Assembly: GCA_015059875.1 (NCBI GenBank)
Contig: SUZQ01000004.1
Span: forward strand, 13-64,012
Direction: 5' to 3'
DNA: 64,000 nucleotides
Source of the DNA: Rikenellaceae bacterium
GTDB taxonomy: Bacteria > Bacteroidota > Bacteroidia > Bacteroidales > Rikenellaceae
The notes under the pieces are model-generated. The model made no database searches. It worked only from the letters and a program-made list of their open reading frames with translations, and had not been told where the DNA came from. The stretch's first letter is position 1; each line of letters opens with the position of its first letter. Of the stretch, positions 1-64,000 are shown one piece after another. The translations under genes were made by a program, and so were the position numbers.

Positions 1-279
1 AAACTGACATATCTCACAAAAGAGGCTTGCGATGAAAAATCGCTTGCTATCGCTGAGGCTCTTGGCGTTAAACGCATTGCTTGCCGTCTTGAAAAGACTT
101 CATATAATGGCATGAAGTTGGCACACAAAAAGGGTTTTATCGTCAATTTGTGGCCAGGCAAGAATGTAGGGTCATTTGTTCGAGCATGGGCTCTTGGTGC
201 CGATATTCATTGCACTGATTTTCCTATTGCCGCAAAGAAATTTGCAGCAGAACAAACCTCTTGGCTAAAAGTAAAATAA
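1..279 (+). CDS. Glycerophosphodiester phosphodiesterase family protein, C-terminal part (cut by window edge)
   Basis: Frame 1 open to TAA at 277-279; translates IAEALGVKRIACRLEKTS...VNLWPG...RAWALGADIHCTDFP, a clear paralog of 311..1126. Confidence 0.85.
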   Translation, partial: KLTYLTKEACDEKSLAIAEALGVKRIACRLEKTSYNGMKLAHKKGFIVNLWPGKNVGSFVRAWALGADIHCTDFPIAAKKFAAEQTSWLKVK

Positions 280-310
280 TAAACAATAACTACTTAAATA
301 ATAAAAAATT

Positions 311-1126
311 ATGAAGACTATCAAAACTATTTTATTAGCAGCTCTTGTACTCTTCGGATTCGAGGCATTTGCACAGGAGAATGAGATCATCTTGCTGGCT
401 CACCGTGGCGGCTGCGGCGAGGGTATGGAGAATGTGGAGGGCACATTCCGCAAGACTCTCGATGCGGGCATCAAGGCTTACGAGATCGATGTTCGCCTTA
501 CCAAGGACGGCAAGCTCGTTTTGCAGCACGATGACAACCTCAAACGCACAGCTGGCGTTAACAAGCGCGTAGAGGATCTGACCGAGAAGGAGTTGCGTGA
601 GATCACATTGAAGGATGGCTCGAAGTTGATGTTCCTCGACGAGTTCTTGAAGTTGATGGACAAGCACCCTGGTCTTTTCATCGAGTTTGAGATGAAGTGT
701 AAGAAGTACGACGAGGAGATGCTTGCAGTCTACTGCGACAAGATTGCAAAGGCGGTATTGAAGGCAGAGCCAAAGGGTTCGACCTATGTGATGACCTCGT
801 TCGATGTTCGCGCTTTGCGTCTTATCAAGGCTAAGCATCCTGAGGCAGAGCTCGGCCTTATCACAGGCGAGGGTTGTACTCGTGAGACAGTAAAGATTGC
901 TGAGGCTTTGGGCGTTAAGCGTATCGCTGCTCGTCTTGACAAGACTTCGCGTGATGATATGAAGTATGCACACAAGAAGGGAATGAAGGTTAACCTTTGG
1001 CCAGGTCGCCACGACCACTCTCTCGTTCGCGCGTGGTCAATTGGTGCTGACATCCACTGTACAGACTACCCTTCTCGCATCTTGAAACTCGGACGCGAGA
1101 ACTACAAGTGGTTGACTATTAAATAA
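311..1126 (+). CDS. Secreted glycerophosphodiester phosphodiesterase (GDPD)
   Basis: Signal peptide; AHRG, EN, EIDVRLTKDG..VLQHD, IEFEMK motifs. Confidence 0.9.
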   Translation: MKTIKTILLAALVLFGFEAFAQENEIILLAHRGGCGEGMENVEGTFRKTLDAGIKAYEIDVRLTKDGKLVLQHDDNLKRTAGVNKRVEDLTEKELREITLKDGSKLMFLDEFLKLMDKHPGLFIEFEMKCKKYDEEMLAVYCDKIAKAVLKAEPKGSTYVMTSFDVRALRLIKAKHPEAELGLITGEGCTRETVKIAEALGVKRIAARLDKTSRDDMKYAHKKGMKVNLWPGRHDHSLVRAWSIGADIHCTDYPSRILKLGRENYKWLTIK

Positions 1127-1140
1127 GAGGAATACAGAGC

Positions 1141-1180
1141 AAAAGAAAGCCTGTTGCGACTGCAACAGGCTTTCTTTTTT
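1141..1180. terminator. Bidirectional intrinsic terminator
   Basis: AAAAGAAAGCCTGTTGC-GACT-GCAACAGGCTTTCTTTT between convergent genes. Confidence 0.9.
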
Positions 1181-1972
1181 TCACAACTTTGCAAGTATTC
1201 GTTTAATTGCGGGAATTTTCAGAACGGGCAAAAGCCCATGAGCAGGGAGCAGACGGCACGCTCCAACAGCAATCTTTGTAAATAGTCCTGGAGTAGCGGT
1301 GCGACAACCACGCTCCAATGCGCGAATACCCGCCTTTGCCAATCTCTCTGCCGACATCATAACTCCAAATGCGCGTAGCCATTTACGCTGCTTCTGATCA
1401 AGGTTATAGAGTGGCGTATCGACTGCACCCGGATAGACCGTAGTAACCGTTACACCGTGAGGGCGAAACTCGTACCACAACGACTGCGCAAAGCTCTTAA
1501 GATATGCCTTTGTAGCTGCATAGTACGACACAGTGATATAGGGAGTCCACGCAGTCATCGAGGACATTATCAGTATGCGCCCCTCTCCCCTACTGCACAT
1601 ATCCTCACCAAAGAGTCGACACAACTTCGATGGGGTTACGCAGTGAAGATTTGTGATAAACTCCGCCATCGAGGGCTTGGTATTTAGGAACATTCCGAAC
1701 TGCAAAATTCCTGCGTTACTAACGAGTGTCGTAACTTCCATTTCGCGCTCCTTGCACCACTCGTATATCTGCTCGGCAGAGTCTGCCTTCGAGAGGTCGG
1801 CATATAGCGCAATAGCCTCTACACCAAAGCGTTGTTTAAGGTCGGCTGCAACCTCCTCGTTGCGCTCTCGCTGGTTGCTTACAACGATGATATTTTCGCC
1901 TTTTGCGGCAAATTGCTCGGCATAGCAGAGCCCTATTCCCGATGATGCTCCTGTGATTAAAGTAAATTTCAT
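1181..1972 (-). CDS. SDR family oxidoreductase (HSDH-like)
   Basis: TGASSGIG, SNAG, YAATK motifs; start taken at MKFTLITG. Confidence 0.9.
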   Translation of the reverse strand: MKFTLITGASSGIGLCYAEQFAAKGENIIVVSNQRERNEEVAADLKQRFGVEAIALYADLSKADSAEQIYEWCKEREMEVTTLVSNAGILQFGMFLNTKPSMAEFITNLHCVTPSKLCRLFGEDMCSRGEGRILIMSSMTAWTPYITVSYYAATKAYLKSFAQSLWYEFRPHGVTVTTVYPGAVDTPLYNLDQKQRKWLRAFGVMMSAERLAKAGIRALERGCRTATPGLFTKIAVGACRLLPAHGLLPVLKIPAIKRILAKL

Positions 1973-2074
1973 AGCGCGAAGGTATCTATTTTTTGGCAAT
2001 TTTGGTCGCAATTCGCCAACTTTTTAATAATTTTGCGGCGAAAAAATAGCTAACGGCTAAAAGCAAAGAAGATT

Positions 2075-2443
2075 ATGATTACACGAGGACTCTCCGCAGT
2101 AGGACTTTTGATATGCTCAAACCTATTTATGACCTTGGCGTGGTATGGCCAAGTGATGTTTAAGAGCAAATTCGAGCGCATCGGCTTGGTGGCTGTGATT
2201 TTTATCAGTTGGTTGGTGGCATTTTTCGAGTACTGCTTTATGGTACCCGCAAACCGCTTGGGTAGTATGGAGTACGGCGGTCCATTCTCCATTTGGGAGT
2301 TGAAGGTTATTCAGGAGGTAGTGTCACTTACGGTCTTTGCGGTTATCGTGCAGCTGATAATGAAAAACGAAGCCCTCCGCTGGAACCATATCGCAGGTTT
2401 CGCCTGCCTTGTCTTAGCGGTGTTCTTTATATTTAAGAAATAG
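2075..2443 (+). CDS. DMT family small membrane protein (DUF486-like)
   Basis: Four hydrophobic helices; SNLFMTLAWYG, EYCFMVPANR, LKVIQE motifs. Confidence 0.85.
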   Translation: MITRGLSAVGLLICSNLFMTLAWYGQVMFKSKFERIGLVAVIFISWLVAFFEYCFMVPANRLGSMEYGGPFSIWELKVIQEVVSLTVFAVIVQLIMKNEALRWNHIAGFACLVLAVFFIFKK

Positions 2444-2469
2444 ACGAGCAACCTCGTCTATTTCTTTTT
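2435..2469 (+). terminator. Intrinsic terminator overlapping the stop codon
   Basis: AAGAAATAGACGAG-CAAC-CTCGTCTATTTCTT followed by T run. Confidence 0.85.
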
Positions 2470-2644
2470 GGCTATTAGCCATTGGCCGTTAGCCATTAGC
2501 CACTATCTTTTAGGGAATATGCGGCTCGGCATAGTGCGCAAGCGCCCTCTGCACTCTCTCCGCATCGTCAGTTCCGTTTTCCGCTCCAAGCGAAAATAGA
2601 AAAACTAAAAGTTTTCCGCTTTCAGCTTTCCGTTTTCCGTTTTT
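2469..2644. repeat. Composite intergenic repeats: (TAGCCAT)n, a ~45-bp palindromic repeat, (TTTTCCG)n
   Basis: Heptamer arrays at 2469-2501 and 2612-2644; 2519-2566 resembles the reverse complement of 45572-45612. Confidence 0.75.
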
Positions 2645-2650
2645 ATTTGC

Positions 2651-2658
2651 TATCTTTG
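2651..2658 (+). promoter_or_regulatory. Bacteroidetes sigmaA -7 box (argS)
   Basis: TATCTTTG matches TAnnTTTG, 36 nt before the ATG. Confidence 0.7.
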
Positions 2659-2694
2659 CGCCCAATAATAAGAAATAGAAAAACAGTTGATAAA

Positions 2695-4476
2695 ATGAAT
2701 ATCGAACAACACATTACAAGCGTGGTAAAGGCGGTCGTGGAGGCTCTCTATGGCGAGGTTGCCGACTCGCAGATACAGATTCAAAAGACTCGCAAGGAGT
2801 TCGAGGGCGACTATACTCTCGTAGTGTTTCCACTCGTCAAGATGGCTCGCAAAGCACCTGAAGCAGTGGCTACCGAGATTGGCGAGAAGGTTGTTGCTTC
2901 GGCTGCCGAGTTCAACGCGTTCAATGTTATCAAAGGTTTCCTTAACCTCTCGCTCGACCAGAAGTTCTGGGTAGAGCGTTTCGAGGAGGTTGCAGCCAAC
3001 GAGAACTATGGCGTAGCAGAACCAACGGGTCGTACAATAATGATTGAGTACTCCTCGCCAAACACCAACAAGCCACTCCACCTCGGACATATCCGCAACA
3101 ACCTCTTGGGTTACTCGGTGGCACAGATTTTAGCGGCTAACGGTCACAATGTAATCAAGGCTAACCTTGTGAACGACCGCGGTATTCACATCTGCAAGTC
3201 GATGGTTGCGTGGTTGCGATACGGCAATGGTGCTACACCTGAATCGACCGGCAAGAAGGGCGATCACCTCGTAGGCGACTACTATGTGGAGTTCGACAAG
3301 CACTACAAGGCTGAAATCAAAGAACTCGTTGCAGGCGGAATGAGCGAGGAGGAGGCAAAGAAGCAGGCTCCGATACTCCTCGAAGCGCAGGAGATGTTGC
3401 GCAAGTGGGAGGCAAAAGATGCCGAAGTTCGTGCGCTTTGGGAGAAGATGAACGGCTGGGTATATGATGGTTTCGATGTAACCTACAAGACTCTTGGCGT
3501 TGATTTCGATAAGGTTTACTACGAGTCGCAGACCTATATTCTCGGCAAAGGACTTGTCGAGGAGGGTTTGGCGAAGGGTATCTTCTTCCGCAAGGAGGAT
3601 GGCTCGGTATGGATTGACCTCGAAAGCGATGGACTCGACCAGAAGCTCTTGCTTCGTGGCGATGGCACATCGGTATATATGACGCAGGATCTTGGAACGG
3701 CTTTGCAGCGTTTTGAGCAGAATGCCTTGAACGGCATTATCTATGTTGTAGGTAACGAGCAGAACTACCACTTCCAAGTTCTGAAGTTGATACTCAAGAA
3801 ATTGGGCTACGAGTGGAGCGACGACATTTTCCATCTCTCGTATGGTATGGTGGAGTTACCTGAGGGCAAAATGAAGTCACGCGAGGGAACAGTTGTCGAT
3901 GCTGACGACTTGTGCGAGGCGATGATTTCGACAGCACGCGAGATGTCGCAAGAGTTGGGCAAACTCGATGGATGCAGCGAGGAGGAGGCTGCGGCAATCA
4001 GCTCTATGGTTGGTTTGGGTGCGCTCAAATACTTTATCCTTAAGGTTGATCCGAAAAAGACAATGTTGTTTGATCCTCGTGAGTCAATCGACTTCAACGG
4101 CAACACCGGCCCATTTATCCAATATACTCACGCTCGTATCTGCTCCGTTTTGCGTAAGGCTGCTGAGCAGAATATCTCGTTCGAGGGCGAGAAGATCGCT
4201 TGCGAACTGTTGTCGGAGGAGGTTGAGTTGGTGAAGATGCTATGCGACTACCCTGCTACCGTAGTAGCTGCGGGCGAGGCGTTTGCGCCTTCGATGATTG
4301 CAGCGTACACCTATGAGTTGTGTAAGGCGTTCAACGGTTACTATCACGACCACTCTATCCTTCGCGAGGAGAATGAGGCTGTGAAGACGATGCGCCTTAA
4401 GTTGGCACAGCAGGTAGCACGAGTTATCAATCGCTCGATGCGATTGTTGGGCATCGATGTACCTGAGCGAATGTAA
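2695..4476 (+). CDS. argS: Arginine--tRNA ligase
   Basis: EYSSPNTNKPLHLGH (HIGH-like), KMKSR, FNGNTGPFIQY, C-terminal PERM. Confidence 0.98.
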   Translation: MNIEQHITSVVKAVVEALYGEVADSQIQIQKTRKEFEGDYTLVVFPLVKMARKAPEAVATEIGEKVVASAAEFNAFNVIKGFLNLSLDQKFWVERFEEVAANENYGVAEPTGRTIMIEYSSPNTNKPLHLGHIRNNLLGYSVAQILAANGHNVIKANLVNDRGIHICKSMVAWLRYGNGATPESTGKKGDHLVGDYYVEFDKHYKAEIKELVAGGMSEEEAKKQAPILLEAQEMLRKWEAKDAEVRALWEKMNGWVYDGFDVTYKTLGVDFDKVYYESQTYILGKGLVEEGLAKGIFFRKEDGSVWIDLESDGLDQKLLLRGDGTSVYMTQDLGTALQRFEQNALNGIIYVVGNEQNYHFQVLKLILKKLGYEWSDDIFHLSYGMVELPEGKMKSREGTVVDADDLCEAMISTAREMSQELGKLDGCSEEEAAAISSMVGLGALKYFILKVDPKKTMLFDPRESIDFNGNTGPFIQYTHARICSVLRKAAEQNISFEGEKIACELLSEEVELVKMLCDYPATVVAAGEAFAPSMIAAYTYELCKAFNGYYHDHSILREENEAVKTMRLKLAQQVARVINRSMRLLGIDVPERM

Positions 4477-4492
4477 TTCTTTAATTGAAAAA

Positions 4493-4567
4493 GTTGACAA
4501 TTAAAGGTATTATTAATTTAATAATCAAAAGAAGCTAATGGTTAATGGCCAATAGCTAATAGCTAAG
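4493..4567 (+). repeat. Heptamer spacer ending in (GCTAATR)n before obgE
   Basis: GACAATTAAAGG...GCTAATG GTTAATG GCCAATA GCTAATA GCTAAG. Confidence 0.75.
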
Positions 4568-4572
4568 AAGAT

Positions 4573-5589
4573 ATGGCTGGTTCAAATTTTGTCGATTATG
4601 TAAAGATTTTTGCCCGTTCCGGACATGGTGGAGCAGGCTCGGCGCACTTTCGCCGTGAGAAGTTTGTCGCCTTTGGTGGTCCCGATGGTGGCGATGGCGG
4701 TAAGGGTGGCTCGATAATCTTGCAGGGCGACCAGCAATATTGGACACTTATCCACCTCAAATATCAGCGTCACCAATTTGCCGAAGATGGCGAGTGTGGC
4801 TCAGGAGCGCGTTCACACGGTAAGGATGCGAAGGATATTATTATCCCCGTACCTCTCGGCACGGTAGCCAAGCAGATTTTTACCGATGAGGAGACAGGCG
4901 AAACTCGCACCGAAGTTGTAGGCGAGGTGACGGAACACGGAGAGCAGCTTGTTCTTCTGAAAGGTGGTCGAGGAGGTCTTGGCAATTGGCACTTCCGCAC
5001 AGCAACGAATCAAGCTCCACGCTACTCACAACCGGGCGAGGAGGGCGCAGAGGGGGCATTTATCCTTGAGTTAAAGGTCCTGGCAGATGTAGGTTTGGTA
5101 GGTTTTCCAAATGCTGGCAAGAGTACTCTTTTGTCGGTTGTTTCTGCGGCAAAACCAAAGATTGCAAACTACGCATTTACCACATTAGAGCCAAATCTCG
5201 GCATTGTGGAGGTGCGTGACGGCCACTCATTCGTTATGGCTGATATTCCAGGTATTATCGAAGGTGCGCACGAGGGCAAAGGTTTGGGAACGCGATTCTT
5301 GCGCCATATTGAGCGAAACTCGATTTTGCTCTTTATGATCCCTGCCGATAGTGATGATATTCGCAAGGATTATGAGATTTTGCTTGGTGAGCTTACTCAG
5401 TACAATCCAGAATTGCTCGATAAGAATCGTATTTTGGCAATCACAAAGTGCGATATGCTTGATGACGATTTGATTGAAGAGATGAAAGCACACCTGCCTG
5501 AGGGGATCAAATCTGTGTTCATCTCCTCCGTTGCAGGTCTTAATATCGCCAAGTTGAAAGATATGTTGTGGAGTGCTTTGCACGAGTAA
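4573..5589 (+). CDS. obgE: GTPase ObgE/CgtA
   Basis: Gly-rich Obg domain; [19 protein letters not shown]. Confidence 0.98.
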
Positions 5590-8069
5590 TGCAACGAGTA
5601 CGATATATACTTCTGACGCTCTTTATTCTATATTGTAGAGGTCTATCCGCACAGGAGTATGACCTCTACGATTTTCGTTATTATAGGCTATTCTCAAGCG
5701 AGGAGGAGTTGCGAGAGGAGGAGAAGAGAGATTCGATAACGACTGTCAAATTTCTGCTTGATAAAAACTTTTCGACACGCTCGCTTGATTACAATCTCTC
5801 CGCTGTGCGTTTTGCGCGACGAGGTGTACAATCATTCAAGAGAGCAACCTCGCTAAACGGTGTAGAGTTGCCCTTTGTCAGCAATCGGACAATTCGAGCA
5901 TTGCAGCTATCAGCCAATTATATAATCGGCATATCGCGCAATAGCTTTGAGGGTGAGTTATCCTTGAAGATTGGCACATTACAAACCTCGCGCACATCCG
6001 CAGGATTCGCCTTCTCTTCTCGCAGTACACCCTACTCCATCACTCTCTCTACCTCGCAAAAGCTATCACGGGGATGGGACTTCTCTGCTGATATTGACGC
6101 AAGAACAGGGCGCGATTTACATATCGAAGGTCTATTTGGTAACTCACTAAGCATAAGTGCCATTGCAAGCAAACAATTCAATAAAAAGCATCTGTTGTCG
6201 ATGGCAATATTTGCCAAACCTTCAATGCGCAGTACTCGCCAAGCTACGACAGCAGAGGCTTTTCGACTAATTGGAAACAACCTCTACAACCCATCGTGGG
6301 GTTATCAGAATGGCAAGATACGCAATGCCCGTATTCGCAGAACATTTCTACCGACTGCATTTGTAGGTTACGAGGGGAGCATAACAAAACAGACACAACT
6401 CTCGCTCTCTGCCTCCGTAACTGCTGGTGTTGAGAAATTTAGCTCGCTCGATTGGTTTGATGCACAGACACCTCTTCCCGACAACTATCGTTATATGCCG
6501 AGTTACTTCAACGACGAGGATGATATCTTCTCGATGGTTGAGAGTGCGTGGATTTCCAACGACACAAACTATACCCAAATTAATTTCGACAACCTCATCG
6601 CCACCAATCGCTTGAATGGCGACGAAGCAGTTTACGCAATATCCGACCGCGTGCGCAGAGTTATTAATGCCGATCTCCGCGCTGAGGCGACGACAACTTT
6701 CGGCAAGCATTTGTTGTCATACGGCGTAGAGATAAAGCATCGCAACCATCGCAATTACAAACAGATACGAGATTTACTTGGTGCGAAATATATCATCGAT
6801 CTCGACTATTACTTGTTAGACGATGACACCTATGGCAATTCATTGCAGAATGATCTCAACAATCCGAATAGGCTTATCTCCGAAGGGGACAAGTATGGTT
6901 ACGACTACTCTATAAAACAGCAAGACATCTCTATCTTTGGCATATACCACTACTCTACCGAACGACTAAATATCAACCTTACTGCTAAAGTTGGATACTG
7001 CGACATATCAAGGCGAGGAGGCTATCGCAAGGAGCTATATGCCGAGAACTCTTACGGCGAATCACGCCACCTGAAATTCTCTCCGTATGCTCTACGAATC
7101 GCAGCCGAATATCTTATTGCAGAGAACCATTTCGTCAGCGGTACCCTTGCAACCGAATCGGAAAGCGTTGATGGAGAGGATCTATTTCTACAGAGTCAAT
7201 ACAACAATCGTATTATAGATTCTCCTTCAATGAGTTCAAAGTATGGTGCAGAGTTGCGCTATCTCTTTCAAAAACAGAATTTTGCCCTAAACGCCTCTCT
7301 ATTTCTATCTGCTGAGCTCAACGATACGCGAGTGCGCCATATATACGACGACCTGTCGGGCGAATATACCGATATAGTAGAGAGTGAAATCGACTATCTG
7401 CGATACGGTATTGAGCTGGAGGCGGAATATCGCTTTGCCAACCATTTCCGCGCAACAGCAGCCTTTACTGCAGCAAGATACACCTACGCCGACAATGCCC
7501 GCATAACTATCTATAGCGACGCATCAAACGCTCTTCTTGCCGACCACATAACGAGCTACACAAAAGGGCTCTCACTTGGCAATGCGCCCCAAATTGCGGT
7601 AACGGCTGGGCTTTCGTACTACAATCGCGGATGGTGGGCAGCCATAAATGCCAACTATGCAGGTCTACGCTTTGTCGAGCCATCGAAGGTTATGCGCACC
7701 GAGCGAGTTTTGGCAATGTCAACATCATCCGAGCAACGGAACACTCTCACTACGCAAGAGAAGTTGCGCGATGCATTCACAATAGATATATCTCTATCGA
7801 AGTCGTTATACATAAACCGCCTAAGCAGGCGAATTTACAGCACAAAGGCTGCGCCTCGTTTCGAGGACAAATATCCTCGCAGTAGACTTATTTTCAGAGT
7901 AGGAGTACGCAACCTGTTAGGCTCAACCAATATAATATATAATGCCTACGAATCCTCTCGTTTACAAAGATATAAGCTCGCAGGAGAGTATATATACAAT
8001 CGCCAAGCAACACGCTATCTCTACGCCTATCCGCGCACATTTTACGCCTCTGCTACATTTGCGTTTTAG
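5589..8069 (+). CDS. Outer-membrane beta-barrel, TonB-dependent receptor-like
   Basis: Signal peptide, amphipathic strands, YNPSWGYQNGKIRNAR, C-terminal PRTFYASATFAF; ATG overlaps obgE stop (TAATG). Confidence 0.75.
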   Translation: MQRVRYILLTLFILYCRGLSAQEYDLYDFRYYRLFSSEEELREEEKRDSITTVKFLLDKNFSTRSLDYNLSAVRFARRGVQSFKRATSLNGVELPFVSNRTIRALQLSANYIIGISRNSFEGELSLKIGTLQTSRTSAGFAFSSRSTPYSITLSTSQKLSRGWDFSADIDARTGRDLHIEGLFGNSLSISAIASKQFNKKHLLSMAIFAKPSMRSTRQATTAEAFRLIGNNLYNPSWGYQNGKIRNARIRRTFLPTAFVGYEGSITKQTQLSLSASVTAGVEKFSSLDWFDAQTPLPDNYRYMPSYFNDEDDIFSMVESAWISNDTNYTQINFDNLIATNRLNGDEAVYAISDRVRRVINADLRAEATTTFGKHLLSYGVEIKHRNHRNYKQIRDLLGAKYIIDLDYYLLDDDTYGNSLQNDLNNPNRLISEGDKYGYDYSIKQQDISIFGIYHYSTERLNINLTAKVGYCDISRRGGYRKELYAENSYGESRHLKFSPYALRIAAEYLIAENHFVSGTLATESESVDGEDLFLQSQYNNRIIDSPSMSSKYGAELRYLFQKQNFALNASLFLSAELNDTRVRHIYDDLSGEYTDIVESEIDYLRYGIELEAEYRFANHFRATAAFTAARYTYADNARITIYSDASNALLADHITSYTKGLSLGNAPQIAVTAGLSYYNRGWWAAINANYAGLRFVEPSKVMRTERVLAMSTSSEQRNTLTTQEKLRDAFTIDISLSKSLYINRLSRRIYSTKAAPRFEDKYPRSRLIFRVGVRNLLGSTNIIYNAYESSRLQRYKLAGEYIYNRQATRYLYAYPRTFYASATFAF

Positions 8070-8123
8070 CACAAAAAAAAGACGAACAAATTTGCCCGTC
8101 TTATAATCTTTATTGTATTGCCA

Positions 8124-9128
8124 CTATCTCAAACCAACATAGACTGGTGCTGCTACTGCTACCTTTTCAACCTCTCCATTTGGTAATCCACTCCTAGCAT
8201 TAAGAGGGTATATCTCAATCATATTGTCATCACGACACGCTACAACCAACGCCTTGCCATCCTTTGAAATAGCAAAATGGCGTGGATGACCGCCCGTAGG
8301 TAAGTAGTGCGCTTTCTTCAATTTTCCATTTTTTAGGCACTTAAATATTGCAACACCATCGGAAACCTTGCACTGATTTGCCTTTGCCGTGCTACTTACT
8401 CGCAACGAAGCGTAGAGATAACGACCATCGGGACTCAACGCTATATGCGCACCACCCTCTGGATTTTCGCTACTCAATGGATAGCGATTAAGGAGTGCAT
8501 TATCCGATGTGCGGAAAACCATCACCTCATCGCTCAACTCTGTCAGCACATACAAATATCTGCCATCGTGGCTAAAGACGCTAAATCGTGGCCCACAACC
8601 CGCTGGCACGGCGATAGTCGATAACTTCTCAGCTACTCGCCCACCCTTTACTGCATAGCAATAGACTCTATCTGTACCGAGATCAACCACCGCAAGTGTT
8701 TTGCCATCAGGAGAGAGAGCAGACGAATGAATATGAGGGCTCTTTTGTCTACGATGAGGCCCAGAGCCCTCAAAACGCAAAACACGAGAATCTCCACACA
8801 CATTACCCTTCTCGTCAAGCGGATAGAGCGAAAGAGTGCCGCTGGTATAGTCTGAAACGACCGCCTCGCGCTCCAATAATGTAATATGGCACGACTCCTT
8901 TCCCTCGGTTCTATTCTCAGTCATCGGCACTTGTAGGGAAGCCAACTCAATAACACCCTCTCGACCGTTCAGAACCTTATTATCGAAAGTGCATAGCGAT
9001 GAAGATGGTTTATGACTGCGTAGAGCGTAGATTTTATCATTGCCCTCAGCGAGGTATGTATGCCCCCAGTATGCAGTATTAGAGCCGACTAAAATTGTCA
9101 AAGCTAAGAGTTTGAGTGTAGAAATCAT
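8124..9128 (-). CDS. Lactonase family beta-propeller (6-phosphogluconolactonase-like)
   Basis: GSGPH..Q..PHIH, DLGTD, GCGPR, GGHPRHF motifs. Confidence 0.9.
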   Translation of the reverse strand: MISTLKLLALTILVGSNTAYWGHTYLAEGNDKIYALRSHKPSSSLCTFDNKVLNGREGVIELASLQVPMTENRTEGKESCHITLLEREAVVSDYTSGTLSLYPLDEKGNVCGDSRVLRFEGSGPHRRQKSPHIHSSALSPDGKTLAVVDLGTDRVYCYAVKGGRVAEKLSTIAVPAGCGPRFSVFSHDGRYLYVLTELSDEVMVFRTSDNALLNRYPLSSENPEGGAHIALSPDGRYLYASLRVSSTAKANQCKVSDGVAIFKCLKNGKLKKAHYLPTGGHPRHFAISKDGKALVVACRDDNMIEIYPLNARSGLPNGEVEKVAVAAPVYVGLR

Positions 9129-9151
9129 AGTATTTAGTCATTAAGAAAAGT

Positions 9152-9811
9152 TTACTCTTCGTATCGGAATCCGACACCTTTATATGTTGAGATGTGGTTA
9201 TCGCCAATCTTTTCGCGCAGATGGCGGATATGAACATCGAGAGTGCGCGATCCAACAACCACCCCTCGCCCCCATACAGCGTCAAAAATCTCCTCACGCG
9301 TAAAGATTCGAGGCTCGGAAAATAGCAGTTTCAATATCTCGAACTCCTTGACAGCAAGGCGCACCTCTCCGTTATCTGAAAGGAAAGAGTGACGCTCCTC
9401 TATGAGCCTTGAATTGCTGGTGGGAAGAACGATTGACTCGCTACGCTTTATGCGCTTTTCGATGGCTGCAACGCGCGAGCACAACACCTTCATGCTCACA
9501 GGCTTTGTAATATAGTCATCTGCTCCCGCCTCATAGCACCCAACAAGGCTATCCTCCTCGCAAACTGCCGAGAGAAATAGAATCATTGTCTTTGCAGTTG
9601 CAGGATTTGCCCTCAATGCCCGACAAGCCTCGCGACCATCCATCTCTGGCATCATCATATCCATAAGGATAAGATGGGGCTGAAATTCAGACGCTTTTAT
9701 CAACGCCTCACGACCATTTACTGCACACGCAACCTCATGTCCATCTTTCAACAGATTATACTGCACAAATTCGCGTATATCAACCTCATCATCAACTACA
9801 AGGATTCGCAT
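9152..9811 (-). CDS. OmpR/PhoB family response regulator
   Basis: MRILVVDDE, D-MMMP, GADDYITKP receiver; RTLDVHIRHLREK winged helix. Confidence 0.92.
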   Translation of the reverse strand: MRILVVDDEVDIREFVQYNLLKDGHEVACAVNGREALIKASEFQPHLILMDMMMPEMDGREACRALRANPATAKTMILFLSAVCEEDSLVGCYEAGADDYITKPVSMKVLCSRVAAIEKRIKRSESIVLPTSNSRLIEERHSFLSDNGEVRLAVKEFEILKLLFSEPRIFTREEIFDAVWGRGVVVGSRTLDVHIRHLREKIGDNHISTYKGVGFRYEE

Positions 9812-9895
9812 AAAGTTCAGGATTTGGGGATAAAACAGTATAAATAAGGCGCAATGGTAGCCCATCGCGCCTTATTCGGGCTTAGTTGTAGAGAA

Positions 9896-10177
9896 TTAGT
9901 CGTGCAATGCGCTCAACTTCTCAAACAACTTACCATAACCCTCTACCATCTCATTGCGGAAAGCAGCATAGTACTTGCGCACGAGTGATGAGTTCTTTGG
10001 CTCGGTTGGATTGTTTGCCTTGTGATAAAGCTCATTGCGAAGCTCTACACCCTCCTGCATGATTGCAAAAATCTCTTGCTCCTTATCCGGACGGAAATAG
10101 ATTGTCATATCACAATCAAACACCAACTCCTCAAGACGATAATCGATCTCCTTTTTCAAAAATCTCAAATTTGCCAT
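9896..10177 (-). CDS. Conserved hypothetical helical protein (93 aa)
   Basis: Clean ORF with upstream -7 box at 10212-10219. Confidence 0.75.
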   Translation of the reverse strand: MANLRFLKKEIDYRLEELVFDCDMTIYFRPDKEQEIFAIMQEGVELRNELYHKANNPTEPKNSSLVRKYYAAFRNEMVEGYGKLFEKLSALHD

Positions 10178-10278
10178 AATCTTATCTCTTTTTTATTGTA
10201 CTTTCACTGCACAAAGATAAGAAAAAATGAATAGTGTGCAAAGATTTTCGATTTTTTTCTCGTTTTTGCGGCAACTTT

Positions 10279-11148
10279 TTACCAATAAATCACCTCATAA
10301 CCCCCTTTTGCACTCTTTTTATCGGCTTTGCGGACTTTGCGTTCATTTCGTCTGTTGGTCGATTTATCATCATCACCACGCTGAGGCGTTGCAACAATAA
10401 TACCCATCTCCTCCTCGACCAAGACCTCAGGCTGTTGTGGCTGCGAAGTCTGTACGGGCTTTGCAGGCTCGGTTGGTGTTACGGTTGTTGTGCGAGTAAC
10501 AATCTCGTCCACGCCATAGTCAAACTCGATATCTGCGTAACGCATCTGTGGCAAAATGTGTGTTGCCAGATAGCTCCAAGCCTCAGGCATCTTGCGTAGC
10601 TCAGCCTCCTTTTGAGCCTCAGTGTGCGAAGTCGATTTCAGCACATTCAAGACAGCCTCTTTGTTCGGAATAGCGGACTTCTCCACTGCCGCCACACAAT
10701 CAATCCATTTGAAGGTCTTGTGATCTGTGTCAATCTTCTGCTTTGGATGATAGGTATTCACAGCGTAGTGATAGAGCGACTGCGCTCGTTGCGATGCGAG
10801 AGTGTCGTTTTGCGAGCTATTGCCATCTGGCGATGCGTAGCCAACGATATGAATGGCAGAGATATGCATCATCGTGTCGGTACTCTGCTTCATAAAGTCA
10901 TTCAGCTCGGCAATCTGCTGCGTATTATCCGAATAGGCAGGAACGATATTCGCTTTATTCACAGCATAATGCACATCGAACTCGGCATGTTTGCCGTCGT
11001 TGTGAGGAATTTTGTAACGCGTCGTTACGGTGTTACCAGACTTCGTTTGTGAGATCATCACTGCATTTGCTGCAGGTGCTTGATTGCTTTGGGCCACAGC
11101 CATCGTGGTTACCCCCATTGCCAACAAAATAAATAGACTCTTTTTCAT
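10279..11148 (-). CDS. Secreted protein with OmpA-like domain (DUF3868-associated type)
   Basis: Signal peptide; IHIVGYASPDG..QNDTLASQRA; ILPQMR. Confidence 0.7.
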   Translation of the reverse strand: MKKSLFILLAMGVTTMAVAQSNQAPAANAVMISQTKSGNTVTTRYKIPHNDGKHAEFDVHYAVNKANIVPAYSDNTQQIAELNDFMKQSTDTMMHISAIHIVGYASPDGNSSQNDTLASQRAQSLYHYAVNTYHPKQKIDTDHKTFKWIDCVAAVEKSAIPNKEAVLNVLKSTSHTEAQKEAELRKMPEAWSYLATHILPQMRYADIEFDYGVDEIVTRTTTVTPTEPAKPVQTSQPQQPEVLVEEEMGIIVATPQRGDDDKSTNRRNERKVRKADKKSAKGGYEVIYW

Positions 11149-11182
11149 AGTATTATTATATTGGTTTGTGTGACTAAACAAA

Positions 11183-11198
11183 ACAACAACCGAGCCAA
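11183..11198 (-). promoter_or_regulatory. Possible sigma54 -24/-12 promoter
   Basis: Minus strand TTGGCTCGGTTGTTGT versus consensus TGGCACG-N4-TTGC. Confidence 0.4.
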
Positions 11199-11355
11199 TG
11201 AGGATAAAAAGTCCGAAATTTGATATTTTCCGCTGGTCTATTTATGCTTTATAGATGATTTACAGCCGATTAAAGAGGTGATATAAAAGCGAGCGTAACT
11301 CCGAGTCGATAGACAAACAAACCGATTAAAATTTGGCAAATAGGGCTTAAATAGC

Positions 11356-11363
11356 TAACTTTG
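11356..11363 (+). promoter_or_regulatory. -7 box (GH42 gene)
   Basis: TAACTTTG with upstream TTTG at 11332. Confidence 0.7.
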
Positions 11364-11385
11364 CGAAAACTTAAAGATTGCACAT

Positions 11386-13482
11386 ATGAAAATTTTAAGA
11401 GTACTGTTTCTTGCCTTCATAACCCTATTTACATTTGAGAATACATTTGCCCAACGCAGAATAGATGTTGGCGCAGAGGTGTGGATCGAACCTGGACAAA
11501 CACCTGAAGAGTTAGATATGTGGTTTTCGCGAATGGCGGATAACAAGATGCGCTCAGCACGAATTTTCCTGATGTGGAACTATATTGAAACATCTCCTAC
11601 AACCTACGATTTTTCGATTGCTGATATGGCGTTCGAGGCGGCAAAAAAGCACGGAGTAGAGATTGAGGCGAGCCTATTTTGCACACATGCGCCCACATTC
11701 TACGGCGAGCAGTATTGGTATCGCACACAACGACATACTCTTCTGTGGAGCAGAGAAATACAAGAAGCATCTGCGAAATTCATTGAGGCGTGTGTAACCC
11801 GCTATCGTAACCACCCTGCACTCGGCACATGGTGGATATTGAATGAGGCGCGAGGCTTCACTGCCACCTCGCCATTAGCGGTGGAATTTACGCAGGATTG
11901 GGTACGCAAAAAATATGGTACAATCGAGCGATTGAATGAGGCGTGGCGTACCGACTACAAGTCGTTCGAGGAGGTAAAATATGAGGAGCGATGGGTATCA
12001 AATAGATCCTTTATGTGGACGGGGGCAAACTACGATTGGTGCGATATTCAGCGCGATTTTCTCACCTATAACTTCCGCTGGATAGGCGATCAAATTCGCA
12101 AGCACGACTCTAAGCACCCCGTAACTACAAACCCTGCCGACTTCTTCTTCTCGGCAGATAAATACGATTTGGCGGAGCATCGCAATATCCTCGACATCTT
12201 CGGTGCCTCGATGCATGCAGCTTGGCAGCTCCGTGCAATGAATCGAGATCAATATGGCTATGCCGTTTCGGGAATTTGCGAGATTCTTCGCGCTCACGCG
12301 CCGAATAATCACTTCTGGGTTAGCGAGATGCAAGGAGGCAACAACATCTTTTCGGGACAGACTCCGATATGCCCCGATCGTAACGATCTTGCGCAATGGG
12401 TATGGTCGAGCATAGGCACGGGCGCACGCAAAGTGATATATTGGAGTAGCAACTACCGCCGTCAGAGTGGCGAGGCTGGCGAGTGGGGCGTATTCGGCTT
12501 CAAAGGCGAAGATACAGATCGTTCGCTTGTAACAAAAGAGATAAACGAAGTACTCGAAAAGCATGGTGATTTCTTTGCTGAGTCAAAGCCTGAGTTATCG
12601 AATATAACCCTGATTCTCAGCCCCGAAACTCAACGAATGTTGCGTCATATCCGCAACGAGCGAGTAGGTGTTCGCGAATGGGATATTATGGCGCAGACAC
12701 GCACAACCTTTATGTGGTACGAGGCGTTGTTGGAGCTTGGGTGTCAGCCTCAAATGCGTTATATGAGCGACTACGAGTGGGAAAAACACGGTAAAGGCGA
12801 TGTGGTGGTTATAGCAAATGCGGCTACGATGCCTTCGGACATAATACCTCGTATTGAGAAGTTTGTGGAGCGCGGTGGAAAGGTTATCATTGAGGGATTA
12901 ACAGGCTTTTACGACGAAAAAGCAGAGTGCACCCTACTTCACAAATTCGGCATAGAGAGATTGGTCGGAGGCGTATTCGAGGATATTCGATATCGCGAAA
13001 CTCCACAATATTTCAGCATAGAGAGTATTGGCAAGGTGCAGGGACACGCTTGGCATCCTATTGTACGAGCAACTGCACCTACTGCCACCGTTATCGGCAA
13101 TGGCGCAGAGGGAGATGTTGCACTACACAATTGTCTTGGCGAAGGAGAAGTATGGTGGCTGACTCCTTCAATTTCGATGTCTTGTGCAGCGCGAAACAAC
13201 TCTTCCGAGTTAGCAACGGTTTGCAAAGCTCTTTTAGGCAAGGATATTACTGCTCAACCATTCCGATTTGCTGAGTTTGCCGATAGTGCGTTGATGCGCA
13301 CTCTTCGCAAAGGCGACGACTATATTACAATTCTCACAAACAACAAGCGAACACCTTGCACACTAAAACTCATTGCTCCGAAGGGTTTGACTGCAACCCC
13401 AATCTTTGGCACAGCGAGATTTAGCAAATCGGGAAGAGTATCACTCGGCGATAGGGAGACTTTGGTACTCCGTTGGAAATAG
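11386..13482 (+). CDS. Secreted GH42-like beta-galactosidase
   Basis: WWILNE acid/base, KKYGTIERLNEAW, WVSEMQ nucleophile, trimerisation-like C-terminal domain. Confidence 0.8.
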   Translation: MKILRVLFLAFITLFTFENTFAQRRIDVGAEVWIEPGQTPEELDMWFSRMADNKMRSARIFLMWNYIETSPTTYDFSIADMAFEAAKKHGVEIEASLFCTHAPTFYGEQYWYRTQRHTLLWSREIQEASAKFIEACVTRYRNHPALGTWWILNEARGFTATSPLAVEFTQDWVRKKYGTIERLNEAWRTDYKSFEEVKYEERWVSNRSFMWTGANYDWCDIQRDFLTYNFRWIGDQIRKHDSKHPVTTNPADFFFSADKYDLAEHRNILDIFGASMHAAWQLRAMNRDQYGYAVSGICEILRAHAPNNHFWVSEMQGGNNIFSGQTPICPDRNDLAQWVWSSIGTGARKVIYWSSNYRRQSGEAGEWGVFGFKGEDTDRSLVTKEINEVLEKHGDFFAESKPELSNITLILSPETQRMLRHIRNERVGVREWDIMAQTRTTFMWYEALLELGCQPQMRYMSDYEWEKHGKGDVVVIANAATMPSDIIPRIEKFVERGGKVIIEGLTGFYDEKAECTLLHKFGIERLVGGVFEDIRYRETPQYFSIESIGKVQGHAWHPIVRATAPTATVIGNGAEGDVALHNCLGEGEVWWLTPSISMSCAARNNSSELATVCKALLGKDITAQPFRFAEFADSALMRTLRKGDDYITILTNNKRTPCTLKLIAPKGLTATPIFGTARFSKSGRVSLGDRETLVLRWK

Positions 13483-13510
13483 GGCATAATACGAAGATGT
13501 AAACATCCTA

Positions 13511-14968
13511 TTATTGCTCGTTGTGCTCATCCTTACGGACGATCTTATAGCCAACAATCGCCATCAAAAGCGACATTAACGGGCTTATGAGGTTGAATAG
13601 GCAATAGGGCAAATAGGTCAAAGTTGCCACTCCGAGTACCGTCGATTGCGTCATACCGCAAGAGTTCCACGGCACAAGAACAGAAGTTACCGTTGCCGTA
13701 TCTTCGACAGAACGACTCAATAAGCGTCCTTCAAGACCTCGTTTTTCGTACAACTCGCGGAAGGTGTTTCCCGTGATAATAATCGAAATATATTGGTCTG
13801 CGGTGACAAGATTGGCGAATATGCCTGTTGCCAAAGTTGATGCTACGACACTTGCCGTACGATAGACAAAGCGAGCAAACAGACGAGTAATTGCTGATAG
13901 CATTCCGCTACCCGACATTACACCACCGAAACACATTGCACACAACACAAGCCAAATAGTGTTCAGCATTCCCTGCATACCTGAGGTCGCAACAAGCTCA
14001 TTTATAGTGGCATTGCCCGTCTCAATTGCAGTTGAAGTTGAGCACACCCTCATCAAGGCGCGGAATCCACTAAATTCGCCACTGCCGCCTATCTCTCGTA
14101 CAATCTCTGGCTGCGCTATAATCATAGCCACACCAGCCATCACTACCGACAAGAACAGCGTAACTAATGCGGGCAATCTACGCACAATCAAGAGCATCGT
14201 AACGACAGGAACAATTAGCAACCAAGCAGAAATATTAAAAGTATTTTGTAATGTTGTGGACAGCTCCGCTATCTGAACGGAGTTGTTAGTTGATTGCAAC
14301 AAACTAACAATGAAGAAAACAATTAATGCCAATACAAACGAGGGTATTGTAGTAATGCTCATATACTTAATATGCGAAAACAGCTGCACACGAACGGTAG
14401 ACGATGCCAACACTGTTGTATCAGAAAGAGCGGACATTTTATCGCCAAAATATGCTCCCGAAATTATCGCTCCTGCAACCCAGCCCTCCGAATAGCCTTG
14501 TGCCTCACCAATTCCCATAAGCGCAACTCCGATTGTTGCAATGGTAGTCCACGAACTTCCCGTGACAATGGCAACCACTGCACATATCAAGCAGGCTACT
14601 GCAAGGAAAACACTTGGGTGAATTATCTGCAATCCATAATACATCAAGGCTGGCACTACTCCACTCAGCATCCAAGTACCAGCAATAGCACCTATGAGGA
14701 GAAGTATAATAATAGCCGAAGCAGATGTACGAATATTCTCAACTATCGCATCTTCAAGCACACTCCACTTGCATTTACACAAGCCAACCGCAATAAGAGC
14801 AGCTACTGAAGATGCCACCAGCAACGACACTTGGCTACCGCCCTCGATTGCATCCGAGCCAAACACTTTAATTACAAGTGCAAGCATTCCAACAAGCACA
14901 GCTATAGGCAACAACGCCAACCACGCTGATACTTCTCTGCCTCTAAAACTCCCTTTTTCCTGTTTCAT
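13511..14968 (-). CDS. nhaC: Na+/H+ antiporter NhaC family
   Basis: TGSSWTT, SGAYFGDKMS, LVPWNSCG motifs; start at MKQEKG. Confidence 0.9.
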   Translation of the reverse strand: MKQEKGSFRGREVSAWLALLPIAVLVGMLALVIKVFGSDAIEGGSQVSLLVASSVAALIAVGLCKCKWSVLEDAIVENIRTSASAIIILLLIGAIAGTWMLSGVVPALMYYGLQIIHPSVFLAVACLICAVVAIVTGSSWTTIATIGVALMGIGEAQGYSEGWVAGAIISGAYFGDKMSALSDTTVLASSTVRVQLFSHIKYMSITTIPSFVLALIVFFIVSLLQSTNNSVQIAELSTTLQNTFNISAWLLIVPVVTMLLIVRRLPALVTLFLSVVMAGVAMIIAQPEIVREIGGSGEFSGFRALMRVCSTSTAIETGNATINELVATSGMQGMLNTIWLVLCAMCFGGVMSGSGMLSAITRLFARFVYRTASVVASTLATGIFANLVTADQYISIIITGNTFRELYEKRGLEGRLLSRSVEDTATVTSVLVPWNSCGMTQSTVLGVATLTYLPYCLFNLISPLMSLLMAIVGYKIVRKDEHNEQ

Positions 14969-14972
14969 CGCA

Positions 14973-14980
14973 CAAAGGTA
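14973..14980 (-). promoter_or_regulatory. -7 box (nhaC), 4 nt before the ATG
   Basis: TACCTTTG on minus strand. Confidence 0.65.
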
Positions 14981-15026
14981 GTAAAAAAAATCATCTAATT
15001 TGCGTTGTGGTTTGCCAATTATTTCG

Positions 15027-15034
15027 TATATTTG
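15027..15034 (+). promoter_or_regulatory. -7 box (DUF349-yidC operon)
   Basis: TATATTTG. Confidence 0.65.
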
Positions 15035-15085
15035 CCAAGTTATACCATATAAGGTATAGAGTGTGAAACTAAATTGAAGCATATT

Positions 15086-16918
15086 ATGGCTACTAAGACT
15101 ACTATCGAAGTTCCCGTAGAGGAGCAGGTTATCAAGACAGAGATTGAATCGCAGGAGTGCGAAGTACAGAGCGTTGATGCAACAGAGCCACAGCCTCAGG
15201 ACGAGGGGGCAGAGTCTGCTGCAAACGACATTACCCAACTCGACAAGGAGAGCGTTCTCGCTCGTCTTGCGGAGAGGGTATCAGAGGAGCCTTCCGCAGC
15301 ACTGCGCAGTGAAGTCGAGGCGTTGAAGGTAGCATTCTATAAACTGCATCGTGCCGATATGGAGGCTCGTCGCAAGGCATTCTTCGAGGAGAATGGCGCG
15401 GATGCGGAGTATAAGCCACAAACCGATGAGGCAGAGGTTCGCTTTAAGGAGTTATACAACATCTACCGCACAAAGCGCGACGAAGCTACTGCCCTATCCG
15501 ACAAGGAGAAGGAGGATAACTACAACACGAAGTTGGCTCTTATCGAGGAGCTAAAGACTTTGGTCGATTCGGAGGAGACTCTCAATACCACCTTTGCAAA
15601 GTTCCACGACATACAGGCTCGTTGGCGTGCAACTGGACAAGTTCCTCAGGCTCGTGTTAGCGACTTGTACGAGACCTACAACCTCCATGTTGAGAATTTC
15701 TACGACTATGTAAAAATCAACAAGGAGTTGCGCGACCTCGACTGGAAGCGTAACCTTGAGGCTAAAACCGCTATCTGCGAGCAAGCCGAGGCTCTTACAG
15801 ATGTTTCTACCGTTGTAGAGGCGTTCCACAAGCTACAGAAGTTGCACGAGGAGTGGCGCGAGATCGGCCCGGTTGCATTGGAGCATAAGGAGCCATTGTG
15901 GGAGCGTTTCAAGGCTGCATCAACAATCATAAACCGTCGCCATCAGGAGCATTTCGAGAGCATCAAGGCAGAGCAGTTGCAGAACTTTGAGCGCAAGTCG
16001 GCTCTTTGCGATGAGGTTGAGAAGATGGTTGCAGACAACATCTCTTCGCACAAGGAGTGGAACAAAGCAAGTGAGCGTTTGCAGGCTATTCAAGCGGAGT
16101 GGCGCACTATCGGTTTTGCTCCAAAGAAGGAGAATAACAAAGTTTACGACCGTTTCCGCACTGCGTGCGACAAGTTTTTCGAGGCAAAACACGCATTCTA
16201 TGCAGAGGCAAAGGATGATATGGCTAAGAATCTCGAAGTGAAGAACTCTCTTTGTGAGCGTGCAGAGGCTATTGCCGAGCGAGATGATTGGGCTAAGGCA
16301 ACCGAGGAGTTGCTCTCTCTGCAAGCCGAATGGAAGAAGTCTGGCACTGTCGCTCGTAAATATGCAGATGCAGTATGGAAGCGTTTCCGTGCCGCTTGCG
16401 ACAAGTTCTTCGAGCGTAAGGCTCAGCACTTCTCTACCGTTGATAACGAATACGCAGCAAACCTCGCTGCAAAGTTGGCTCTTCTTGAAGAGATGATGCA
16501 GGCGGAGGTTAAGTCGTTCGACGACATCAAGGAGTTCCAGCGTCGTTGGAGCGAGATTGGTTTTGTACCTATTCGTCGTAAGGAGGAGCTGCAGAAGCAG
16601 TATAAGGCTGCACTCGATAAACTCTTTGCATCGGTGCGCGGTGCTGATCGCGAGCAACAGATGAATAAATTTAAGAACAGAGTCGCTTCGATGCGTGATG
16701 CTGGTGATAGACGATTGCAGAATGAGCGCGAGAAGTTATACAACCGTGTAAAGCAGTTTGAGCAGGAGATTCAGACATTGGAGAACAATATCGGTTTCTT
16801 CGCCAAGTCAAAGGGCGCAGAGGCTATGATTGCTGCCGTCGAGGAGAAGATTGCTCGTGCAAAGCGCGATATGGCAGATATCATCGAAAGAATAAAATTG
16901 ATTGATTCACAAGAGTAA
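15086..16918 (+). CDS. DUF349 domain protein
   Basis: Repeated N...K..L....L / W..IG.V / W.RF..ACD.FF units. Confidence 0.9.
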   Translation: MATKTTIEVPVEEQVIKTEIESQECEVQSVDATEPQPQDEGAESAANDITQLDKESVLARLAERVSEEPSAALRSEVEALKVAFYKLHRADMEARRKAFFEENGADAEYKPQTDEAEVRFKELYNIYRTKRDEATALSDKEKEDNYNTKLALIEELKTLVDSEETLNTTFAKFHDIQARWRATGQVPQARVSDLYETYNLHVENFYDYVKINKELRDLDWKRNLEAKTAICEQAEALTDVSTVVEAFHKLQKLHEEWREIGPVALEHKEPLWERFKAASTIINRRHQEHFESIKAEQLQNFERKSALCDEVEKMVADNISSHKEWNKASERLQAIQAEWRTIGFAPKKENNKVYDRFRTACDKFFEAKHAFYAEAKDDMAKNLEVKNSLCERAEAIAERDDWAKATEELLSLQAEWKKSGTVARKYADAVWKRFRAACDKFFERKAQHFSTVDNEYAANLAAKLALLEEMMQAEVKSFDDIKEFQRRWSEIGFVPIRRKEELQKQYKAALDKLFASVRGADREQQMNKFKNRVASMRDAGDRRLQNEREKLYNRVKQFEQEIQTLENNIGFFAKSKGAEAMIAAVEEKIARAKRDMADIIERIKLIDSQE

Positions 16919-16930
16919 AGAGATTAACGA

Positions 16931-16956
16931 GCGAAGCGCACATTGTTGCGCTTCGC
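16931..16956 (+). terminator. Intergenic hairpin without U tract (stability or attenuation element)
   Basis: GCGAAGCGCA-CATTGT-TGCGCTTCGC. Confidence 0.45.
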
Positions 16957-16993
16957 ATAAATTTATAACAGAAAACAATTCGTAAAAAGAGAG

Positions 16994-18913
16994 ATGAAAG
17001 AGAACAAGAGTACCATTATAGGCTTTGTCCTTATGACGCTGGTGTTTGTGGGTTATATGTTCTACGCAAATCACCAAGCAGCGAAACAACAAGAGGCGCA
17101 GATGGCGGCTCAAGTAGAGCAACTTGCCGAGCAGGCATCACAAGCACTCGACACTCCAGCAGAGCAGAAAGCTGAGGCAGAGATTACTGACACGAAGAGC
17201 AAGCAGGAGACGAATGTTCCGAAGTTTGTTAGCGACGCAGAGAAGGTTGAGGAGGTAGTCGTTGAGAATGATGTAATGCAGGTTCGTTTCTCAACACTCG
17301 GAGCGCAGATTATGGATGTAACCTTGAAAGAGTACACCAAGTTTGCACCAAAGGAGGAGCGCAACGAGTTGGTACATCTTTTCGATCCTGAATCGGCATT
17401 CTTCAATATGTCGTACTACTTGAAGGAGAAACTTCGCACAGTAGAGGTTTCGACCGCTTACCGCAACTTTGAGTTATTACCTATTGAGTCGTTGGGCGAC
17501 AAGAAGGTTGTAACAATGCGTCTGCCTATCGGTAATGGTTCGATTGAACATATCTACACAATCTACAACGAGCAGAAGCCAGAGCGCGACTACTTGGTAG
17601 ATTTCGAGGTACGACTGAATGATATTGCTCCGCTTATGGCAAACCAAAAGAGCATTGGCGTTGAGTGGCGCAATCGCTCATACCAGAATGAGCGTAGCTT
17701 CAAGAACGAGAACACCTACACAACTTTGGTTTACCACTTCCCTGGAGAGGGCGATGTCGAAGATTTGGGAATCTCGGAATCGACGAAGGAGGAGGATATC
17801 GCAGCTTCGGTTGATTGGGTTTCGTTCAAGCAGCAGTTCTTCTCCTCTGCCTTGATCGGTCGTTCGGTTGTATTGCGTCAGCCGCAGGTATCGTTCGCTA
17901 CCGCAGAGGCAAAGTCGGGCTATATCAAGAACTTCGCAATGTCGTCGTCGGTGGATTACACTCCGCAGACATCTCAATACGATTTCTCGTTCTATCTCGG
18001 TCCTAACAAGTTCTCCGTATTAAAGAAATTGACCGACAAAAATGGCGATTCGCTTGAGATGGAGCGCATCATCCCTCTCGGATGGATATTCTCTACATAT
18101 ATCAGCCGTTGGGTTGTTATTCCAATCTTCGATTTCTTGCAGAAGTATATCGCTTCATTTGGTCTTATCATCCTTATCCTCACGCTGATTGTAAAGTTGT
18201 TGATATTCCCTCTTACCTACAAGAGTTATCTCTCAACTGCCAAGATGCGTGTTATCAAGCCTGAGATCGATGCCTTAAACGCAAAATATCCGCGTCAGGA
18301 GGATGCAATGAAGAAGCAGCAAGAGATGATGGCTCTCTACAACAAGGCGGGAATCAGCCCAATGGGAGGTTGTCTACCGATGTTGATCCAAATGCCTATC
18401 TTGATTGCGATGTTCCGCTTCTTCCCTGCAAGTATTGAGTTGCGCGGTAAGTCGTTCCTTTGGAGCGATGACCTCTCGTCGTACGATAGCATTCTCGACT
18501 TGCCATTCAACATTCCATTCTACGGCGACCATATTTCGCTATTCTGTTTGTTGATGACCATTGTGATGTTCATCTACTCGTACATCAACTATCAGCAGCA
18601 GGGCTCATCGCAGCCACAGATGGCGGGAATGAAGTTTATGACGGTATATATGATGCCGGCAATGATGTTATTCTGGTTTAATGACTACGCAAGTGGTCTT
18701 TGCTACTACTACCTCTTGTCGAACCTCATTACGATTCTTCAGACCACAATAATTCGATTCACCTTGAACGACGATAAGATTCGTGCCAAGATGAATGCTC
18801 ACGCAAAGAACACCAAGGGCAAGAAATCACGCTTCCAGCAGCGTTACGAGCAGTTGATGCAGCAGCAGGAGGCTATGGCACGCGAGGAGCAGAAGAGATC
18901 AAAGAGAAAGTAG
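16994..18913 (+). CDS. yidC: Membrane protein insertase YidC
   Basis: N-terminal TM, periplasmic domain, GGCLPMLIQMP, WSDDLSSYD. Confidence 0.97.
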   Translation: MKENKSTIIGFVLMTLVFVGYMFYANHQAAKQQEAQMAAQVEQLAEQASQALDTPAEQKAEAEITDTKSKQETNVPKFVSDAEKVEEVVVENDVMQVRFSTLGAQIMDVTLKEYTKFAPKEERNELVHLFDPESAFFNMSYYLKEKLRTVEVSTAYRNFELLPIESLGDKKVVTMRLPIGNGSIEHIYTIYNEQKPERDYLVDFEVRLNDIAPLMANQKSIGVEWRNRSYQNERSFKNENTYTTLVYHFPGEGDVEDLGISESTKEEDIAASVDWVSFKQQFFSSALIGRSVVLRQPQVSFATAEAKSGYIKNFAMSSSVDYTPQTSQYDFSFYLGPNKFSVLKKLTDKNGDSLEMERIIPLGWIFSTYISRWVVIPIFDFLQKYIASFGLIILILTLIVKLLIFPLTYKSYLSTAKMRVIKPEIDALNAKYPRQEDAMKKQQEMMALYNKAGISPMGGCLPMLIQMPILIAMFRFFPASIELRGKSFLWSDDLSSYDSILDLPFNIPFYGDHISLFCLLMTIVMFIYSYINYQQQGSSQPQMAGMKFMTVYMMPAMMLFWFNDYASGLCYYYLLSNLITILQTTIIRFTLNDDKIRAKMNAHAKNTKGKKSRFQQRYEQLMQQQEAMAREEQKRSKRK

Positions 18914-18926
18914 CCTTAACAAAAAA

Positions 18927-19505
18927 ATGGCATTTACTGCAAGCATAACAAACGACGAAGTCTCGGTATTAGAGGCAATACACTTTGATGGGCGCATCGT
19001 AGTCGTAGAGACTGCGGATGCGCTCAGCAAAGCGTGTAGAGATTTGTCACGACACGCTCTTATTGGCTTCGACACCGAAACTCGTCCGTCGTTCACAGCT
19101 GGTGTCACAAACAAAGTTGCGTTGTTGCAACTCTCAACCGAAGAGTGCTGCTACCTAATTCGTTTGAATAAGTTAGCACTATCCAAAGAGATATTAGCCA
19201 TTCTTTCGAGCGAAAAAATCAAAAAAATTGGTGCTGATGTTCGCAACGACATCGTTGCACTGAACAGACTTCGACACTTCGTGCCAAAGGGTTTTATCGA
19301 CTTGCAAAACGAGGTGCCAAAGTACGGCATAGAGGATAAGAGTTTGCGCAAGATATCTGGCATTGTCCTCGGCAAAAAAGTATCGAAGGCTCAGCGTTTG
19401 AGTAATTGGGCGGCGAAACAACTAACGCCACAGCAGCAGCTCTATGCAGCAACCGATGCTTGGGTATGTATCGAAATATACCACAAACTTCTAAATAACA
19501 AGTAG
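18927..19505 (+). CDS. 3'-5' exonuclease (DEDDy, RNase D/WRN-like)
   Basis: GFDTE, LLQLST, SNW...L...Q..YAATDA. Confidence 0.92.
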   Translation: MAFTASITNDEVSVLEAIHFDGRIVVVETADALSKACRDLSRHALIGFDTETRPSFTAGVTNKVALLQLSTEECCYLIRLNKLALSKEILAILSSEKIKKIGADVRNDIVALNRLRHFVPKGFIDLQNEVPKYGIEDKSLRKISGIVLGKKVSKAQRLSNWAAKQLTPQQQLYAATDAWVCIEIYHKLLNNK

Positions 19506-19532
19506 TATTTGTCCTCTCAAATATTGCAACCT

Positions 19533-21338
19533 ATGAAAAAAATCTTAACTATTATCGCTACGCTATTGTCACTCTCGGTAATGGCGCAGTCTACACCCGA
19601 TTACTCAAAATTATCGTCGCATCCTCGTCTTATATTGAAAAGGGGAGATATAGACTCTGTACGAAAGAAGATTGCGGCAGATATACCACTTTACAACATA
19701 CATATCGCAATTGAGGAGAGGGCGAACAAATACCTGAATGCGCCTGTACTCCGACGCATCAAGACGGGAAAAAGATTGCTTGGCATCTCACGCGGTGTAT
19801 TGGAGAGAGTATGCTACTGCTCCTATATGTACCTCGTAGATGGTAGCGAGATCTACGCTCGTCGCGCCGAGCAGGAGATGCTGGCGGCAGCAGCATTTTC
19901 CGATTGGAATCCATCCCACTTCCTTGATGTTGGCGAAATGACCGCAGCGTTGGCAATTGGCTACGACTGGCTATATGATTGGCTATCGCCTGAGAGTCGC
20001 AGAAAGATTGAAGATGCCATCATCAAGAAGGGGTTGCGAGCAGCAAATCCCAAAATGTGGTGGTATCGCAGTGACAACAATTGGAATCAGGTCTGCAATG
20101 GAGGTATGATAATGGGGGCATTGGCTGTATTTGAGCGAATCCCCGACGAGGCAAAGACTCTTATCGAACGCTCGTTAGCTGGAAATCCTAAGGTGCAGGC
20201 ATGCTACGGGCCAGATGGAGTCTATCCCGAAGGATTTGGCTATTGGGAGTATGGTACTTGGTACGAAGTGATGCTCATTGAGTCGTTGCGTACAGCACTC
20301 GGTACAAGTCTCGATTTGGAAAAAGCACCCGGATTTCTTGAGTCTGCAAAGTTTATGAATTTTATGCAAACCCCTACGGGACTTACATTCAACTATGCCG
20401 ACTGCGGAAATCCGCGCAATATGATAAACCCACTACTCTACTGGTTTGCACTCGAAACAGGAGATATGTCGCTTGTTTGGCAAGATAGAAATAGACAACT
20501 TGAGACAGATCGTGTAAGAGGAATAAACCGACAAGCACCTATCGCAATGCTCTTTGCTTCGCGTTGCAATTTGGAGAAGATTGCACCAATCAAAGAGTCT
20601 TTCTGGTCGGGACAAGGAGTGCAGCCACTCTTCCTTTATCGCAAAAGTTTCAGCGACAATACAAGCTCATATCTCGCAGCCAAAGGAGGAACACCAATGC
20701 AAAACCACGCACATATGGACTCAGGCTCATTCTTATATGAGTGGGGCGGCGTACAGTGGGCAAGCGATTTAGGCTCACAGAACTACCACTCGTTAGAGTC
20801 GAAGGGGTTGAAAATATGGAATCGCGGTCAAAATTCGCAGCGTTGGAGAGTCTTTCGTATAAGCAACTACCCGCACAATACGCTTACGGTAAACGAAAAG
20901 TTGCATCAGGTAAAGGGCGATGCAACGATGGATAAGGTATTCGATACAAAGAGTCGTCACGGTGCAAAGTTCAATCTTTCGTCACTCTTCCTCGACCTAT
21001 CGAGTGCCTACCGAACAATATATATAGATAAGAACGACAAAGTAACTTGCATTGATGAATTGACATCTCAGAACATTGCTTGTGCAGTTCGTTGGAATAT
21101 GACAACAACCGCCAAAGCCAAAATAGTTGATGACAAGACAATCAGCCTCAGGAGAGGTGGCAAAGAGGTTATTTTGCGCGCGGTATCGCCCAAAGGTGCA
21201 AAGGCTTATATTATGAGCAATGCCCCTACAACGCACTACGATTGCGAGAACAAAGGCTCTTGCCGTGTTGGTTTCAGCGTAGATATTGCGCCAAGTAGCA
21301 AGTGTAAAATAAAAGTAGAGTTAGAGCCTCAAAAATAG
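19533..21338 (+). CDS. Heparinase II/III family polysaccharide lyase
   Basis: Signal peptide; HPRL, NNWNQVC, YPEG.GYW.YG, HAHMDSGSF, HNTL. Confidence 0.85.
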   Translation: MKKILTIIATLLSLSVMAQSTPDYSKLSSHPRLILKRGDIDSVRKKIAADIPLYNIHIAIEERANKYLNAPVLRRIKTGKRLLGISRGVLERVCYCSYMYLVDGSEIYARRAEQEMLAAAAFSDWNPSHFLDVGEMTAALAIGYDWLYDWLSPESRRKIEDAIIKKGLRAANPKMWWYRSDNNWNQVCNGGMIMGALAVFERIPDEAKTLIERSLAGNPKVQACYGPDGVYPEGFGYWEYGTWYEVMLIESLRTALGTSLDLEKAPGFLESAKFMNFMQTPTGLTFNYADCGNPRNMINPLLYWFALETGDMSLVWQDRNRQLETDRVRGINRQAPIAMLFASRCNLEKIAPIKESFWSGQGVQPLFLYRKSFSDNTSSYLAAKGGTPMQNHAHMDSGSFLYEWGGVQWASDLGSQNYHSLESKGLKIWNRGQNSQRWRVFRISNYPHNTLTVNEKLHQVKGDATMDKVFDTKSRHGAKFNLSSLFLDLSSAYRTIYIDKNDKVTCIDELTSQNIACAVRWNMTTTAKAKIVDDKTISLRRGGKEVILRAVSPKGAKAYIMSNAPTTHYDCENKGSCRVGFSVDIAPSSKCKIKVELEPQK

Positions 21339-21348
21339 TAGACAAAAT

Positions 21349-22686
21349 ATGAATAAGGAGATATTCCGAATAGCTATACCCAATATTATATCCAATATCA
21401 CCGTACCACTAATGGGTTTGGTGTCAGCGGCTATTGTCGGCAGGGATAGCGGAACGGCAGCTGCTATTGGTGCGCTTAATCTCGGTGTATACATCTTCAA
21501 CTTCATATACTGGAACTGCTCATTTATTCGTATGGGAACAAGCGGATTGACCGCACAAGCATACGGAGCAGGCGATTTTCACGAAACCACAGCAATGCTG
21601 GCGCGAGCAGTGGTTATTTCGTTGGCGTTGAGTGCATTTGTACTCGTATTCCAGCGACCGCTTGGCGAGTTCTCATTATGGCTAATGGGCGGAGATCAAA
21701 TCGTTGCAGACTACTTCTACGCTCGAATCTGGGCAGTACCTGCCGGCATTCTTCTCTTTGGGCTCTACGGTTGGTTCGTAGGTATGCAGAATGGCGTGAT
21801 ACCAATGGCAATATCAATACTTGTAAACTCTCTCCACATGGTGTTCGGCTGGTGGTTTGTTTTTTCGTTCGATATGGGTATTGTCGGCATCGCCTATGCA
21901 TCGGTTGTTTCACAATGGATCGGACTCGTCTTAGCGATAATATTGGTGGCATGTTGCTTCCGCAAGACAATGCGAAAGATTGTGCTACGCGAGGTATTGA
22001 ACTTTGCTTCGATGAAGCGATTCTTCAAGGTTAATGGAGATATCATCGTTCGTACATTCTGCAATGTCGGTGTATACACCTTTTTCGCTGCTGCATCGGC
22101 TAAGATGGGCGAAGGTGGCACATGCGATGATGCTGTATTGGCGGTAAACTCAACCCTAATGCAGCTGCTGATGCTCTTCTCCTATATGAACGATGGATTT
22201 GCGTACGCTGCTGAGGCAATGACGGGTAGATTTATCGGAGCAAAGGATATGTTCTCGCTGAAAAAATGTCTAAAATATTGTGTTGTGTGGACATTTGCAA
22301 CTGCTATCATCGCTATTACGCTCTACCTATCAGGCTGGGAGTGGTTATTCACATTCTTCCTCGGCAATGGCTCTGAGCAGGAGTTGGCAACGGTTTTGGC
22401 AGTCGCAAAGCGATATATCGGTTGGATCGTTGTAATTCCGTTATTTGCGGCCCTCCCATTTATGCTGGATGGAGTATACGCGGGAGCAACACTTACGCGA
22501 GCAATGCGTAACTCTATGCTGGGTGCTACCATCATCTTCTTCATCGTCTATTACTCATTGCAACCCGTAATCGGCAACGACGCCCTGTGGTTAGCATTCC
22601 TTACATATATCATCTTCCGCCTTGTATTGCAGTATTTTATGGCAGATAGGTTGCGAGATATATACCGACAGATAGATATCAAATAG
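21349..22686 (+). CDS. MATE family efflux transporter (DinF-like)
   Basis: IPNIISNITVPL, RMGTSGLTAQAYG, DGFAYAAEA. Confidence 0.92.
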   Translation: MNKEIFRIAIPNIISNITVPLMGLVSAAIVGRDSGTAAAIGALNLGVYIFNFIYWNCSFIRMGTSGLTAQAYGAGDFHETTAMLARAVVISLALSAFVLVFQRPLGEFSLWLMGGDQIVADYFYARIWAVPAGILLFGLYGWFVGMQNGVIPMAISILVNSLHMVFGWWFVFSFDMGIVGIAYASVVSQWIGLVLAIILVACCFRKTMRKIVLREVLNFASMKRFFKVNGDIIVRTFCNVGVYTFFAAASAKMGEGGTCDDAVLAVNSTLMQLLMLFSYMNDGFAYAAEAMTGRFIGAKDMFSLKKCLKYCVVWTFATAIIAITLYLSGWEWLFTFFLGNGSEQELATVLAVAKRYIGWIVVIPLFAALPFMLDGVYAGATLTRAMRNSMLGATIIFFIVYYSLQPVIGNDALWLAFLTYIIFRLVLQYFMADRLRDIYRQIDIK

Positions 22687-22717
22687 AAGATGCAGAGAAC
22701 TAATCTCTGCATCTTCT
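22685..22717. terminator. Bidirectional terminator
   Basis: AGAAGATGCAGAGA-ACTAA-TCTCTGCATCTTCT between convergent genes. Confidence 0.85.
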
Positions 22718-22721
22718 TATA

Positions 22722-24866
22722 TTATTTGGTTACCTCTATCTTGCAACCACTCTTCTGCGTCTTGTCAAATTCAAGTGAGTAGTGCTTGCCTGCGTATTCA
22801 AATTGAAGCTTCACCGCATCTCGTCCATCACTGCAATTGGTCTGAGGCAATGCACGCAACGACTCATCGCCAACTTGAATAATATGGAGGAAGTGGTCAT
22901 TGGTCGCAGCCTTCTTTGGCGAAACTTCTACACGCCACTGACCTACTAACGGATGGCTGTTGCTCGGAGTATTTCTCGAACGCTTGTACATTGGATCGCC
23001 CTGCTTATATTCAGGAATCGCCCAATTCTTACCATCCGACCAAAATTGCTTGCCTTCTCCACCTATCAACTCAACTACAGCCTTCTTTGGCAGGATTGTG
23101 CGGCAAATACTCTTTCCGCCCTGTGACACCTCCATAAACTCCGACTTACCCGTCATAACGGGCTCGGAAGCGGTATGGTAGAGCCAACTCTTTGCATACT
23201 CAGGCTTGTCTGACACTACCCTATCGTACACCACGAAGATATCGGGCTTAATCCAGACAAACTCACGAACAACTTGGTCTGCCTTATCACTATGATAACA
23301 CTTTGTTGCATCCGAAGCAATGTAGACATAATCGGCACTCTCCCTATACGCCAACAACTTACCGCCTTTGTTAACGCGCTGTCCGCCATCATTTGGAACG
23401 GGTGCTGATTCCTCATTTTTAGACACCTTACCCCAATATTTAGGCAACTTCTCGCCAGGCATATATATCGTTACGCAGTTATGCGCCACGGTACGACCAT
23501 AGTAGTGGGATGTATGCTGTCCTAATTGTGGACGAGTTCCTGAATCGAGCGCGCGATAGCCATTCTTGTAGATGACGAAATGGTTGAGATCGTAGTGCTG
23601 ACGGCTTCTATCTCTACGCTCGGTTAGGAATACGGCGTAAGTATCCTTATCGCCCAAGCCTGAGCGCATAACGATATGTCCGAGATTGGCGAAACGCTTA
23701 GATTGTCTATTTGGCGCATCAGCAATGACCTCAGCCTCATCATTCTCGAAGTGATAGCGATGGAGAAGCGGCATAAACGGCATTGACGATGCACGACTAT
23801 TTGGCTCATTATATCTGGCCAGCAACGATGAGAACCAATTAAATTTATCGGGTTGGCTCGCAACCATAAGATTTGCAATTTCTCGGATATAAACTACTGA
23901 TCGACGAGGTAGCTTGTTGTTCGAATGATTCGAATCTCCGAGTCCGAACTCTCTATTCTCAGGCAGACGCATCCAATCGAAATAGTGCAGGTAGCCCATC
24001 ATATACTTCATCTGCGGTGCAAGGTCTATCCCCGTAGCAGAACGGAAGGTGTAGATAAAGTTAAACTCTGCCATCGGATAGTTATCAAAGCCCATAGCGA
24101 TAGTTCCCGAATTAATACCACCACTCCTTCCGACCATCTTAGCACGATGCACAGTCATCTTTTGATGTTGATCGTATCCATTGCGCAGCATCTGCTTACA
24201 CGCTTCGTCATCGATTCCGTCACCATAAAAGGTTAAGCCTACATACCAAGGTAGTGCCGCGCTACCACTGAAGCTCGACTTATGATCTGATATATTCTCG
24301 CGCTGACGCTTCTCGCGCACACCCTTACCGTGCCATGCCAGGTCGTTTGTTGCTTTGTAGAGGCGTGTTCCAAGACTTGCGCACTCCTCCGCAGTGAGAT
24401 CGTTATAAATCCAATCGTATGCGCAGAGCAGCGATATTATCGGGAAATTCTGTCCGCTGACCGCAATATTGTTATTCAATCGCACTTCGTAGTAGCCTAT
24501 TGACTTTTCGAGTAAGAGTTTCGTCAAATCGAGATATTTTTTCTCCTTTGTAATAACCCAAAGTATTGCAGCCTCTGATGCTCGAAAGCTGTATTGCATA
24601 TTCGAGTTACCCGCCTTGAGTTCATTCTTAATCTCGATGCCCCTCTTCTCCATTCGTGCAATGCGTCGTTGCATTCCAGTGAATGTCTGATTCTCGAATA
24701 GCATAGCGTTGCTCTCAAGCTGCGAAATATCCTCCGCATTAAAGAATAAGCGAGGGTGTTCATTGCGAAGCAAATTCATCCACTCGTAATCATTTGCTTT
24801 AAGTTGTGCAAACGCAGCGGTTGAGACAAACAACAGTGAGAGTAAAATAGAAAATAACCGTTTCAT
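22722..24866 (-). CDS. Heparinase II-like lyase (PL21-like)
   Basis: Signal peptide; QHYD..HFVIYK.G..ALDSG, YYGRTVAHN, NDGGQ, GQWRVEVSP; -7 box at 24894-24901. Confidence 0.8.
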   Translation of the reverse strand: MKRLFSILLSLLFVSTAAFAQLKANDYEWMNLLRNEHPRLFFNAEDISQLESNAMLFENQTFTGMQRRIARMEKRGIEIKNELKAGNSNMQYSFRASEAAILWVITKEKKYLDLTKLLLEKSIGYYEVRLNNNIAVSGQNFPIISLLCAYDWIYNDLTAEECASLGTRLYKATNDLAWHGKGVREKRQRENISDHKSSFSGSAALPWYVGLTFYGDGIDDEACKQMLRNGYDQHQKMTVHRAKMVGRSGGINSGTIAMGFDNYPMAEFNFIYTFRSATGIDLAPQMKYMMGYLHYFDWMRLPENREFGLGDSNHSNNKLPRRSVVYIREIANLMVASQPDKFNWFSSLLARYNEPNSRASSMPFMPLLHRYHFENDEAEVIADAPNRQSKRFANLGHIVMRSGLGDKDTYAVFLTERRDRSRQHYDLNHFVIYKNGYRALDSGTRPQLGQHTSHYYGRTVAHNCVTIYMPGEKLPKYWGKVSKNEESAPVPNDGGQRVNKGGKLLAYRESADYVYIASDATKCYHSDKADQVVREFVWIKPDIFVVYDRVVSDKPEYAKSWLYHTASEPVMTGKSEFMEVSQGGKSICRTILPKKAVVELIGGEGKQFWSDGKNWAIPEYKQGDPMYKRSRNTPSNSHPLVGQWRVEVSPKKAATNDHFLHIIQVGDESLRALPQTNCSDGRDAVKLQFEYAGKHYSLEFDKTQKSGCKIEVTK

Positions 24867-25099
24867 AGTGGTAGTTTTAGGGTTTCACTACTACAAAGAT
24901 ACTATTTTTAGTTGAAAGTTAAAAATAATTATAGTAGCATTTTACAAAACAAAACAAATATGCAAAGACTCAAATAAAAGTAACTCTTCCCCAACTCCGT
25001 AACATATTTTGTTGGAAATTGGCGTTAAATCTTCAAACAAAATTTTTTAATTCTTAATTAAATAGTGTATCTTTGCGCTAATAAATAGTTCATAAAACT

Positions 25100-25648
25100 A
25101 TGAAACAAAGAGTTACCCTTTACGACAAGACCTTCGAGGTAATGATTCCAGCCGAGGAGATTGATAGAGCTGTGGCAAAGGTTGCCGAGCGTCTCAATGC
25201 AGACTACGGCTCGACAGAGAAGCCTCCTATTTTTGTAGGTGTACTGAACGGTTCGTATATGTTCCTTGCAGACCTTGTTCGCAAGACGACATTCAACAAC
25301 GAGGTTACATTCGTGCAGATATCTTCGTATGTAGGCACACAATCAACGGGAACTATCAAGCAGAAACTTGGTATCGACTTCGACATCGAAGGACGCGATA
25401 TTATATTAGTGGAGGATATTGTTGAAACGGGACACAGCATCAACCACATGATAAACTATCTCCACTCGCTCAAGCCAAATTCAGTGGAGGTTTGCACACT
25501 CTTTTTTAAGCCCGAAAAGTACCTCTACGAGCTACCAATCAAATATTGCGCAATGGAGATTGGCAACGAGTTCATTGTTGGCTATGGTCTTGACTACGAC
25601 CAAATTGGTCGCAACCTCAAGGATATATATGTTTTAGCAAATGAGTAA
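25100..25648 (+). CDS. hpt: Hypoxanthine phosphoribosyltransferase
   Basis: ILVEDIVETG PRPP motif; FIVGYGLDY; -7 box at 25068-25075. Confidence 0.96.
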   Translation: MKQRVTLYDKTFEVMIPAEEIDRAVAKVAERLNADYGSTEKPPIFVGVLNGSYMFLADLVRKTTFNNEVTFVQISSYVGTQSTGTIKQKLGIDFDIEGRDIILVEDIVETGHSINHMINYLHSLKPNSVEVCTLFFKPEKYLYELPIKYCAMEIGNEFIVGYGLDYDQIGRNLKDIYVLANE

Positions 25649-26267
25649 CGAAACTGTATTAGAGGGCGGTTGCAAATTGCCCCTTGTAGAGGATTTCTAC
25701 ACAATTCAAGGCGAGGGCTTCCATACGGGAAAGCCCGCCTATTTTATTCGCCTTGGAGGTTGTGATGTCGGATGCGCGTGGTGCGACGCGAAATACACTT
25801 GGAATCCTCGTATGTACCCTCCAACTGCTATTGAGGAGATAGTCGAGCGTGCCGTAGCATGTGCTGCACAGTCCATCGTTATCACGGGAGGCGAGCCTCT
25901 ACTCTACCCTCTCGGTCCACTTACCCAAATGCTCAAGGAGCGAGGTCTGGCAATTTTTCTTGAGACATCTGGCTCGCACACCTTTTCAGGCGAGTTCGAT
26001 TGGGTATGCTTGTCGCCCAAGCGCAAGTCTGCTCCACTCGACGAAGCGTATCCTCGCGCCGACGAATTGAAGGTTATTATTCAGAGTGAGGAGGATTTGA
26101 ACTGGGCTGAGGAGTGCGCTGCAAAAGTAAGCGATAGCTGTATGCTATTTCTGCAACCTGAGTGGAGCGTAGCAGAGAAGATTATGCCTACACTCGTAGA
26201 GTATGCCAAGCGTAACCCGCGTTGGAGCATCTCAATACAGAGTCACAAATATATGAGAATCCCTTAA
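25641..26267 (+). CDS. queE: 7-carboxy-7-deazaguanine synthase (radical SAM)
   Basis: TIQGEG, CDVGCAWCD, TGGEP, QSHK. Confidence 0.93.
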   Translation: MSNETVLEGGCKLPLVEDFYTIQGEGFHTGKPAYFIRLGGCDVGCAWCDAKYTWNPRMYPPTAIEEIVERAVACAAQSIVITGGEPLLYPLGPLTQMLKERGLAIFLETSGSHTFSGEFDWVCLSPKRKSAPLDEAYPRADELKVIIQSEEDLNWAEECAAKVSDSCMLFLQPEWSVAEKIMPTLVEYAKRNPRWSISIQSHKYMRIP

Positions 26268-26278
26268 TCGAAGGAGAG

Positions 26279-26605
26279 ATGGGCAAAAAGAGGCGTCGAG
26301 AGAGAGACATCGAGGAGGTTATAATCAACACCGTCGACACGGGCAAGAGATATGCCTGGGTGATAACTCTTGTTGCTGCAATCGTATTGGGTATTATCCT
26401 AATTGGAAGACCTCTCATCTCTCTGATTCGCACCTCAGCCGAAATCAAAGAACTAAACAAGGAGAAAGCTCTCTACGAAGCGAGCATCCGACGCGACAGC
26501 CTACTGATTGAGAATCTGAAAAACGATGAGTTTTTAGAGCAATTTGCTCGCGAGAAATACTTTATGCAGGCTAAAGGCGAGCAGGTATTTATCGTAGAGG
26601 ATTAA
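26279..26605 (+). CDS. Septum formation initiator (FtsB/DivIC family)
   Basis: Single TM, coiled coil, LEQFAREKYFM...E. Confidence 0.85.
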   Translation: MGKKRRRERDIEEVIINTVDTGKRYAWVITLVAAIVLGIILIGRPLISLIRTSAEIKELNKEKALYEASIRRDSLLIENLKNDEFLEQFAREKYFMQAKGEQVFIVED

Positions 26606-27597
26606 TCATTATCCCCAAAGTGGTTGTACCCACCTCCACCATCAAGGGCATACACCACTCTGCCATTGCTATCCTCCCAACCAATATAATAGCAGTCGTA
26701 ATTAGGGCGCACAACTTTACCTATTTTATATAGGGGTTTTCCAAACTGCTGCTCAAAACTCTGCATTAATGATTCTGCCTCGCGCCTATCAACAGTAAAT
26801 AGCAATTGGTAATCCTCGCCCCCACATATCGCATCTTGAAACGAAGCACCACGAGCGACAGGAACTCCATCCATTGAAATAATAGCCCCCTTCTTTGACC
26901 TGTCAAGTATATGTTGCAAGTCGGAACTAATGCCATCCGAGATATCGGCCATTGCGTGAACTGCGTCCTGCTTTCCAAGCCATTCGCCTTCACAAACTTG
27001 AGCCTCTGGTGCGAGATGAATCTTTGCATTTCGTGTTGATAGTTTTCCTGCAAGCACATCGCGCAGCCCTGCAGCTGATGCTCCAAGTCTGCCCGTAACC
27101 ACTATAACATCGCCCACTTTGGCTGCTGAACGACGCTTGATATTCGCCATCGGAGCGCGACCAATAGCCGTAACACTTATGCACACACCCGATTTTGAGC
27201 CTACCGTATCGCCACCAATTAGCTTTACGCCATACTTTTTCGATGCCTTCTTGTATCCGCGCATAAACTCAGCAGACCAATCGCCAAATCGTTCCTTTGG
27301 CAGAGCCAACGACAACATAGTTGCCACAGGTTTTGCTCCCATAGCAGCAACATCGCTAATATTTACCATCAACGACTTGTAGCCAATCTGGAACGCCGAA
27401 CTCTTATCTGTCAAGAAGTGAATCTCCTCGTTGAGCATATCAGATGTAAAGACCAGAGCCTCGCCGTTGCCGATTGGTAGTACTGCACAATCATCGCCAA
27501 TGCCCTCGAAACCATTATTCGGCATTGAGCGAAACATTTCACACACCGACTCAATAAAGTCGAACTCCCCGAAAGCCCTATCTGCCATCATTTTCAT
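26602..27597 (-). CDS. thiL: Thiamine-monophosphate kinase
   Basis: GEFDFI, GIGDDCAV, NISDVAAMG, DISDG, GGEDYQL. Confidence 0.95.
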   Translation of the reverse strand: MKMMADRAFGEFDFIESVCEMFRSMPNNGFEGIGDDCAVLPIGNGEALVFTSDMLNEEIHFLTDKSSAFQIGYKSLMVNISDVAAMGAKPVATMLSLALPKERFGDWSAEFMRGYKKASKKYGVKLIGGDTVGSKSGVCISVTAIGRAPMANIKRRSAAKVGDVIVVTGRLGASAAGLRDVLAGKLSTRNAKIHLAPEAQVCEGEWLGKQDAVHAMADISDGISSDLQHILDRSKKGAIISMDGVPVARGASFQDAICGGEDYQLLFTVDRREAESLMQSFEQQFGKPLYKIGKVVRPNYDCYYIGWEDSNGRVVYALDGGGGYNHFGDND

Positions 27598-29042
27598 CGC
27601 CTTACAACTCCTTTAATTGTTGATATAAACTCCTTTAACGCCTCTAAGCGACACACCCACGCGCCAAATGCGTACACGACAACGCCAACCGCAATTTGCA
27701 TCAACAACTGCCATATTGCAGCAAGCTCAGCAGAATAACACCCGACCGCCCTTACCGAAATATACATCACAGCAGTGAGCAGTAATGAAGGTGCGAGTGT
27801 GCGCGCCATCTGCGACCACGAAAGAGAGGTGTAACGCCTTGTAGCTGCGAAATTTACTACAAACTCGACAATCGTCATCGCTACCAAACCGTAGGCAATC
27901 GCCATAGTAGAATGGGGAATGGTCAAGGCCAAAACAGCTGTCATTATAGCTTTTTTCAGCAGCTCCAAGCGGAAAAGAATAGAGCCATTGCTATGTACCT
28001 TCAGCACATTATACGCAACCATCGCCAATGGATAGAAAACTCCCGACAAGGCTATAATCTCGAAATATGGCACGGTTGGCAGCCATCTTTCGCCCAACAA
28101 CACTCTGAACAATGGCTCGGCAACAGCCGACATTCCAACAACAGCTGGAGCCATAACAAATATATTTATCAAGAGTACTTTACGGTAGCTCTCAGCAAAT
28201 TTTCTCTCATCATCCCGAATCTTCGCCAATGCAGGATAGGTTACACTCTGCACTGAAAGGACGGCCGACTGCACGGGCAGATCCTTTATCTTTTGTGCTT
28301 GATTGAAATAACCAAGCGTATCTGCGGAGTATATCTTACCTATAAAGAGTTGCGCCACATTATTGTACACGGTTGAAACAATATCCGTAGACATCAATCT
28401 GAATGAGAATGGGGCCATATCGCGCCAAGCCGATGAGTTGAACGAGCCTTCGCCACGCCATCCACCTCGCCACCACAACAATAGCGACTTTGTTGTAACA
28501 ACCAACAGTCGTTGCGCCACTAATGCCCAGACGCCTCCTCCACAGACAGCAATTGCCATTGCAGCAACACCTGCAACAAGAGAGGCTATAAAATTTATAC
28601 GCGACAAAACTCCAAAACGAAATTCACGGGCAAGTCGTGTATTCTGAATTATACCCAATGCATTTATGGGTAAAAGCAAGAAAAGAACAGGTGCAATCTT
28701 GTTGATAATATGCAAATTGTAATATCTTGCCAACAAGGGCGACGCCGCAACCAAAAGCATATACAACACCGCAGACACCGCCATATTGAATAGGAACACC
28801 GACTTGTAATCGTCGTTTGTTGGCTCTTTTTTGCGAAGTAGAGTCTGCGAAAAACCGCTATCAACAACCACCAACGCAACAGCCGTAAAGAATGTCAGAA
28901 TCGCCATAACTCCGAAATCCTCAGGAACGAGCATTCTTGCAACAACAACACTTACGACCATCTGCAACAGCATCGAGCAGACCTTCTCGGCTGTACTCCA
29001 CGCAACACCAGTTGCAACTTGGTCGATAAGTCGGCGTTTCAT
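27594..29042 (-). CDS. Wzx-type polysaccharide flippase
   Basis: About 12 TMs; ARML.PEDFG, GVWALV, LGYFNQA. Confidence 0.88.
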   Translation of the reverse strand: MKRRLIDQVATGVAWSTAEKVCSMLLQMVVSVVVARMLVPEDFGVMAILTFFTAVALVVVDSGFSQTLLRKKEPTNDDYKSVFLFNMAVSAVLYMLLVAASPLLARYYNLHIINKIAPVLFLLLPINALGIIQNTRLAREFRFGVLSRINFIASLVAGVAAMAIAVCGGGVWALVAQRLLVVTTKSLLLWWRGGWRGEGSFNSSAWRDMAPFSFRLMSTDIVSTVYNNVAQLFIGKIYSADTLGYFNQAQKIKDLPVQSAVLSVQSVTYPALAKIRDDERKFAESYRKVLLINIFVMAPAVVGMSAVAEPLFRVLLGERWLPTVPYFEIIALSGVFYPLAMVAYNVLKVHSNGSILFRLELLKKAIMTAVLALTIPHSTMAIAYGLVAMTIVEFVVNFAATRRYTSLSWSQMARTLAPSLLLTAVMYISVRAVGCYSAELAAIWQLLMQIAVGVVVYAFGAWVCRLEALKEFISTIKGVVRR

Positions 29043-29058
29043 ATTTCAAGGGAGAAAT

Positions 29059-29478
29059 TTATCGTTTCAGCAGAGCCTCGACACCCAAACGGTATGAGTC
29101 CAAGCCAAAACCAGCGATAGTGCCTACACAAGTAGCACCAAGAAGAGATGTGTGGCGGAACTCCTCACGAGCAGCCACATTCGAGATATGAATCTCAACA
29201 ACAGGCACAGACACCGCATCTACGGCATCGCGCAATGCCACAGAGGTATGTGTGTAGCCACCAGCATTAAACAGAACGCCATCGTACTCGCCCTCTGCTC
29301 TATGGAGCGCATCTATCAACTCGCCCTCGATATTGGATTGAGCGTAGTCGATAGTATGCTCTGGATACAAGGTGCGGAGTCGAGGAATAAACTCCTCGAA
29401 ACTCTCCGCGCCATATACCGATCTATCTCGCCTACCCTGCAAATTGAGGTTAGGCCCGTTTAAGATTAAAAGTTTCAC
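29059..29478 (-). CDS. aroQ: Type II 3-dehydroquinate dehydratase
   Basis: LNGPNLNL, QSNIEG, HTSVALRDA, EIHISN...RE.FRH; GTG start. Confidence 0.96.
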   Translation of the reverse strand: MKLLILNGPNLNLQGRRDRSVYGAESFEEFIPRLRTLYPEHTIDYAQSNIEGELIDALHRAEGEYDGVLFNAGGYTHTSVALRDAVDAVSVPVVEIHISNVAAREEFRHTSLLGATCVGTIAGFGLDSYRLGVEALLKR

Positions 29479-29489
29479 TTTTAATAAAA

Positions 29490-29520
29490 GCTATTAGCTA
29501 TTAGCCATTGGCCATTAGCA
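29490..29520 (-). repeat. (GCYAATR)n heptamer array before aroQ
   Basis: Plus strand gctattagctattagccattggccattagca. Confidence 0.8.
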
Positions 29521-29545
29521 TTTTCCAATATACACAACTTAATAT

Positions 29546-29657
29546 TGACTAAATTGGAGGAATTTCAAGGCTTGCGTAGCGTGAAAAACCGCAGCATACT
29601 TGGCGTATGTGAGGATTTTGAGCGCAAGCGTAACGCAGAAATTACCCAATTTTGTCG
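29546..29657. repeat. ~110-bp palindromic REP/MITE-like element
   Basis: Inverted ends AAATTGG/CCAATTT; core CCGCAGCATA-N7-TATGTGAGGA shared with the elements at 47029 and 48739. Confidence 0.65.
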
Positions 29658-29663
29658 ATATAA

Positions 29664-30560
29664 CTATTTAGCTGATAGACAAGCCAAAGCAATCGAATAC
29701 TTCTTCGACAAGGCTGAATCGCCACGCGATGTCAAGACGCAAGGCTTAGTTGCACCTACAACCATAGCAGCCAACTCGCCACCGCCAATATGCGACACGC
29801 TCTTGAAGAATACATTGCCCGACTCCAAATTAGGGAACAACAAGCAGTCTGCATCGCCTGCAACAGCCGAACCCTTAATCTTCTTATGCTCTGCAACCTC
29901 CTTATAGAGGGCAATATCGAGCGACAACGGACCATCAACAATCACATTGCCAAGCTGACCTCTATCGCCCATCTTCGCAAGAATTGCTGCCTCTGCCATC
30001 GAAGGGATATTTGGATTCACCAACTCCATAGCCGAGATGCAAGCAATCTTCGGAGTCTTAATTTCGAGTGTATTTGCAACCTGTGCAAGATATTTAATAA
30101 GTACTTGCTTGGTCTTCAAATCTGGCAATGGCAACACCGCAATATCCGATGCAAGAAGCAACTTGTGGTAGCCTGCCCACTCAAATACTGACACATGGCT
30201 CAAAGTACCCTTTGGCGGGAGAAGTCCCTCCTTGATAATGCCACGCATATAGACATCGGTCGACACCAAGCCCTTCATCAACACATCGGCCTCACCCGAT
30301 GCGGTAGCCTTAACAGCAGCCGAAACCGCTTTTGCTGGGCTCTTTTCATCCACAATTACGAATACCGACGCATCAATACCCAACTCTGCACAGGTCTTTT
30401 CGATAACCTCCTTGTCGCCAAAGAGAGTAGCCTCTACGATGCCATCCTTGTAAGCATCGTAAACCGCCTCAATAGTGTGAGAATCCTGACCATATGCGAC
30501 TGCCAAACGCTTGCGACCACGCGCACGAGCAGCATCTACTATTTCTGATAAATGTTTCAT
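29664..30560 (-). CDS. Phosphate acyltransferase, PTA/PTB family (Ptb-like)
   Basis: ADVLMKG, VDGPLSLD, GDADCLLFPNLESGN, LTSRGD. Confidence 0.88.
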   Translation of the reverse strand: MKHLSEIVDAARARGRKRLAVAYGQDSHTIEAVYDAYKDGIVEATLFGDKEVIEKTCAELGIDASVFVIVDEKSPAKAVSAAVKATASGEADVLMKGLVSTDVYMRGIIKEGLLPPKGTLSHVSVFEWAGYHKLLLASDIAVLPLPDLKTKQVLIKYLAQVANTLEIKTPKIACISAMELVNPNIPSMAEAAILAKMGDRGQLGNVIVDGPLSLDIALYKEVAEHKKIKGSAVAGDADCLLFPNLESGNVFFKSVSHIGGGELAAMVVGATKPCVLTSRGDSALSKKYSIALACLSAK

Positions 30561-30561
30561 A

Positions 30562-30624
30562 TTTTTAGCTTTTAGCCATTGGCCATTAGCCATTGGCTTT
30601 TAATTCTTAATTCTTAATTCTTAA
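30562..30624 (-). repeat. (AAGAATT)3 plus (GCYAATG)n filling the ackA-ptb spacer
   Basis: Direct reading of the spacer. Confidence 0.85.
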
Positions 30625-31823
30625 TTAATCAATCGATAGGTATCCTGTGCGATAACCAACTCCTCGTTAGTAGCGATTACGGCAACCTTAACGCGCGAAG
30701 CATCTGTCGAAATGATAGTATCCGTACCACGAGTTACATCGTTGACAGCATCATTCAACTCAACGCCCATGAACTCCATGTTGTGCGATACCCAACGACG
30801 CAAGTCAGCCGAGTTCTCGCCAACACCGCCAGTGAAGATAATCAAGTCGCAACCGCCCATCAACGCAGCATACTTACCAACATACTGCTTTACGCGGTCG
30901 TAGTACATATCGCGAGCGAGAATTGCGCGCTCGTTTCCTGCGTCGTATGCAGCATCAATATCACGCATATCGCTCGACACACCCGACACAGCCTCGACAC
31001 CCGACTTCTTGTTGATCATTGTGTTAATGGTAGCGAAGTCCATACCCTCATGCTCAGCGATGTAGAGAACTGCGCTTGGATCAACATCTCCACAACGAGT
31101 ACCCATCATCAAACCATCAACAGGCGAGAAGCCCATCGAAGTGCAATATGATTTACCATTCAACACAGCCGTTACCGAGCCGCCATTACCGACATGGCAG
31201 GTGATAATCTTCGAGTTCTCGAGATCAAGACCACACAACTCCGCACCACGCTTTGCAACAAACTTGTGGCTTGTTCCGTGGAAGCCATAACGACGCACGC
31301 GATACTTATCGTAATACTCCATAGGGAGTGCATACAAGTAGTTTCGAGCAGGGATGGACTGGTGGAACGAGGTGTCAAAAACCGCAACCTGCGGAACAGA
31401 AGGCAACACCTTCTCAATCGAGAGAATACCCTCCAAGTTTGCAGGGTTGTGCAATGGAGCGATTGCGAACAACGAGCGAATCTTCTCCTTAGCCTCCTCA
31501 GTCACGACGCAACTATCAGCGAAGAACTCGCCACCGTGCGCAACGCGATGACCAACAGCCTTCACCTCGTCAAGCGATGCGATAACACCATGCTCAGCAT
31601 GAGTCAAAGCCTCCAACACAAGACGGATACCCTCTGTGTGGTTAGAAATTGGCTGATGGAGATGGTAATTCTCCTTGCCTACTGGCTTGTGTACCAAATC
31701 TCCCTCTGGCAAACCAATACGATCTACAATACCTTTTGCGAGCAATTTGTGAGCAGCAGCCTCGACATCGAGCACTTGATACTTAATCGACGAGCTACCG
31801 CAATTCAATACTAAAATAACCAT
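30621..31823 (-). CDS. ackA: Acetate kinase
   Basis: LVLNCGSSSIKY, GHRVAHGG, APLHN, YGFHGTSH, FTGGVGEN; -7 box at 31862-31869. Confidence 0.97.
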   Translation of the reverse strand: MVILVLNCGSSSIKYQVLDVEAAAHKLLAKGIVDRIGLPEGDLVHKPVGKENYHLHQPISNHTEGIRLVLEALTHAEHGVIASLDEVKAVGHRVAHGGEFFADSCVVTEEAKEKIRSLFAIAPLHNPANLEGILSIEKVLPSVPQVAVFDTSFHQSIPARNYLYALPMEYYDKYRVRRYGFHGTSHKFVAKRGAELCGLDLENSKIITCHVGNGGSVTAVLNGKSYCTSMGFSPVDGLMMGTRCGDVDPSAVLYIAEHEGMDFATINTMINKKSGVEAVSGVSSDMRDIDAAYDAGNERAILARDMYYDRVKQYVGKYAALMGGCDLIIFTGGVGENSADLRRWVSHNMEFMGVELNDAVNDVTRGTDTIISTDASRVKVAVIATNEELVIAQDTYRLIN

Positions 31824-31927
31824 TTTTATACTTTTTTTATGATTTGTTTGCGTTATTGCTACAAAGATAGTAAAAATCTTCGATTCGGGGATAACAAATA
31901 TCACTTTTTTGCTATATTTGCAGTGTT

Positions 31928-32815
31928 ATGAAGAGATTTATTTCATTATTGACTCTATTTATTGCGATTTGTGCAGTTGCAATTGCCAAGCCATACTCTA
32001 TTAGAGAAATTCCGAATGTGCAACTCGCAGACCGCCATCGTTACACCTCAAACCCCGATGGCATTCTCTCGACTGAGGCTGTTCAAGCGATAGACATCGC
32101 ATGCGATTCGCTACGCACAAAGGGTGTTGCGCAGGTGGCAGTTGTGGCAGTAAACGACATCGCATCCGACGATGTTTTCACATTTGCCCACGAACTATTT
32201 TCGAGTTGGGGTGTTGGTTCAGATAAATCCGATAACGGATTGGGAATCATTCTTGTACTCGACAAGCGAGAAATTCGATTTGTGACGGGTTACGGTTTGG
32301 AAGGCACACTTTCCGACGCTATCTGCAAACGCATTCAGCAACGCTATATGGTCGGGCCTCTTGGCGCAGGCAACTACGACAAAGGTATGGTCGATGGCAT
32401 TGCAGCAGTGTCTACCCTACTCTCATCGGGCGAACTGCCTACAACCAATGAAGATGACTTGACCGAAGGGGAAATTATCGCTCTTTTCGGAGCAATGTTT
32501 GCCTTTTTTGCACTGTTAGTTTTATTGGTATTTTTCATATACCGCGCAGCGCACAAATGTCCGAAGTGCGGAAAACATCACATAAAGCACACCAACAGCC
32601 AAATCGTGAAGAATACTCGCACCCTTCAACTTATAGATCAAACATTCGTTTGCCCCAACTGCGGACACTCGTTCGTAAAGCGCGTGCGACACGAGAAAGC
32701 GCCAGTAGTTATTGTTGGCGGAGGTGGCAGTCGTGGCGGATTCGGCGGCGGAGGCTTTGGTGGTGGCTTCGGCGGAGGAAGTTTCGGTGGCGGAGGCGCA
32801 GGGTCGAGGTTTTGA
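31928..32815 (+). CDS. TPM domain membrane protein with zinc ribbon and Gly-rich tail
   Basis: WGVG...DNG, TGYGLEG.L.D; TM; CPKC/CPNC; GGGFGGG tail; -7 box at 31913-31920. Confidence 0.9.
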   Translation: MKRFISLLTLFIAICAVAIAKPYSIREIPNVQLADRHRYTSNPDGILSTEAVQAIDIACDSLRTKGVAQVAVVAVNDIASDDVFTFAHELFSSWGVGSDKSDNGLGIILVLDKREIRFVTGYGLEGTLSDAICKRIQQRYMVGPLGAGNYDKGMVDGIAAVSTLLSSGELPTTNEDDLTEGEIIALFGAMFAFFALLVLLVFFIYRAAHKCPKCGKHHIKHTNSQIVKNTRTLQLIDQTFVCPNCGHSFVKRVRHEKAPVVIVGGGGSRGGFGGGGFGGGFGGGSFGGGGAGSRF

Positions 32816-32822
32816 CAAACCA

Positions 32823-32890
32823 AATTGAGAATTGAGAATTAAAGGTATATTTATTTTAATTAACAGCTAATGGCTAATGGCTAAAAGCAA
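32823..32890 (+). repeat. (GAGAATT)n-linker-(GCTAATG)n spacer
   Basis: Direct reading. Confidence 0.8.
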
Positions 32891-32903
32891 AAATAACAGA
32901 ACT

Positions 32904-33464
32904 ATGAAAAAGACAATTTGGATTATTGTAGCTGCATTGGTGGTTATCGTATGCGGCTATTGTTGGACAACTTACAACACATTGGCAAAGCTCGGACAGG
33001 GCGTAGAGACCGCTTGGGCAGATGTTGAGACACAGTATCAGCGTCGTGCAGACCTTATCCCTAACCTCGTTTCGACCGTAAAAGGTTACGCAAAGCACGA
33101 GCAGGAGACACTCGACCAGGTGGTAGAGGCTCGCGCAAAAGCGTTGGCAGGTGGCGCAAATGTCGAGGAGTATGCTGCTGCACAGCAGCAGGTTACAACG
33201 GCTCTCGGTCGCTTGATTGCTATTTCGGAAAACTATCCCGACCTCAAAGCAAATCAGAACTTCTTGGAGTTGCAAGCGCAGTTGGAGGGAACAGAAAACC
33301 GTATCGCCGTTGCCCGCAACAAGTACAACGAGGTGGTAAAGATTTACAACACCAAGACCGTAACCTTCCCATCGAACTTAATTGCCAAGATGTTCGGCTT
33401 CGAGAAGAAGCAACTCTTTGCCGCAGCCGCAGGCGCAGAGAAAGCACCGGAGGTGGCTTTCTAA
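32904..33464 (+). CDS. lemA: LemA family protein
   Basis: QYQRRADLIPNLV, ENYPDLKA, LEGTENRIAVAR. Confidence 0.95.
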   Translation: MKKTIWIIVAALVVIVCGYCWTTYNTLAKLGQGVETAWADVETQYQRRADLIPNLVSTVKGYAKHEQETLDQVVEARAKALAGGANVEEYAAAQQQVTTALGRLIAISENYPDLKANQNFLELQAQLEGTENRIAVARNKYNEVVKIYNTKTVTFPSNLIAKMFGFEKKQLFAAAAGAEKAPEVAF

Positions 33465-33470
33465 ATTATC

Positions 33471-33589
33471 AGCTTTTAGCCATTAGCCATTAGCTATTGG
33501 CTTTTAGTGAGATTAGAGAATATAGGGAGTTTAGCGATGCGATTCTCCCTATTCTCATTAAATTCTCTAAATCCTTTATACTCGCTACT
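33471..33589. repeat. Inverted heptamer array followed by a palindromic 9-mer array
   Basis: (TAGCCAT)n 33471-33507; TTAGAGAAT-like units then TTCTCTAAA-like units. Confidence 0.7.
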
Positions 33590-33627
33590 GCTGGGTATCG
33601 AAAACGACATATATGGTTGTAGTGGAC

Positions 33628-33666
33628 AAAAGATGCCGAGCAGAAAATTCTGCTCGGCTTCTTTTT
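33628..33666. terminator. Terminator of BspA gene 1 (probably bidirectional)
   Basis: GCCGAGCAGAA-AA-TTCTGCTCGGC with A and T flanks. Confidence 0.85.
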
Positions 33667-33688
33667 CAGACCATTACCATCTGTTATT

Positions 33689-36361
33689 TTAGAAGTTATA
33701 TCCCTGAATCTTATCTGCATAATCTTTCCAGCCTTCGGCAGCCTTATACGCAGGCACTGAGTTAAGAGGAACATAAATGTAGTACTGAACATCCTCCATA
33801 TCATAGAAAATACCATTGCCAGCATCTGGCGGTGTTACCGCTTTGCAATATACACTCTTTAAATTTTTACATGCGTCAACAAATTTTCCTGATATTGTTT
33901 TAAATGTCGAAGGAATTACAATCTCCTCCAAAGTACCGATTCTATTAAAAGGACGATAGGCAGCTTTGGTAACCCCCTCAGGTATTTCATATTTGGTAAC
34001 ACCATAAGCTGCAAAACCATACAATACATTATCTTTTATCAGAGATAGACCATCTTCTGTTGCAAATTTTCCCTTAAATCCTTGAATCATGTTCGGGCCA
34101 GTGATAATACCATCACCGACAAAATCTGTTACACTTTCTGGTATAACAAATACAATAGGATTCTGCGGATAGTTAATACAAAAATACGCCAAACTTGTTA
34201 TACCATCTGGTAGTGCATATTCACCAGCTGGAATATTTTGAGCAACATTTATCAATTTATTGTCAAATATAAAGCAACGATTATCTGAAGACGCATGTTT
34301 TCCGTAAAAATATTCCATGCCCAAACAAGACATAAAAGGTGATAAGCCTACTTCAACCAAGTTGTCTGATAGTGTAACGCTAGTTATCTGTTGGCATGCT
34401 TGAAATGCGTATTTCCCAATTGATTTCAAACTTTGAGGTAAAACTACGCTACCTTTCATTTTTTTACAATTCGAAAACGCTCCTTTACCTATACTTTCTA
34501 TGTTTTTACCAAAATTAACACTTTTTAGTGATGTGCAGCCACCAAATGCATCGTTCCCGATTGTTATCACACTATCAGGAATAGTGATACTGTTCAGCGA
34601 TTCGCAGTATCTAAAACAATCGTTCGGTATTTTTGTGGTTTTCTCAGGGATATTAATCTCTTTTAGCGAACTACACGTCGAGAAACAGTACTCTCCTAAT
34701 GTCTCTACATTTTTTCCAAGTGTTACTCTCTCCAATTTTGCCAAATTGCCAAATGTAGTTCTACCGATTGAGGTTACACTATCAGGAATATCAATTGAGA
34801 TAAGATCATCGCAACAATATGCAAATGCCTGAGATGCGATTGTTGTTACACTGTTTGGAAGAGCAATATATTGGAGGGTATAACCACTTCCTTCGTTTAA
34901 ATCGGCTTTCGAGCCAAACGAGTATTGACCGATAGTTGTAACCTCTCCATCAAACTTGAACACAAAACATCCCTTCTGCCAATCGTAGAGATTTGAAACG
35001 ATATTTGCACCGAAGAGTTCTACATCAGTTTTATTGTTTGCATTTGTTGGAACAAGAGTCTTGCCATCAGTTGAGAGATAGTAAATTTCGTTATTAGCAG
35101 GAACAATCGAAATGCCTTCACTGTACCAACGCTGTGGTACGATAGGGGTATATTCCGATGTACGGTCGTTATTGCCGTCAGAAATCTCCATGCGAAGCGA
35201 TGCTGCCTGCAAGTCTGTATAGAACTCAGCCGACAAATTCTCGCCCGAAACGGCAACGGTTACGATTCCATTCTCTGCATCAGCCTTAAAAGATGTGATA
35301 GGCATATCAACAAACACCAACTCTTCACCTTCGTAGAGTGCCTTAACCTTTACGCACTCTTCCCATTTGATAGACAAACTATTTATTGCGTCTTTAGGTG
35401 CAATCTCATATTTGAGTGTTATAGTTGCCGACTCGGCAGATGTGATGACCTTAACCGCATCGTTACCACTCTCAATAAGCGACACAGACTGAATACGATT
35501 TACAAGGTCGGCTACAGTCTCCTCTAATGCCTCGAGTCGCTTTTCGATATCGTCGAGTCGCGAGTTAATTGTTGCCAATTCGTCATCAATGCGCTGATTT
35601 ACAGCTGCAATCTCCTTGGCAATCTGCTCGTTGATAACACCTGCAAAGTCGTTGATAGCACTCTCGATAGCACTCTTGTACGACTCTTCAACCTCGCTCT
35701 TCAATGTCTCGAGCGATGCCACCAAAGCCTCAATCTCCTTGCGCAAAGACTCGCTCTCCTCGGTCAAAGCAGCCGTCAAAGCGGCAATCTGTGCATCAAC
35801 ATCAGCGATTGTCGCATAGCCAGCCAACTGCTCGTTTACCCACTGCTTCATCGACTCCTCAGAAGCCTCGAGAGCAGCATCAAGAGCCTCAGTCGAAACA
35901 CCGTCAAACTCAGCAAGCATAGCCTTGAGCGTAGCCAACTCAGCGGCAAGAGCGTTGTACTGCTCCATAGTGGCAAAGGTGGCCTCAACCCAATCCTTCA
36001 TCTCGGCGAGGTCACCCTCGGTGTAGCCCTGCAGATTGGCAATCATCTGCTCCAATGCCGCTACGCGCTCTTCAAGAGCAGCAATTACATCCTTAACGCC
36101 GTTGTCGCTACCACGCGTTGCAGACTGCTCACTCGCTTTGAGCGATTCGATTGTCGAGTTCAAAGCTGACTTTACGGTCTCAAGGGTAGCTATAGTTGCG
36201 GTGATATTTGCACCTTGCTCCTCGATTGTGGCAATCTTTGCCGCTTGCTCAGTAGGTGGATTTACTAAATCGTTACCACCATCATTTGCTCCTGCATTGT
36301 CAGTTTGACAACCCATTGCAGTCATTCCAACTGCTGCTAATAATAGAAGAAATTTCTTCAT
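33689..36361 (-). CDS. Surface lipoprotein: long coiled-coil stalk plus BspA-type (LRR_5) repeats
   Basis: Lipobox AMGC; heptad region roughly aa 40-290; IPDSVT.IG..AF..C..L repeats; VYCKAVTPP cap. Confidence 0.85.
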   Translation of the reverse strand: MKKFLLLLAAVGMTAMGCQTDNAGANDGGNDLVNPPTEQAAKIATIEEQGANITATIATLETVKSALNSTIESLKASEQSATRGSDNGVKDVIAALEERVAALEQMIANLQGYTEGDLAEMKDWVEATFATMEQYNALAAELATLKAMLAEFDGVSTEALDAALEASEESMKQWVNEQLAGYATIADVDAQIAALTAALTEESESLRKEIEALVASLETLKSEVEESYKSAIESAINDFAGVINEQIAKEIAAVNQRIDDELATINSRLDDIEKRLEALEETVADLVNRIQSVSLIESGNDAVKVITSAESATITLKYEIAPKDAINSLSIKWEECVKVKALYEGEELVFVDMPITSFKADAENGIVTVAVSGENLSAEFYTDLQAASLRMEISDGNNDRTSEYTPIVPQRWYSEGISIVPANNEIYYLSTDGKTLVPTNANNKTDVELFGANIVSNLYDWQKGCFVFKFDGEVTTIGQYSFGSKADLNEGSGYTLQYIALPNSVTTIASQAFAYCCDDLISIDIPDSVTSIGRTTFGNLAKLERVTLGKNVETLGEYCFSTCSSLKEINIPEKTTKIPNDCFRYCESLNSITIPDSVITIGNDAFGGCTSLKSVNFGKNIESIGKGAFSNCKKMKGSVVLPQSLKSIGKYAFQACQQITSVTLSDNLVEVGLSPFMSCLGMEYFYGKHASSDNRCFIFDNKLINVAQNIPAGEYALPDGITSLAYFCINYPQNPIVFVIPESVTDFVGDGIITGPNMIQGFKGKFATEDGLSLIKDNVLYGFAAYGVTKYEIPEGVTKAAYRPFNRIGTLEEIVIPSTFKTISGKFVDACKNLKSVYCKAVTPPDAGNGIFYDMEDVQYYIYVPLNSVPAYKAAEGWKDYADKIQGYNF

Positions 36362-36416
36362 AGTTGTAATTGTTTTGTTTGCCCACCAACCCCGAATGTG
36401 CGGTTATTATAATAAA

Positions 36417-36619
36417 GAAAGTGTGAGGTTGATTCTCGTTTATCTGACACGAGGCTCTGGAATGCCCTTACAACAAATAAACAATACCCCACACCCGTAT
36501 TCAAGTGTAGGGCAACGAAAGTGCCATAACACCAAATACACGGTGACGAGTGTGTTGCTCTCCTTGTTGTAATGAAATTTTCCAGATTTCGTGTCAAGGA
36601 TAAAAGCTAATACACTTTC
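36417..36619 (-). ncRNA. Candidate structured cis-regulatory leader RNA (long rod hairpin)
   Basis: At least eight nested complementary segment pairs between the promoter and the ATG of the BspA gene. Confidence 0.55.
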
Positions 36620-36652
36620 ATCAAATATGTCTGCAATCCAAGGACTGCGCTA

Positions 36653-36660
36653 CAAATTTA
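36653..36660 (-). promoter_or_regulatory. -7 box (BspA gene 1), implying a ~285-nt leader
   Basis: TAAATTTG on minus strand. Confidence 0.65.
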
Positions 36661-36693
36661 TAAACTTATTTTCGTTTTTTTCATAAATTCCAC

Positions 36694-36748
36694 AAAAAAA
36701 GAGCGAGAAAAATTCTCGCCCTCAATAACTACTCACTACTCTCTACTC
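36694..36748 (-). terminator. fabI terminator preceded by a (GAGTAGW)n heptamer array
   Basis: GAGCGAGAA-AAA-TTCTCGC(C)CTC with A tract; taactactcactactctctactc at 36726-36748. Confidence 0.65.
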
Positions 36749-36749
36749 G

Positions 36750-37577
36750 TTACTCACTGATTTTTCCTTTTCCGTACGCCTCGATTACAGATGGGGAGAT
36801 TGCCATACTCGAGAAGCCACCATCGTGGTAGAGATTCTGCATCGTAACCTTGCGAGTCAAGTCCGAGAAGAGTGTAACTACATAGTCGGCACAATCGTCT
36901 GCCGTGGCGTTGCCAAGTGGCGAAATCTCGTCTGCCATCTCAAACCACTTGCCAAGTCCTGCAATGCCCTGCCCCGCCGTTGTCATTGTCGGCGACTGTG
37001 AAACGGTATTTACGCGCACCTTGCACTTCTTGCCGTAAATCGCTCCGAACGAGCGAGTTATACTCTCCAACAACGCCTTTGCATCAGCCATATCGTTATA
37101 GCCGATAACGGTGCGTTGCGCTGCGATATAGGACAACGACACCACCGAGCCATACTCCGCCATTGCATCTTTCTGATAGAGCGTCCGCAACAGTTTGTGG
37201 AACGACAGAGCCGAAATATCGATTGTCTTTAACATATTTTGGTAGTTGGTATCCTCATAGGGGATATTCTTGCGCACATTTGGCGACATTCCGACAGCGT
37301 GAAGCACGAAGTCAATCTTTCCACCAAAATGCTCCAATGCTGTATCGACCAAGTTTTGTAAATCTTCAACCGAGGTTGCATCGGCAGGAACAACCAATGC
37401 TCCAGTCTGCTCCGCCAACTGATTTATTGTACCCAAACGAATTGATACTGGGGTATTTGTGAGGAGAATCTCTGCGCCCTCCTCCACTGCTCGCTCGGCA
37501 ACTTTCCACGCAATCGATAACTCGTTGAGTGCGCCGAAGATAATACCGCGCTTGCCTTTCAAAAGATTATAAGCCAT
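36750..37577 (-). CDS. fabI: Enoyl-ACP reductase
   Basis: LLKGKRGIIFGA...SIAW, YNDMADAKA, HDGGFS; -7 box at 37603-37610. Confidence 0.95.
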   Translation of the reverse strand: MAYNLLKGKRGIIFGALNELSIAWKVAERAVEEGAEILLTNTPVSIRLGTINQLAEQTGALVVPADATSVEDLQNLVDTALEHFGGKIDFVLHAVGMSPNVRKNIPYEDTNYQNMLKTIDISALSFHKLLRTLYQKDAMAEYGSVVSLSYIAAQRTVIGYNDMADAKALLESITRSFGAIYGKKCKVRVNTVSQSPTMTTAGQGIAGLGKWFEMADEISPLGNATADDCADYVVTLFSDLTRKVTMQNLYHDGGFSSMAISPSVIEAYGKGKISE

Positions 37578-37736
37578 AACCAAAATTTAAGTTATTACGC
37601 GACAAAGATAGAAAAAATTCGTTATTTCAGCCCTTTTTATTACGGTTTTGATGCACAAGCGACAATAATTGTGAAAAATAGATTAACTTTGCGCTCGAAA
37701 GCACGAAATAATAGAAATAAGTATATAATAGCGACT

Positions 37737-38909
37737 ATGAAAAATTTTAACAGCGACTCTTCGTCTGCACTTTCGCGTTTCGCAAAGGATAAGCGTCTGC
37801 GCACCGAACGCACCACAACTTCACGCAGTGAGCGTGCAACTTCGACTCGTTCCGCATCAGCACGACCTGCTGCAACTCGCACCGAGCGTACAAAGCGAGC
37901 ATCGTTCAATCCGAACTTTACCGATGATAATCGTTTGAAGGAGTACGGAAGCGAGAATCGCCGTGGAACAGGAAGAACACAGCGCGGAGCAACAACCGCA
38001 AGCGGCGGAGATCGCAAGCCATTCGCGGGCGGTCGTAATAGAGAGCGAAACTCCTTCGGAAAGAGTGGAAAGAGCAGCGCAAGTCGTTCATTCAGCGGCA
38101 AGAGTGAAGGATTTAAGGGAGGTCGCAAGCCGATGAGCAAGGGTAAGCCTGCAGCCGAGCGCAACTATCCAAAGTACAATCCAAACAAAGTTACAGGCGA
38201 TATTCGTTTGAATCGCTTTGTTGCGCAGTCGGGACTCTGTTCGCGTCGCGAGGCAGATGACTTTATTGCAGCAGGACTTGTTAGCGTCAATGGCGTTATC
38301 GTAACCGAGCTTGGTACAAGAGTAAAGCCTACCGATGTTGTAAAGTTCAATGACGAGCGTTTGCAGGGCGAGAAGAATGTTTACCTCGTATTGAACAAAC
38401 CAAAGGGATATGTAACAACTCTTGAGGATGACCACGCTGAAAAGACCGTTATGGAGTTAGTACAGAACGCCTGCAAGGAGCGCATCTACCCTGTTGGTCG
38501 TCTTGATAAGAACTCTCTCGGATTGCTACTATTTACTAACGACGGAGATATAACTCGACAACTCACGCACCCATCATTGCGTAAGAAAAAGATATACGAA
38601 GTAACTTTAGATAAAGCACTTACTCGCGCTGACTTTGAGCAGCTTGCTGAGGGCATTACACTCGAAGATGGAGATATCTATTTCGACGAAATTTCATATA
38701 TCAAGGATGACAAGAAATCGGTTGGTGTAGAGATTCACTCAGGTCGAAATCGTATCGTGCGCCGTATGTTCGAGCATCTCGGTTATAAGGTCACAAAGCT
38801 CGACCGTGTCTACTACGCAGGTTTGACAAAGAAGAACTTAAAGCGCGGAGCATGGCGATTCCTCACATCGGACGAGGTGGCGCGTCTTAAGGCTGGAAGA
38901 TACGAGTAA
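37737..38909 (+). CDS. rRNA pseudouridine synthase (RsuA/RluB/RluF family) with basic N-terminal extension
   Basis: S4 domain RLNRF...CSRREAD; VGRLD catalytic motif; GRNRIVRRMF; -7 box at 37684-37691. Confidence 0.93.
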   Translation: MKNFNSDSSSALSRFAKDKRLRTERTTTSRSERATSTRSASARPAATRTERTKRASFNPNFTDDNRLKEYGSENRRGTGRTQRGATTASGGDRKPFAGGRNRERNSFGKSGKSSASRSFSGKSEGFKGGRKPMSKGKPAAERNYPKYNPNKVTGDIRLNRFVAQSGLCSRREADDFIAAGLVSVNGVIVTELGTRVKPTDVVKFNDERLQGEKNVYLVLNKPKGYVTTLEDDHAEKTVMELVQNACKERIYPVGRLDKNSLGLLLFTNDGDITRQLTHPSLRKKKIYEVTLDKALTRADFEQLAEGITLEDGDIYFDEISYIKDDKKSVGVEIHSGRNRIVRRMFEHLGYKVTKLDRVYYAGLTKKNLKRGAWRFLTSDEVARLKAGRYE

Positions 38910-38936
38910 ATTGAGAATTGAGAATTGATAAATGAC

Positions 38937-38967
38937 AAAAGAGTCAGGATGAAGCCTGGCTCTTTTT
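38937..38967. terminator. Bidirectional terminator, preceded by (GAGAATT)n
   Basis: AAAAGAGTCAGG-ATGAAG-CCTGGCTCTTTT. Confidence 0.8.
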
Positions 38968-40030
38968 ATTTAACCTCTTTGTGATACGCCTCGCGGAAGG
39001 CACCAGAAGTTAGGGTTATGCGGCCACAGTGTGCATAACCCATCTTTTTTAGAAGGGAGCGCATAGCGAGATTATCACAATGAGTATCGATGCGGATATC
39101 GGCAATTCCCCGTTCACGACACAACTCCTCCGTATAGTACAAAATCTCCTTGGCTATACCCTTTCTACGACACTCATCAGCAACGGCAATTCGATGTACC
39201 ACGGCGTAGTGATTTTCGTTCAGCCACCCACGCCCCTTAATCTCCGAATAGGTCGGCTCGCCATCAAAAGACACAACAAATGTCGCAGTTACAACTCCAT
39301 TTAATTCAACAACATAGTTATTACTATGTGATATATCGCTTGATATTAGTTCACGGGTAGGATAACCATCTTGCCACTGGTCTATACCATGTTTAGCAAA
39401 CCACCCTTGAGCATCGGAAACAAGCTCCATAATACGCTCCAAGTCGTTTTCGTCACCTTTGCGGAAACGGAGATTTTTACGAATGCCTTTCAGCTGGCGA
39501 CTTAACTCCTTTTCGCATCCTCCAGTAACGCTATTGAGTAGCGAATGAAACTCTGCCGAGTGATTATGATGTACCGTATGACACAATTCATGCAACACAA
39601 CAAACTCCTGCAAATGGGTTGGCAAAGTCATAAGGAATAGCGAGAGCGAAAGATTATTGCGCGATGTGCAACATCCCCATTTTGAACGAGTTGCGCGAAT
39701 TGTAACGCGTCCGTACGAAAATCCATGCTGGCGAGCCAATCGCTCCACCATTGCTGGCAAAATTCGCTTAGCCTCACGACGCAGCGCCTCAATTTGCATA
39801 GGCGAATAGTCTGCACCCTGCATCGCCCGTTCTGCGATCTTTTCGCGCATCTGCAACACCCACTCCACCTTCTCTTCCAAAAAGCGCAATGCCTTGGCGG
39901 TTGAAACAAGGCGCGGATATGACAATCGCACCTCGCCCGACGGCTTTACCGAGAGCGAAATGCGACTTGTAGTCCAACGCTGGCGCAACGAAATATCGCC
40001 AAGACGAGGGTGTTTATATATCTTATCCAT
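38966..40030 (-). CDS. YgjP/DUF45 (M48-like, HEXXH) domain fused to a GNAT acetyltransferase
   Basis: SKWGCC, VVLHELCH..HHNHS; then IDQWQDGYP, HRIAV...RRKGIA, RIDTH..N..M. Confidence 0.85.
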   Translation of the reverse strand: MDKIYKHPRLGDISLRQRWTTSRISLSVKPSGEVRLSYPRLVSTAKALRFLEEKVEWVLQMREKIAERAMQGADYSPMQIEALRREAKRILPAMVERLARQHGFSYGRVTIRATRSKWGCCTSRNNLSLSLFLMTLPTHLQEFVVLHELCHTVHHNHSAEFHSLLNSVTGGCEKELSRQLKGIRKNLRFRKGDENDLERIMELVSDAQGWFAKHGIDQWQDGYPTRELISSDISHSNNYVVELNGVVTATFVVSFDGEPTYSEIKGRGWLNENHYAVVHRIAVADECRRKGIAKEILYYTEELCRERGIADIRIDTHCDNLAMRSLLKKMGYAHCGRITLTSGAFREAYHKEVK

Positions 40031-40056
40031 CAATTCAGATAAGGCGATTCAAATAT

Positions 40057-40788
40057 TTAATCTCCAATTCGTTGGCGAACAACCTCAAACAACATTATTG
40101 CCGCAGCAGCCGAGACATTCAACGACTCGATTGCGCCAATCATCGGAATTGCCAACTGCTCATCGCACAACTTCAAAACCTCCTTCGAAATACCATTCTC
40201 CTCCGAGCCCATAACGATAACGGTTGGCTTGGTCAAGTCGGCATCGTACATCAACTTACGGCTATGCTCGGTAGCAGCAACAATCTGAAAGCCCTCGGTC
40301 TGCAACGACTTCAAAGTATTGCGAATTGAGCCGACACGCGCCACCGGAATACGGGTTAAAGCTCCTGCCGACGAGCGAATAGAGTCTGCATTTACTGGAG
40401 CTGAATTTTTCAGCGAGGAGATAATGCCGTGAGCTCCTGCACACTCTGCCGAACGAGCAATGCCGCCAAAATTGCGCACATCCGTAACATTGTCGAACAC
40501 GACGATAAGCGGCGTTTCATCCTCTGGGACGCGCTCTAAGATATCGGCAACCTCCACATAATCAATCGCTGCTATAACCGCCACTACGCCTTGATGATTT
40601 CCTCGAGTCATTCTATTCAACTTCTCGACAGGTACCTCTTGATAGTGGCGACGATGACGATAGCAGAGGTCTTTCAGGTCAGTCATCAACTGCCCCTCCG
40701 CGCCCTTGCGAATGTAAATTTTTTCAATCTGCTTGCCCGACTCAATAGCCTCAGCTACGGGACGGATTCCAAAGACAATATTCTCCAT
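40057..40788 (-). CDS. rlmB: 23S rRNA Gm2251 methyltransferase (TrmH family)
   Basis: NHQGVVA, DVRNFG.I.R, GSE..G, ESLNVS. Confidence 0.93.
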   Translation of the reverse strand: MENIVFGIRPVAEAIESGKQIEKIYIRKGAEGQLMTDLKDLCYRHRRHYQEVPVEKLNRMTRGNHQGVVAVIAAIDYVEVADILERVPEDETPLIVVFDNVTDVRNFGGIARSAECAGAHGIISSLKNSAPVNADSIRSSAGALTRIPVARVGSIRNTLKSLQTEGFQIVAATEHSRKLMYDADLTKPTVIVMGSEENGISKEVLKLCDEQLAIPMIGAIESLNVSAAAAIMLFEVVRQRIGD

Positions 40789-40789
40789 A

Positions 40790-42718
40790 TTACTGCTGTT
40801 CAGTTATTTCTACTTCGTAAGACGCTTTTTCCCACTCGTGCATCAAGTGGTCATAACGCTCTTTCAATCCATCATACGCCTTGTAATCCTCGGCGTTATA
40901 CTCTGTCGCTGTGGCAAAGCGAGCTTCATAATCGGCAATTTGCTTCTCAACATCTGCCAACTCAGCCTCAATCTGCTCAACATTTTTGCGAAGTTTGCGG
41001 AGCAACTTCTCCTGCTCCTTCTTCTGCTCGTAGGAGAGTTTCCCCTGCGATTGCTCCTGCTTTGCCGCACTCTCAACGGGAGCTTTACGCTCTATTTCGT
41101 GCAGATTTTCGAGTTTACGCTTTTCGAGGAAGTAGTAGATTCCTCCCAGATATTCGCGTACTCCCCCATCGCGGAACTCGTACACCTTATCAACTATTCC
41201 ATCCAAGAACTCACGGTCGTGCGACACAACGACCACCGTGCCATCGAACTTCTGCAATGCAGTTTTAAGGATATCCTTCGAGCGCATATCCATATGGTTG
41301 GTAGGCTCATCGAGAATTAGCAAATTGTGCGGCTCAAGCATCATACGCGCCATTGCCAAACGCGAACGCTCTCCACCCGACAAGACCTTCACTTTCTTGT
41401 CTATATCCTCTCCTCGGAACAAGAAAGCACCAAGTATATCGCGCAAGCGAGTGCGAATATCGCCTACTGCAACTCTATCAAGGGTATCGTACACAGTAAA
41501 GTCGCCATTCATCAAGTCATCCTGATTCTGCGCGTAGTAACCAATACTTACATTCGCGCCAATCTTTATCTCGCCTTCCGACTGTTCCAACTCTCCTATC
41601 AACATACGCGCAAAGGTGGTTTTACCCTCGCCATTGCGACCTACGAGCGCAATTTTATCGCCCTTATGGATGGTAAACTCCGCATTCGAAAAGACTCTAT
41701 GCGAGCCAAAAGCCTTGCCCACGCCCTTAATATCCGCCACAATCTGCCCTGAACGGGGTGCAGGCGGGAACTTAATATTCAGCGTTGCCAAATCCTCCTC
41801 CTCGACCTCGATACGCTCCAACTTGTCGAGTTGCTTGATGCGCGACTGCACCTGATTCGACTTAGTAGGCTTGTAGCGGAATTTCTCGATAAACTCCTCG
41901 CTCTTTTCGATCAATCGCTGCTGGTTTTGATACGCTGCAAGCTGCTGCGCACGACGCTCGGCACGCAGGGTTACAAAGTGCGAATATGGCACTTTATAGT
42001 CGTAAATCTTACCCAACGACAACTCTATCGTGCGAGTGGTCACATTATCCAAGAATGCCCTATCGTGCGAGATTAGCAAGACCGCACCGTTATAGTTCTT
42101 CAGATACTCCTCCAACCACTGAATAGACTCAATATCGAGGTGGTTCGTAGGCTCATCGAGCAGAAATATCGAAGGGCGACGCAATAGCAACTTCGCCAGC
42201 TCTATACGCATACGCCAACCGCCCGAAAATTCGCAAGTCGGCTTATCAAACTCCTCTCTGCGAAAACCCAAGCCGAGCAGAGTCTTTTCGATATCTGCAT
42301 CGCGGGTGTCGCCACCGAGAATGTGGTAGCGGTCATTTGCATCATTCAAGCGGTGCAACAACTTTTCATACTCCTCACTCTCGTAGTCGGTACGCAAGGA
42401 AATCTCCTCTGTCAGTCGCTCAATCTCCGCCTCCAACGCTAAAACCTCCTCAAACGCCTTTGCGGTCTCGGCAATCAGCGTCGTCGTATCAGCCACCTGC
42501 ATCTGTTGCGGGAGGTAGCCGATTGTGCAGTCGGCATTTTTGGTCACAGCACCCGAAGTGGGTTGCTGCAAACCGGCAATAAGTTTGAGTATTGTTGTCT
42601 TGCCAGCTCCATTGCGACCGACCAAGCCGATGCGCTCTTTTGGGTTAACGAGGAACGAAATGCCATCAAACAGCGTCCAACCGCCGAAACTTACAGTGAG
42701 GTTATCTATCGAAATCAT
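40790..42718 (-). CDS. ABC-F family ATPase
   Basis: Two ABC cassettes (GRNGAGKT/FSGGW, GRNGEGKT/LSGGE), LDEPTNH twice, no TM. Confidence 0.95.
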   Translation of the reverse strand: MISIDNLTVSFGGWTLFDGISFLVNPKERIGLVGRNGAGKTTILKLIAGLQQPTSGAVTKNADCTIGYLPQQMQVADTTTLIAETAKAFEEVLALEAEIERLTEEISLRTDYESEEYEKLLHRLNDANDRYHILGGDTRDADIEKTLLGLGFRREEFDKPTCEFSGGWRMRIELAKLLLRRPSIFLLDEPTNHLDIESIQWLEEYLKNYNGAVLLISHDRAFLDNVTTRTIELSLGKIYDYKVPYSHFVTLRAERRAQQLAAYQNQQRLIEKSEEFIEKFRYKPTKSNQVQSRIKQLDKLERIEVEEEDLATLNIKFPPAPRSGQIVADIKGVGKAFGSHRVFSNAEFTIHKGDKIALVGRNGEGKTTFARMLIGELEQSEGEIKIGANVSIGYYAQNQDDLMNGDFTVYDTLDRVAVGDIRTRLRDILGAFLFRGEDIDKKVKVLSGGERSRLAMARMMLEPHNLLILDEPTNHMDMRSKDILKTALQKFDGTVVVVSHDREFLDGIVDKVYEFRDGGVREYLGGIYYFLEKRKLENLHEIERKAPVESAAKQEQSQGKLSYEQKKEQEKLLRKLRKNVEQIEAELADVEKQIADYEARFATATEYNAEDYKAYDGLKERYDHLMHEWEKASYEVEITEQQ

Positions 42719-43365
42719 TATGCATTCAAAATATTAACTATCGCCTCTTCGGGATTCTCCGTCCCAAACACCGACGATCCTGCAACCACAACATCCACGC
42801 CCGCATCGAACACTTCACGCGCATTTTTTGCCGATATGCCGCCATCTATCTCAATCAAGCAGTCGTACTCCTTCTCGTCAATCTCCTTGCGCAAGGCTCG
42901 CACCTTATCGAGCGAATCGGGCATAAACGACTGACCACCAAAACCAGGCTCTACACTCATCACAAGCACCATATCCAACTCCGCGAGATAGTCGAAAATC
43001 TCCTCTGCCGATGTTGCAGGCTTGATGCTGACACCCGCCTTTGCTCCCGCTGCCTTTATCTCGGCAATTGTGGCACGAGGATCAGCGCACGCCTCGTGAT
43101 GGAAGGTTACATAGTCCGCCCCTGCCTCCACAAAACGTTTCACATACTTCTCTGGCTCAACAATCATCAAATGCACATCGAGTACCTTTGTTGTCGCCTT
43201 GCGGACAGGCTTCATTACGGGAAAGCCGAACGAAATATTTGGCACAAAGAGACCATCCATAACATCAATATGCACCCACTCGGCAGCCGAGCGATCAACC
43301 ATTTTGATATCGCGCTCGAGGTTACCGAAGTCGGCAGAGAGTATCGAAGGAGCAACTATTCTCAT
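42718..43365 (-). CDS. rpe: Ribulose-phosphate 3-epimerase
   Basis: APSILSADF, HIDVMDG, MSVEPGFGGQ, IEIDGG; -7 box at 43386-43393. Confidence 0.98.
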   Translation of the reverse strand: MRIVAPSILSADFGNLERDIKMVDRSAAEWVHIDVMDGLFVPNISFGFPVMKPVRKATTKVLDVHLMIVEPEKYVKRFVEAGADYVTFHHEACADPRATIAEIKAAGAKAGVSIKPATSAEEIFDYLAELDMVLVMSVEPGFGGQSFMPDSLDKVRALRKEIDEKEYDCLIEIDGGISAKNAREVFDAGVDVVVAGSSVFGTENPEEAIVNILNA

Positions 43366-43566
43366 ACTACTTTTCTATTTTTGCGCAAAGATAATAAAAA
43401 AGAGGGGATTGCAACGAGAAAAAACTAATGTTTTTTTTTGCAGTTTATAAAATAATGTCATAAATTTGTAGAGTAAAAAGTTACTTTGCGCCAATCAATC
43501 GAAAAAGCAAAGGACAGAAGCGTTGTAAACCAGAAAGTAAACTAACCAAAATAAATCTACATTATT

Positions 43567-45411
43567 ATGAAAAAGTTTTCGCTATTTATTCACATCGCAG
43601 CTGTCGTGGCCCTATTTTGCGTGCCGACATCGTGTTCGCAAGATACGACAGAGAGCGTGGAGATTGCGGGCTATCAGTCGCAACTCACAGTTGGATTGCC
43701 TTCTACCCGTACCTACTTGGGCGACAAGGAGGGCGACACCTATCCTACCTACTGGAGCGACAACGATGCTATTGTTGTAAATGGCGCGGTTTCGACCACC
43801 ACAACAATCAACGACAACAAGACCTCTGCGACATTCTACTTTGCAAATGTTGTGCTTGAGACTCCTTACTACATCACCTACCCATACACCGAGGGCTCGG
43901 CGTGTGCAGAGGGCAAGCCAACCGTAGTATTCAAGAGCGAGCAGAGCTATGTTGCCAACACTTTCGATGCAGGAAATGCCCCTATGTGCGGCTATTTCGA
44001 CGGCAGCGATCAGATTGTATTACAGCACCTTGCAGGCGTTATGCGCTTGTCTATCACGGGTAATTACACCATTTCAACGATTGAGGTTACTGCGCCAGAG
44101 GGCGTTGCTCTTGCGGGCGAATTTGATGTAGATTGCCAAAGCGGTGCAATCTCGGCTATCGAGGGCAAGACAACTAACAAAGTTACCTACACCGCAAATG
44201 AGGCTCTTTCGGCTGACGAGGCAAAGGATTTCTTCATTACTGTTCCTGCAGGCAATCTCGGTGTTTGCAAGGTTGTGATTACCGAGAAGAATGGCTTGTC
44301 GATGAATTTGCAGTGGAGTGCAACCGATGTTAAGGCTGGCGTTGTTCGCGAGTTCAAGGCTTTTCAGTTCAAGGGCGGAGCATCGTTCGAGCTTGGCACT
44401 CTCCCTGCTGAGGATGATGAGTTGGTAATTGAGCCACCTACAGAGAATAAAAATAGAGTTATTTACTACACAAACGGCAGCACCACAGAGCCAACCGTTC
44501 CTACGGACATCAATGTTTTTGGTGCGAATATCGTATCAAATACCTACAACGCCGAAAAAGAGTGTTGGGTTATTAAATTTGATGGCGATGTCACACAGAT
44601 TGGAGAGTATGCATTCACTGATTGCACCTCGCTAACAAGTGTTACAATACCCGATAGTGTTACTTTGATTGGGTTTGGTGCATTCTCTGGTTGTACCTCG
44701 CTGACAGGTATTACGATTCCAAATAGCGTAACTAAGATTGGAATTGAGGCATTTTGTTACAGCTCGCTGACAAGTATTATAATCCCCGATAGCGTTACGG
44801 AGATTGGAGAAACCGCATTCTCAGGCTGCACCTCGATGACAGCATTTTACGGAAAGTTTGCATCTACGGATAATCGTTGCCTTATTGTTGATGGAGTGCT
44901 AAATTCATTCGCACCAGCTGGATTAACTGAATATACTATTCCAGATAGCGTTACTAAGATTGAAAAGTATACATTCTATGAATGCAGCGCGCTGACAAGT
45001 GTTACAATTCCTGATAGCGTTACTTCGATTGGAAGTTATGCATTCTCTTATTGCACCTCGCTGACAAGTGTTACAATTGGCAATAGCGTTAGTTTGATTG
45101 AAGGTTTTGCATTCTTTAATTGCACCTCGCTGACAAGTGTTACAATTCCTGATAGTGTTACTAAGATTGGAGAGCATGCATTCTTTAATTGCACCTCGCT
45201 GAAAGAGGTTTATTGCAAGGCAACTACTCCTCCTACTGGAGAAACTGATATGTTTAACAACAACGCTGAAGAGCGCAAAATTTATGTGCCAATTTCATCG
45301 TTGGAGGCATATAGAACTGCGGAGTATTGGAGCGCGTACGCAGATTCTATCGAGGGTTATTTGACTACCACATTGCCTGAGACCGGAGAGGATCCAGATG
45401 GTATAGAGTAA
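43567..45411 (+). CDS. Surface lipoprotein: fimbrillin-like N-terminal domain plus BspA-type LRR
   Basis: Lipobox TSC; STRT...W...D.I.V, YPY, QSY, PMCG fimbrillin-like pattern; LRR_5 repeats; -7 box at 43461-43468. Confidence 0.85.
   Translation: MKKFSLFIHIAAVVALFCVPTSCSQDTTESVEIAGYQSQLTVGLPSTRTYLGDKEGDTYPTYWSDNDAIVVNGAVSTTTTINDNKTSATFYFANVVLETPYYITYPYTEGSACAEGKPTVVFKSEQSYVANTFDAGNAPMCGYFDGSDQIVLQHLAGVMRLSITGNYTISTIEVTAPEGVALAGEFDVDCQSGAISAIEGKTTNKVTYTANEALSADEAKDFFITVPAGNLGVCKVVITEKNGLSMNLQWSATDVKAGVVREFKAFQFKGGASFELGTLPAEDDELVIEPPTENKNRVIYYTNGSTTEPTVPTDINVFGANIVSNTYNAEKECWVIKFDGDVTQIGEYAFTDCTSLTSVTIPDSVTLIGFGAFSGCTSLTGITIPNSVTKIGIEAFCYSSLTSIIIPDSVTEIGETAFSGCTSMTAFYGKFASTDNRCLIVDGVLNSFAPAGLTEYTIPDSVTKIEKYTFYECSALTSVTIPDSVTSIGSYAFSYCTSLTSVTIGNSVSLIEGFAFFNCTSLTSVTIPDSVTKIGEHAFFNCTSLKEVYCKATTPPTGETDMFNNNAEERKIYVPISSLEAYRTAEYWSAYADSIEGYLTTTLPETGEDPDGIE
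44590..45202 (+). repeat. 69-bp intragenic tandem repeats encoding 23-aa LRR units
   Basis: Recurring TGCACCTCGCTGACAAGTGTTACAATT. Confidence 0.9.
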
Positions 45412-45429
45412 CAAATAAAACCAATCCCG

Positions 45430-45466
45430 AAAAGAGAGCCGAGCAGAATTTCTGCTCGGCTTTCTT
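45430..45466 (+). terminator. Terminator of BspA gene 2
   Basis: AGCCGAGCAGAA-T-TTCTGCTCGGCT; same stem as 33635-33658. Confidence 0.85.
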
Positions 45467-45511
45467 ACATGTATATAATTATATCGCTTTTTTCGGAATA
45501 ATCTACTCTAT

Positions 45512-45714
45512 TGTTGTAAAATAACTCGTCATTGCTATGCTTGATACAAGCCGTGGCACCGCTGCGATTAAGCCGAGGGCAGAGGCTGCTTGCAGACTTT
45601 GCCGAGGCGGAGCAGTGAAGACAAATAGTCAATCTCCCACTGTTAATTTAATAAAAATATAAGGGAGATTGTCGCAGTCGCTACACTCCTTCACAATGAC
45701 GATTTTTTACAACA
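45512..45714. repeat. Nested REP-like palindromic element
   Basis: Outer IR TGTTGTAAAA..TCGTCATTG / CAATGACGA..TTTTACAACA; inner CAATCTCCC/GGGAGATTG. Confidence 0.7.
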
Positions 45715-45803
45715 CTAAACTATATAAATCCGTTGATTTTTGACATAACCCATTTGTCCCATTGGTCACATAAGTCCCATTAGTCCCATTCTTAACGCCC
45801 ATC

Positions 45804-45839
45804 AAAAACCCTCCGCAGAGTTTTTTTTCTGCGGAGGGT
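45804..45839 (-). terminator. galM terminator
   Basis: ACCCTCCGCAGA-loop-TCTGCGGAGGGT with A tract on the left. Confidence 0.85.
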
Positions 45840-45905
45840 AAAGAGAATAATTCTCAATTCTCAACTCTTAATTCATAATTTAGCCGATGGCTAACGACAA
45901 AAGCT

Positions 45906-46958
45906 TTAGTATGTTCGCAACTGGAACACAATCTTATTGCAGTACAACTCGCCCTCGTGCAACAAAATCGAAGGGAAATCGGGTTGATTCACAGCGTCTG
46001 GATGCACCTGACACTCGATAGCCACACCTGCGTAATCCTCATAGCGGCTACCCGACTTTGTGATTGGGCAACCTCCCGAAAGCCAATTACCCGTGTATAC
46101 CATACAGCCCGGTTGCGACGAAAGCACCTTCACAAGGCGACCTGTCTTTTCGCAGCGCAACTCGCCAACCTCGCCCAAGATATTCTTCTGCCAGCCATCT
46201 ACCACAAAGAAGTGATCGTGACCGCGGAACAAGTCGATATGGTTGAAAATCGAGCCGATATCCTTACCCAAGCGATTCCAGTCGGTAAAATCCTGCGCCG
46301 AGCCCTTCATTGGAAGGAGTCGTCCCGTAGGAATCTGCACCTCGTTTGCCTCCAACACAAACTTTGCGTTGAGCTTCAACTCGTGGTCAAGCACCGAGCC
46401 ACTCGCCTCGCCAGCCAAGTTCCAATAGACATGGTTTGTGAGGTTTACAGGCGTTGTGCCGTCGCTCTTTGCGAGGTAGGTAATCTCCAAGTTATTCTCG
46501 TCATCGAAGTCGTAAATCGCCTCCACTGTCAATTCGTGCGGATAGCCCTGATCGCCATCCTCCGAAACGAGCGAGAATACCACACGGTTGGTCTCCACGC
46601 GCGACTCCCACAAGCGGTTAGCATAGCCCTTTGTTCCGCCGTGAAGGTGGTTAGGACCATTGTTAATCTCAAGGCGATACTCCACGCCCTCGACAGTCAT
46701 CTTACCGCCTGCAATGCGGTTAGCAACACGACCAACGCTCTTACCACTTGCCGCACCGTCGCCAAAGTAGCTCATTGGATCACGATAGCCAAGCACAACA
46801 TCGTCGATATTGCCATCGCGGTCAGCGTACTTCACCGAAACGATAGCCGCACCAATATTGGTGAGCTGCACCACGCTACCAAGCGCATTTTTGAGCGTGT
46901 ATATAATTATCGCTTCGCCCTCTGGGGTTGCACCCCAAACATTTTGTTCAATAGTCAT
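45906..46958 (-). CDS. galM: Aldose 1-epimerase (galactose mutarotase)
   Basis: GRVANRI, NHLHGG, NLTNHVYWNL, E.Q..PDAVN. Confidence 0.95.
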   Translation of the reverse strand: MTIEQNVWGATPEGEAIIIYTLKNALGSVVQLTNIGAAIVSVKYADRDGNIDDVVLGYRDPMSYFGDGAASGKSVGRVANRIAGGKMTVEGVEYRLEINNGPNHLHGGTKGYANRLWESRVETNRVVFSLVSEDGDQGYPHELTVEAIYDFDDENNLEITYLAKSDGTTPVNLTNHVYWNLAGEASGSVLDHELKLNAKFVLEANEVQIPTGRLLPMKGSAQDFTDWNRLGKDIGSIFNHIDLFRGHDHFFVVDGWQKNILGEVGELRCEKTGRLVKVLSSQPGCMVYTGNWLSGGCPITKSGSRYEDYAGVAIECQVHPDAVNQPDFPSILLHEGELYCNKIVFQLRTY

Positions 46959-47028
46959 AGTTTTTATTGGCTTTTAGCCATTAGCCATTGGCCATTGGCT
47001 AAATTAAAATTTATATTATATTCCAACC

Positions 47029-47150
47029 TAAAATCGTTGTTGAGCTATTTTTGTGTAATGTTAGGCAACAAAACCACAACATAGTGAGCCTATGTGAGTA
47101 ATTTGGCAACCGACACACTCGTACAAAAAGAGCCAATCAGAACGATTTTA
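47029..47150. repeat. ~120-bp inverted-repeat element, copy 1
   Basis: Perfect 10-bp IR TAAAATCGTT/AACGATTTTA; homologous to 48739-48863. Confidence 0.85.
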
Positions 47151-48683
47151 CTCCAATGGCTTTACATTGGCGATGAGGTAGTCGATTCGCTTCAAGCACT
47201 CCTCCTTACCGATGAACGAAGTAACATCGTACATTCCAGGGCCCTTACCTGCACCAACCAAAGCCAAGCGCAACGAGTTCATAATCTGTCCCATTCCGTA
47301 CTCCTTCTCGGTAATCCAAGCGTGAACAATCTTCTCGGTGTTCTCCAACGAGAAGTCCTCAATCGAAGCCAAAACCTCACGCAACTCCGCCAAACGAGCA
47401 GGATTTTCACCCTTCCAATACTTCTTCAACTGCTTCTCCTCGTACTCGGTTGGAGCTACGAAGAAGTAGGAGGTCAAATCCCACAAATCGCTAACGAAAG
47501 TAGCACGCTCCTTCATAATGAATGCAGCCTTGCCTGCAACCTCGTCCGAAACCTCAATACCATGCTCGCGCAAGATTGGTTGATAGATCGGGCAAAGCTC
47601 CTCGGCTGTCTTGGCGTGCATATACTGCGCATTAAACCACTTCGCCTTATCAGGCTGGAAACGCGCACCAGCCTTCGACACTCGGTCAAGCGAGAAGGCA
47701 TCGATAAGCTCCTGCATAGAGAATATCTCCTGCTCTGTTCCTGGATTCCAACCAAGCAGTGCCAACATATTGATAAACGCCTCTGCAAAGTAGCCATCCT
47801 CACGGTATCCACGAGCCGTTTCGCCCGTTGTTGGCGATACCCAATGGAGTGGGAATACAGGGAATCCCATCTTATCGCCATCGCGCTTTGACAACTTGCC
47901 ACCACCTGTAGGCTTCAACAAAAGTGGCAAATGCGCAAACTCGGGCTGTGTATCGGTCCAACCGAAAGCCTTATACAAAAGGTAGTGCAAAGGCAACGAA
48001 GGCAACCACTCTTCGCCACGAATAACATGCGAAATCTCCATCAAGTAATCATCCACGATATTCGCCAAGTGATATGTTGGCAGTGCGTCTATCGACTTGT
48101 AAAGCACCTTATCATCAAGCGTCGAAGTGTTCACTTCAACATCGCCACGAATCAAATCGTGCATCTTCACAACCTCATTCTCTGGCATCTTAAAACGGAC
48201 TACCCACTGATCGCCACGAGCGATGCGAGCCTCAACCTCCTCTTTCGGCAGCGAAAGCGAGGTCGGAAGGGTTGTACGCACCTTGAAGTTGTAGGCGAAA
48301 GTCTCGCCACGACTCTCATACTCCTTGCGAAGAGCATCCAACTCCTCAGCACTATCGAAAGCGTAGTATGCCCAACCTGCATCCACGAGTTGCGTAGCGT
48401 ACTTCAGATACAAATCGCGTCGCTCACTTTGGCGATATGGAGCGTGTGGGCCACCAACACCGACGCCCTCATCAATCTCAATGCCGCACCACTTGAGTGA
48501 CTCGATAATGTAATCCTCTGCCCCAGGCACAAAACGCTGCGAATCGGTATCCTCGATACGAAGAATCATCTTACCACCATGTCGGCGTGCAAACAAATAG
48601 TTATACAAAGCGGTGCGAACACCACCAATATGAAGTGGTCCTGTTGGACTTGGCGCAAAGCGCACACGAACTTCTCTTTTCAT
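47148..48683 (-). CDS. gltX: Glutamate--tRNA ligase
   Basis: [25 protein letters not shown]. Confidence 0.98.
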
Positions 48684-48738
48684 TCGAAAATTAAAAATTA
48701 AAAATCAAAAATTAAGAATTTTCTTTTCTTGCATAGCC

Positions 48739-48863
48739 AAAATCGTAAATGATTGAGCTGTTTTTGTGCGATGCGAGGCGACAAATCCGCAGCATAGTGA
48801 GCCTATGTGAGGAATTTGGCTGCCGATACACTCGTGCAAAAAGAGCCAGTCAGAACGATTTTA
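48739..48863. repeat. ~120-bp inverted-repeat element, copy 2
   Basis: AAAATCGT...ACGATTTTA; shares CATAGTGAGCCTATGTGAG and CAAAAAGAGCCA.TCAGAACGATTTTACTCC with copy 1. Confidence 0.85.
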
Positions 48864-49778
48864 CTCCCAGAGGTTGCGAGGATATACACCCTCCTCAATC
48901 AACTTCTCAATCTTAGCAACCAACATTGGTTTATCCTCCTTGTAGGTTACGCCAAACCACTGTGCTGTGGTCGAAAGCACCTTCAAACGAGCCTCGCCAC
49001 CATTCACGAGTTTGTTTACCATAAGAGGAATAAAGAACTCTGCCTTGAGGTTGGTCTTAACATCGTCAGATGCAAGGAACTCCTTAAAGCCCGCCTCAGA
49101 ATGGGTAAAGTAGTCAGGGGTAAATCCAAAGAAGTTCATCGATACTGGAGTATTCTCCTCAAGTGCTACATCGTCGCCGAGGTCGTGGAATACGATAGTA
49201 CCCTCTGCATTGCGCTCAATCTTTGTACGCTCAACCATCGAAGTGAGGTAGCGATTCTCATCAACAGTGCAAACACCACGCGAAACAGTACCATTGTCCG
49301 ACAAAGTCTTGTTTACCTCGTAGCCAATCATTGCGTACTCGCCCTTCGCACCATCCAACTGCGAGAGATACTCGCCCATAACGCGATATGCGTCTGTGCC
49401 GTAGAAGTCGTCAGCATTGATAACTGCAAATGGTTCGTGAACAGCAGTAGCACCCATCATCACGGCGTGGTTAGTTCCCCACGGCTTCTCGCGACCTTCA
49501 GGAACAGAGAAGCCCTCTGGCAGATAGTCCAACTCCTGAAATACATAATCAACCTCGATGCGACCACCGAAACGCTCAGCAGCGAACATCTCCTTAAACT
49601 CCTTCTCGAAAGAGTGGCGGATAACAAATACCACCTTGCCAAATCCAGCACGAATAGCGTCGTAAATCGAATAGTCAATAATAGCCTCTCCGTTAGGACC
49701 AACTCCGTCCATCTGTTTCAGCGAGCCATAGCGCGAGCCCATACCTGCAGCAAGCACCAAAAGTGTAGGTTTTACCAT
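48861..49778 (-). CDS. Sugar-phosphate nucleotidyltransferase family protein
   Basis: LAAGMGSRYG.LKQ, KPWGT, INADDFYG; -7 box at 49832-49839. Confidence 0.9.
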   Translation of the reverse strand: MVKPTLLVLAAGMGSRYGSLKQMDGVGPNGEAIIDYSIYDAIRAGFGKVVFVIRHSFEKEFKEMFAAERFGGRIEVDYVFQELDYLPEGFSVPEGREKPWGTNHAVMMGATAVHEPFAVINADDFYGTDAYRVMGEYLSQLDGAKGEYAMIGYEVNKTLSDNGTVSRGVCTVDENRYLTSMVERTKIERNAEGTIVFHDLGDDVALEENTPVSMNFFGFTPDYFTHSEAGFKEFLASDDVKTNLKAEFFIPLMVNKLVNGGEARLKVLSTTAQWFGVTYKEDKPMLVAKIEKLIEEGVYPRNLWE

Positions 49779-49856
49779 AATTCTATTTTGTTAAATTGTG
49801 TTAATTTTTACAGTTGAGTATAAAATACTCACAAAGGTACTATTTTTTATCAAAAC

Positions 49857-49885
49857 AAAAAAGAGGAAACCGAAATTTCCTCTTT
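49857..49885 (-). terminator. Terminator closing the nuclease/phosphoesterase operon
   Basis: AAAGAGGAAA-CCGAAA-TTTCCTCTTT with A tract. Confidence 0.7.
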
Positions 49886-49923
49886 CAAATCTGCCGAATA
49901 GTTGTTTTATTCTCTTTTAGGCT

Positions 49924-51555
49924 CTATCGTGCATGGAGTTCAACCTCTGCGATGACATTTCCTAATACATCCTTTGCCACTGCTGTAATTGTCGCATCAG
50001 GATCAGCTGGAATATACTTCCACACATGATAACCGCGCTTTGGAGTCTGCCAACTTGCCTTGTAGAGTCGCTCGCCCTTTGGAAGTTCTCCAGCCTCGCT
50101 CTTTGCGTATGTATCCCAATACCAATCGCGGAATTTAAGGTCGTAGCATCGTCTTACAACCTTGCCCTTACCGCCTGTGGCCTCAATAAACTCGCAAGTA
50201 TGCGCACCCATAATATTTACAAGGATAGCAGGCTTATCATCTGCCGTAGCCTCCTTTTGTTCGAGTTCATAGCTTCTCTTGCTGCCTGTTCGCGATGTTA
50301 TAGGATAGTGCCACTTATTGTCACCATTGTCATATACGCGGTATATGGTACCTTTGTTTGAGCCATAAGGGATATATTTACGACTCCACTTGCCATTATC
50401 GACGGTATACTTGGCAATCGCCGCGAACGAACCCTCAGTGCCGTCGTATGAGTACCATGCCATACCTGCGGCAGAAGGATGAACGAACTGGTAGAATGGC
50501 TTGCCGTTAATGTTCTTCTTTACTGCGTAATCGCTGTGGTGGTGACCGATAAGAGCTACAACCTCATAGCCCCTGAAGTACTCTAACATACGCTCTGCAT
50601 CCATCTGCTGGTACTTTCCCGAATAACTCAATACTCCGCAGTGTGCAAGTACAACGATGCGATCGACCTTACTCTTGTCGAGTGCTGCAATATCTTGTGC
50701 AAGCCAATTATGCTGTCTTTCGCAAAGTTTTACCCAATAGCCTTTTGTCGCATTAGGATCCTTTGTACCACCGTAATCCTTGGTAATAACAAATGTGTTA
50801 TCGACTACCACGAAGTGTTCGCGACCAATGTTGAACGAATAGTACTCGGGGCCAAGATCGTCATTGTAGTCTTTGCGCGACTGATATACGGTCTCCTCGT
50901 TAAAAATCTCCCCCTTTGGAGCTTGGTTGTGGTCGTGGTTACCGATGGCATTAAATATAGGATAATCGACATCGGTATCCTCCATATAATTCTTGAATGT
51001 ATAGCCCTCCTCACGACCTTTGTATCCTGGGCGGAATTGCGGTTGCGTCATATCGCCAAGCGAGATGATATAAACTCGCTCATTGCACTTTGCGGCCTCC
51101 TCACGAAGGGTGGATACACAAGTTGAGATGTATCGCTCACGGTCGTCTTTGTGTCCGCGCTTATTGAGTCCGCCGCAGAGGTGAGCATCAGCAATTGTTA
51201 GGAGTGTATATTTGCTCTGATCGACCTTTGTGAGTTTGAAGTCGTAGGTAGCCTTCTTAGCCTTTGGTTTTATGCGCTTGTAGAACTGAGGGGCATTTCC
51301 AATGCGCTCAACCTCGTAGCCCGAAGGGATGGAAATGTAGACAAATTGGTTCTGCGGTTCCTTGACCTTTGTAGGCAGTGTATATTTACCTTGAGCGTCG
51401 GTTTTTGTTATATTGACACCATCAGTAACAACAACGCCCGCAACAGCCACTCCATCGCAAGTAACAGTTCCATTAACACCCTTTTTTGCTGCTTGGGCAG
51501 GCAAAACAGCTACGAAAAGCAGTGCAACAAAAATAGATACTAAACACCTCTTCAT
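49924..51555 (-). CDS. Secreted calcineurin-like metallophosphoesterase, paralog 2
   Basis: Signal peptide; GVVVTDG...TD..G.Y N-domain; DAH, GD, GNHD, H, GHHH. Confidence 0.88.
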   Translation of the reverse strand: MKRCLVSIFVALLFVAVLPAQAAKKGVNGTVTCDGVAVAGVVVTDGVNITKTDAQGKYTLPTKVKEPQNQFVYISIPSGYEVERIGNAPQFYKRIKPKAKKATYDFKLTKVDQSKYTLLTIADAHLCGGLNKRGHKDDRERYISTCVSTLREEAAKCNERVYIISLGDMTQPQFRPGYKGREEGYTFKNYMEDTDVDYPIFNAIGNHDHNQAPKGEIFNEETVYQSRKDYNDDLGPEYYSFNIGREHFVVVDNTFVITKDYGGTKDPNATKGYWVKLCERQHNWLAQDIAALDKSKVDRIVVLAHCGVLSYSGKYQQMDAERMLEYFRGYEVVALIGHHHSDYAVKKNINGKPFYQFVHPSAAGMAWYSYDGTEGSFAAIAKYTVDNGKWSRKYIPYGSNKGTIYRVYDNGDNKWHYPITSRTGSKRSYELEQKEATADDKPAILVNIMGAHTCEFIEATGGKGKVVRRCYDLKFRDWYWDTYAKSEAGELPKGERLYKASWQTPKRGYHVWKYIPADPDATITAVAKDVLGNVIAEVELHAR

Positions 51556-51561
51556 GATGAA

Positions 51562-53199
51562 CTATTTTGCGTGGAGTTCAACCTCTGCGATGACATTTCC
51601 TAATACATCCTTTGCTACAGCCTTAATGGTTGCGTTAGGATCTGCTGGAACATACATCCAAACATGATAACTGCGCTTTGGACGCTGCCATCCAGCCTTA
51701 TATAGACGCTGTCCCTCTGGAAGCAAGCCTGCCTCACTCTTTGCGTATGTATCCCAATACCAATCGCGGAAGTTGAGATCGAAGCAACGCTTTACAACCT
51801 TACCTTTTCCTCCCGTACTCTCGGTAAACTTGCAAGTGTAAGCACCCCAAAAATTAACGAGTACTGCAAGCTTATCCTCAGGAGTAATCGTCGGAATCTC
51901 CTGCTCTCGTTTCTGCTTTGTACCTGTATGCTCGGTGATAGGATATGCCCACTTGTGATTACGGTTATCGTAAACACGATACTTCAAGCCCTTATTATCG
52001 CCATAAGGTACAACTTCACGGGTAAACTTACCATTCTGGAATGTGTAATCCACAAGCGAAGCTGGCGAACCCTCGCAGTTATCGTAGGTATACCACGCAG
52101 TTCCTGCTGCAGATGTGTGATAGAACTGATAGAGAGGTTTTCCGTTCCAGCTCTTCTTATACACCGTGTGGTCAGCGTGGTGGTGACCTATGAGAGCCAA
52201 TACCTCATAGCCCTTAAAGTTGTCAAGCATCTTCTCCAAATCCATCTGCTGTTTCTTGCCAGCATAGCCAAACAGACCGCAGTGTGCAAGAAGAACGATA
52301 CGATCCACCTTGCTTCTATCAAGAGCTGCAATGTCCTGCGCAAGCCAATTGTGCTGGTACTCATCAAGACGATACCAATAGCCTTTGGTTGCATTAGGAT
52401 CGTTGGTAGGGCCCGCATCCTTTGTAATAACAAAGGTGTTATCAACCACTACATAGTGCTCGCGACCTATGTTGAACGAGTAGTAGTCTGGTCCCAAATC
52501 GCGGTGATAGTCTGCACGCGAGAGATAGACCGTCTCGTCGTTGAATACCTCGCCCTTCGGAGCGTGGTTGTGGTCGTGGTTACCAACTGCGTTGAATATA
52601 GGGAAATCCACATCGGTATCTCTCATATAGTCGCCAAGTGAATATCCCTCCTTGCGGCCTCTCCAATTCGGGCGTGAGCTTGTTTGTGTCATATCGCCCA
52701 AAGCGACCATATATACTGGATGTTTAACGCTTGCCGCATACTCTCGAACAAACGGAACAACCTCGTTCTTATATTTACTTGTACCACGATGATCTGCGCG
52801 TTTTCCGTAGACATCGGTAATGTGATGGTCTGCCATAGCCAAAACTGAATAGACGGATTGATCAACCTTTCTGAGTTTGAAATCGAACGACTGCTTCTTT
52901 GCCTTTGGATCAACGCGCTTGAAGAACTGCGGAGCATTTCCGACGCGCTCCACCTCATAGCCCGATGGAATCGAGATATGAACAAACTGGCAGTGTGGAT
53001 CTTTAACCTTTGTCGGGAGGGAATATTTACCCTTAGCATCGGTCTTAGTCATATTAACGCCATCGGTCACTACGACTCCCGAAACGCCTACTCCATCACA
53101 AGTAACCGTTCCTGTAATACTCTTTTTCGCCGCCTCAGCAGGTAGTATACCTGCAAACGCAACAGCAACAATTGCTAAAATTAAATGTTTGATACGCAT
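51562..53199 (-). CDS. Secreted calcineurin-like metallophosphoesterase, paralog 1
   Basis: Signal peptide; DHH, GD, GNHD, H, GHHH; colinear with 49924..51555. Confidence 0.88.
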   Translation of the reverse strand: MRIKHLILAIVAVAFAGILPAEAAKKSITGTVTCDGVGVSGVVVTDGVNMTKTDAKGKYSLPTKVKDPHCQFVHISIPSGYEVERVGNAPQFFKRVDPKAKKQSFDFKLRKVDQSVYSVLAMADHHITDVYGKRADHRGTSKYKNEVVPFVREYAASVKHPVYMVALGDMTQTSSRPNWRGRKEGYSLGDYMRDTDVDFPIFNAVGNHDHNHAPKGEVFNDETVYLSRADYHRDLGPDYYSFNIGREHYVVVDNTFVITKDAGPTNDPNATKGYWYRLDEYQHNWLAQDIAALDRSKVDRIVLLAHCGLFGYAGKKQQMDLEKMLDNFKGYEVLALIGHHHADHTVYKKSWNGKPLYQFYHTSAAGTAWYTYDNCEGSPASLVDYTFQNGKFTREVVPYGDNKGLKYRVYDNRNHKWAYPITEHTGTKQKREQEIPTITPEDKLAVLVNFWGAYTCKFTESTGGKGKVVKRCFDLNFRDWYWDTYAKSEAGLLPEGQRLYKAGWQRPKRSYHVWMYVPADPNATIKAVAKDVLGNVIAEVELHAK

Positions 53200-53261
53200 A
53201 GTATAATAATATTATATAAATTTCTCAAATCAGCCGACAATGGTCAGCAAGTATCTCTACC

Positions 53262-54119
53262 CTATTTCAAGCACTCGTTAAGCACATACGCCAAACGGCA
53301 ACTTGCTCGATGATATTGCTGTAGCGTCAGCTTGCGATGCTTGAGCAAGAATTTACGATCCAACTCATCGTGTGGCTCTGCCCACTCATAAATCACGCGA
53401 CAATCACGCGCCGTCTGCTCAACCCACTCATCGATAGTACCCTCGCAAATCTTTGCGCGCTTCTTTGCCGAAAGATTATCAAGTTTATTACGGAATAGTT
53501 CGTAATCTTTATTAAACTCTGGATAGAGCACCTGAATCGACAAGCCATCCCAAATCTTGTGATAAGTAGCCTTCTCGCCCTCATACTTAATTGGGAAACA
53601 ATCCCAGCGATACTTCTTGCCTGGCTTGCGGAAGCAATCTGGGAACTCGGTGTAGTAGACATGGCAAGGGCAGTGCATATCCTCAATCATATGAATGACA
53701 CACTTGAGATTAACCACAATCGCAGAATCGGTCAAATTGCGGTGATTCTTCAAATTCTCGATACACACCTTCAAGTTTGGCAACAGATCGCCATCGTTGT
53801 TATATGCACGCTCGTTGCTAATCTTCAAATCCTTATCCACAGTAATCATATGCCAAGCCAATGTTGGTTTGTATGGCATATGATACTCGTGTTGTGGATG
53901 ATTCTTGCCGCGTATGGGTTTGCGAATCTGATCCATCCATCTGCAGTGCTTAACCATCGACGAGCCAAGATACTTTTCGACCTTTGCCTTAACCTCAGGC
54001 TCAAGATGATGCTCTGCTGTATAGGTGATAAAGTTGTGCGCCCAACCACCCCAAGCAGATGCTGTCTGCACGCTAAATATAAGTACTGCCGCCAACGCAG
54101 TTACAAATAATCTCTTCAT
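53262..54119 (-). CDS. Secreted S1/P1 nuclease family protein (tandem copy 4)
   Basis: ASA-WGGWAH, WMD, WH, HMIEDMHCPCH, HKIWD. Confidence 0.88.
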   Translation of the reverse strand: MKRLFVTALAAVLIFSVQTASAWGGWAHNFITYTAEHHLEPEVKAKVEKYLGSSMVKHCRWMDQIRKPIRGKNHPQHEYHMPYKPTLAWHMITVDKDLKISNERAYNNDGDLLPNLKVCIENLKNHRNLTDSAIVVNLKCVIHMIEDMHCPCHVYYTEFPDCFRKPGKKYRWDCFPIKYEGEKATYHKIWDGLSIQVLYPEFNKDYELFRNKLDNLSAKKRAKICEGTIDEWVEQTARDCRVIYEWAEPHDELDRKFLLKHRKLTLQQYHRASCRLAYVLNECLK

Positions 54120-54131
54120 TTTTGGCAACTA

Positions 54132-54989
54132 TTATTTGAAACACTCATTAAGAATATACGCCAAACGATACGACGCACGCAAACACTGTTGCTTCGAGAG
54201 CTTCTGATTATCGAGCAAGAACTCTCTGTCAATATGGTCGTTAGGCTTTACAAGGTCGTAGATATAGCGGCAATCCTTTGCATTTCGCAGCACCCACTCC
54301 TCGATTGTACCTTTGCACATCTTTGCTTGCTTCTTTGGCGAAGTCTTATCAAGAGCCGCACGGAAAAGCTCGTAGTCTGCACCGTACTCTGGCCATATTT
54401 CACGAATCGACAAGCCATCCCACACACGGTGCGAAGTGGTTTTCTTTCCGTTGTAGTATACATACATCTGATCGTGACGACGATAACGCTTGCCATTTAT
54501 CTTGCGAGAGAAACAATCCTCAAACTCGGTGTAATAGATATGACAAGGGCAGTGCATATCGCCCACCATGTGAATCACACACTTGAGGTTAATCATCACT
54601 GCCGAGTCGGTCAAGTTGCGATAGTTCTTCAAATTCTCCACGCACTTTACGAGGTTTGGATAGAGATCGCCATCGCCATTCGAGCCACGCTTGTCGCTCA
54701 ACGCAAACTTCTTCTTGCCTACGCGATCAACTGTACACATGTGCCACCACGAGGTCTGCTCCCATCCAGGGATGCGCTTCTTGTTCCACAAAGGCACTTT
54801 ATCCATCCAAGTTGCGTGGTCGTAGATTGGAGAGCCGAGATACTTTTCGGTCTGAGCCTTCGCCTCAGGAGTGAGGTGAGTCTCCGCAATAGTTGCGATA
54901 AGTTTGTGCGCCCAACCACCCCAAGCAGAGGCAGTCTGCGCAGAGCAAATGGCAACCAATGCCATGAGCGAAATAATTACTTTTTTCAT
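54132..54989 (-). CDS. Secreted S1/P1 nuclease family protein (tandem copy 3)
   Basis: ASA-WGGWAH, WMD, WH, HMVGDMHCPCH, HRVWD. Confidence 0.88.
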   Translation of the reverse strand: MKKVIISLMALVAICSAQTASAWGGWAHKLIATIAETHLTPEAKAQTEKYLGSPIYDHATWMDKVPLWNKKRIPGWEQTSWWHMCTVDRVGKKKFALSDKRGSNGDGDLYPNLVKCVENLKNYRNLTDSAVMINLKCVIHMVGDMHCPCHIYYTEFEDCFSRKINGKRYRRHDQMYVYYNGKKTTSHRVWDGLSIREIWPEYGADYELFRAALDKTSPKKQAKMCKGTIEEWVLRNAKDCRYIYDLVKPNDHIDREFLLDNQKLSKQQCLRASYRLAYILNECFK

Positions 54990-55004
54990 AATAAGTTATT
55001 TAGT

Positions 55005-55865
55005 TTATTTGAAACATTCGTTTAGGATATACGCAAGGCGGCAACCCGCTTTCAAAACCTGCTTTTGAGTCATTTTGCTATATGAAAGAATAAAATCTCT
55101 ATCAAGCTCATCGCCCGACTTAACTCTGTCATATACAGAGCGACAACTCTTTGCAGAGTCGTGTACCCAATCATCTACACCACCCTTACAGAACTTCGCC
55201 TTCTGCTTTGCAGAGCCTTTATCAAATGCCGTAGCGTAGTACTTGTAGTCGTTGCTATGCTCTGGATAGATAGCTGTAATTCCAGGGCCATCCCAGAATG
55301 AGTGGTAGGTCATCTTCTTACCATTGTAATATACGGGGATTCTATCGCGTGCAGGCTTTCGCTTGCCATTTGCATCCTTCTCACTGCGGAAACAATCGGG
55401 GAACTCCAAGAAATAGAAGTGCGTAGGGCAATGCATATCTCCAACCATATGGATCACACATTTCAGATTTACCACAACAGCCGAATCGGTCAAATTGCGA
55501 TAGTTCTTCAGATTCTCAATACACATCTTCAAATTAGGAACGAGATTGCCACTTCCTTTCGGTGATCGCACATCGCTTACGCGACACCTCTCATCCACAA
55601 CCAAGGTGTGCCAAGTTGAAGTCTGCTCCCAACCTGGGATATGCCACTTTCGCTTTTTAGTCCACGATGCAGTACAATCCATCCACAACGCCACAGATGG
55701 AAGCGATGCATCAAGATACTTTTGCGTCATCGCCTTTGCCTCAGGCGTGAGGTGATTTTCGGCAATCTGCGCAATGGTCTTGTGTCCCAAACCAGCCCAA
55801 GCTAAAGCTGTTTGAACGGAACATATTGAAGCTACAACAGCGAGTACAATAACAAATCGTTTCAT
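55005..55865 (-). CDS. Secreted S1/P1 nuclease family protein (tandem copy 2)
   Basis: ALA-WAGLGH, WMD, WH, HMVGDMHCPTH, HSFWD. Confidence 0.88.
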   Translation of the reverse strand: MKRFVIVLAVVASICSVQTALAWAGLGHKTIAQIAENHLTPEAKAMTQKYLDASLPSVALWMDCTASWTKKRKWHIPGWEQTSTWHTLVVDERCRVSDVRSPKGSGNLVPNLKMCIENLKNYRNLTDSAVVVNLKCVIHMVGDMHCPTHFYFLEFPDCFRSEKDANGKRKPARDRIPVYYNGKKMTYHSFWDGPGITAIYPEHSNDYKYYATAFDKGSAKQKAKFCKGGVDDWVHDSAKSCRSVYDRVKSGDELDRDFILSYSKMTQKQVLKAGCRLAYILNECFK

Positions 55866-55891
55866 AGTTGATTTACAATTTATTGCGGTGT

Positions 55892-56752
55892 TTATCTAAA
55901 AATTTCGTTTAGTAAGTATGCGATACGATAAGCCGAACGCATTGCCTGACCTTCAGATATCTTACGATGCTTGATAAGGAAGTCGCGGTCAATCTCGTCG
56001 TTAGCCTCCACATTGTCATAGATTGGTCGGCAACGCTTACCTGCATCCGACACCCAGTCGGCAAGTGTTCCGCGACAAATTTTAGCTCGTTGTTTCGCGG
56101 AGTACTTATCCAATTTCTGTCGAAAGAGTTCGTAATCTTTACCGCACTCAGGATATAGCACAAGCAGTGACTTTCCGTCCCACACTGCGTGATAGGTTGT
56201 CTTTCTGCCCTCGTAATACACAGGCATAAATCCGCGACTCTTTGCACCTGGTGTAGTCCCCTTGAAGCAGTCGGGGAACTCGGTATAGAAGATGTGCGAT
56301 GGGCAGTGCATATCTTGAAGCATATGAATCGTATACTTCAAATTAACCGCTACTGCCGAATCGGTAAGGTTGCGATAGTTGCGCAAATTCTCTACACACT
56401 TCTCCAAATTTGGCAACAAGTCGCCACTACCTATCGAGGAGCGTTCATCGCTCACGCGAAACTTCTTATCTACGGTTGAGTGGTGCCAACGCAACGATGG
56501 GCGATAGGCTTGATGGCTTGCGTGGTCGGGATGATTCTTACGACGGATAGGACGACGAATCTCGTCCATCCAAGTACAATGGTCAATAATTGGCGAGCCG
56601 AGATACTTCTCAACCTTCTCTTTCACCTCTGGTTCGAGGTATTTATCTGCCGTGTAAGCGATAAATCTGTGCGCCCAACTGCCCCAAGCAAATGCGGACT
56701 GCACAGAAAATAGTGCAATAACAAGCGACAAAACAAACGCTCTTTTTCTCAT
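55892..56752 (-). CDS. Secreted S1/P1 nuclease family protein (tandem copy 1)
   Basis: AFA-WGSWAH, WMD, WH, HMLQDMHCPSH, HAVWD. Confidence 0.88.
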   Translation of the reverse strand: MRKRAFVLSLVIALFSVQSAFAWGSWAHRFIAYTADKYLEPEVKEKVEKYLGSPIIDHCTWMDEIRRPIRRKNHPDHASHQAYRPSLRWHHSTVDKKFRVSDERSSIGSGDLLPNLEKCVENLRNYRNLTDSAVAVNLKYTIHMLQDMHCPSHIFYTEFPDCFKGTTPGAKSRGFMPVYYEGRKTTYHAVWDGKSLLVLYPECGKDYELFRQKLDKYSAKQRAKICRGTLADWVSDAGKRCRPIYDNVEANDEIDRDFLIKHRKISEGQAMRSAYRIAYLLNEIFR

Positions 56753-56780
56753 AAGGTATAATTTTAGGTACAATTCTTCA

Positions 56781-56788
56781 CAAAATTA
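56781..56788 (-). promoter_or_regulatory. -7 box of the S1/P1-phosphoesterase operon
   Basis: TAATTTTG on minus strand, divergent from the rho promoter. Confidence 0.65.
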
Positions 56789-56863
56789 GTTTTATTTTGC
56801 GACAAAAGCAAAAAAACAACATCTCAAGTCCCCGAAAATATTTTTTTATTACAATAAATGCAC

Positions 56864-56871
56864 TATATTTG
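56864..56871 (+). promoter_or_regulatory. -7 box (rho)
   Basis: TATATTTG. Confidence 0.65.
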
Positions 56872-56960
56872 CGTCGTTATTACAAGGCACAAAGTAAAAC
56901 TGATTGCCCTTAGTAACCATCGTTCGTTCGAGCGATGAGAAATCGCAGAAAATTGATATT

Positions 56961-58643
56961 ATGGAGGATTTAATTGCTATTCAAGGCAAAACAATTGCTG
57001 AGCTGCGCGAAATTGCGAAGGTGCTTGGCATCACTGAGGAAAAATTATCGAAAAAGGAGCTTATTGCCCGTATTTCGGCTATAGCCAATAGTGACAACTC
57101 CGCAAACGGAGAGGTCGCACAACAAAACGAAGCGGCTACGACGGCAGCAAGTGAGTCAGCTGCAACCGATGCCGCAACCCCACCACAAAAGCGTAAACGA
57201 GCAAGACTCGGCTCTGTAAAGGTTGTACCCGTAGCGAAAGTTGCGACTCAAGAGGCGGAGATCGGCGCAAAGCCTACAAGCGAGGAGGCAAAGAGCGAAG
57301 AGGCAAAGTCGGAGGCGACTGAGAGCGTAAAGAGCGAGGAGAGTGCTGCTCCTCAGCCTAAAAAGCGTGGTCGCAAACCGAAGAGCGCAAGTGTCGAGGC
57401 TCCCGTGCAGCAAGTTACAGAGGAGGCAAATATCGCAGAGGGCATCAACAACAATCAATCGGTAGATGACGCCATTTCCGAAATCGCAAACGAGAAAGAG
57501 GAGAGACCAATCACCAAAGACGACTTCACAGCAGAGGTGTATGGCGAAGGCGTATTGGAGATTATTCCTGACGGATATGGTTTCTTGCGCTCTGCCGACT
57601 ACAACTACCTGAACTCGCCCGATGATATATATGTATCGCCATCACAAATCAAGCTCTTTGGCTTGAAGGCTGGCGACACCGTAGCGGGAGTTATCCGCCC
57701 ACCAAAGGAGGGCGAGCGATACTTCCCACTCGTACAAGTGACCAAGATTAACGGTCTTGAGCCGAACTTTATCCGTGACCGTATTCAGTTCGAGTACCTA
57801 ACACCTCTCTTCCCAAGCGAGAAATTTAACCTTACGGGCGAGGGGCATAACTCAAAGACAAACCGCATCGTAGACCTCTTCTCCCCTATCGGAAAGGGAC
57901 AGCGTGCGCTTATCGTGGCACAGCCTAAGACTGGTAAGACGATGATTTTGCAGAGCCTTGCAAATGCCATTGCAGACAACCATCCTGAGGTGTATATGAT
58001 TGTGTTGCTTATCGACGAGCGACCTGAGGAGGTTACCGAGATGGCGCGCCATGTGAAGGCGGAGGTGGTATCTTCGACATTCGACGAGCAGGCTTCGCGC
58101 CATGTGAAGGTTGCCGAAATGGTTTTGGAGAAGGCGAAACGAATGGTCGAGTGCGGACACGATGTTGTTATCCTTCTCGACTCGATTACCCGTTTGGCTC
58201 GTGCATACAACTCGGTACAGCCTGCTTCGGGTAAGGTGTTGTCGGGAGGTGTCGATGCAAATGCACTCCACAAACCAAAGCGATTCTTTGGAGCAGCGCG
58301 TAATACCGAAGAGAAGGGTTCGCTCACAATTATTGCCACCGCCCTTATCGAGACTGGCTCGAAGATGGATGAGGTTATCTTCGAGGAGTTCAAGGGTACG
58401 GGTAATATGGAGTTGCAGCTTGATCGTCGTATCGCCAACAAGCGTATCTACCCTGCTGTTGATGTTGTGGCATCGAGTACTCGTCGTGAGGACTTGCTCC
58501 TCTCGCGCGAGGTTATGCAGCGCACTTGGATTCTTCGCAAGTACCTCTCGGATATGACTCCTGTAGAGGCTATGGAGTTCCTCGAAAAGCAGATGAACCT
58601 CACCCGCACCAACGAGGAGTTCCTCGCTACGATGAACCAATAA
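56961..58643 (+). CDS. rho: Transcription termination factor Rho with N-terminal insertion
   Basis: [38 protein letters not shown]. Confidence 0.98.
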
Positions 58644-58680
58644 AACGGAAAGCGGAAAACGGAAAACGGAAAACGGAAAA
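58644..58680 (+). repeat. (CGGAAAA)5 heptamer array
   Basis: Fills the rho to S1/P1 spacer. Confidence 0.9.
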
Positions 58681-58686
58681 CTAACT

Positions 58687-59460
58687 ATGAAGAAGGCTCT
58701 AATTATAGTTGTTGCATTGTTGTCTTACCTTCCCTCATTCGGTTGGGGGCAGAAGGGACACGATGTCGTGGCGTATATCGCCGAGTGCAATCTATCCCCA
58801 AAAGTGTATCAAAAGGTGGTTAAAGCGCTCGGTGGGCACTCGTTGGTCTACTACGCCAACTGGCTCGACAATGCAAGCTACAGCGACCAATACCGCTACA
58901 CCAAGAGCTGGCACTATGCAAATGTGGATGAGGGTTACACCTACGACACAATGACCAAGAACGAAAAGGGCGATGTTGTAACGGCGATAAACGAGCTAAC
59001 CGCAGAGTTGAAAAGTGGCAAGCTCACGCCCGAACAAGAGAGTATCCGCTTGCGAATGTTGATTCATCTTGTCGGAGATATTCACTGTCCGATGCACGCA
59101 GGTCGTTTGAGCGACAGAGGTGGCAACGAGGTGATTGTCAAGTTCTTCAACAAGGAGATAAAGTTACACTCATTGTGGGACACGGCACTTGTCGAGGCTG
59201 CGCACAAATGGAGCTACACCGAGTGGGAGCAGCAACTCAACCGCTACTGCCCTGCGGAGCGTAAAGCCGAAATCGCAGGTGGCGAGGCTAAAGATTGGCT
59301 CAACGAGAGTCACGCCATAGCCACTGAGATATATAAGGTATCGCCCGAAAAGGGAAAGCTGTCGTATGACTATGTTGCATACTACGCCCCCATCATCGAG
59401 AAGCAGTTGCTTTCGGGTGGCTTGCGCTTGGCGCGGATACTGAACGAATTGTACGATTGA
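58687..59460 (+). CDS. Secreted S1/P1 nuclease, conventional type
   Basis: WGQKGH, WLD, WHYAN, HLVGDIHCPMH, DRGGN, LHSLWD. Confidence 0.93.
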   Translation: MKKALIIVVALLSYLPSFGWGQKGHDVVAYIAECNLSPKVYQKVVKALGGHSLVYYANWLDNASYSDQYRYTKSWHYANVDEGYTYDTMTKNEKGDVVTAINELTAELKSGKLTPEQESIRLRMLIHLVGDIHCPMHAGRLSDRGGNEVIVKFFNKEIKLHSLWDTALVEAAHKWSYTEWEQQLNRYCPAERKAEIAGGEAKDWLNESHAIATEIYKVSPEKGKLSYDYVAYYAPIIEKQLLSGGLRLARILNELYD

Positions 59461-59567
59461 GAATTGAGAATTGAGAATTGAGAATTGAGAATTGAGAATT
59501 ATTTTAACTACTCACTACTCTCTACTCACTAAAAAAGCTAATGGCTAATGGCTAATGGCTAATAGCC
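59456..59567 (+). repeat. Three consecutive heptamer arrays: (GAGAATT)6, (CTACTCW)3, (GCTAATG)4
   Basis: Direct reading. Confidence 0.9.
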
Positions 59568-59586
59568 CAAAATAAAAAATAAACCT

Positions 59587-60687
59587 ATGGCATTACAATG
59601 TGGCATTGTTGGACTTCCGAATGTGGGCAAGTCTACACTTTTTAACTGTCTGTCGAATGCAAAGGCGCAGTCGGCAAACTTTCCATTCTGCACTATCGAG
59701 CCGAATGTGGGCATCATCACAGTACCTGACGAGCGACTCGTCAAGTTGGCTGAGATTGACAACCCAAAGCGAGTTATCCCTACAACTATCGAGATTGTCG
59801 ATATCGCAGGTTTGGTAAAGGGCGCATCGAAGGGCGAGGGACTCGGAAATAAGTTCCTTGCAAATATTCGCAACACAAACGCTATTATCCATGTTCTGCG
59901 CTGCTTCGACAACGACAACATTACCCATGTCGATGGCACGGTGGACCCCGTTCGCGACAAGGGCATTATTGATACGGAGTTGCAGCTCAAAGACCTCGAA
60001 ACAGTAGAGAATCGCATCGCAAAGGTGGCAAAGCAGGCGCAGACGGGTGGCGACAAGATTGCAAAGCGTCAGTACGATATTCTCGTGCGATACAAGGAGG
60101 TTTTGGAGCAGGGTTTGTGCGCTCGTACACTCGAACTCGACAAGGAGGAGCGCAAGGTCGTTAGCGACCTTAACCTCTTGACCGACAAGCCTGTACTCTA
60201 TGTCTGCAATGTAGATGAGGCGAGTGCCGTAACGGGCAATGCGCACACCGAAGCGGTGAAGGCGGCTATCGCCAACGAGAATGCCGAGATGCTTATCGTT
60301 GCGGCGGCTACCGAAGCGGATATTGCCGAACTCGAAACCTACGAGGAGCGACAGATGTTTTTGGAGGATATGGGTTTGGAAGAGTCGGGCGTAAATCGCT
60401 TGATTAAGGCGGCTTACAAGTTGCTCAACCTCGAAACATTCTTCACTACGGGAGCTGACGAGTCGCGAGCTTGGACCTACTCGCGCGGCACAAAAGCACC
60501 GCAGGCAGCAGGTGTTATCCACACCGACTTCGAGAAGGGATTTATTCGCGCTGAGGTTATCAAGTACGCTGACTATGTGGCACTTGGCTCAGAAAAGGCG
60601 TGTCGCGATGCAGGTAAGATTGGCATCGAGGGCAAGGAGTATGTCGTCGAAGATGGCGACATTATGCACTTCTTGTTTAATGTGTAG
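59587..60687 (+). CDS. ychF: Ribosome-binding ATPase YchF
   Basis: GLPNVGKST, NFPFCTIEPN, DIAGLV.GAS.GEGLGN, TGS domain. Confidence 0.98.
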   Translation: MALQCGIVGLPNVGKSTLFNCLSNAKAQSANFPFCTIEPNVGIITVPDERLVKLAEIDNPKRVIPTTIEIVDIAGLVKGASKGEGLGNKFLANIRNTNAIIHVLRCFDNDNITHVDGTVDPVRDKGIIDTELQLKDLETVENRIAKVAKQAQTGGDKIAKRQYDILVRYKEVLEQGLCARTLELDKEERKVVSDLNLLTDKPVLYVCNVDEASAVTGNAHTEAVKAAIANENAEMLIVAAATEADIAELETYEERQMFLEDMGLEESGVNRLIKAAYKLLNLETFFTTGADESRAWTYSRGTKAPQAAGVIHTDFEKGFIRAEVIKYADYVALGSEKACRDAGKIGIEGKEYVVEDGDIMHFLFNV

Positions 60688-60997
60688 GGGTTGGGTTTTG
60701 CGAACTCTGGCGGTTATCACGGCGCGGCGATTCTAGGGATTCTAGGGATACTAGGGATTCTAGGGGTTCTAGGGTGCGCGGGAGGGTTTGAGTTTTCCGA
60801 ACTCCGAAAGTGGTCAAGGCGCAACATTAATAACGGCTATTAACGGCTAGTAAGGACTATTAACGGCTAGTAAAGAAAGCGCGCACCCTTACTCGCCCTT
60901 ACTGGCCTTTATTTGCCTTTATCTATCTCGCCTACTCACCCTAGTACCCCTATAACCCCTAGAATCCCCAGTACCCCTAAAACCCTCAGTACCCTCC
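60687..60997. repeat. Nested palindromic microsatellite element
   Basis: 9-mer and 10-mer arrays with their inverted copies, plus a degenerate 39-bp direct repeat. Confidence 0.8.
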
Positions 60998-61066
60998 GCA
61001 CCCCCTATTTTCTCGCAAAAAGTGACATTTTTAGCACAACATACCTTATTTATAAATAATAATTCG

Positions 61067-61074
61067 TATATTTG
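61067..61074 (+). promoter_or_regulatory. -7 box of the steroid reductase cluster
   Basis: TATATTTG. Confidence 0.65.
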
Positions 61075-61098
61075 GCGGATTTTAATACCCAAAACAAT

Positions 61099-61875
61099 AT
61101 GATAGAACTCTCTACCTACAACCTTTTTCTTGCGATAATGGCGGCAACGGCTCTCGTTGTTTTCATCGCACTATTCTTCGTTAAGGCGGGCTACGGCTAC
61201 CTCTATAACCCTAAATTCGGCTTCCCCGTTCCAAACAAAGTGGCGTGGGTATTGATGGAGGCTCCCGTATTTATCGCTATGTGGGTACTTTGGTATTTGG
61301 GCGGAATGACCACCGAATTAGCTCCGTTGGCTCTCTTCTCAATCATTCAGATTCACTACTTACAGCGTTCATTCATCTTCCCATTGCTCATTCGTGGCAA
61401 CTCGAAGATGCCAGTTTCGATTATGCTTATGGGTGCAACCTTCAACACTTTGAACGCTATGATGCAGGGTGGCTGGTTGTTCTTTATCGTTCCGACCTAC
61501 TTCCCTGACTACTATGCAGATTGGTTCTGCAAGCCGTACATCTATATCGGTGTTGCAGTTTGGTTGTTTGGTTTCGTAACCAACTTACATTCAGACTATA
61601 TTATCCGCCACTTGCGCAAGCCAGGCGACAAGAGACACTACATCCCTCGTGGAGGTATGTTCCGTTATGTTTCGTCTGCAAACTACTTTGGAGAGTTTAT
61701 GGAGTGGGTAGGTTACGCTATCGCGTCGTGGTCGGTTGCGGGTGTAGTGTTCGCGTGGTGGACATTTGCAAATCTTGCACCTCGCGCAAATGACTTATAC
61801 AAGCGATACGAGGAGGAGTTTGGCGAGGAGTTCACTTCGCTCAAGCGCAAACGCATCATACCGTTCCTATATTAA
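61099..61875 (+). CDS. 3-oxo-5-alpha-steroid 4-dehydrogenase (steroid 5-alpha-reductase family)
   Basis: AGYG, AWVLMEAP, HYLQRSFIFP, NLHSD, YIPRGGMF.YVSSANYFGE, NLAPRA. Confidence 0.92.
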   Translation: MIELSTYNLFLAIMAATALVVFIALFFVKAGYGYLYNPKFGFPVPNKVAWVLMEAPVFIAMWVLWYLGGMTTELAPLALFSIIQIHYLQRSFIFPLLIRGNSKMPVSIMLMGATFNTLNAMMQGGWLFFIVPTYFPDYYADWFCKPYIYIGVAVWLFGFVTNLHSDYIIRHLRKPGDKRHYIPRGGMFRYVSSANYFGEFMEWVGYAIASWSVAGVVFAWWTFANLAPRANDLYKRYEEEFGEEFTSLKRKRIIPFLY

Positions 61876-61958
61876 ATTGACAATTGATAATTGACAATTA
61901 AAGGAATTTTTGATTTTAATTAACAGCCAATGGCCAATGGCTAATGGCTAAAAGCAGA
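61876..61958 (+). repeat. (GACAATT)3-linker-(GCYAATG)4 spacer
   Basis: Same architecture as 32823-32890. Confidence 0.85.
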
Positions 61959-61963
61959 AAAAT

Positions 61964-63214
61964 ATGGCAGAGAAGAAGGACCTCAAAGAGTCAAAGCTCT
62001 TTACACCTTACAAACTTAACGACAAAGTAACTCTTCGCAACCGCACAATTCGTTCGGCAGCGTTCGAGTCGATGGGTAAGGATTTCAATCCAACCCAAAA
62101 ATTGAAGGACTACCATGTCAGCGTTGCAAAGGGTGGCGTCGGAATGACTACCCTCGCCTACGCATCTATCAACCGCAGTGGTGTATCGTTCAACTCGCAG
62201 CTTTGGTTGCGCGACGAGGTTATCGAGCCGCTGAAGGATATCACCGATGCAATTCACGCTGAGGGTGCAGCCGCAGGCATTCAGATTGGACACTGCGGAA
62301 ATATGACTCACTGGTCTACGGCAGGTAGTTTCCCCGTGTCGGCTTCAAACGGTTTTAACCTCTACTCCCCTACCTTCCACCGCCGTATGTCGCACAATGA
62401 GATTCGCGAGACAGCAAAGGATTTTGGTAAGGCAGTACTGCTCGCACACGAGGCAGGTTTCGATAGCGTAGAGGTACACGCAGGTCACGGCTACCTCATC
62501 TCGCAATTCCTCTCGCCTTGGACAAATCGTCGTCGCGACGAGTTTGGAGGCTCGTTGGAGAATCGTATGCGCTTTATGAAGATGTGTTTGGAGGAGGTTA
62601 TGGAGAAGGCCTACAAGACAGGCACAGCCGTACTCGTTAAGCACAATATGGAGGATGGTTTCAAGAGTGGTATTCAGATTCCAGAGAGCATCGAGATTGC
62701 AAAGGAGATTGAGAAGTTCAATGTAAACGGAATCGTACTCTCGTCGGGCTTCGTATCGCGCGCACCAATGGCAGTTATGCGTGGTCGCATCCCTACAAAG
62801 ACTATGAGCTACTATATGGGTTGGAACGAGTGGTTGCAGAAGATTGTAGTCGATTTGTTCGGTCAATGGATGATTAAGGACTACAAGTTCGAGGAGTGTT
62901 TCTTCTTGGAGAATGCAAAGAAGTTCCGTGAGGCGTTGAAGGGCCCACTCGTATATGTTGGTGGTATCGTTTCGCGTGAGGGAATTGAGAAGGTCTTGGA
63001 CGCAGGCTTCGAGATGGTGCAGATGGCTCGTTGCTTGATTAACGATCCAGCATTCGTAAACAAGATGAAGGAGGGCGACCTCTCTACCCGTTCGGGTTGC
63101 GATCACCGCGATTATTGCATTGCTCGTATGTACTCGAAGGATATGCAGTGTTGCCACAACTGCAAGGAGCCTATTCCTGATAAGGTTTGGAAGGAACTCG
63201 CTAAAATCGACTAA
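61964..63214 (+). CDS. NADH:flavin oxidoreductase (old yellow enzyme family; 5-beta-reductase candidate)
   Basis: LRNR, QIGHCG, GFDSVEVHAGHGYLISQFLSP..N.R.DEFGGSLENR. Confidence 0.9.
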   Translation: MAEKKDLKESKLFTPYKLNDKVTLRNRTIRSAAFESMGKDFNPTQKLKDYHVSVAKGGVGMTTLAYASINRSGVSFNSQLWLRDEVIEPLKDITDAIHAEGAAAGIQIGHCGNMTHWSTAGSFPVSASNGFNLYSPTFHRRMSHNEIRETAKDFGKAVLLAHEAGFDSVEVHAGHGYLISQFLSPWTNRRRDEFGGSLENRMRFMKMCLEEVMEKAYKTGTAVLVKHNMEDGFKSGIQIPESIEIAKEIEKFNVNGIVLSSGFVSRAPMAVMRGRIPTKTMSYYMGWNEWLQKIVVDLFGQWMIKDYKFEECFFLENAKKFREALKGPLVYVGGIVSREGIEKVLDAGFEMVQMARCLINDPAFVNKMKEGDLSTRSGCDHRDYCIARMYSKDMQCCHNCKEPIPDKVWKELAKID

Positions 63215-63216
63215 TT

Positions 63217-64000
63217 ATGCGTAAAGGAGAAGTTGTTAAAGGTAGCAAACTCGCCCTTGTAACGGGAGCCTCTACGGGTATTGGTCGTCAATATGCGGAG
63301 CAGTTGGCAGAACTTGGCTACAACCTTATCATCGTGAGCCGCACCGAGTCGGCACTGCAAACCGTTGCTACCGAGATTGAGGAGAAGCACGGCGTAAAGG
63401 TCGTTGTTAAGGCTATGGACTTGGCTACAACCGATGCCGCAGACAAGCTCTTTGGCTGGTGCAAGGAGGAGGGATATGTCGTTGATGTATTGATAAATAA
63501 CGCAGGAATGTTCTCGTTCTGCGACATCTCGAATACCCCAGCCGAGCGCATCGTGCGCACAATCACACTGCACGATATCACAAACTCATTGCTTTGCCAG
63601 CTCTTCGGCAACGATATGGCAGAGCGAGGTGGCGGCTACATCTTGAATATGTCGTCATTCTCGGTGTGGATGCCATTCCCAGGCTTGGCGTTGTATAGCG
63701 CAAGTAAGGCGTATCTAAAGTCGTTCTCGGTGGCATTTGCCAAGGAGATGCGCTACAAGAATGTTTGGGTTACGGCAGTCTGCCCTGCGGGCATTGCAAC
63801 CGACCTCTACGGACTCACAAAGAAGTGGCAAGGTATCGGACTGAAGTTGCACGCCCTCTCCACCCCTGCATTTTGCGCTCGTCGCGGATTGCGCGCCTTG
63901 TGGCGTAAGAAGCAGTGCATCGTGCCTGATTGGTGGTGCAGAGCTTTTATTCCAATCTGCGACCTACTACCACGCTTTGCAATCAACAAACTGCGCAACT
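63217..64000 (+). CDS. SDR family oxidoreductase (3-beta-HSDH candidate), runs off the window edge
   Basis: ATG 63217 MRKGEVVKGSKLALVTGASTGIG, INNAG, YSASK; no stop before 64000; absent from the ORF track. Confidence 0.88.
   Translation, partial: MRKGEVVKGSKLALVTGASTGIGRQYAEQLAELGYNLIIVSRTESALQTVATEIEEKHGVKVVVKAMDLATTDAADKLFGWCKEEGYVVDVLINNAGMFSFCDISNTPAERIVRTITLHDITNSLLCQLFGNDMAERGGGYILNMSSFSVWMPFPGLALYSASKAYLKSFSVAFAKEMRYKNVWVTAVCPAGIATDLYGLTKKWQGIGLKLHALSTPAFCARRGLRALWRKKQCIVPDWWCRAFIPICDLLPRFAINKLRN

Follow-up and report, generated by a model that had tools for sequence, protein, structure and literature searches.

A unit of about 290 nt, in which a promoter is joined to a large RNA fold ending just ahead of a start codon, recurs about 20 times per genome in Alistipes and related Rikenellaceae. 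We are fairly confident that its copies form a family of transcribed, structured leaders. The starting point was a first-pass annotation of the window, by which we mean the whole 64,000-nt stretch analysed (Rikenellaceae bacterium, assembly GCA_015059875.1, contig SUZQ01000004.1). It had described a hairpin of about 200 nt in the leader of a gene for a leucine-rich repeat (LRR) lipoprotein and had suggested an undescribed structured leader RNA. That suggestion is upheld by many homologs, compensatory base changes, an RNA-type strand bias and a lack of matches in Rfam. No Rfam 15 family reached its gathering threshold: for positions 35800-37300, scanned up to E 10, the best score was 19 bits against a gathering value of 80 (E 1.6), and 18 further copies, scanned up to E 1, gave two chance-level matches only (E 0.5-0.58). 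In the literature we found no published description of the element; the motif lists of PMC8040213, a source covered in part, run to thousands of candidates and could hold a fragment of it.

A hairpin leader and its recurrence

The element lies in the intergenic region 36362-36749, flanked by two minus-strand ORFs at 36750-37583 (277 aa) and 33689-36361 (890 aa). The second of these is the downstream gene and encodes a lipoprotein-like protein with a coiled-coil stalk and a BspA-type LRR head (Pfam LRR_5, E 1.6e-57). An intrinsic-terminator-like hairpin of the upstream gene, called by a terminator scan at 36699..36723 (minus strand), marks the 5´ limit of the unit's transcript. The promoter occupies 36653..36690 (minus strand). 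Its -7 box, TAAATTTG at 36653-36660, and the ATG at 36361-36359 are where the first-pass annotation had placed them; the -33 element is degenerate here, with TTTA for TTTG. The box matches the Bacteroidota -7 consensus TAnnTTTG (PMC7366714, in part).

Every arm pair that had been listed for the hairpin is present in the sequence, and the minimum-energy fold computed for the minus-strand RNA unites all of them in one long nested hairpin. An inverted-repeat search returned GAAAGTGT/ACACTTTC (36417-36424/36612-36619) and TGACACGA/TCGTGTCA (36445-36452/36589-36596), both 100% complementary. In the minus-strand fold the pairs are UUUAUC/GAUAAA, UGACACGA/UCGUGUCA, UCUGGAA/UUCCAGA, UUACAACAAG/UUUGUUGUAA, UGUAUUUG/UGAAUACG, GUGU/ACAC and an apical GGCA/UGCC. 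Folding of both strands favoured the strand of the gene: the 299-nt minus-strand RNA reached -93.6 kcal/mol, compared with -68.3 +/- 4.6 kcal/mol for 200 dinucleotide shuffles (z -5.5, none of the 200 as good), and the plus-strand (antisense) RNA reached -78.5 kcal/mol (z -3.2).

The hairpin as described is thus present in the leader of the LRR gene, but it is not private to that gene and belongs to a repeated element; the conserved unit also exceeds it in extent, beginning at the promoter (about 36690) and ending at 36381. In the same genome (2.07 Mb in 85 contigs, 85% complete) nhmmer found 19 matches with E <= 1e-32, five weaker ones on other contigs (E 4e-16 to 1e-4) and some opposite-strand echoes of the palindrome, and blastn with relaxed scoring found 20. 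Similarity between these copies spans about 330 nt, comprising the promoter, the entire leader and the last bases ahead of the ATG. The homologs anticipated in other genomes exist as well. With one copy as query, BLAST gave matches in 21 of the 24 other genomes searched within the genus; in the family it matched 41 of 151 genomes, which represent 11 of 31 genera, and among genomes from other families of the order 1 of 16. These counts are lower bounds, since few candidates were scored per genome, many genomes are incomplete and the searches used BLAST and nhmmer rather than a covariance model of the whole unit. Complete copies occur in two single-contig genomes (3.3 and 3.8 Mb), with two more in the genome of another family. 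Exact-pattern matches (70 stretches) came from Alistipes sp., Rikenellaceae bacterium and Tidjanibacter metagenome-assembled genomes from animal guts.

Metagenome depth piles up over the element in RNA and DNA runs alike, which marks a repeat and not expression; both RNA runs consist of assembled contigs, which contain 12-13% of the sampled words and yielded no starts, ends or bridging contigs. The skips of 69-138 nt in the run alignments are attributable to other copies, or to other organisms, whose apical parts differ. An invertible promoter of the Bacteroides fin type was considered and rejected: the promoter lies outside GAAAGTGT/ACACTTTC, and the alignments, a weak test on contigs only, contained skips and no strand changes.

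Architecture and covariation

From 5´ to 3´ the unit consists of TTTG-N20-TAnnTTTG, a small hairpin (H0), the single strand AGACAUAU, the strand GAAAGUGU, a rod of about 190 nt, UCAACCUC, ACACUUUC, a U/A-rich linker, GGGGUUGG-UGGGC, an A-rich spacer and the ATG. This order was read from two alignments, A1 with the 18 copies of the own genome and A2 with 96 copies. A2 combines these 18 with 78 of 83 full-length matches (from 91 nhmmer matches in fetched loci), one identical copy and four copies without exact anchor motifs having been dropped. Loci fetched by an exact 3´ motif supplied 70 of the 78 additional copies, and every copy had to contain the two clamp motifs, so the conservation of the basal helix P1 and of the G-rich strand described below is partly by construction.

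The box TAnnTTTG is present in 96/96 copies, again partly by construction of the copy set. An upstream TTTG stands 17-23 nt from it in 53 of the 96, with T, T, T and G each at 81-85% per column. H0 (GCAGUC-CUUG-GAUUGC, 36633..36648, minus strand, as are all features that follow) lies a few nucleotides past the predicted transcript start. It begins 4-5 nt past the end of the -7 box and carries stable tetraloops, or is replaced by a longer hairpin in some copies; its pairs vary in concert (GC:91/GU:4/AU:1, CG:91/UA:3, AU:66/UA:5/UG:5).

P1 clamps the base of the rod through pairing of GAAAGUGU (36612..36619) with ACACUUUC (36417..36424), as found by inverted-repeat search, fold and alignment. 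It is 100% paired in 96/96 copies with six of eight pairs invariant, both motifs having been required for entry into the set. Among the four excluded copies, L035 and L036, of one lineage, combine AAAAGUGU with ACACUUUU, which replaces a G-C pair of P1 by A-U through a double change. The rod itself extends over 36432..36611 with its apical loop around 36511-36525. Its lower part comprises 6+8+7 bp with small internal loops in the fold, including UGACACGA/UCGUGUCA (36589-36596 with 36445-36452, from the minimum-energy fold) and the helix UCUGGAA/UUCCAGA (36580-36586 with 36456-36462, from fold and covariation). The upper part and the apex, the apical third, vary among subfamilies. On the 3´ arm, the conserved block GUGUGGGG (36487..36494) can pair inside the rod or alternatively with CCUCACAC (36421-36428).

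The 3´ domain begins with the C-rich strand UCAACCUC (36425..36432), the 5´ strand of a second helix, P5, which directly abuts the 3´ strand of P1. Its partner is the G-rich strand GGGGUUGG (36386-36393), which together with UGGGC occupies 36381..36393. P1 and P5 cross and may stack end to end as an H-type pseudoknot, since the 16-nt strand UCAACCUCACACUUUC is continuous; this geometry is a suggestion drawn from the pairing. The U/A-rich linker between the helices (UUUAUUAUAAUAACCGCACAUUC, 36394..36416) forms conserved alignment columns and could serve as a weak terminator tail, a protein site or a translation enhancer. In divergent copies, reading by eye shows a small hairpin, P6, with the G-rich strand in its loop and a stem that varies among copies (CUAUC/GAUAG, CAUAU/AUAUG, ACCG/CGGU, CCAUA/UAUGG, CUUG/CAAG, GCAG/CUGC, CCGG/CCGG, GCCG/CGGC). 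P6 was kept out of the counts on the 96-copy alignment, since no single register there suits both the major and the divergent types. The 3´ pseudoknot domain is missing from one copy, L033. An A-rich spacer, about 20 nt long (36362..36380), leads to the start codon. For 68 of the 75 copies in which an ORF was found, the ATG maps to -14..+6 nt relative to a fixed point, which lies 62 nt downstream of the start of CACACUUUC.

The covariation looked for as a sign of RNA structure is found, with 39 of the 62 A2 pairs changed on both sides. For the structure made up of H0, P1, the rod and the P5 pseudoknot, 85.2% of A2 cells are paired, compared with 76.2 +/- 0.3% after shuffling (0/500) and 39-53% with slid partners; the copies are paralogs and kin, and the shuffle statistics therefore overstate. 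The helix UCUGGAA/UUCCAGA is 99.9% paired and all seven of its pairs are compensated (CG:44 GC:36 UA:16; AU:50 CG:35 UA:8 GC:3), and the lower helix beneath it is 88.2% paired with both-side changes in 11 of 14 pairs. An unbiased scan of APC-corrected mutual information placed its six best pairs in these two rod helices. P5 (UCAACCUC/GGGGUUGG, helix 8) is 93.7% paired with both-side changes in four of eight pairs, and was recovered independently by RNAalifold on the own-genome copies of A1.

Two observations favour the RNA level, as judged from the alignments. The sense strand has a lower minimum free energy than the antisense strand in 95/96 copies (mean -91.1 vs -76.5 kcal/mol), and G.U cells outnumber A.C cells by 179:11 in P5 and 81:7 in H0. 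In the lower rod the excess is only 75:44, which leaves room for a DNA palindrome in that part.

Downstream genes and mobility

In the own genome, 8/19 strong copies lie upstream of BspA-type LRR (LRR_5) lipoprotein genes; conversely, of 15 LRR_5 frames eight have the unit and seven, including the second LRR gene of the window, are without a detected copy. Behind the remaining copies lie genes for small lipoproteins, a TM2-like membrane protein, a 361-aa protein and three paralogous 123-aa proteins. A same-strand ORF starts at most 40 nt from the end of the unit in all 18 complete strong copies, in a search of forward ORFs. The tally of downstream genes was extended with Pfam to 74 distinct first ORFs from all genomes and gave LRR_5 14, DUF6567 5, BACON 4, DUF4988 3, zinc ribbons 3 and fimbrillin-like 2; no other single named family occurred in more than nine of the 74, and the tally revealed no shared pathway or transport function. 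Some first ORFs are peptides of about 40 aa followed by large lipoprotein genes. With LRR_5 behind 8 of 19 strong copies at home and 14 of 74 elsewhere, the idea that the element specifically controls adhesin expression finds no support. A lipobox-like start was seen in 35/75 first ORFs and a signal-peptide-like start in 48/75, compared with 36-41% of 1412 long genome ORFs; this enrichment is a hint only, obtained with a crude regular expression on related genes. A retron msr-msd origin was rejected, with no reverse transcriptase family among the 25 most frequent of the 71 families of the 74 first ORFs.

Leaders that are nearly the same often precede genes that are not. Among pairs of leaders at least 85% identical, 59/74 precede first ORFs without similarity beyond the signal peptide. 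In the 63 such pairs whose flanks could be examined, neither flank was similar in 44, the upstream flank only in 10, the downstream flank only in three and both in six. At one junction the identical stretch starts some 28 nt ahead of where the -7 box ends and breaks off directly behind GGTGGGCAA; the unit in this pair is 98.4% identical over 304 nt and the orthologous upstream gene 86%. A second pair has tRNA-Arg(CCG) and the leader in common, with two unrelated lipoprotein genes behind them. The break points of exchange vary; that of one pair follows GGGCAA, that of another lies inside the ORF, about 17 nt from its start. The window's own locus, recognized by the same upstream gene end and terminator, is found in two other genomes, in one with the same leader and a 45-aa ORF behind it, in the other with a different rod subfamily. 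By these comparisons, the unit is evidently propagated or converted independently of both its flanks.

Such behaviour invites comparison with a selfish, non-autonomous MITE-like DNA repeat carrying an outward promoter, in which the rod would be a by-product of the transposition palindrome and any effect on genes incidental. The multiple copies, the sharp borders, the unrelated flanks of most near-identical pairs, the higher identity of the unit than of its neighbouring orthologous gene, the breaking of assemblies at copies, the piling up of metagenome depth and the modest G.U excess of the lower rod would all fit. We nonetheless consider this reading unlikely. In the few junctions viewed, the unit ends, near the -33 region and after GGTGGGCAA, have no terminal inverted repeats, the sole perfect inverted repeat at a fixed position (GAAAGTGT/ACACTTTC, 8 bp) being internal, and the borders of the displayed pairs and groups show no target-site duplication. 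Every complete copy examined faces an ORF at fixed spacing, and covariation with a strong G.U bias is seen in H0 and in the asymmetric 3´ part of the unit (P5, with P6 judged by eye). Nor does carriage on phages or plasmids appear likely: IMG/VR viral contigs had no exact pattern match and plasmids no match to the unit, and the one phage match was partial (109 nt, 74.8%), in an unannotated 8.3-kb record named 'Bacteriophage sp.'. The domesticated MITE proposed in the first-pass annotation therefore fits as regards copy number, borders and flanks, but not as regards the ends and target duplications in the junctions viewed, the constant orientation towards a gene and the possession of a promoter.

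Correia elements of Neisseria and ERIC sequences are dispersed repeats of about 100-300 bp, often located just upstream of genes, that can supply promoters. They are transcribed in mRNA leaders, form long hairpins and are reported RNase III substrates that alter mRNA levels. Correia-type elements are MITEs, with terminal inverted repeats, target duplication and insertion in either orientation. The present unit is likewise dispersed, gene-upstream, promoter-bearing and endowed with a long hairpin. Unlike Correia elements, it is asymmetric (promoter, 5´ hairpin, rod, pseudoknot domain), co-oriented with the gene and fixed in spacing, with neither terminal repeats nor target duplication in the junctions viewed. 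A second parallel is offered by mobile promoters, or promoter reuse, in prokaryotes, where highly similar upstream regions precede unrelated genes within and between genomes (PMC3575422, in part). A near-identical unit before non-homologous genes presents this situation too; mobile promoters, as presented there, are a DNA-level concept, whereas the unit adds about 260 nt of covarying RNA structure downstream of its promoter. Taken together, it acts most like Correia-type co-transcribed repeats and mobile promoters, with a large covarying RNA fold in addition.

An alternative fold

The rod is not the only structure that the leader can adopt in prediction. RNAalifold on 46 copies of the largest subfamily preferred P1 with three hairpins. 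The alternative pairings open to the conserved blocks include, on A2, GUGUGGGG/CCUCACAC, which is 99.1% paired (UA:91 CG:4; GU:43 GC:37 AU:16; GC:59 GU:25 AU:6) with A variants always met by U and a change of U-A to C-G in four copies, as well as CGUUUAU with AUAAACG (96%) and short stems beside each strand of UCUGGAA/UUCCAGA. In the three-hairpin form the strongly covarying 7-mers UCUGGAA and UUCCAGA would, on the model, face each other as kissing loops.

One possibility is that the two folds constitute a switch or attenuator read by a factor in trans (a protein, small RNA or ligand). The rod with its pseudoknot would then alternate with the three hairpins, GUGUGGGG capturing CCUCACAC. The fold adopted would decide whether transcription terminates in the U-rich tract that follows ACACUUUC, or whether the G-rich strand is accessible, and the gene set would thereby be co-regulated. 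Segments with two potential partners are invariant and helices with one partner drift with compensation, as expected of such a device; the near-complete, variant-matched pairing of GUGUGGGG/CCUCACAC, the RNAalifold result in one subfamily, the stability of the 3´ arm by itself (about -26 kcal/mol) and the conserved U-rich tract after P1 point the same way. Against this, the mean energy of the rod is -71 kcal/mol and that of the two arms folded alone -43 kcal/mol, an advantage of about 18-28 kcal/mol in which the lower figure allows an estimated -10 or so for the apex. The best covariation is that of the variable lower helix, a helix found in the rod form only, and the alternative stems hardly vary, a pattern that is compatible with their formation but does not prove it. 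Both folds are available automatically, moreover, because the element resembles two tandem similar hairpins. The A-U-rich base of P1 would make a poor terminator, and downstream genes without a metabolic theme render a metabolite ligand unlikely. For these reasons (lower energy of the rod, near-invariant alternative stems, and two folds that follow from tandem similarity) we treat the rod as established and a conformational switch as possible, and we find it doubtful that switching is what the unit is for. The resemblance to riboswitches and Rfam cis-regulatory leaders extends to the conserved structured 5´ leader, the covariation and the alternative partners; the unit differs in its roughly 20 copies per genome, its want of an Rfam 15 match and its downstream genes, which have no common pathway.

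A bolder version joins this switch to the exchange of genes. The element would be a bistable RNA device with a gene-cassette slot, in which a rod locked by a double pseudoknot alternates with three hairpins held by the UCUGGAA/UUCCAGA kissing loops and a family-specific factor reads the state. About 20 surface cassettes would be co-ordinated or made mutually exclusive, and the same DNA would serve as a homology arm for exchanging cassettes and rod 'addresses' within and between Alistipes genomes. We regard this as a long shot.

Discussion

The reading we prefer, with confidence and doubt about evenly balanced, is that the unit is a portable promoter with a cis-acting structured leader, belonging to the Rikenellaceae (Alistipes) and acting after transcription, on mRNA stability or processing. 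The stability or processing mechanism, taken by itself, is put forward tentatively. Transcription from the TAnnTTTG box would yield an mRNA that starts with the small terminal hairpin H0, and a hairpin at the 5´ end of a transcript is the classic shape of a 5´ stabiliser. Stacking of the clamp GAAAGUGU/ACACUUUC on the helix formed by UCAACCUC and GGGGUUGG would place a pseudoknot just upstream of an unstructured, A-rich landing site for the ribosome. Terminal hairpin and compact fold together would set the life-time of the mRNA in cis, and the lower rod, with about 21 bp, would offer a double-stranded site for processing of the RNase III type; a gene with an RNase III domain is present in the own genome. 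The result would be a common expression behaviour for a changing set of genes, mostly for surface or exported proteins.

Long stabilising leaders with a hairpin at the very 5´ end are known from E. coli ompA and from S-layer genes, where each belongs to a single gene. The unit shares with them the long leader, the predicted 5´-end hairpin and the association with envelope or surface genes; it differs in being a multi-copy, exchangeable family with a rod of about 190 nt and a pseudoknot, and stabilisation is in its case proposed by analogy. The position of the pseudoknot, which ends about 20 nt ahead of the ATG in front of an A-rich initiation region, is in keeping with a report that Bacteroidota mRNAs, which are without a Shine-Dalgarno sequence, need an unstructured A-rich initiation region (PMC7366714, in part). 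A Shine-Dalgarno or anti-Shine-Dalgarno role for the CCUC/CUCC and (A)GGAG loops was rejected, the G-rich strand lying 24-50 nt from the ATG.

It is very improbable that the copies are independent small RNA genes, each a promoter followed by a structured RNA of about 235 nt that ends at the U-rich tract and merely happens to lie upstream of a gene. The unit does have its own promoter and a hairpin base followed by UUUAUUUAU, and multi-copy small RNA families exist in Bacteroides. Conservation, however, does not stop at the U tract but takes in P5 and P6 as well and ends at a set spacing from the ATG, the displayed sequences contain no second promoter motif between unit and ATG, and the terminator scan called no terminator at P1.

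Least probable of all is a DNA-level recombination site, either an attC-like folded site or a homology arm, for swapping the gene cassette behind it: orthologous loci do keep their upstream side and differ in the coding sequence that follows (the tRNA-Arg(CCG) pair), upstream-only similarity exceeds downstream-only similarity (10 pairs vs three) and at the window's locus the two other genomes have another rod and other genes, yet the break points are not fixed, the copies are dispersed and not arrayed, the promoter, H0 and 3´ domain would go unexplained, and ordinary homologous recombination suffices without a special site. Integron attC sites and Vibrio cholerae repeats are arrayed beside an integrase, measure 57-141 bp and normally lack a promoter. 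Both they and the unit are repeated imperfect palindromes with conserved ends, variable structure-preserving middles and exchangeable cassettes adjacent; the unit, in contrast, is dispersed, about 290 nt long, equipped with its own promoter and marked by an RNA-type G.U bias.

Returning to the preferred reading, a portable promoter with a cis-acting leader, its interest lies in the organisms that carry it. Alistipes and its relatives are abundant gut bacteria, and to our knowledge almost nothing is known of their RNA biology. Here, a large structured RNA element stands about 20 times per genome ahead of outward-facing proteins (BspA-type LRR, fimbrillin-like and other lipoproteins). With about 100 natural variants it makes a good test case for the prediction of pseudoknots and alternative folds, and it may provide a ready-made, context-insulated expression cassette for the engineering of Bacteroidota. 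The way in which the module has spread would illustrate how genes that bacteria have recently acquired come under an expression programme already in place. The bistable device, if true, would give gut commensals a surface-variation system of a new type. If the unit sets mRNA life-time or switches genes, it would rank among the main points at which Rikenellaceae control their cell surface.

Distribution and copy number

The repeated unit of promoter and folded 5´ leader is a repeat that fragments assemblies, and its copy numbers are therefore underestimates. Many of the copies in the 2.07-Mb assembly that holds the window are separated from a contig end by no more than about 1.4 kb (contigs C1, C19, C21, C26, C31, C48, C55 and C72), and metagenome contigs likewise end at the element. 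Outside the usual hosts, one exact-pattern match (L067) was found on a contig of about 2 kb binned as 'Eubacteriales bacterium' (JAZSMN010000001.1, 2041 nt). This label is likely the result of mis-binning; alternatively, the match may reflect transfer. Positions 4370-4468 of MT836914.1, an 8.3-kb record from human faeces that is titled 'Bacteriophage sp.' and carries no annotation, match the element's 3´ arm over 109 nt at 74.8%.

Sequence variation of the unit

In many loci, tandem repeats with short units of about 7 nt adjoin the upstream side of the -33 region of the promoter, as in the window (36729-36756) and at L053, L082, L050, L088, L052, L076, L062 and L069. The repeated sequence differs from locus to locus, e.g. 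GGAAAAC, AAGAATT, GAGACGA, GAGAATT, AATGCAG and AGCCATT.

Variation is also seen within the leader. The copy L033 (contig 65 of genome G008) has the promoter, the clamp and the rod and is devoid of the G-rich 3´ pseudoknot domain, in place of which an A/U-rich stretch extends to the ATG. In the divergent copies L111-L114, L022, L037 and L034, the G-rich loop is (A)GGAG and its partner CUCC, located 24-50 nt from the ATG. This pair resembles that of Shine-Dalgarno and anti-Shine-Dalgarno sequences; Shine-Dalgarno pairing is not used for most genes in the host phylum. In the upper rod of the window copy, a terminator scan revealed a hairpin of 13 pairs, CCCUACAC.../...GUGUGGGG, with a U-rich run behind it (36485-36514, minus strand); as a predicted fold, this hairpin may provide one more partner for GUGUGGGG. 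In some of the other subfamilies, not in all, the sequence allows a similar stem.

A further divergent subfamily is marked by a short apex, by GCGUGG with CCACGC, and by a P5 pseudoknot pair of its own, UCAGCACC/GGUGCUGR. It is seen in L099 (4769-5027) and in three own-genome copies on C21, C69 and C26 (L023-L025), the latter ahead of three paralogs encoding a 122-124-aa protein with the N-terminus MF(Y/F)AVYTNG.

Genes behind the leader

At two loci in different genomes, a tRNA-Arg(CCG) gene (L053, 6254-6326; L087, 3847-3919) and the leader are shared, yet the lipoprotein genes behind them are unrelated, the likeness ending about 17 nt inside the ORF. Elsewhere, the leader is directly followed by a small ORF of about 40-46 aa (L051, L103, L109, L049, L101, L081, L088, L064, and C50 and C23 of the own genome), belonging to a family with a common motif like (Y/F)LxPx(I/V)EV...VExGF..S. 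A large lipoprotein gene begins 24-30 nt after this ORF, resulting in a two-gene order of leader, small peptide and big surface protein.
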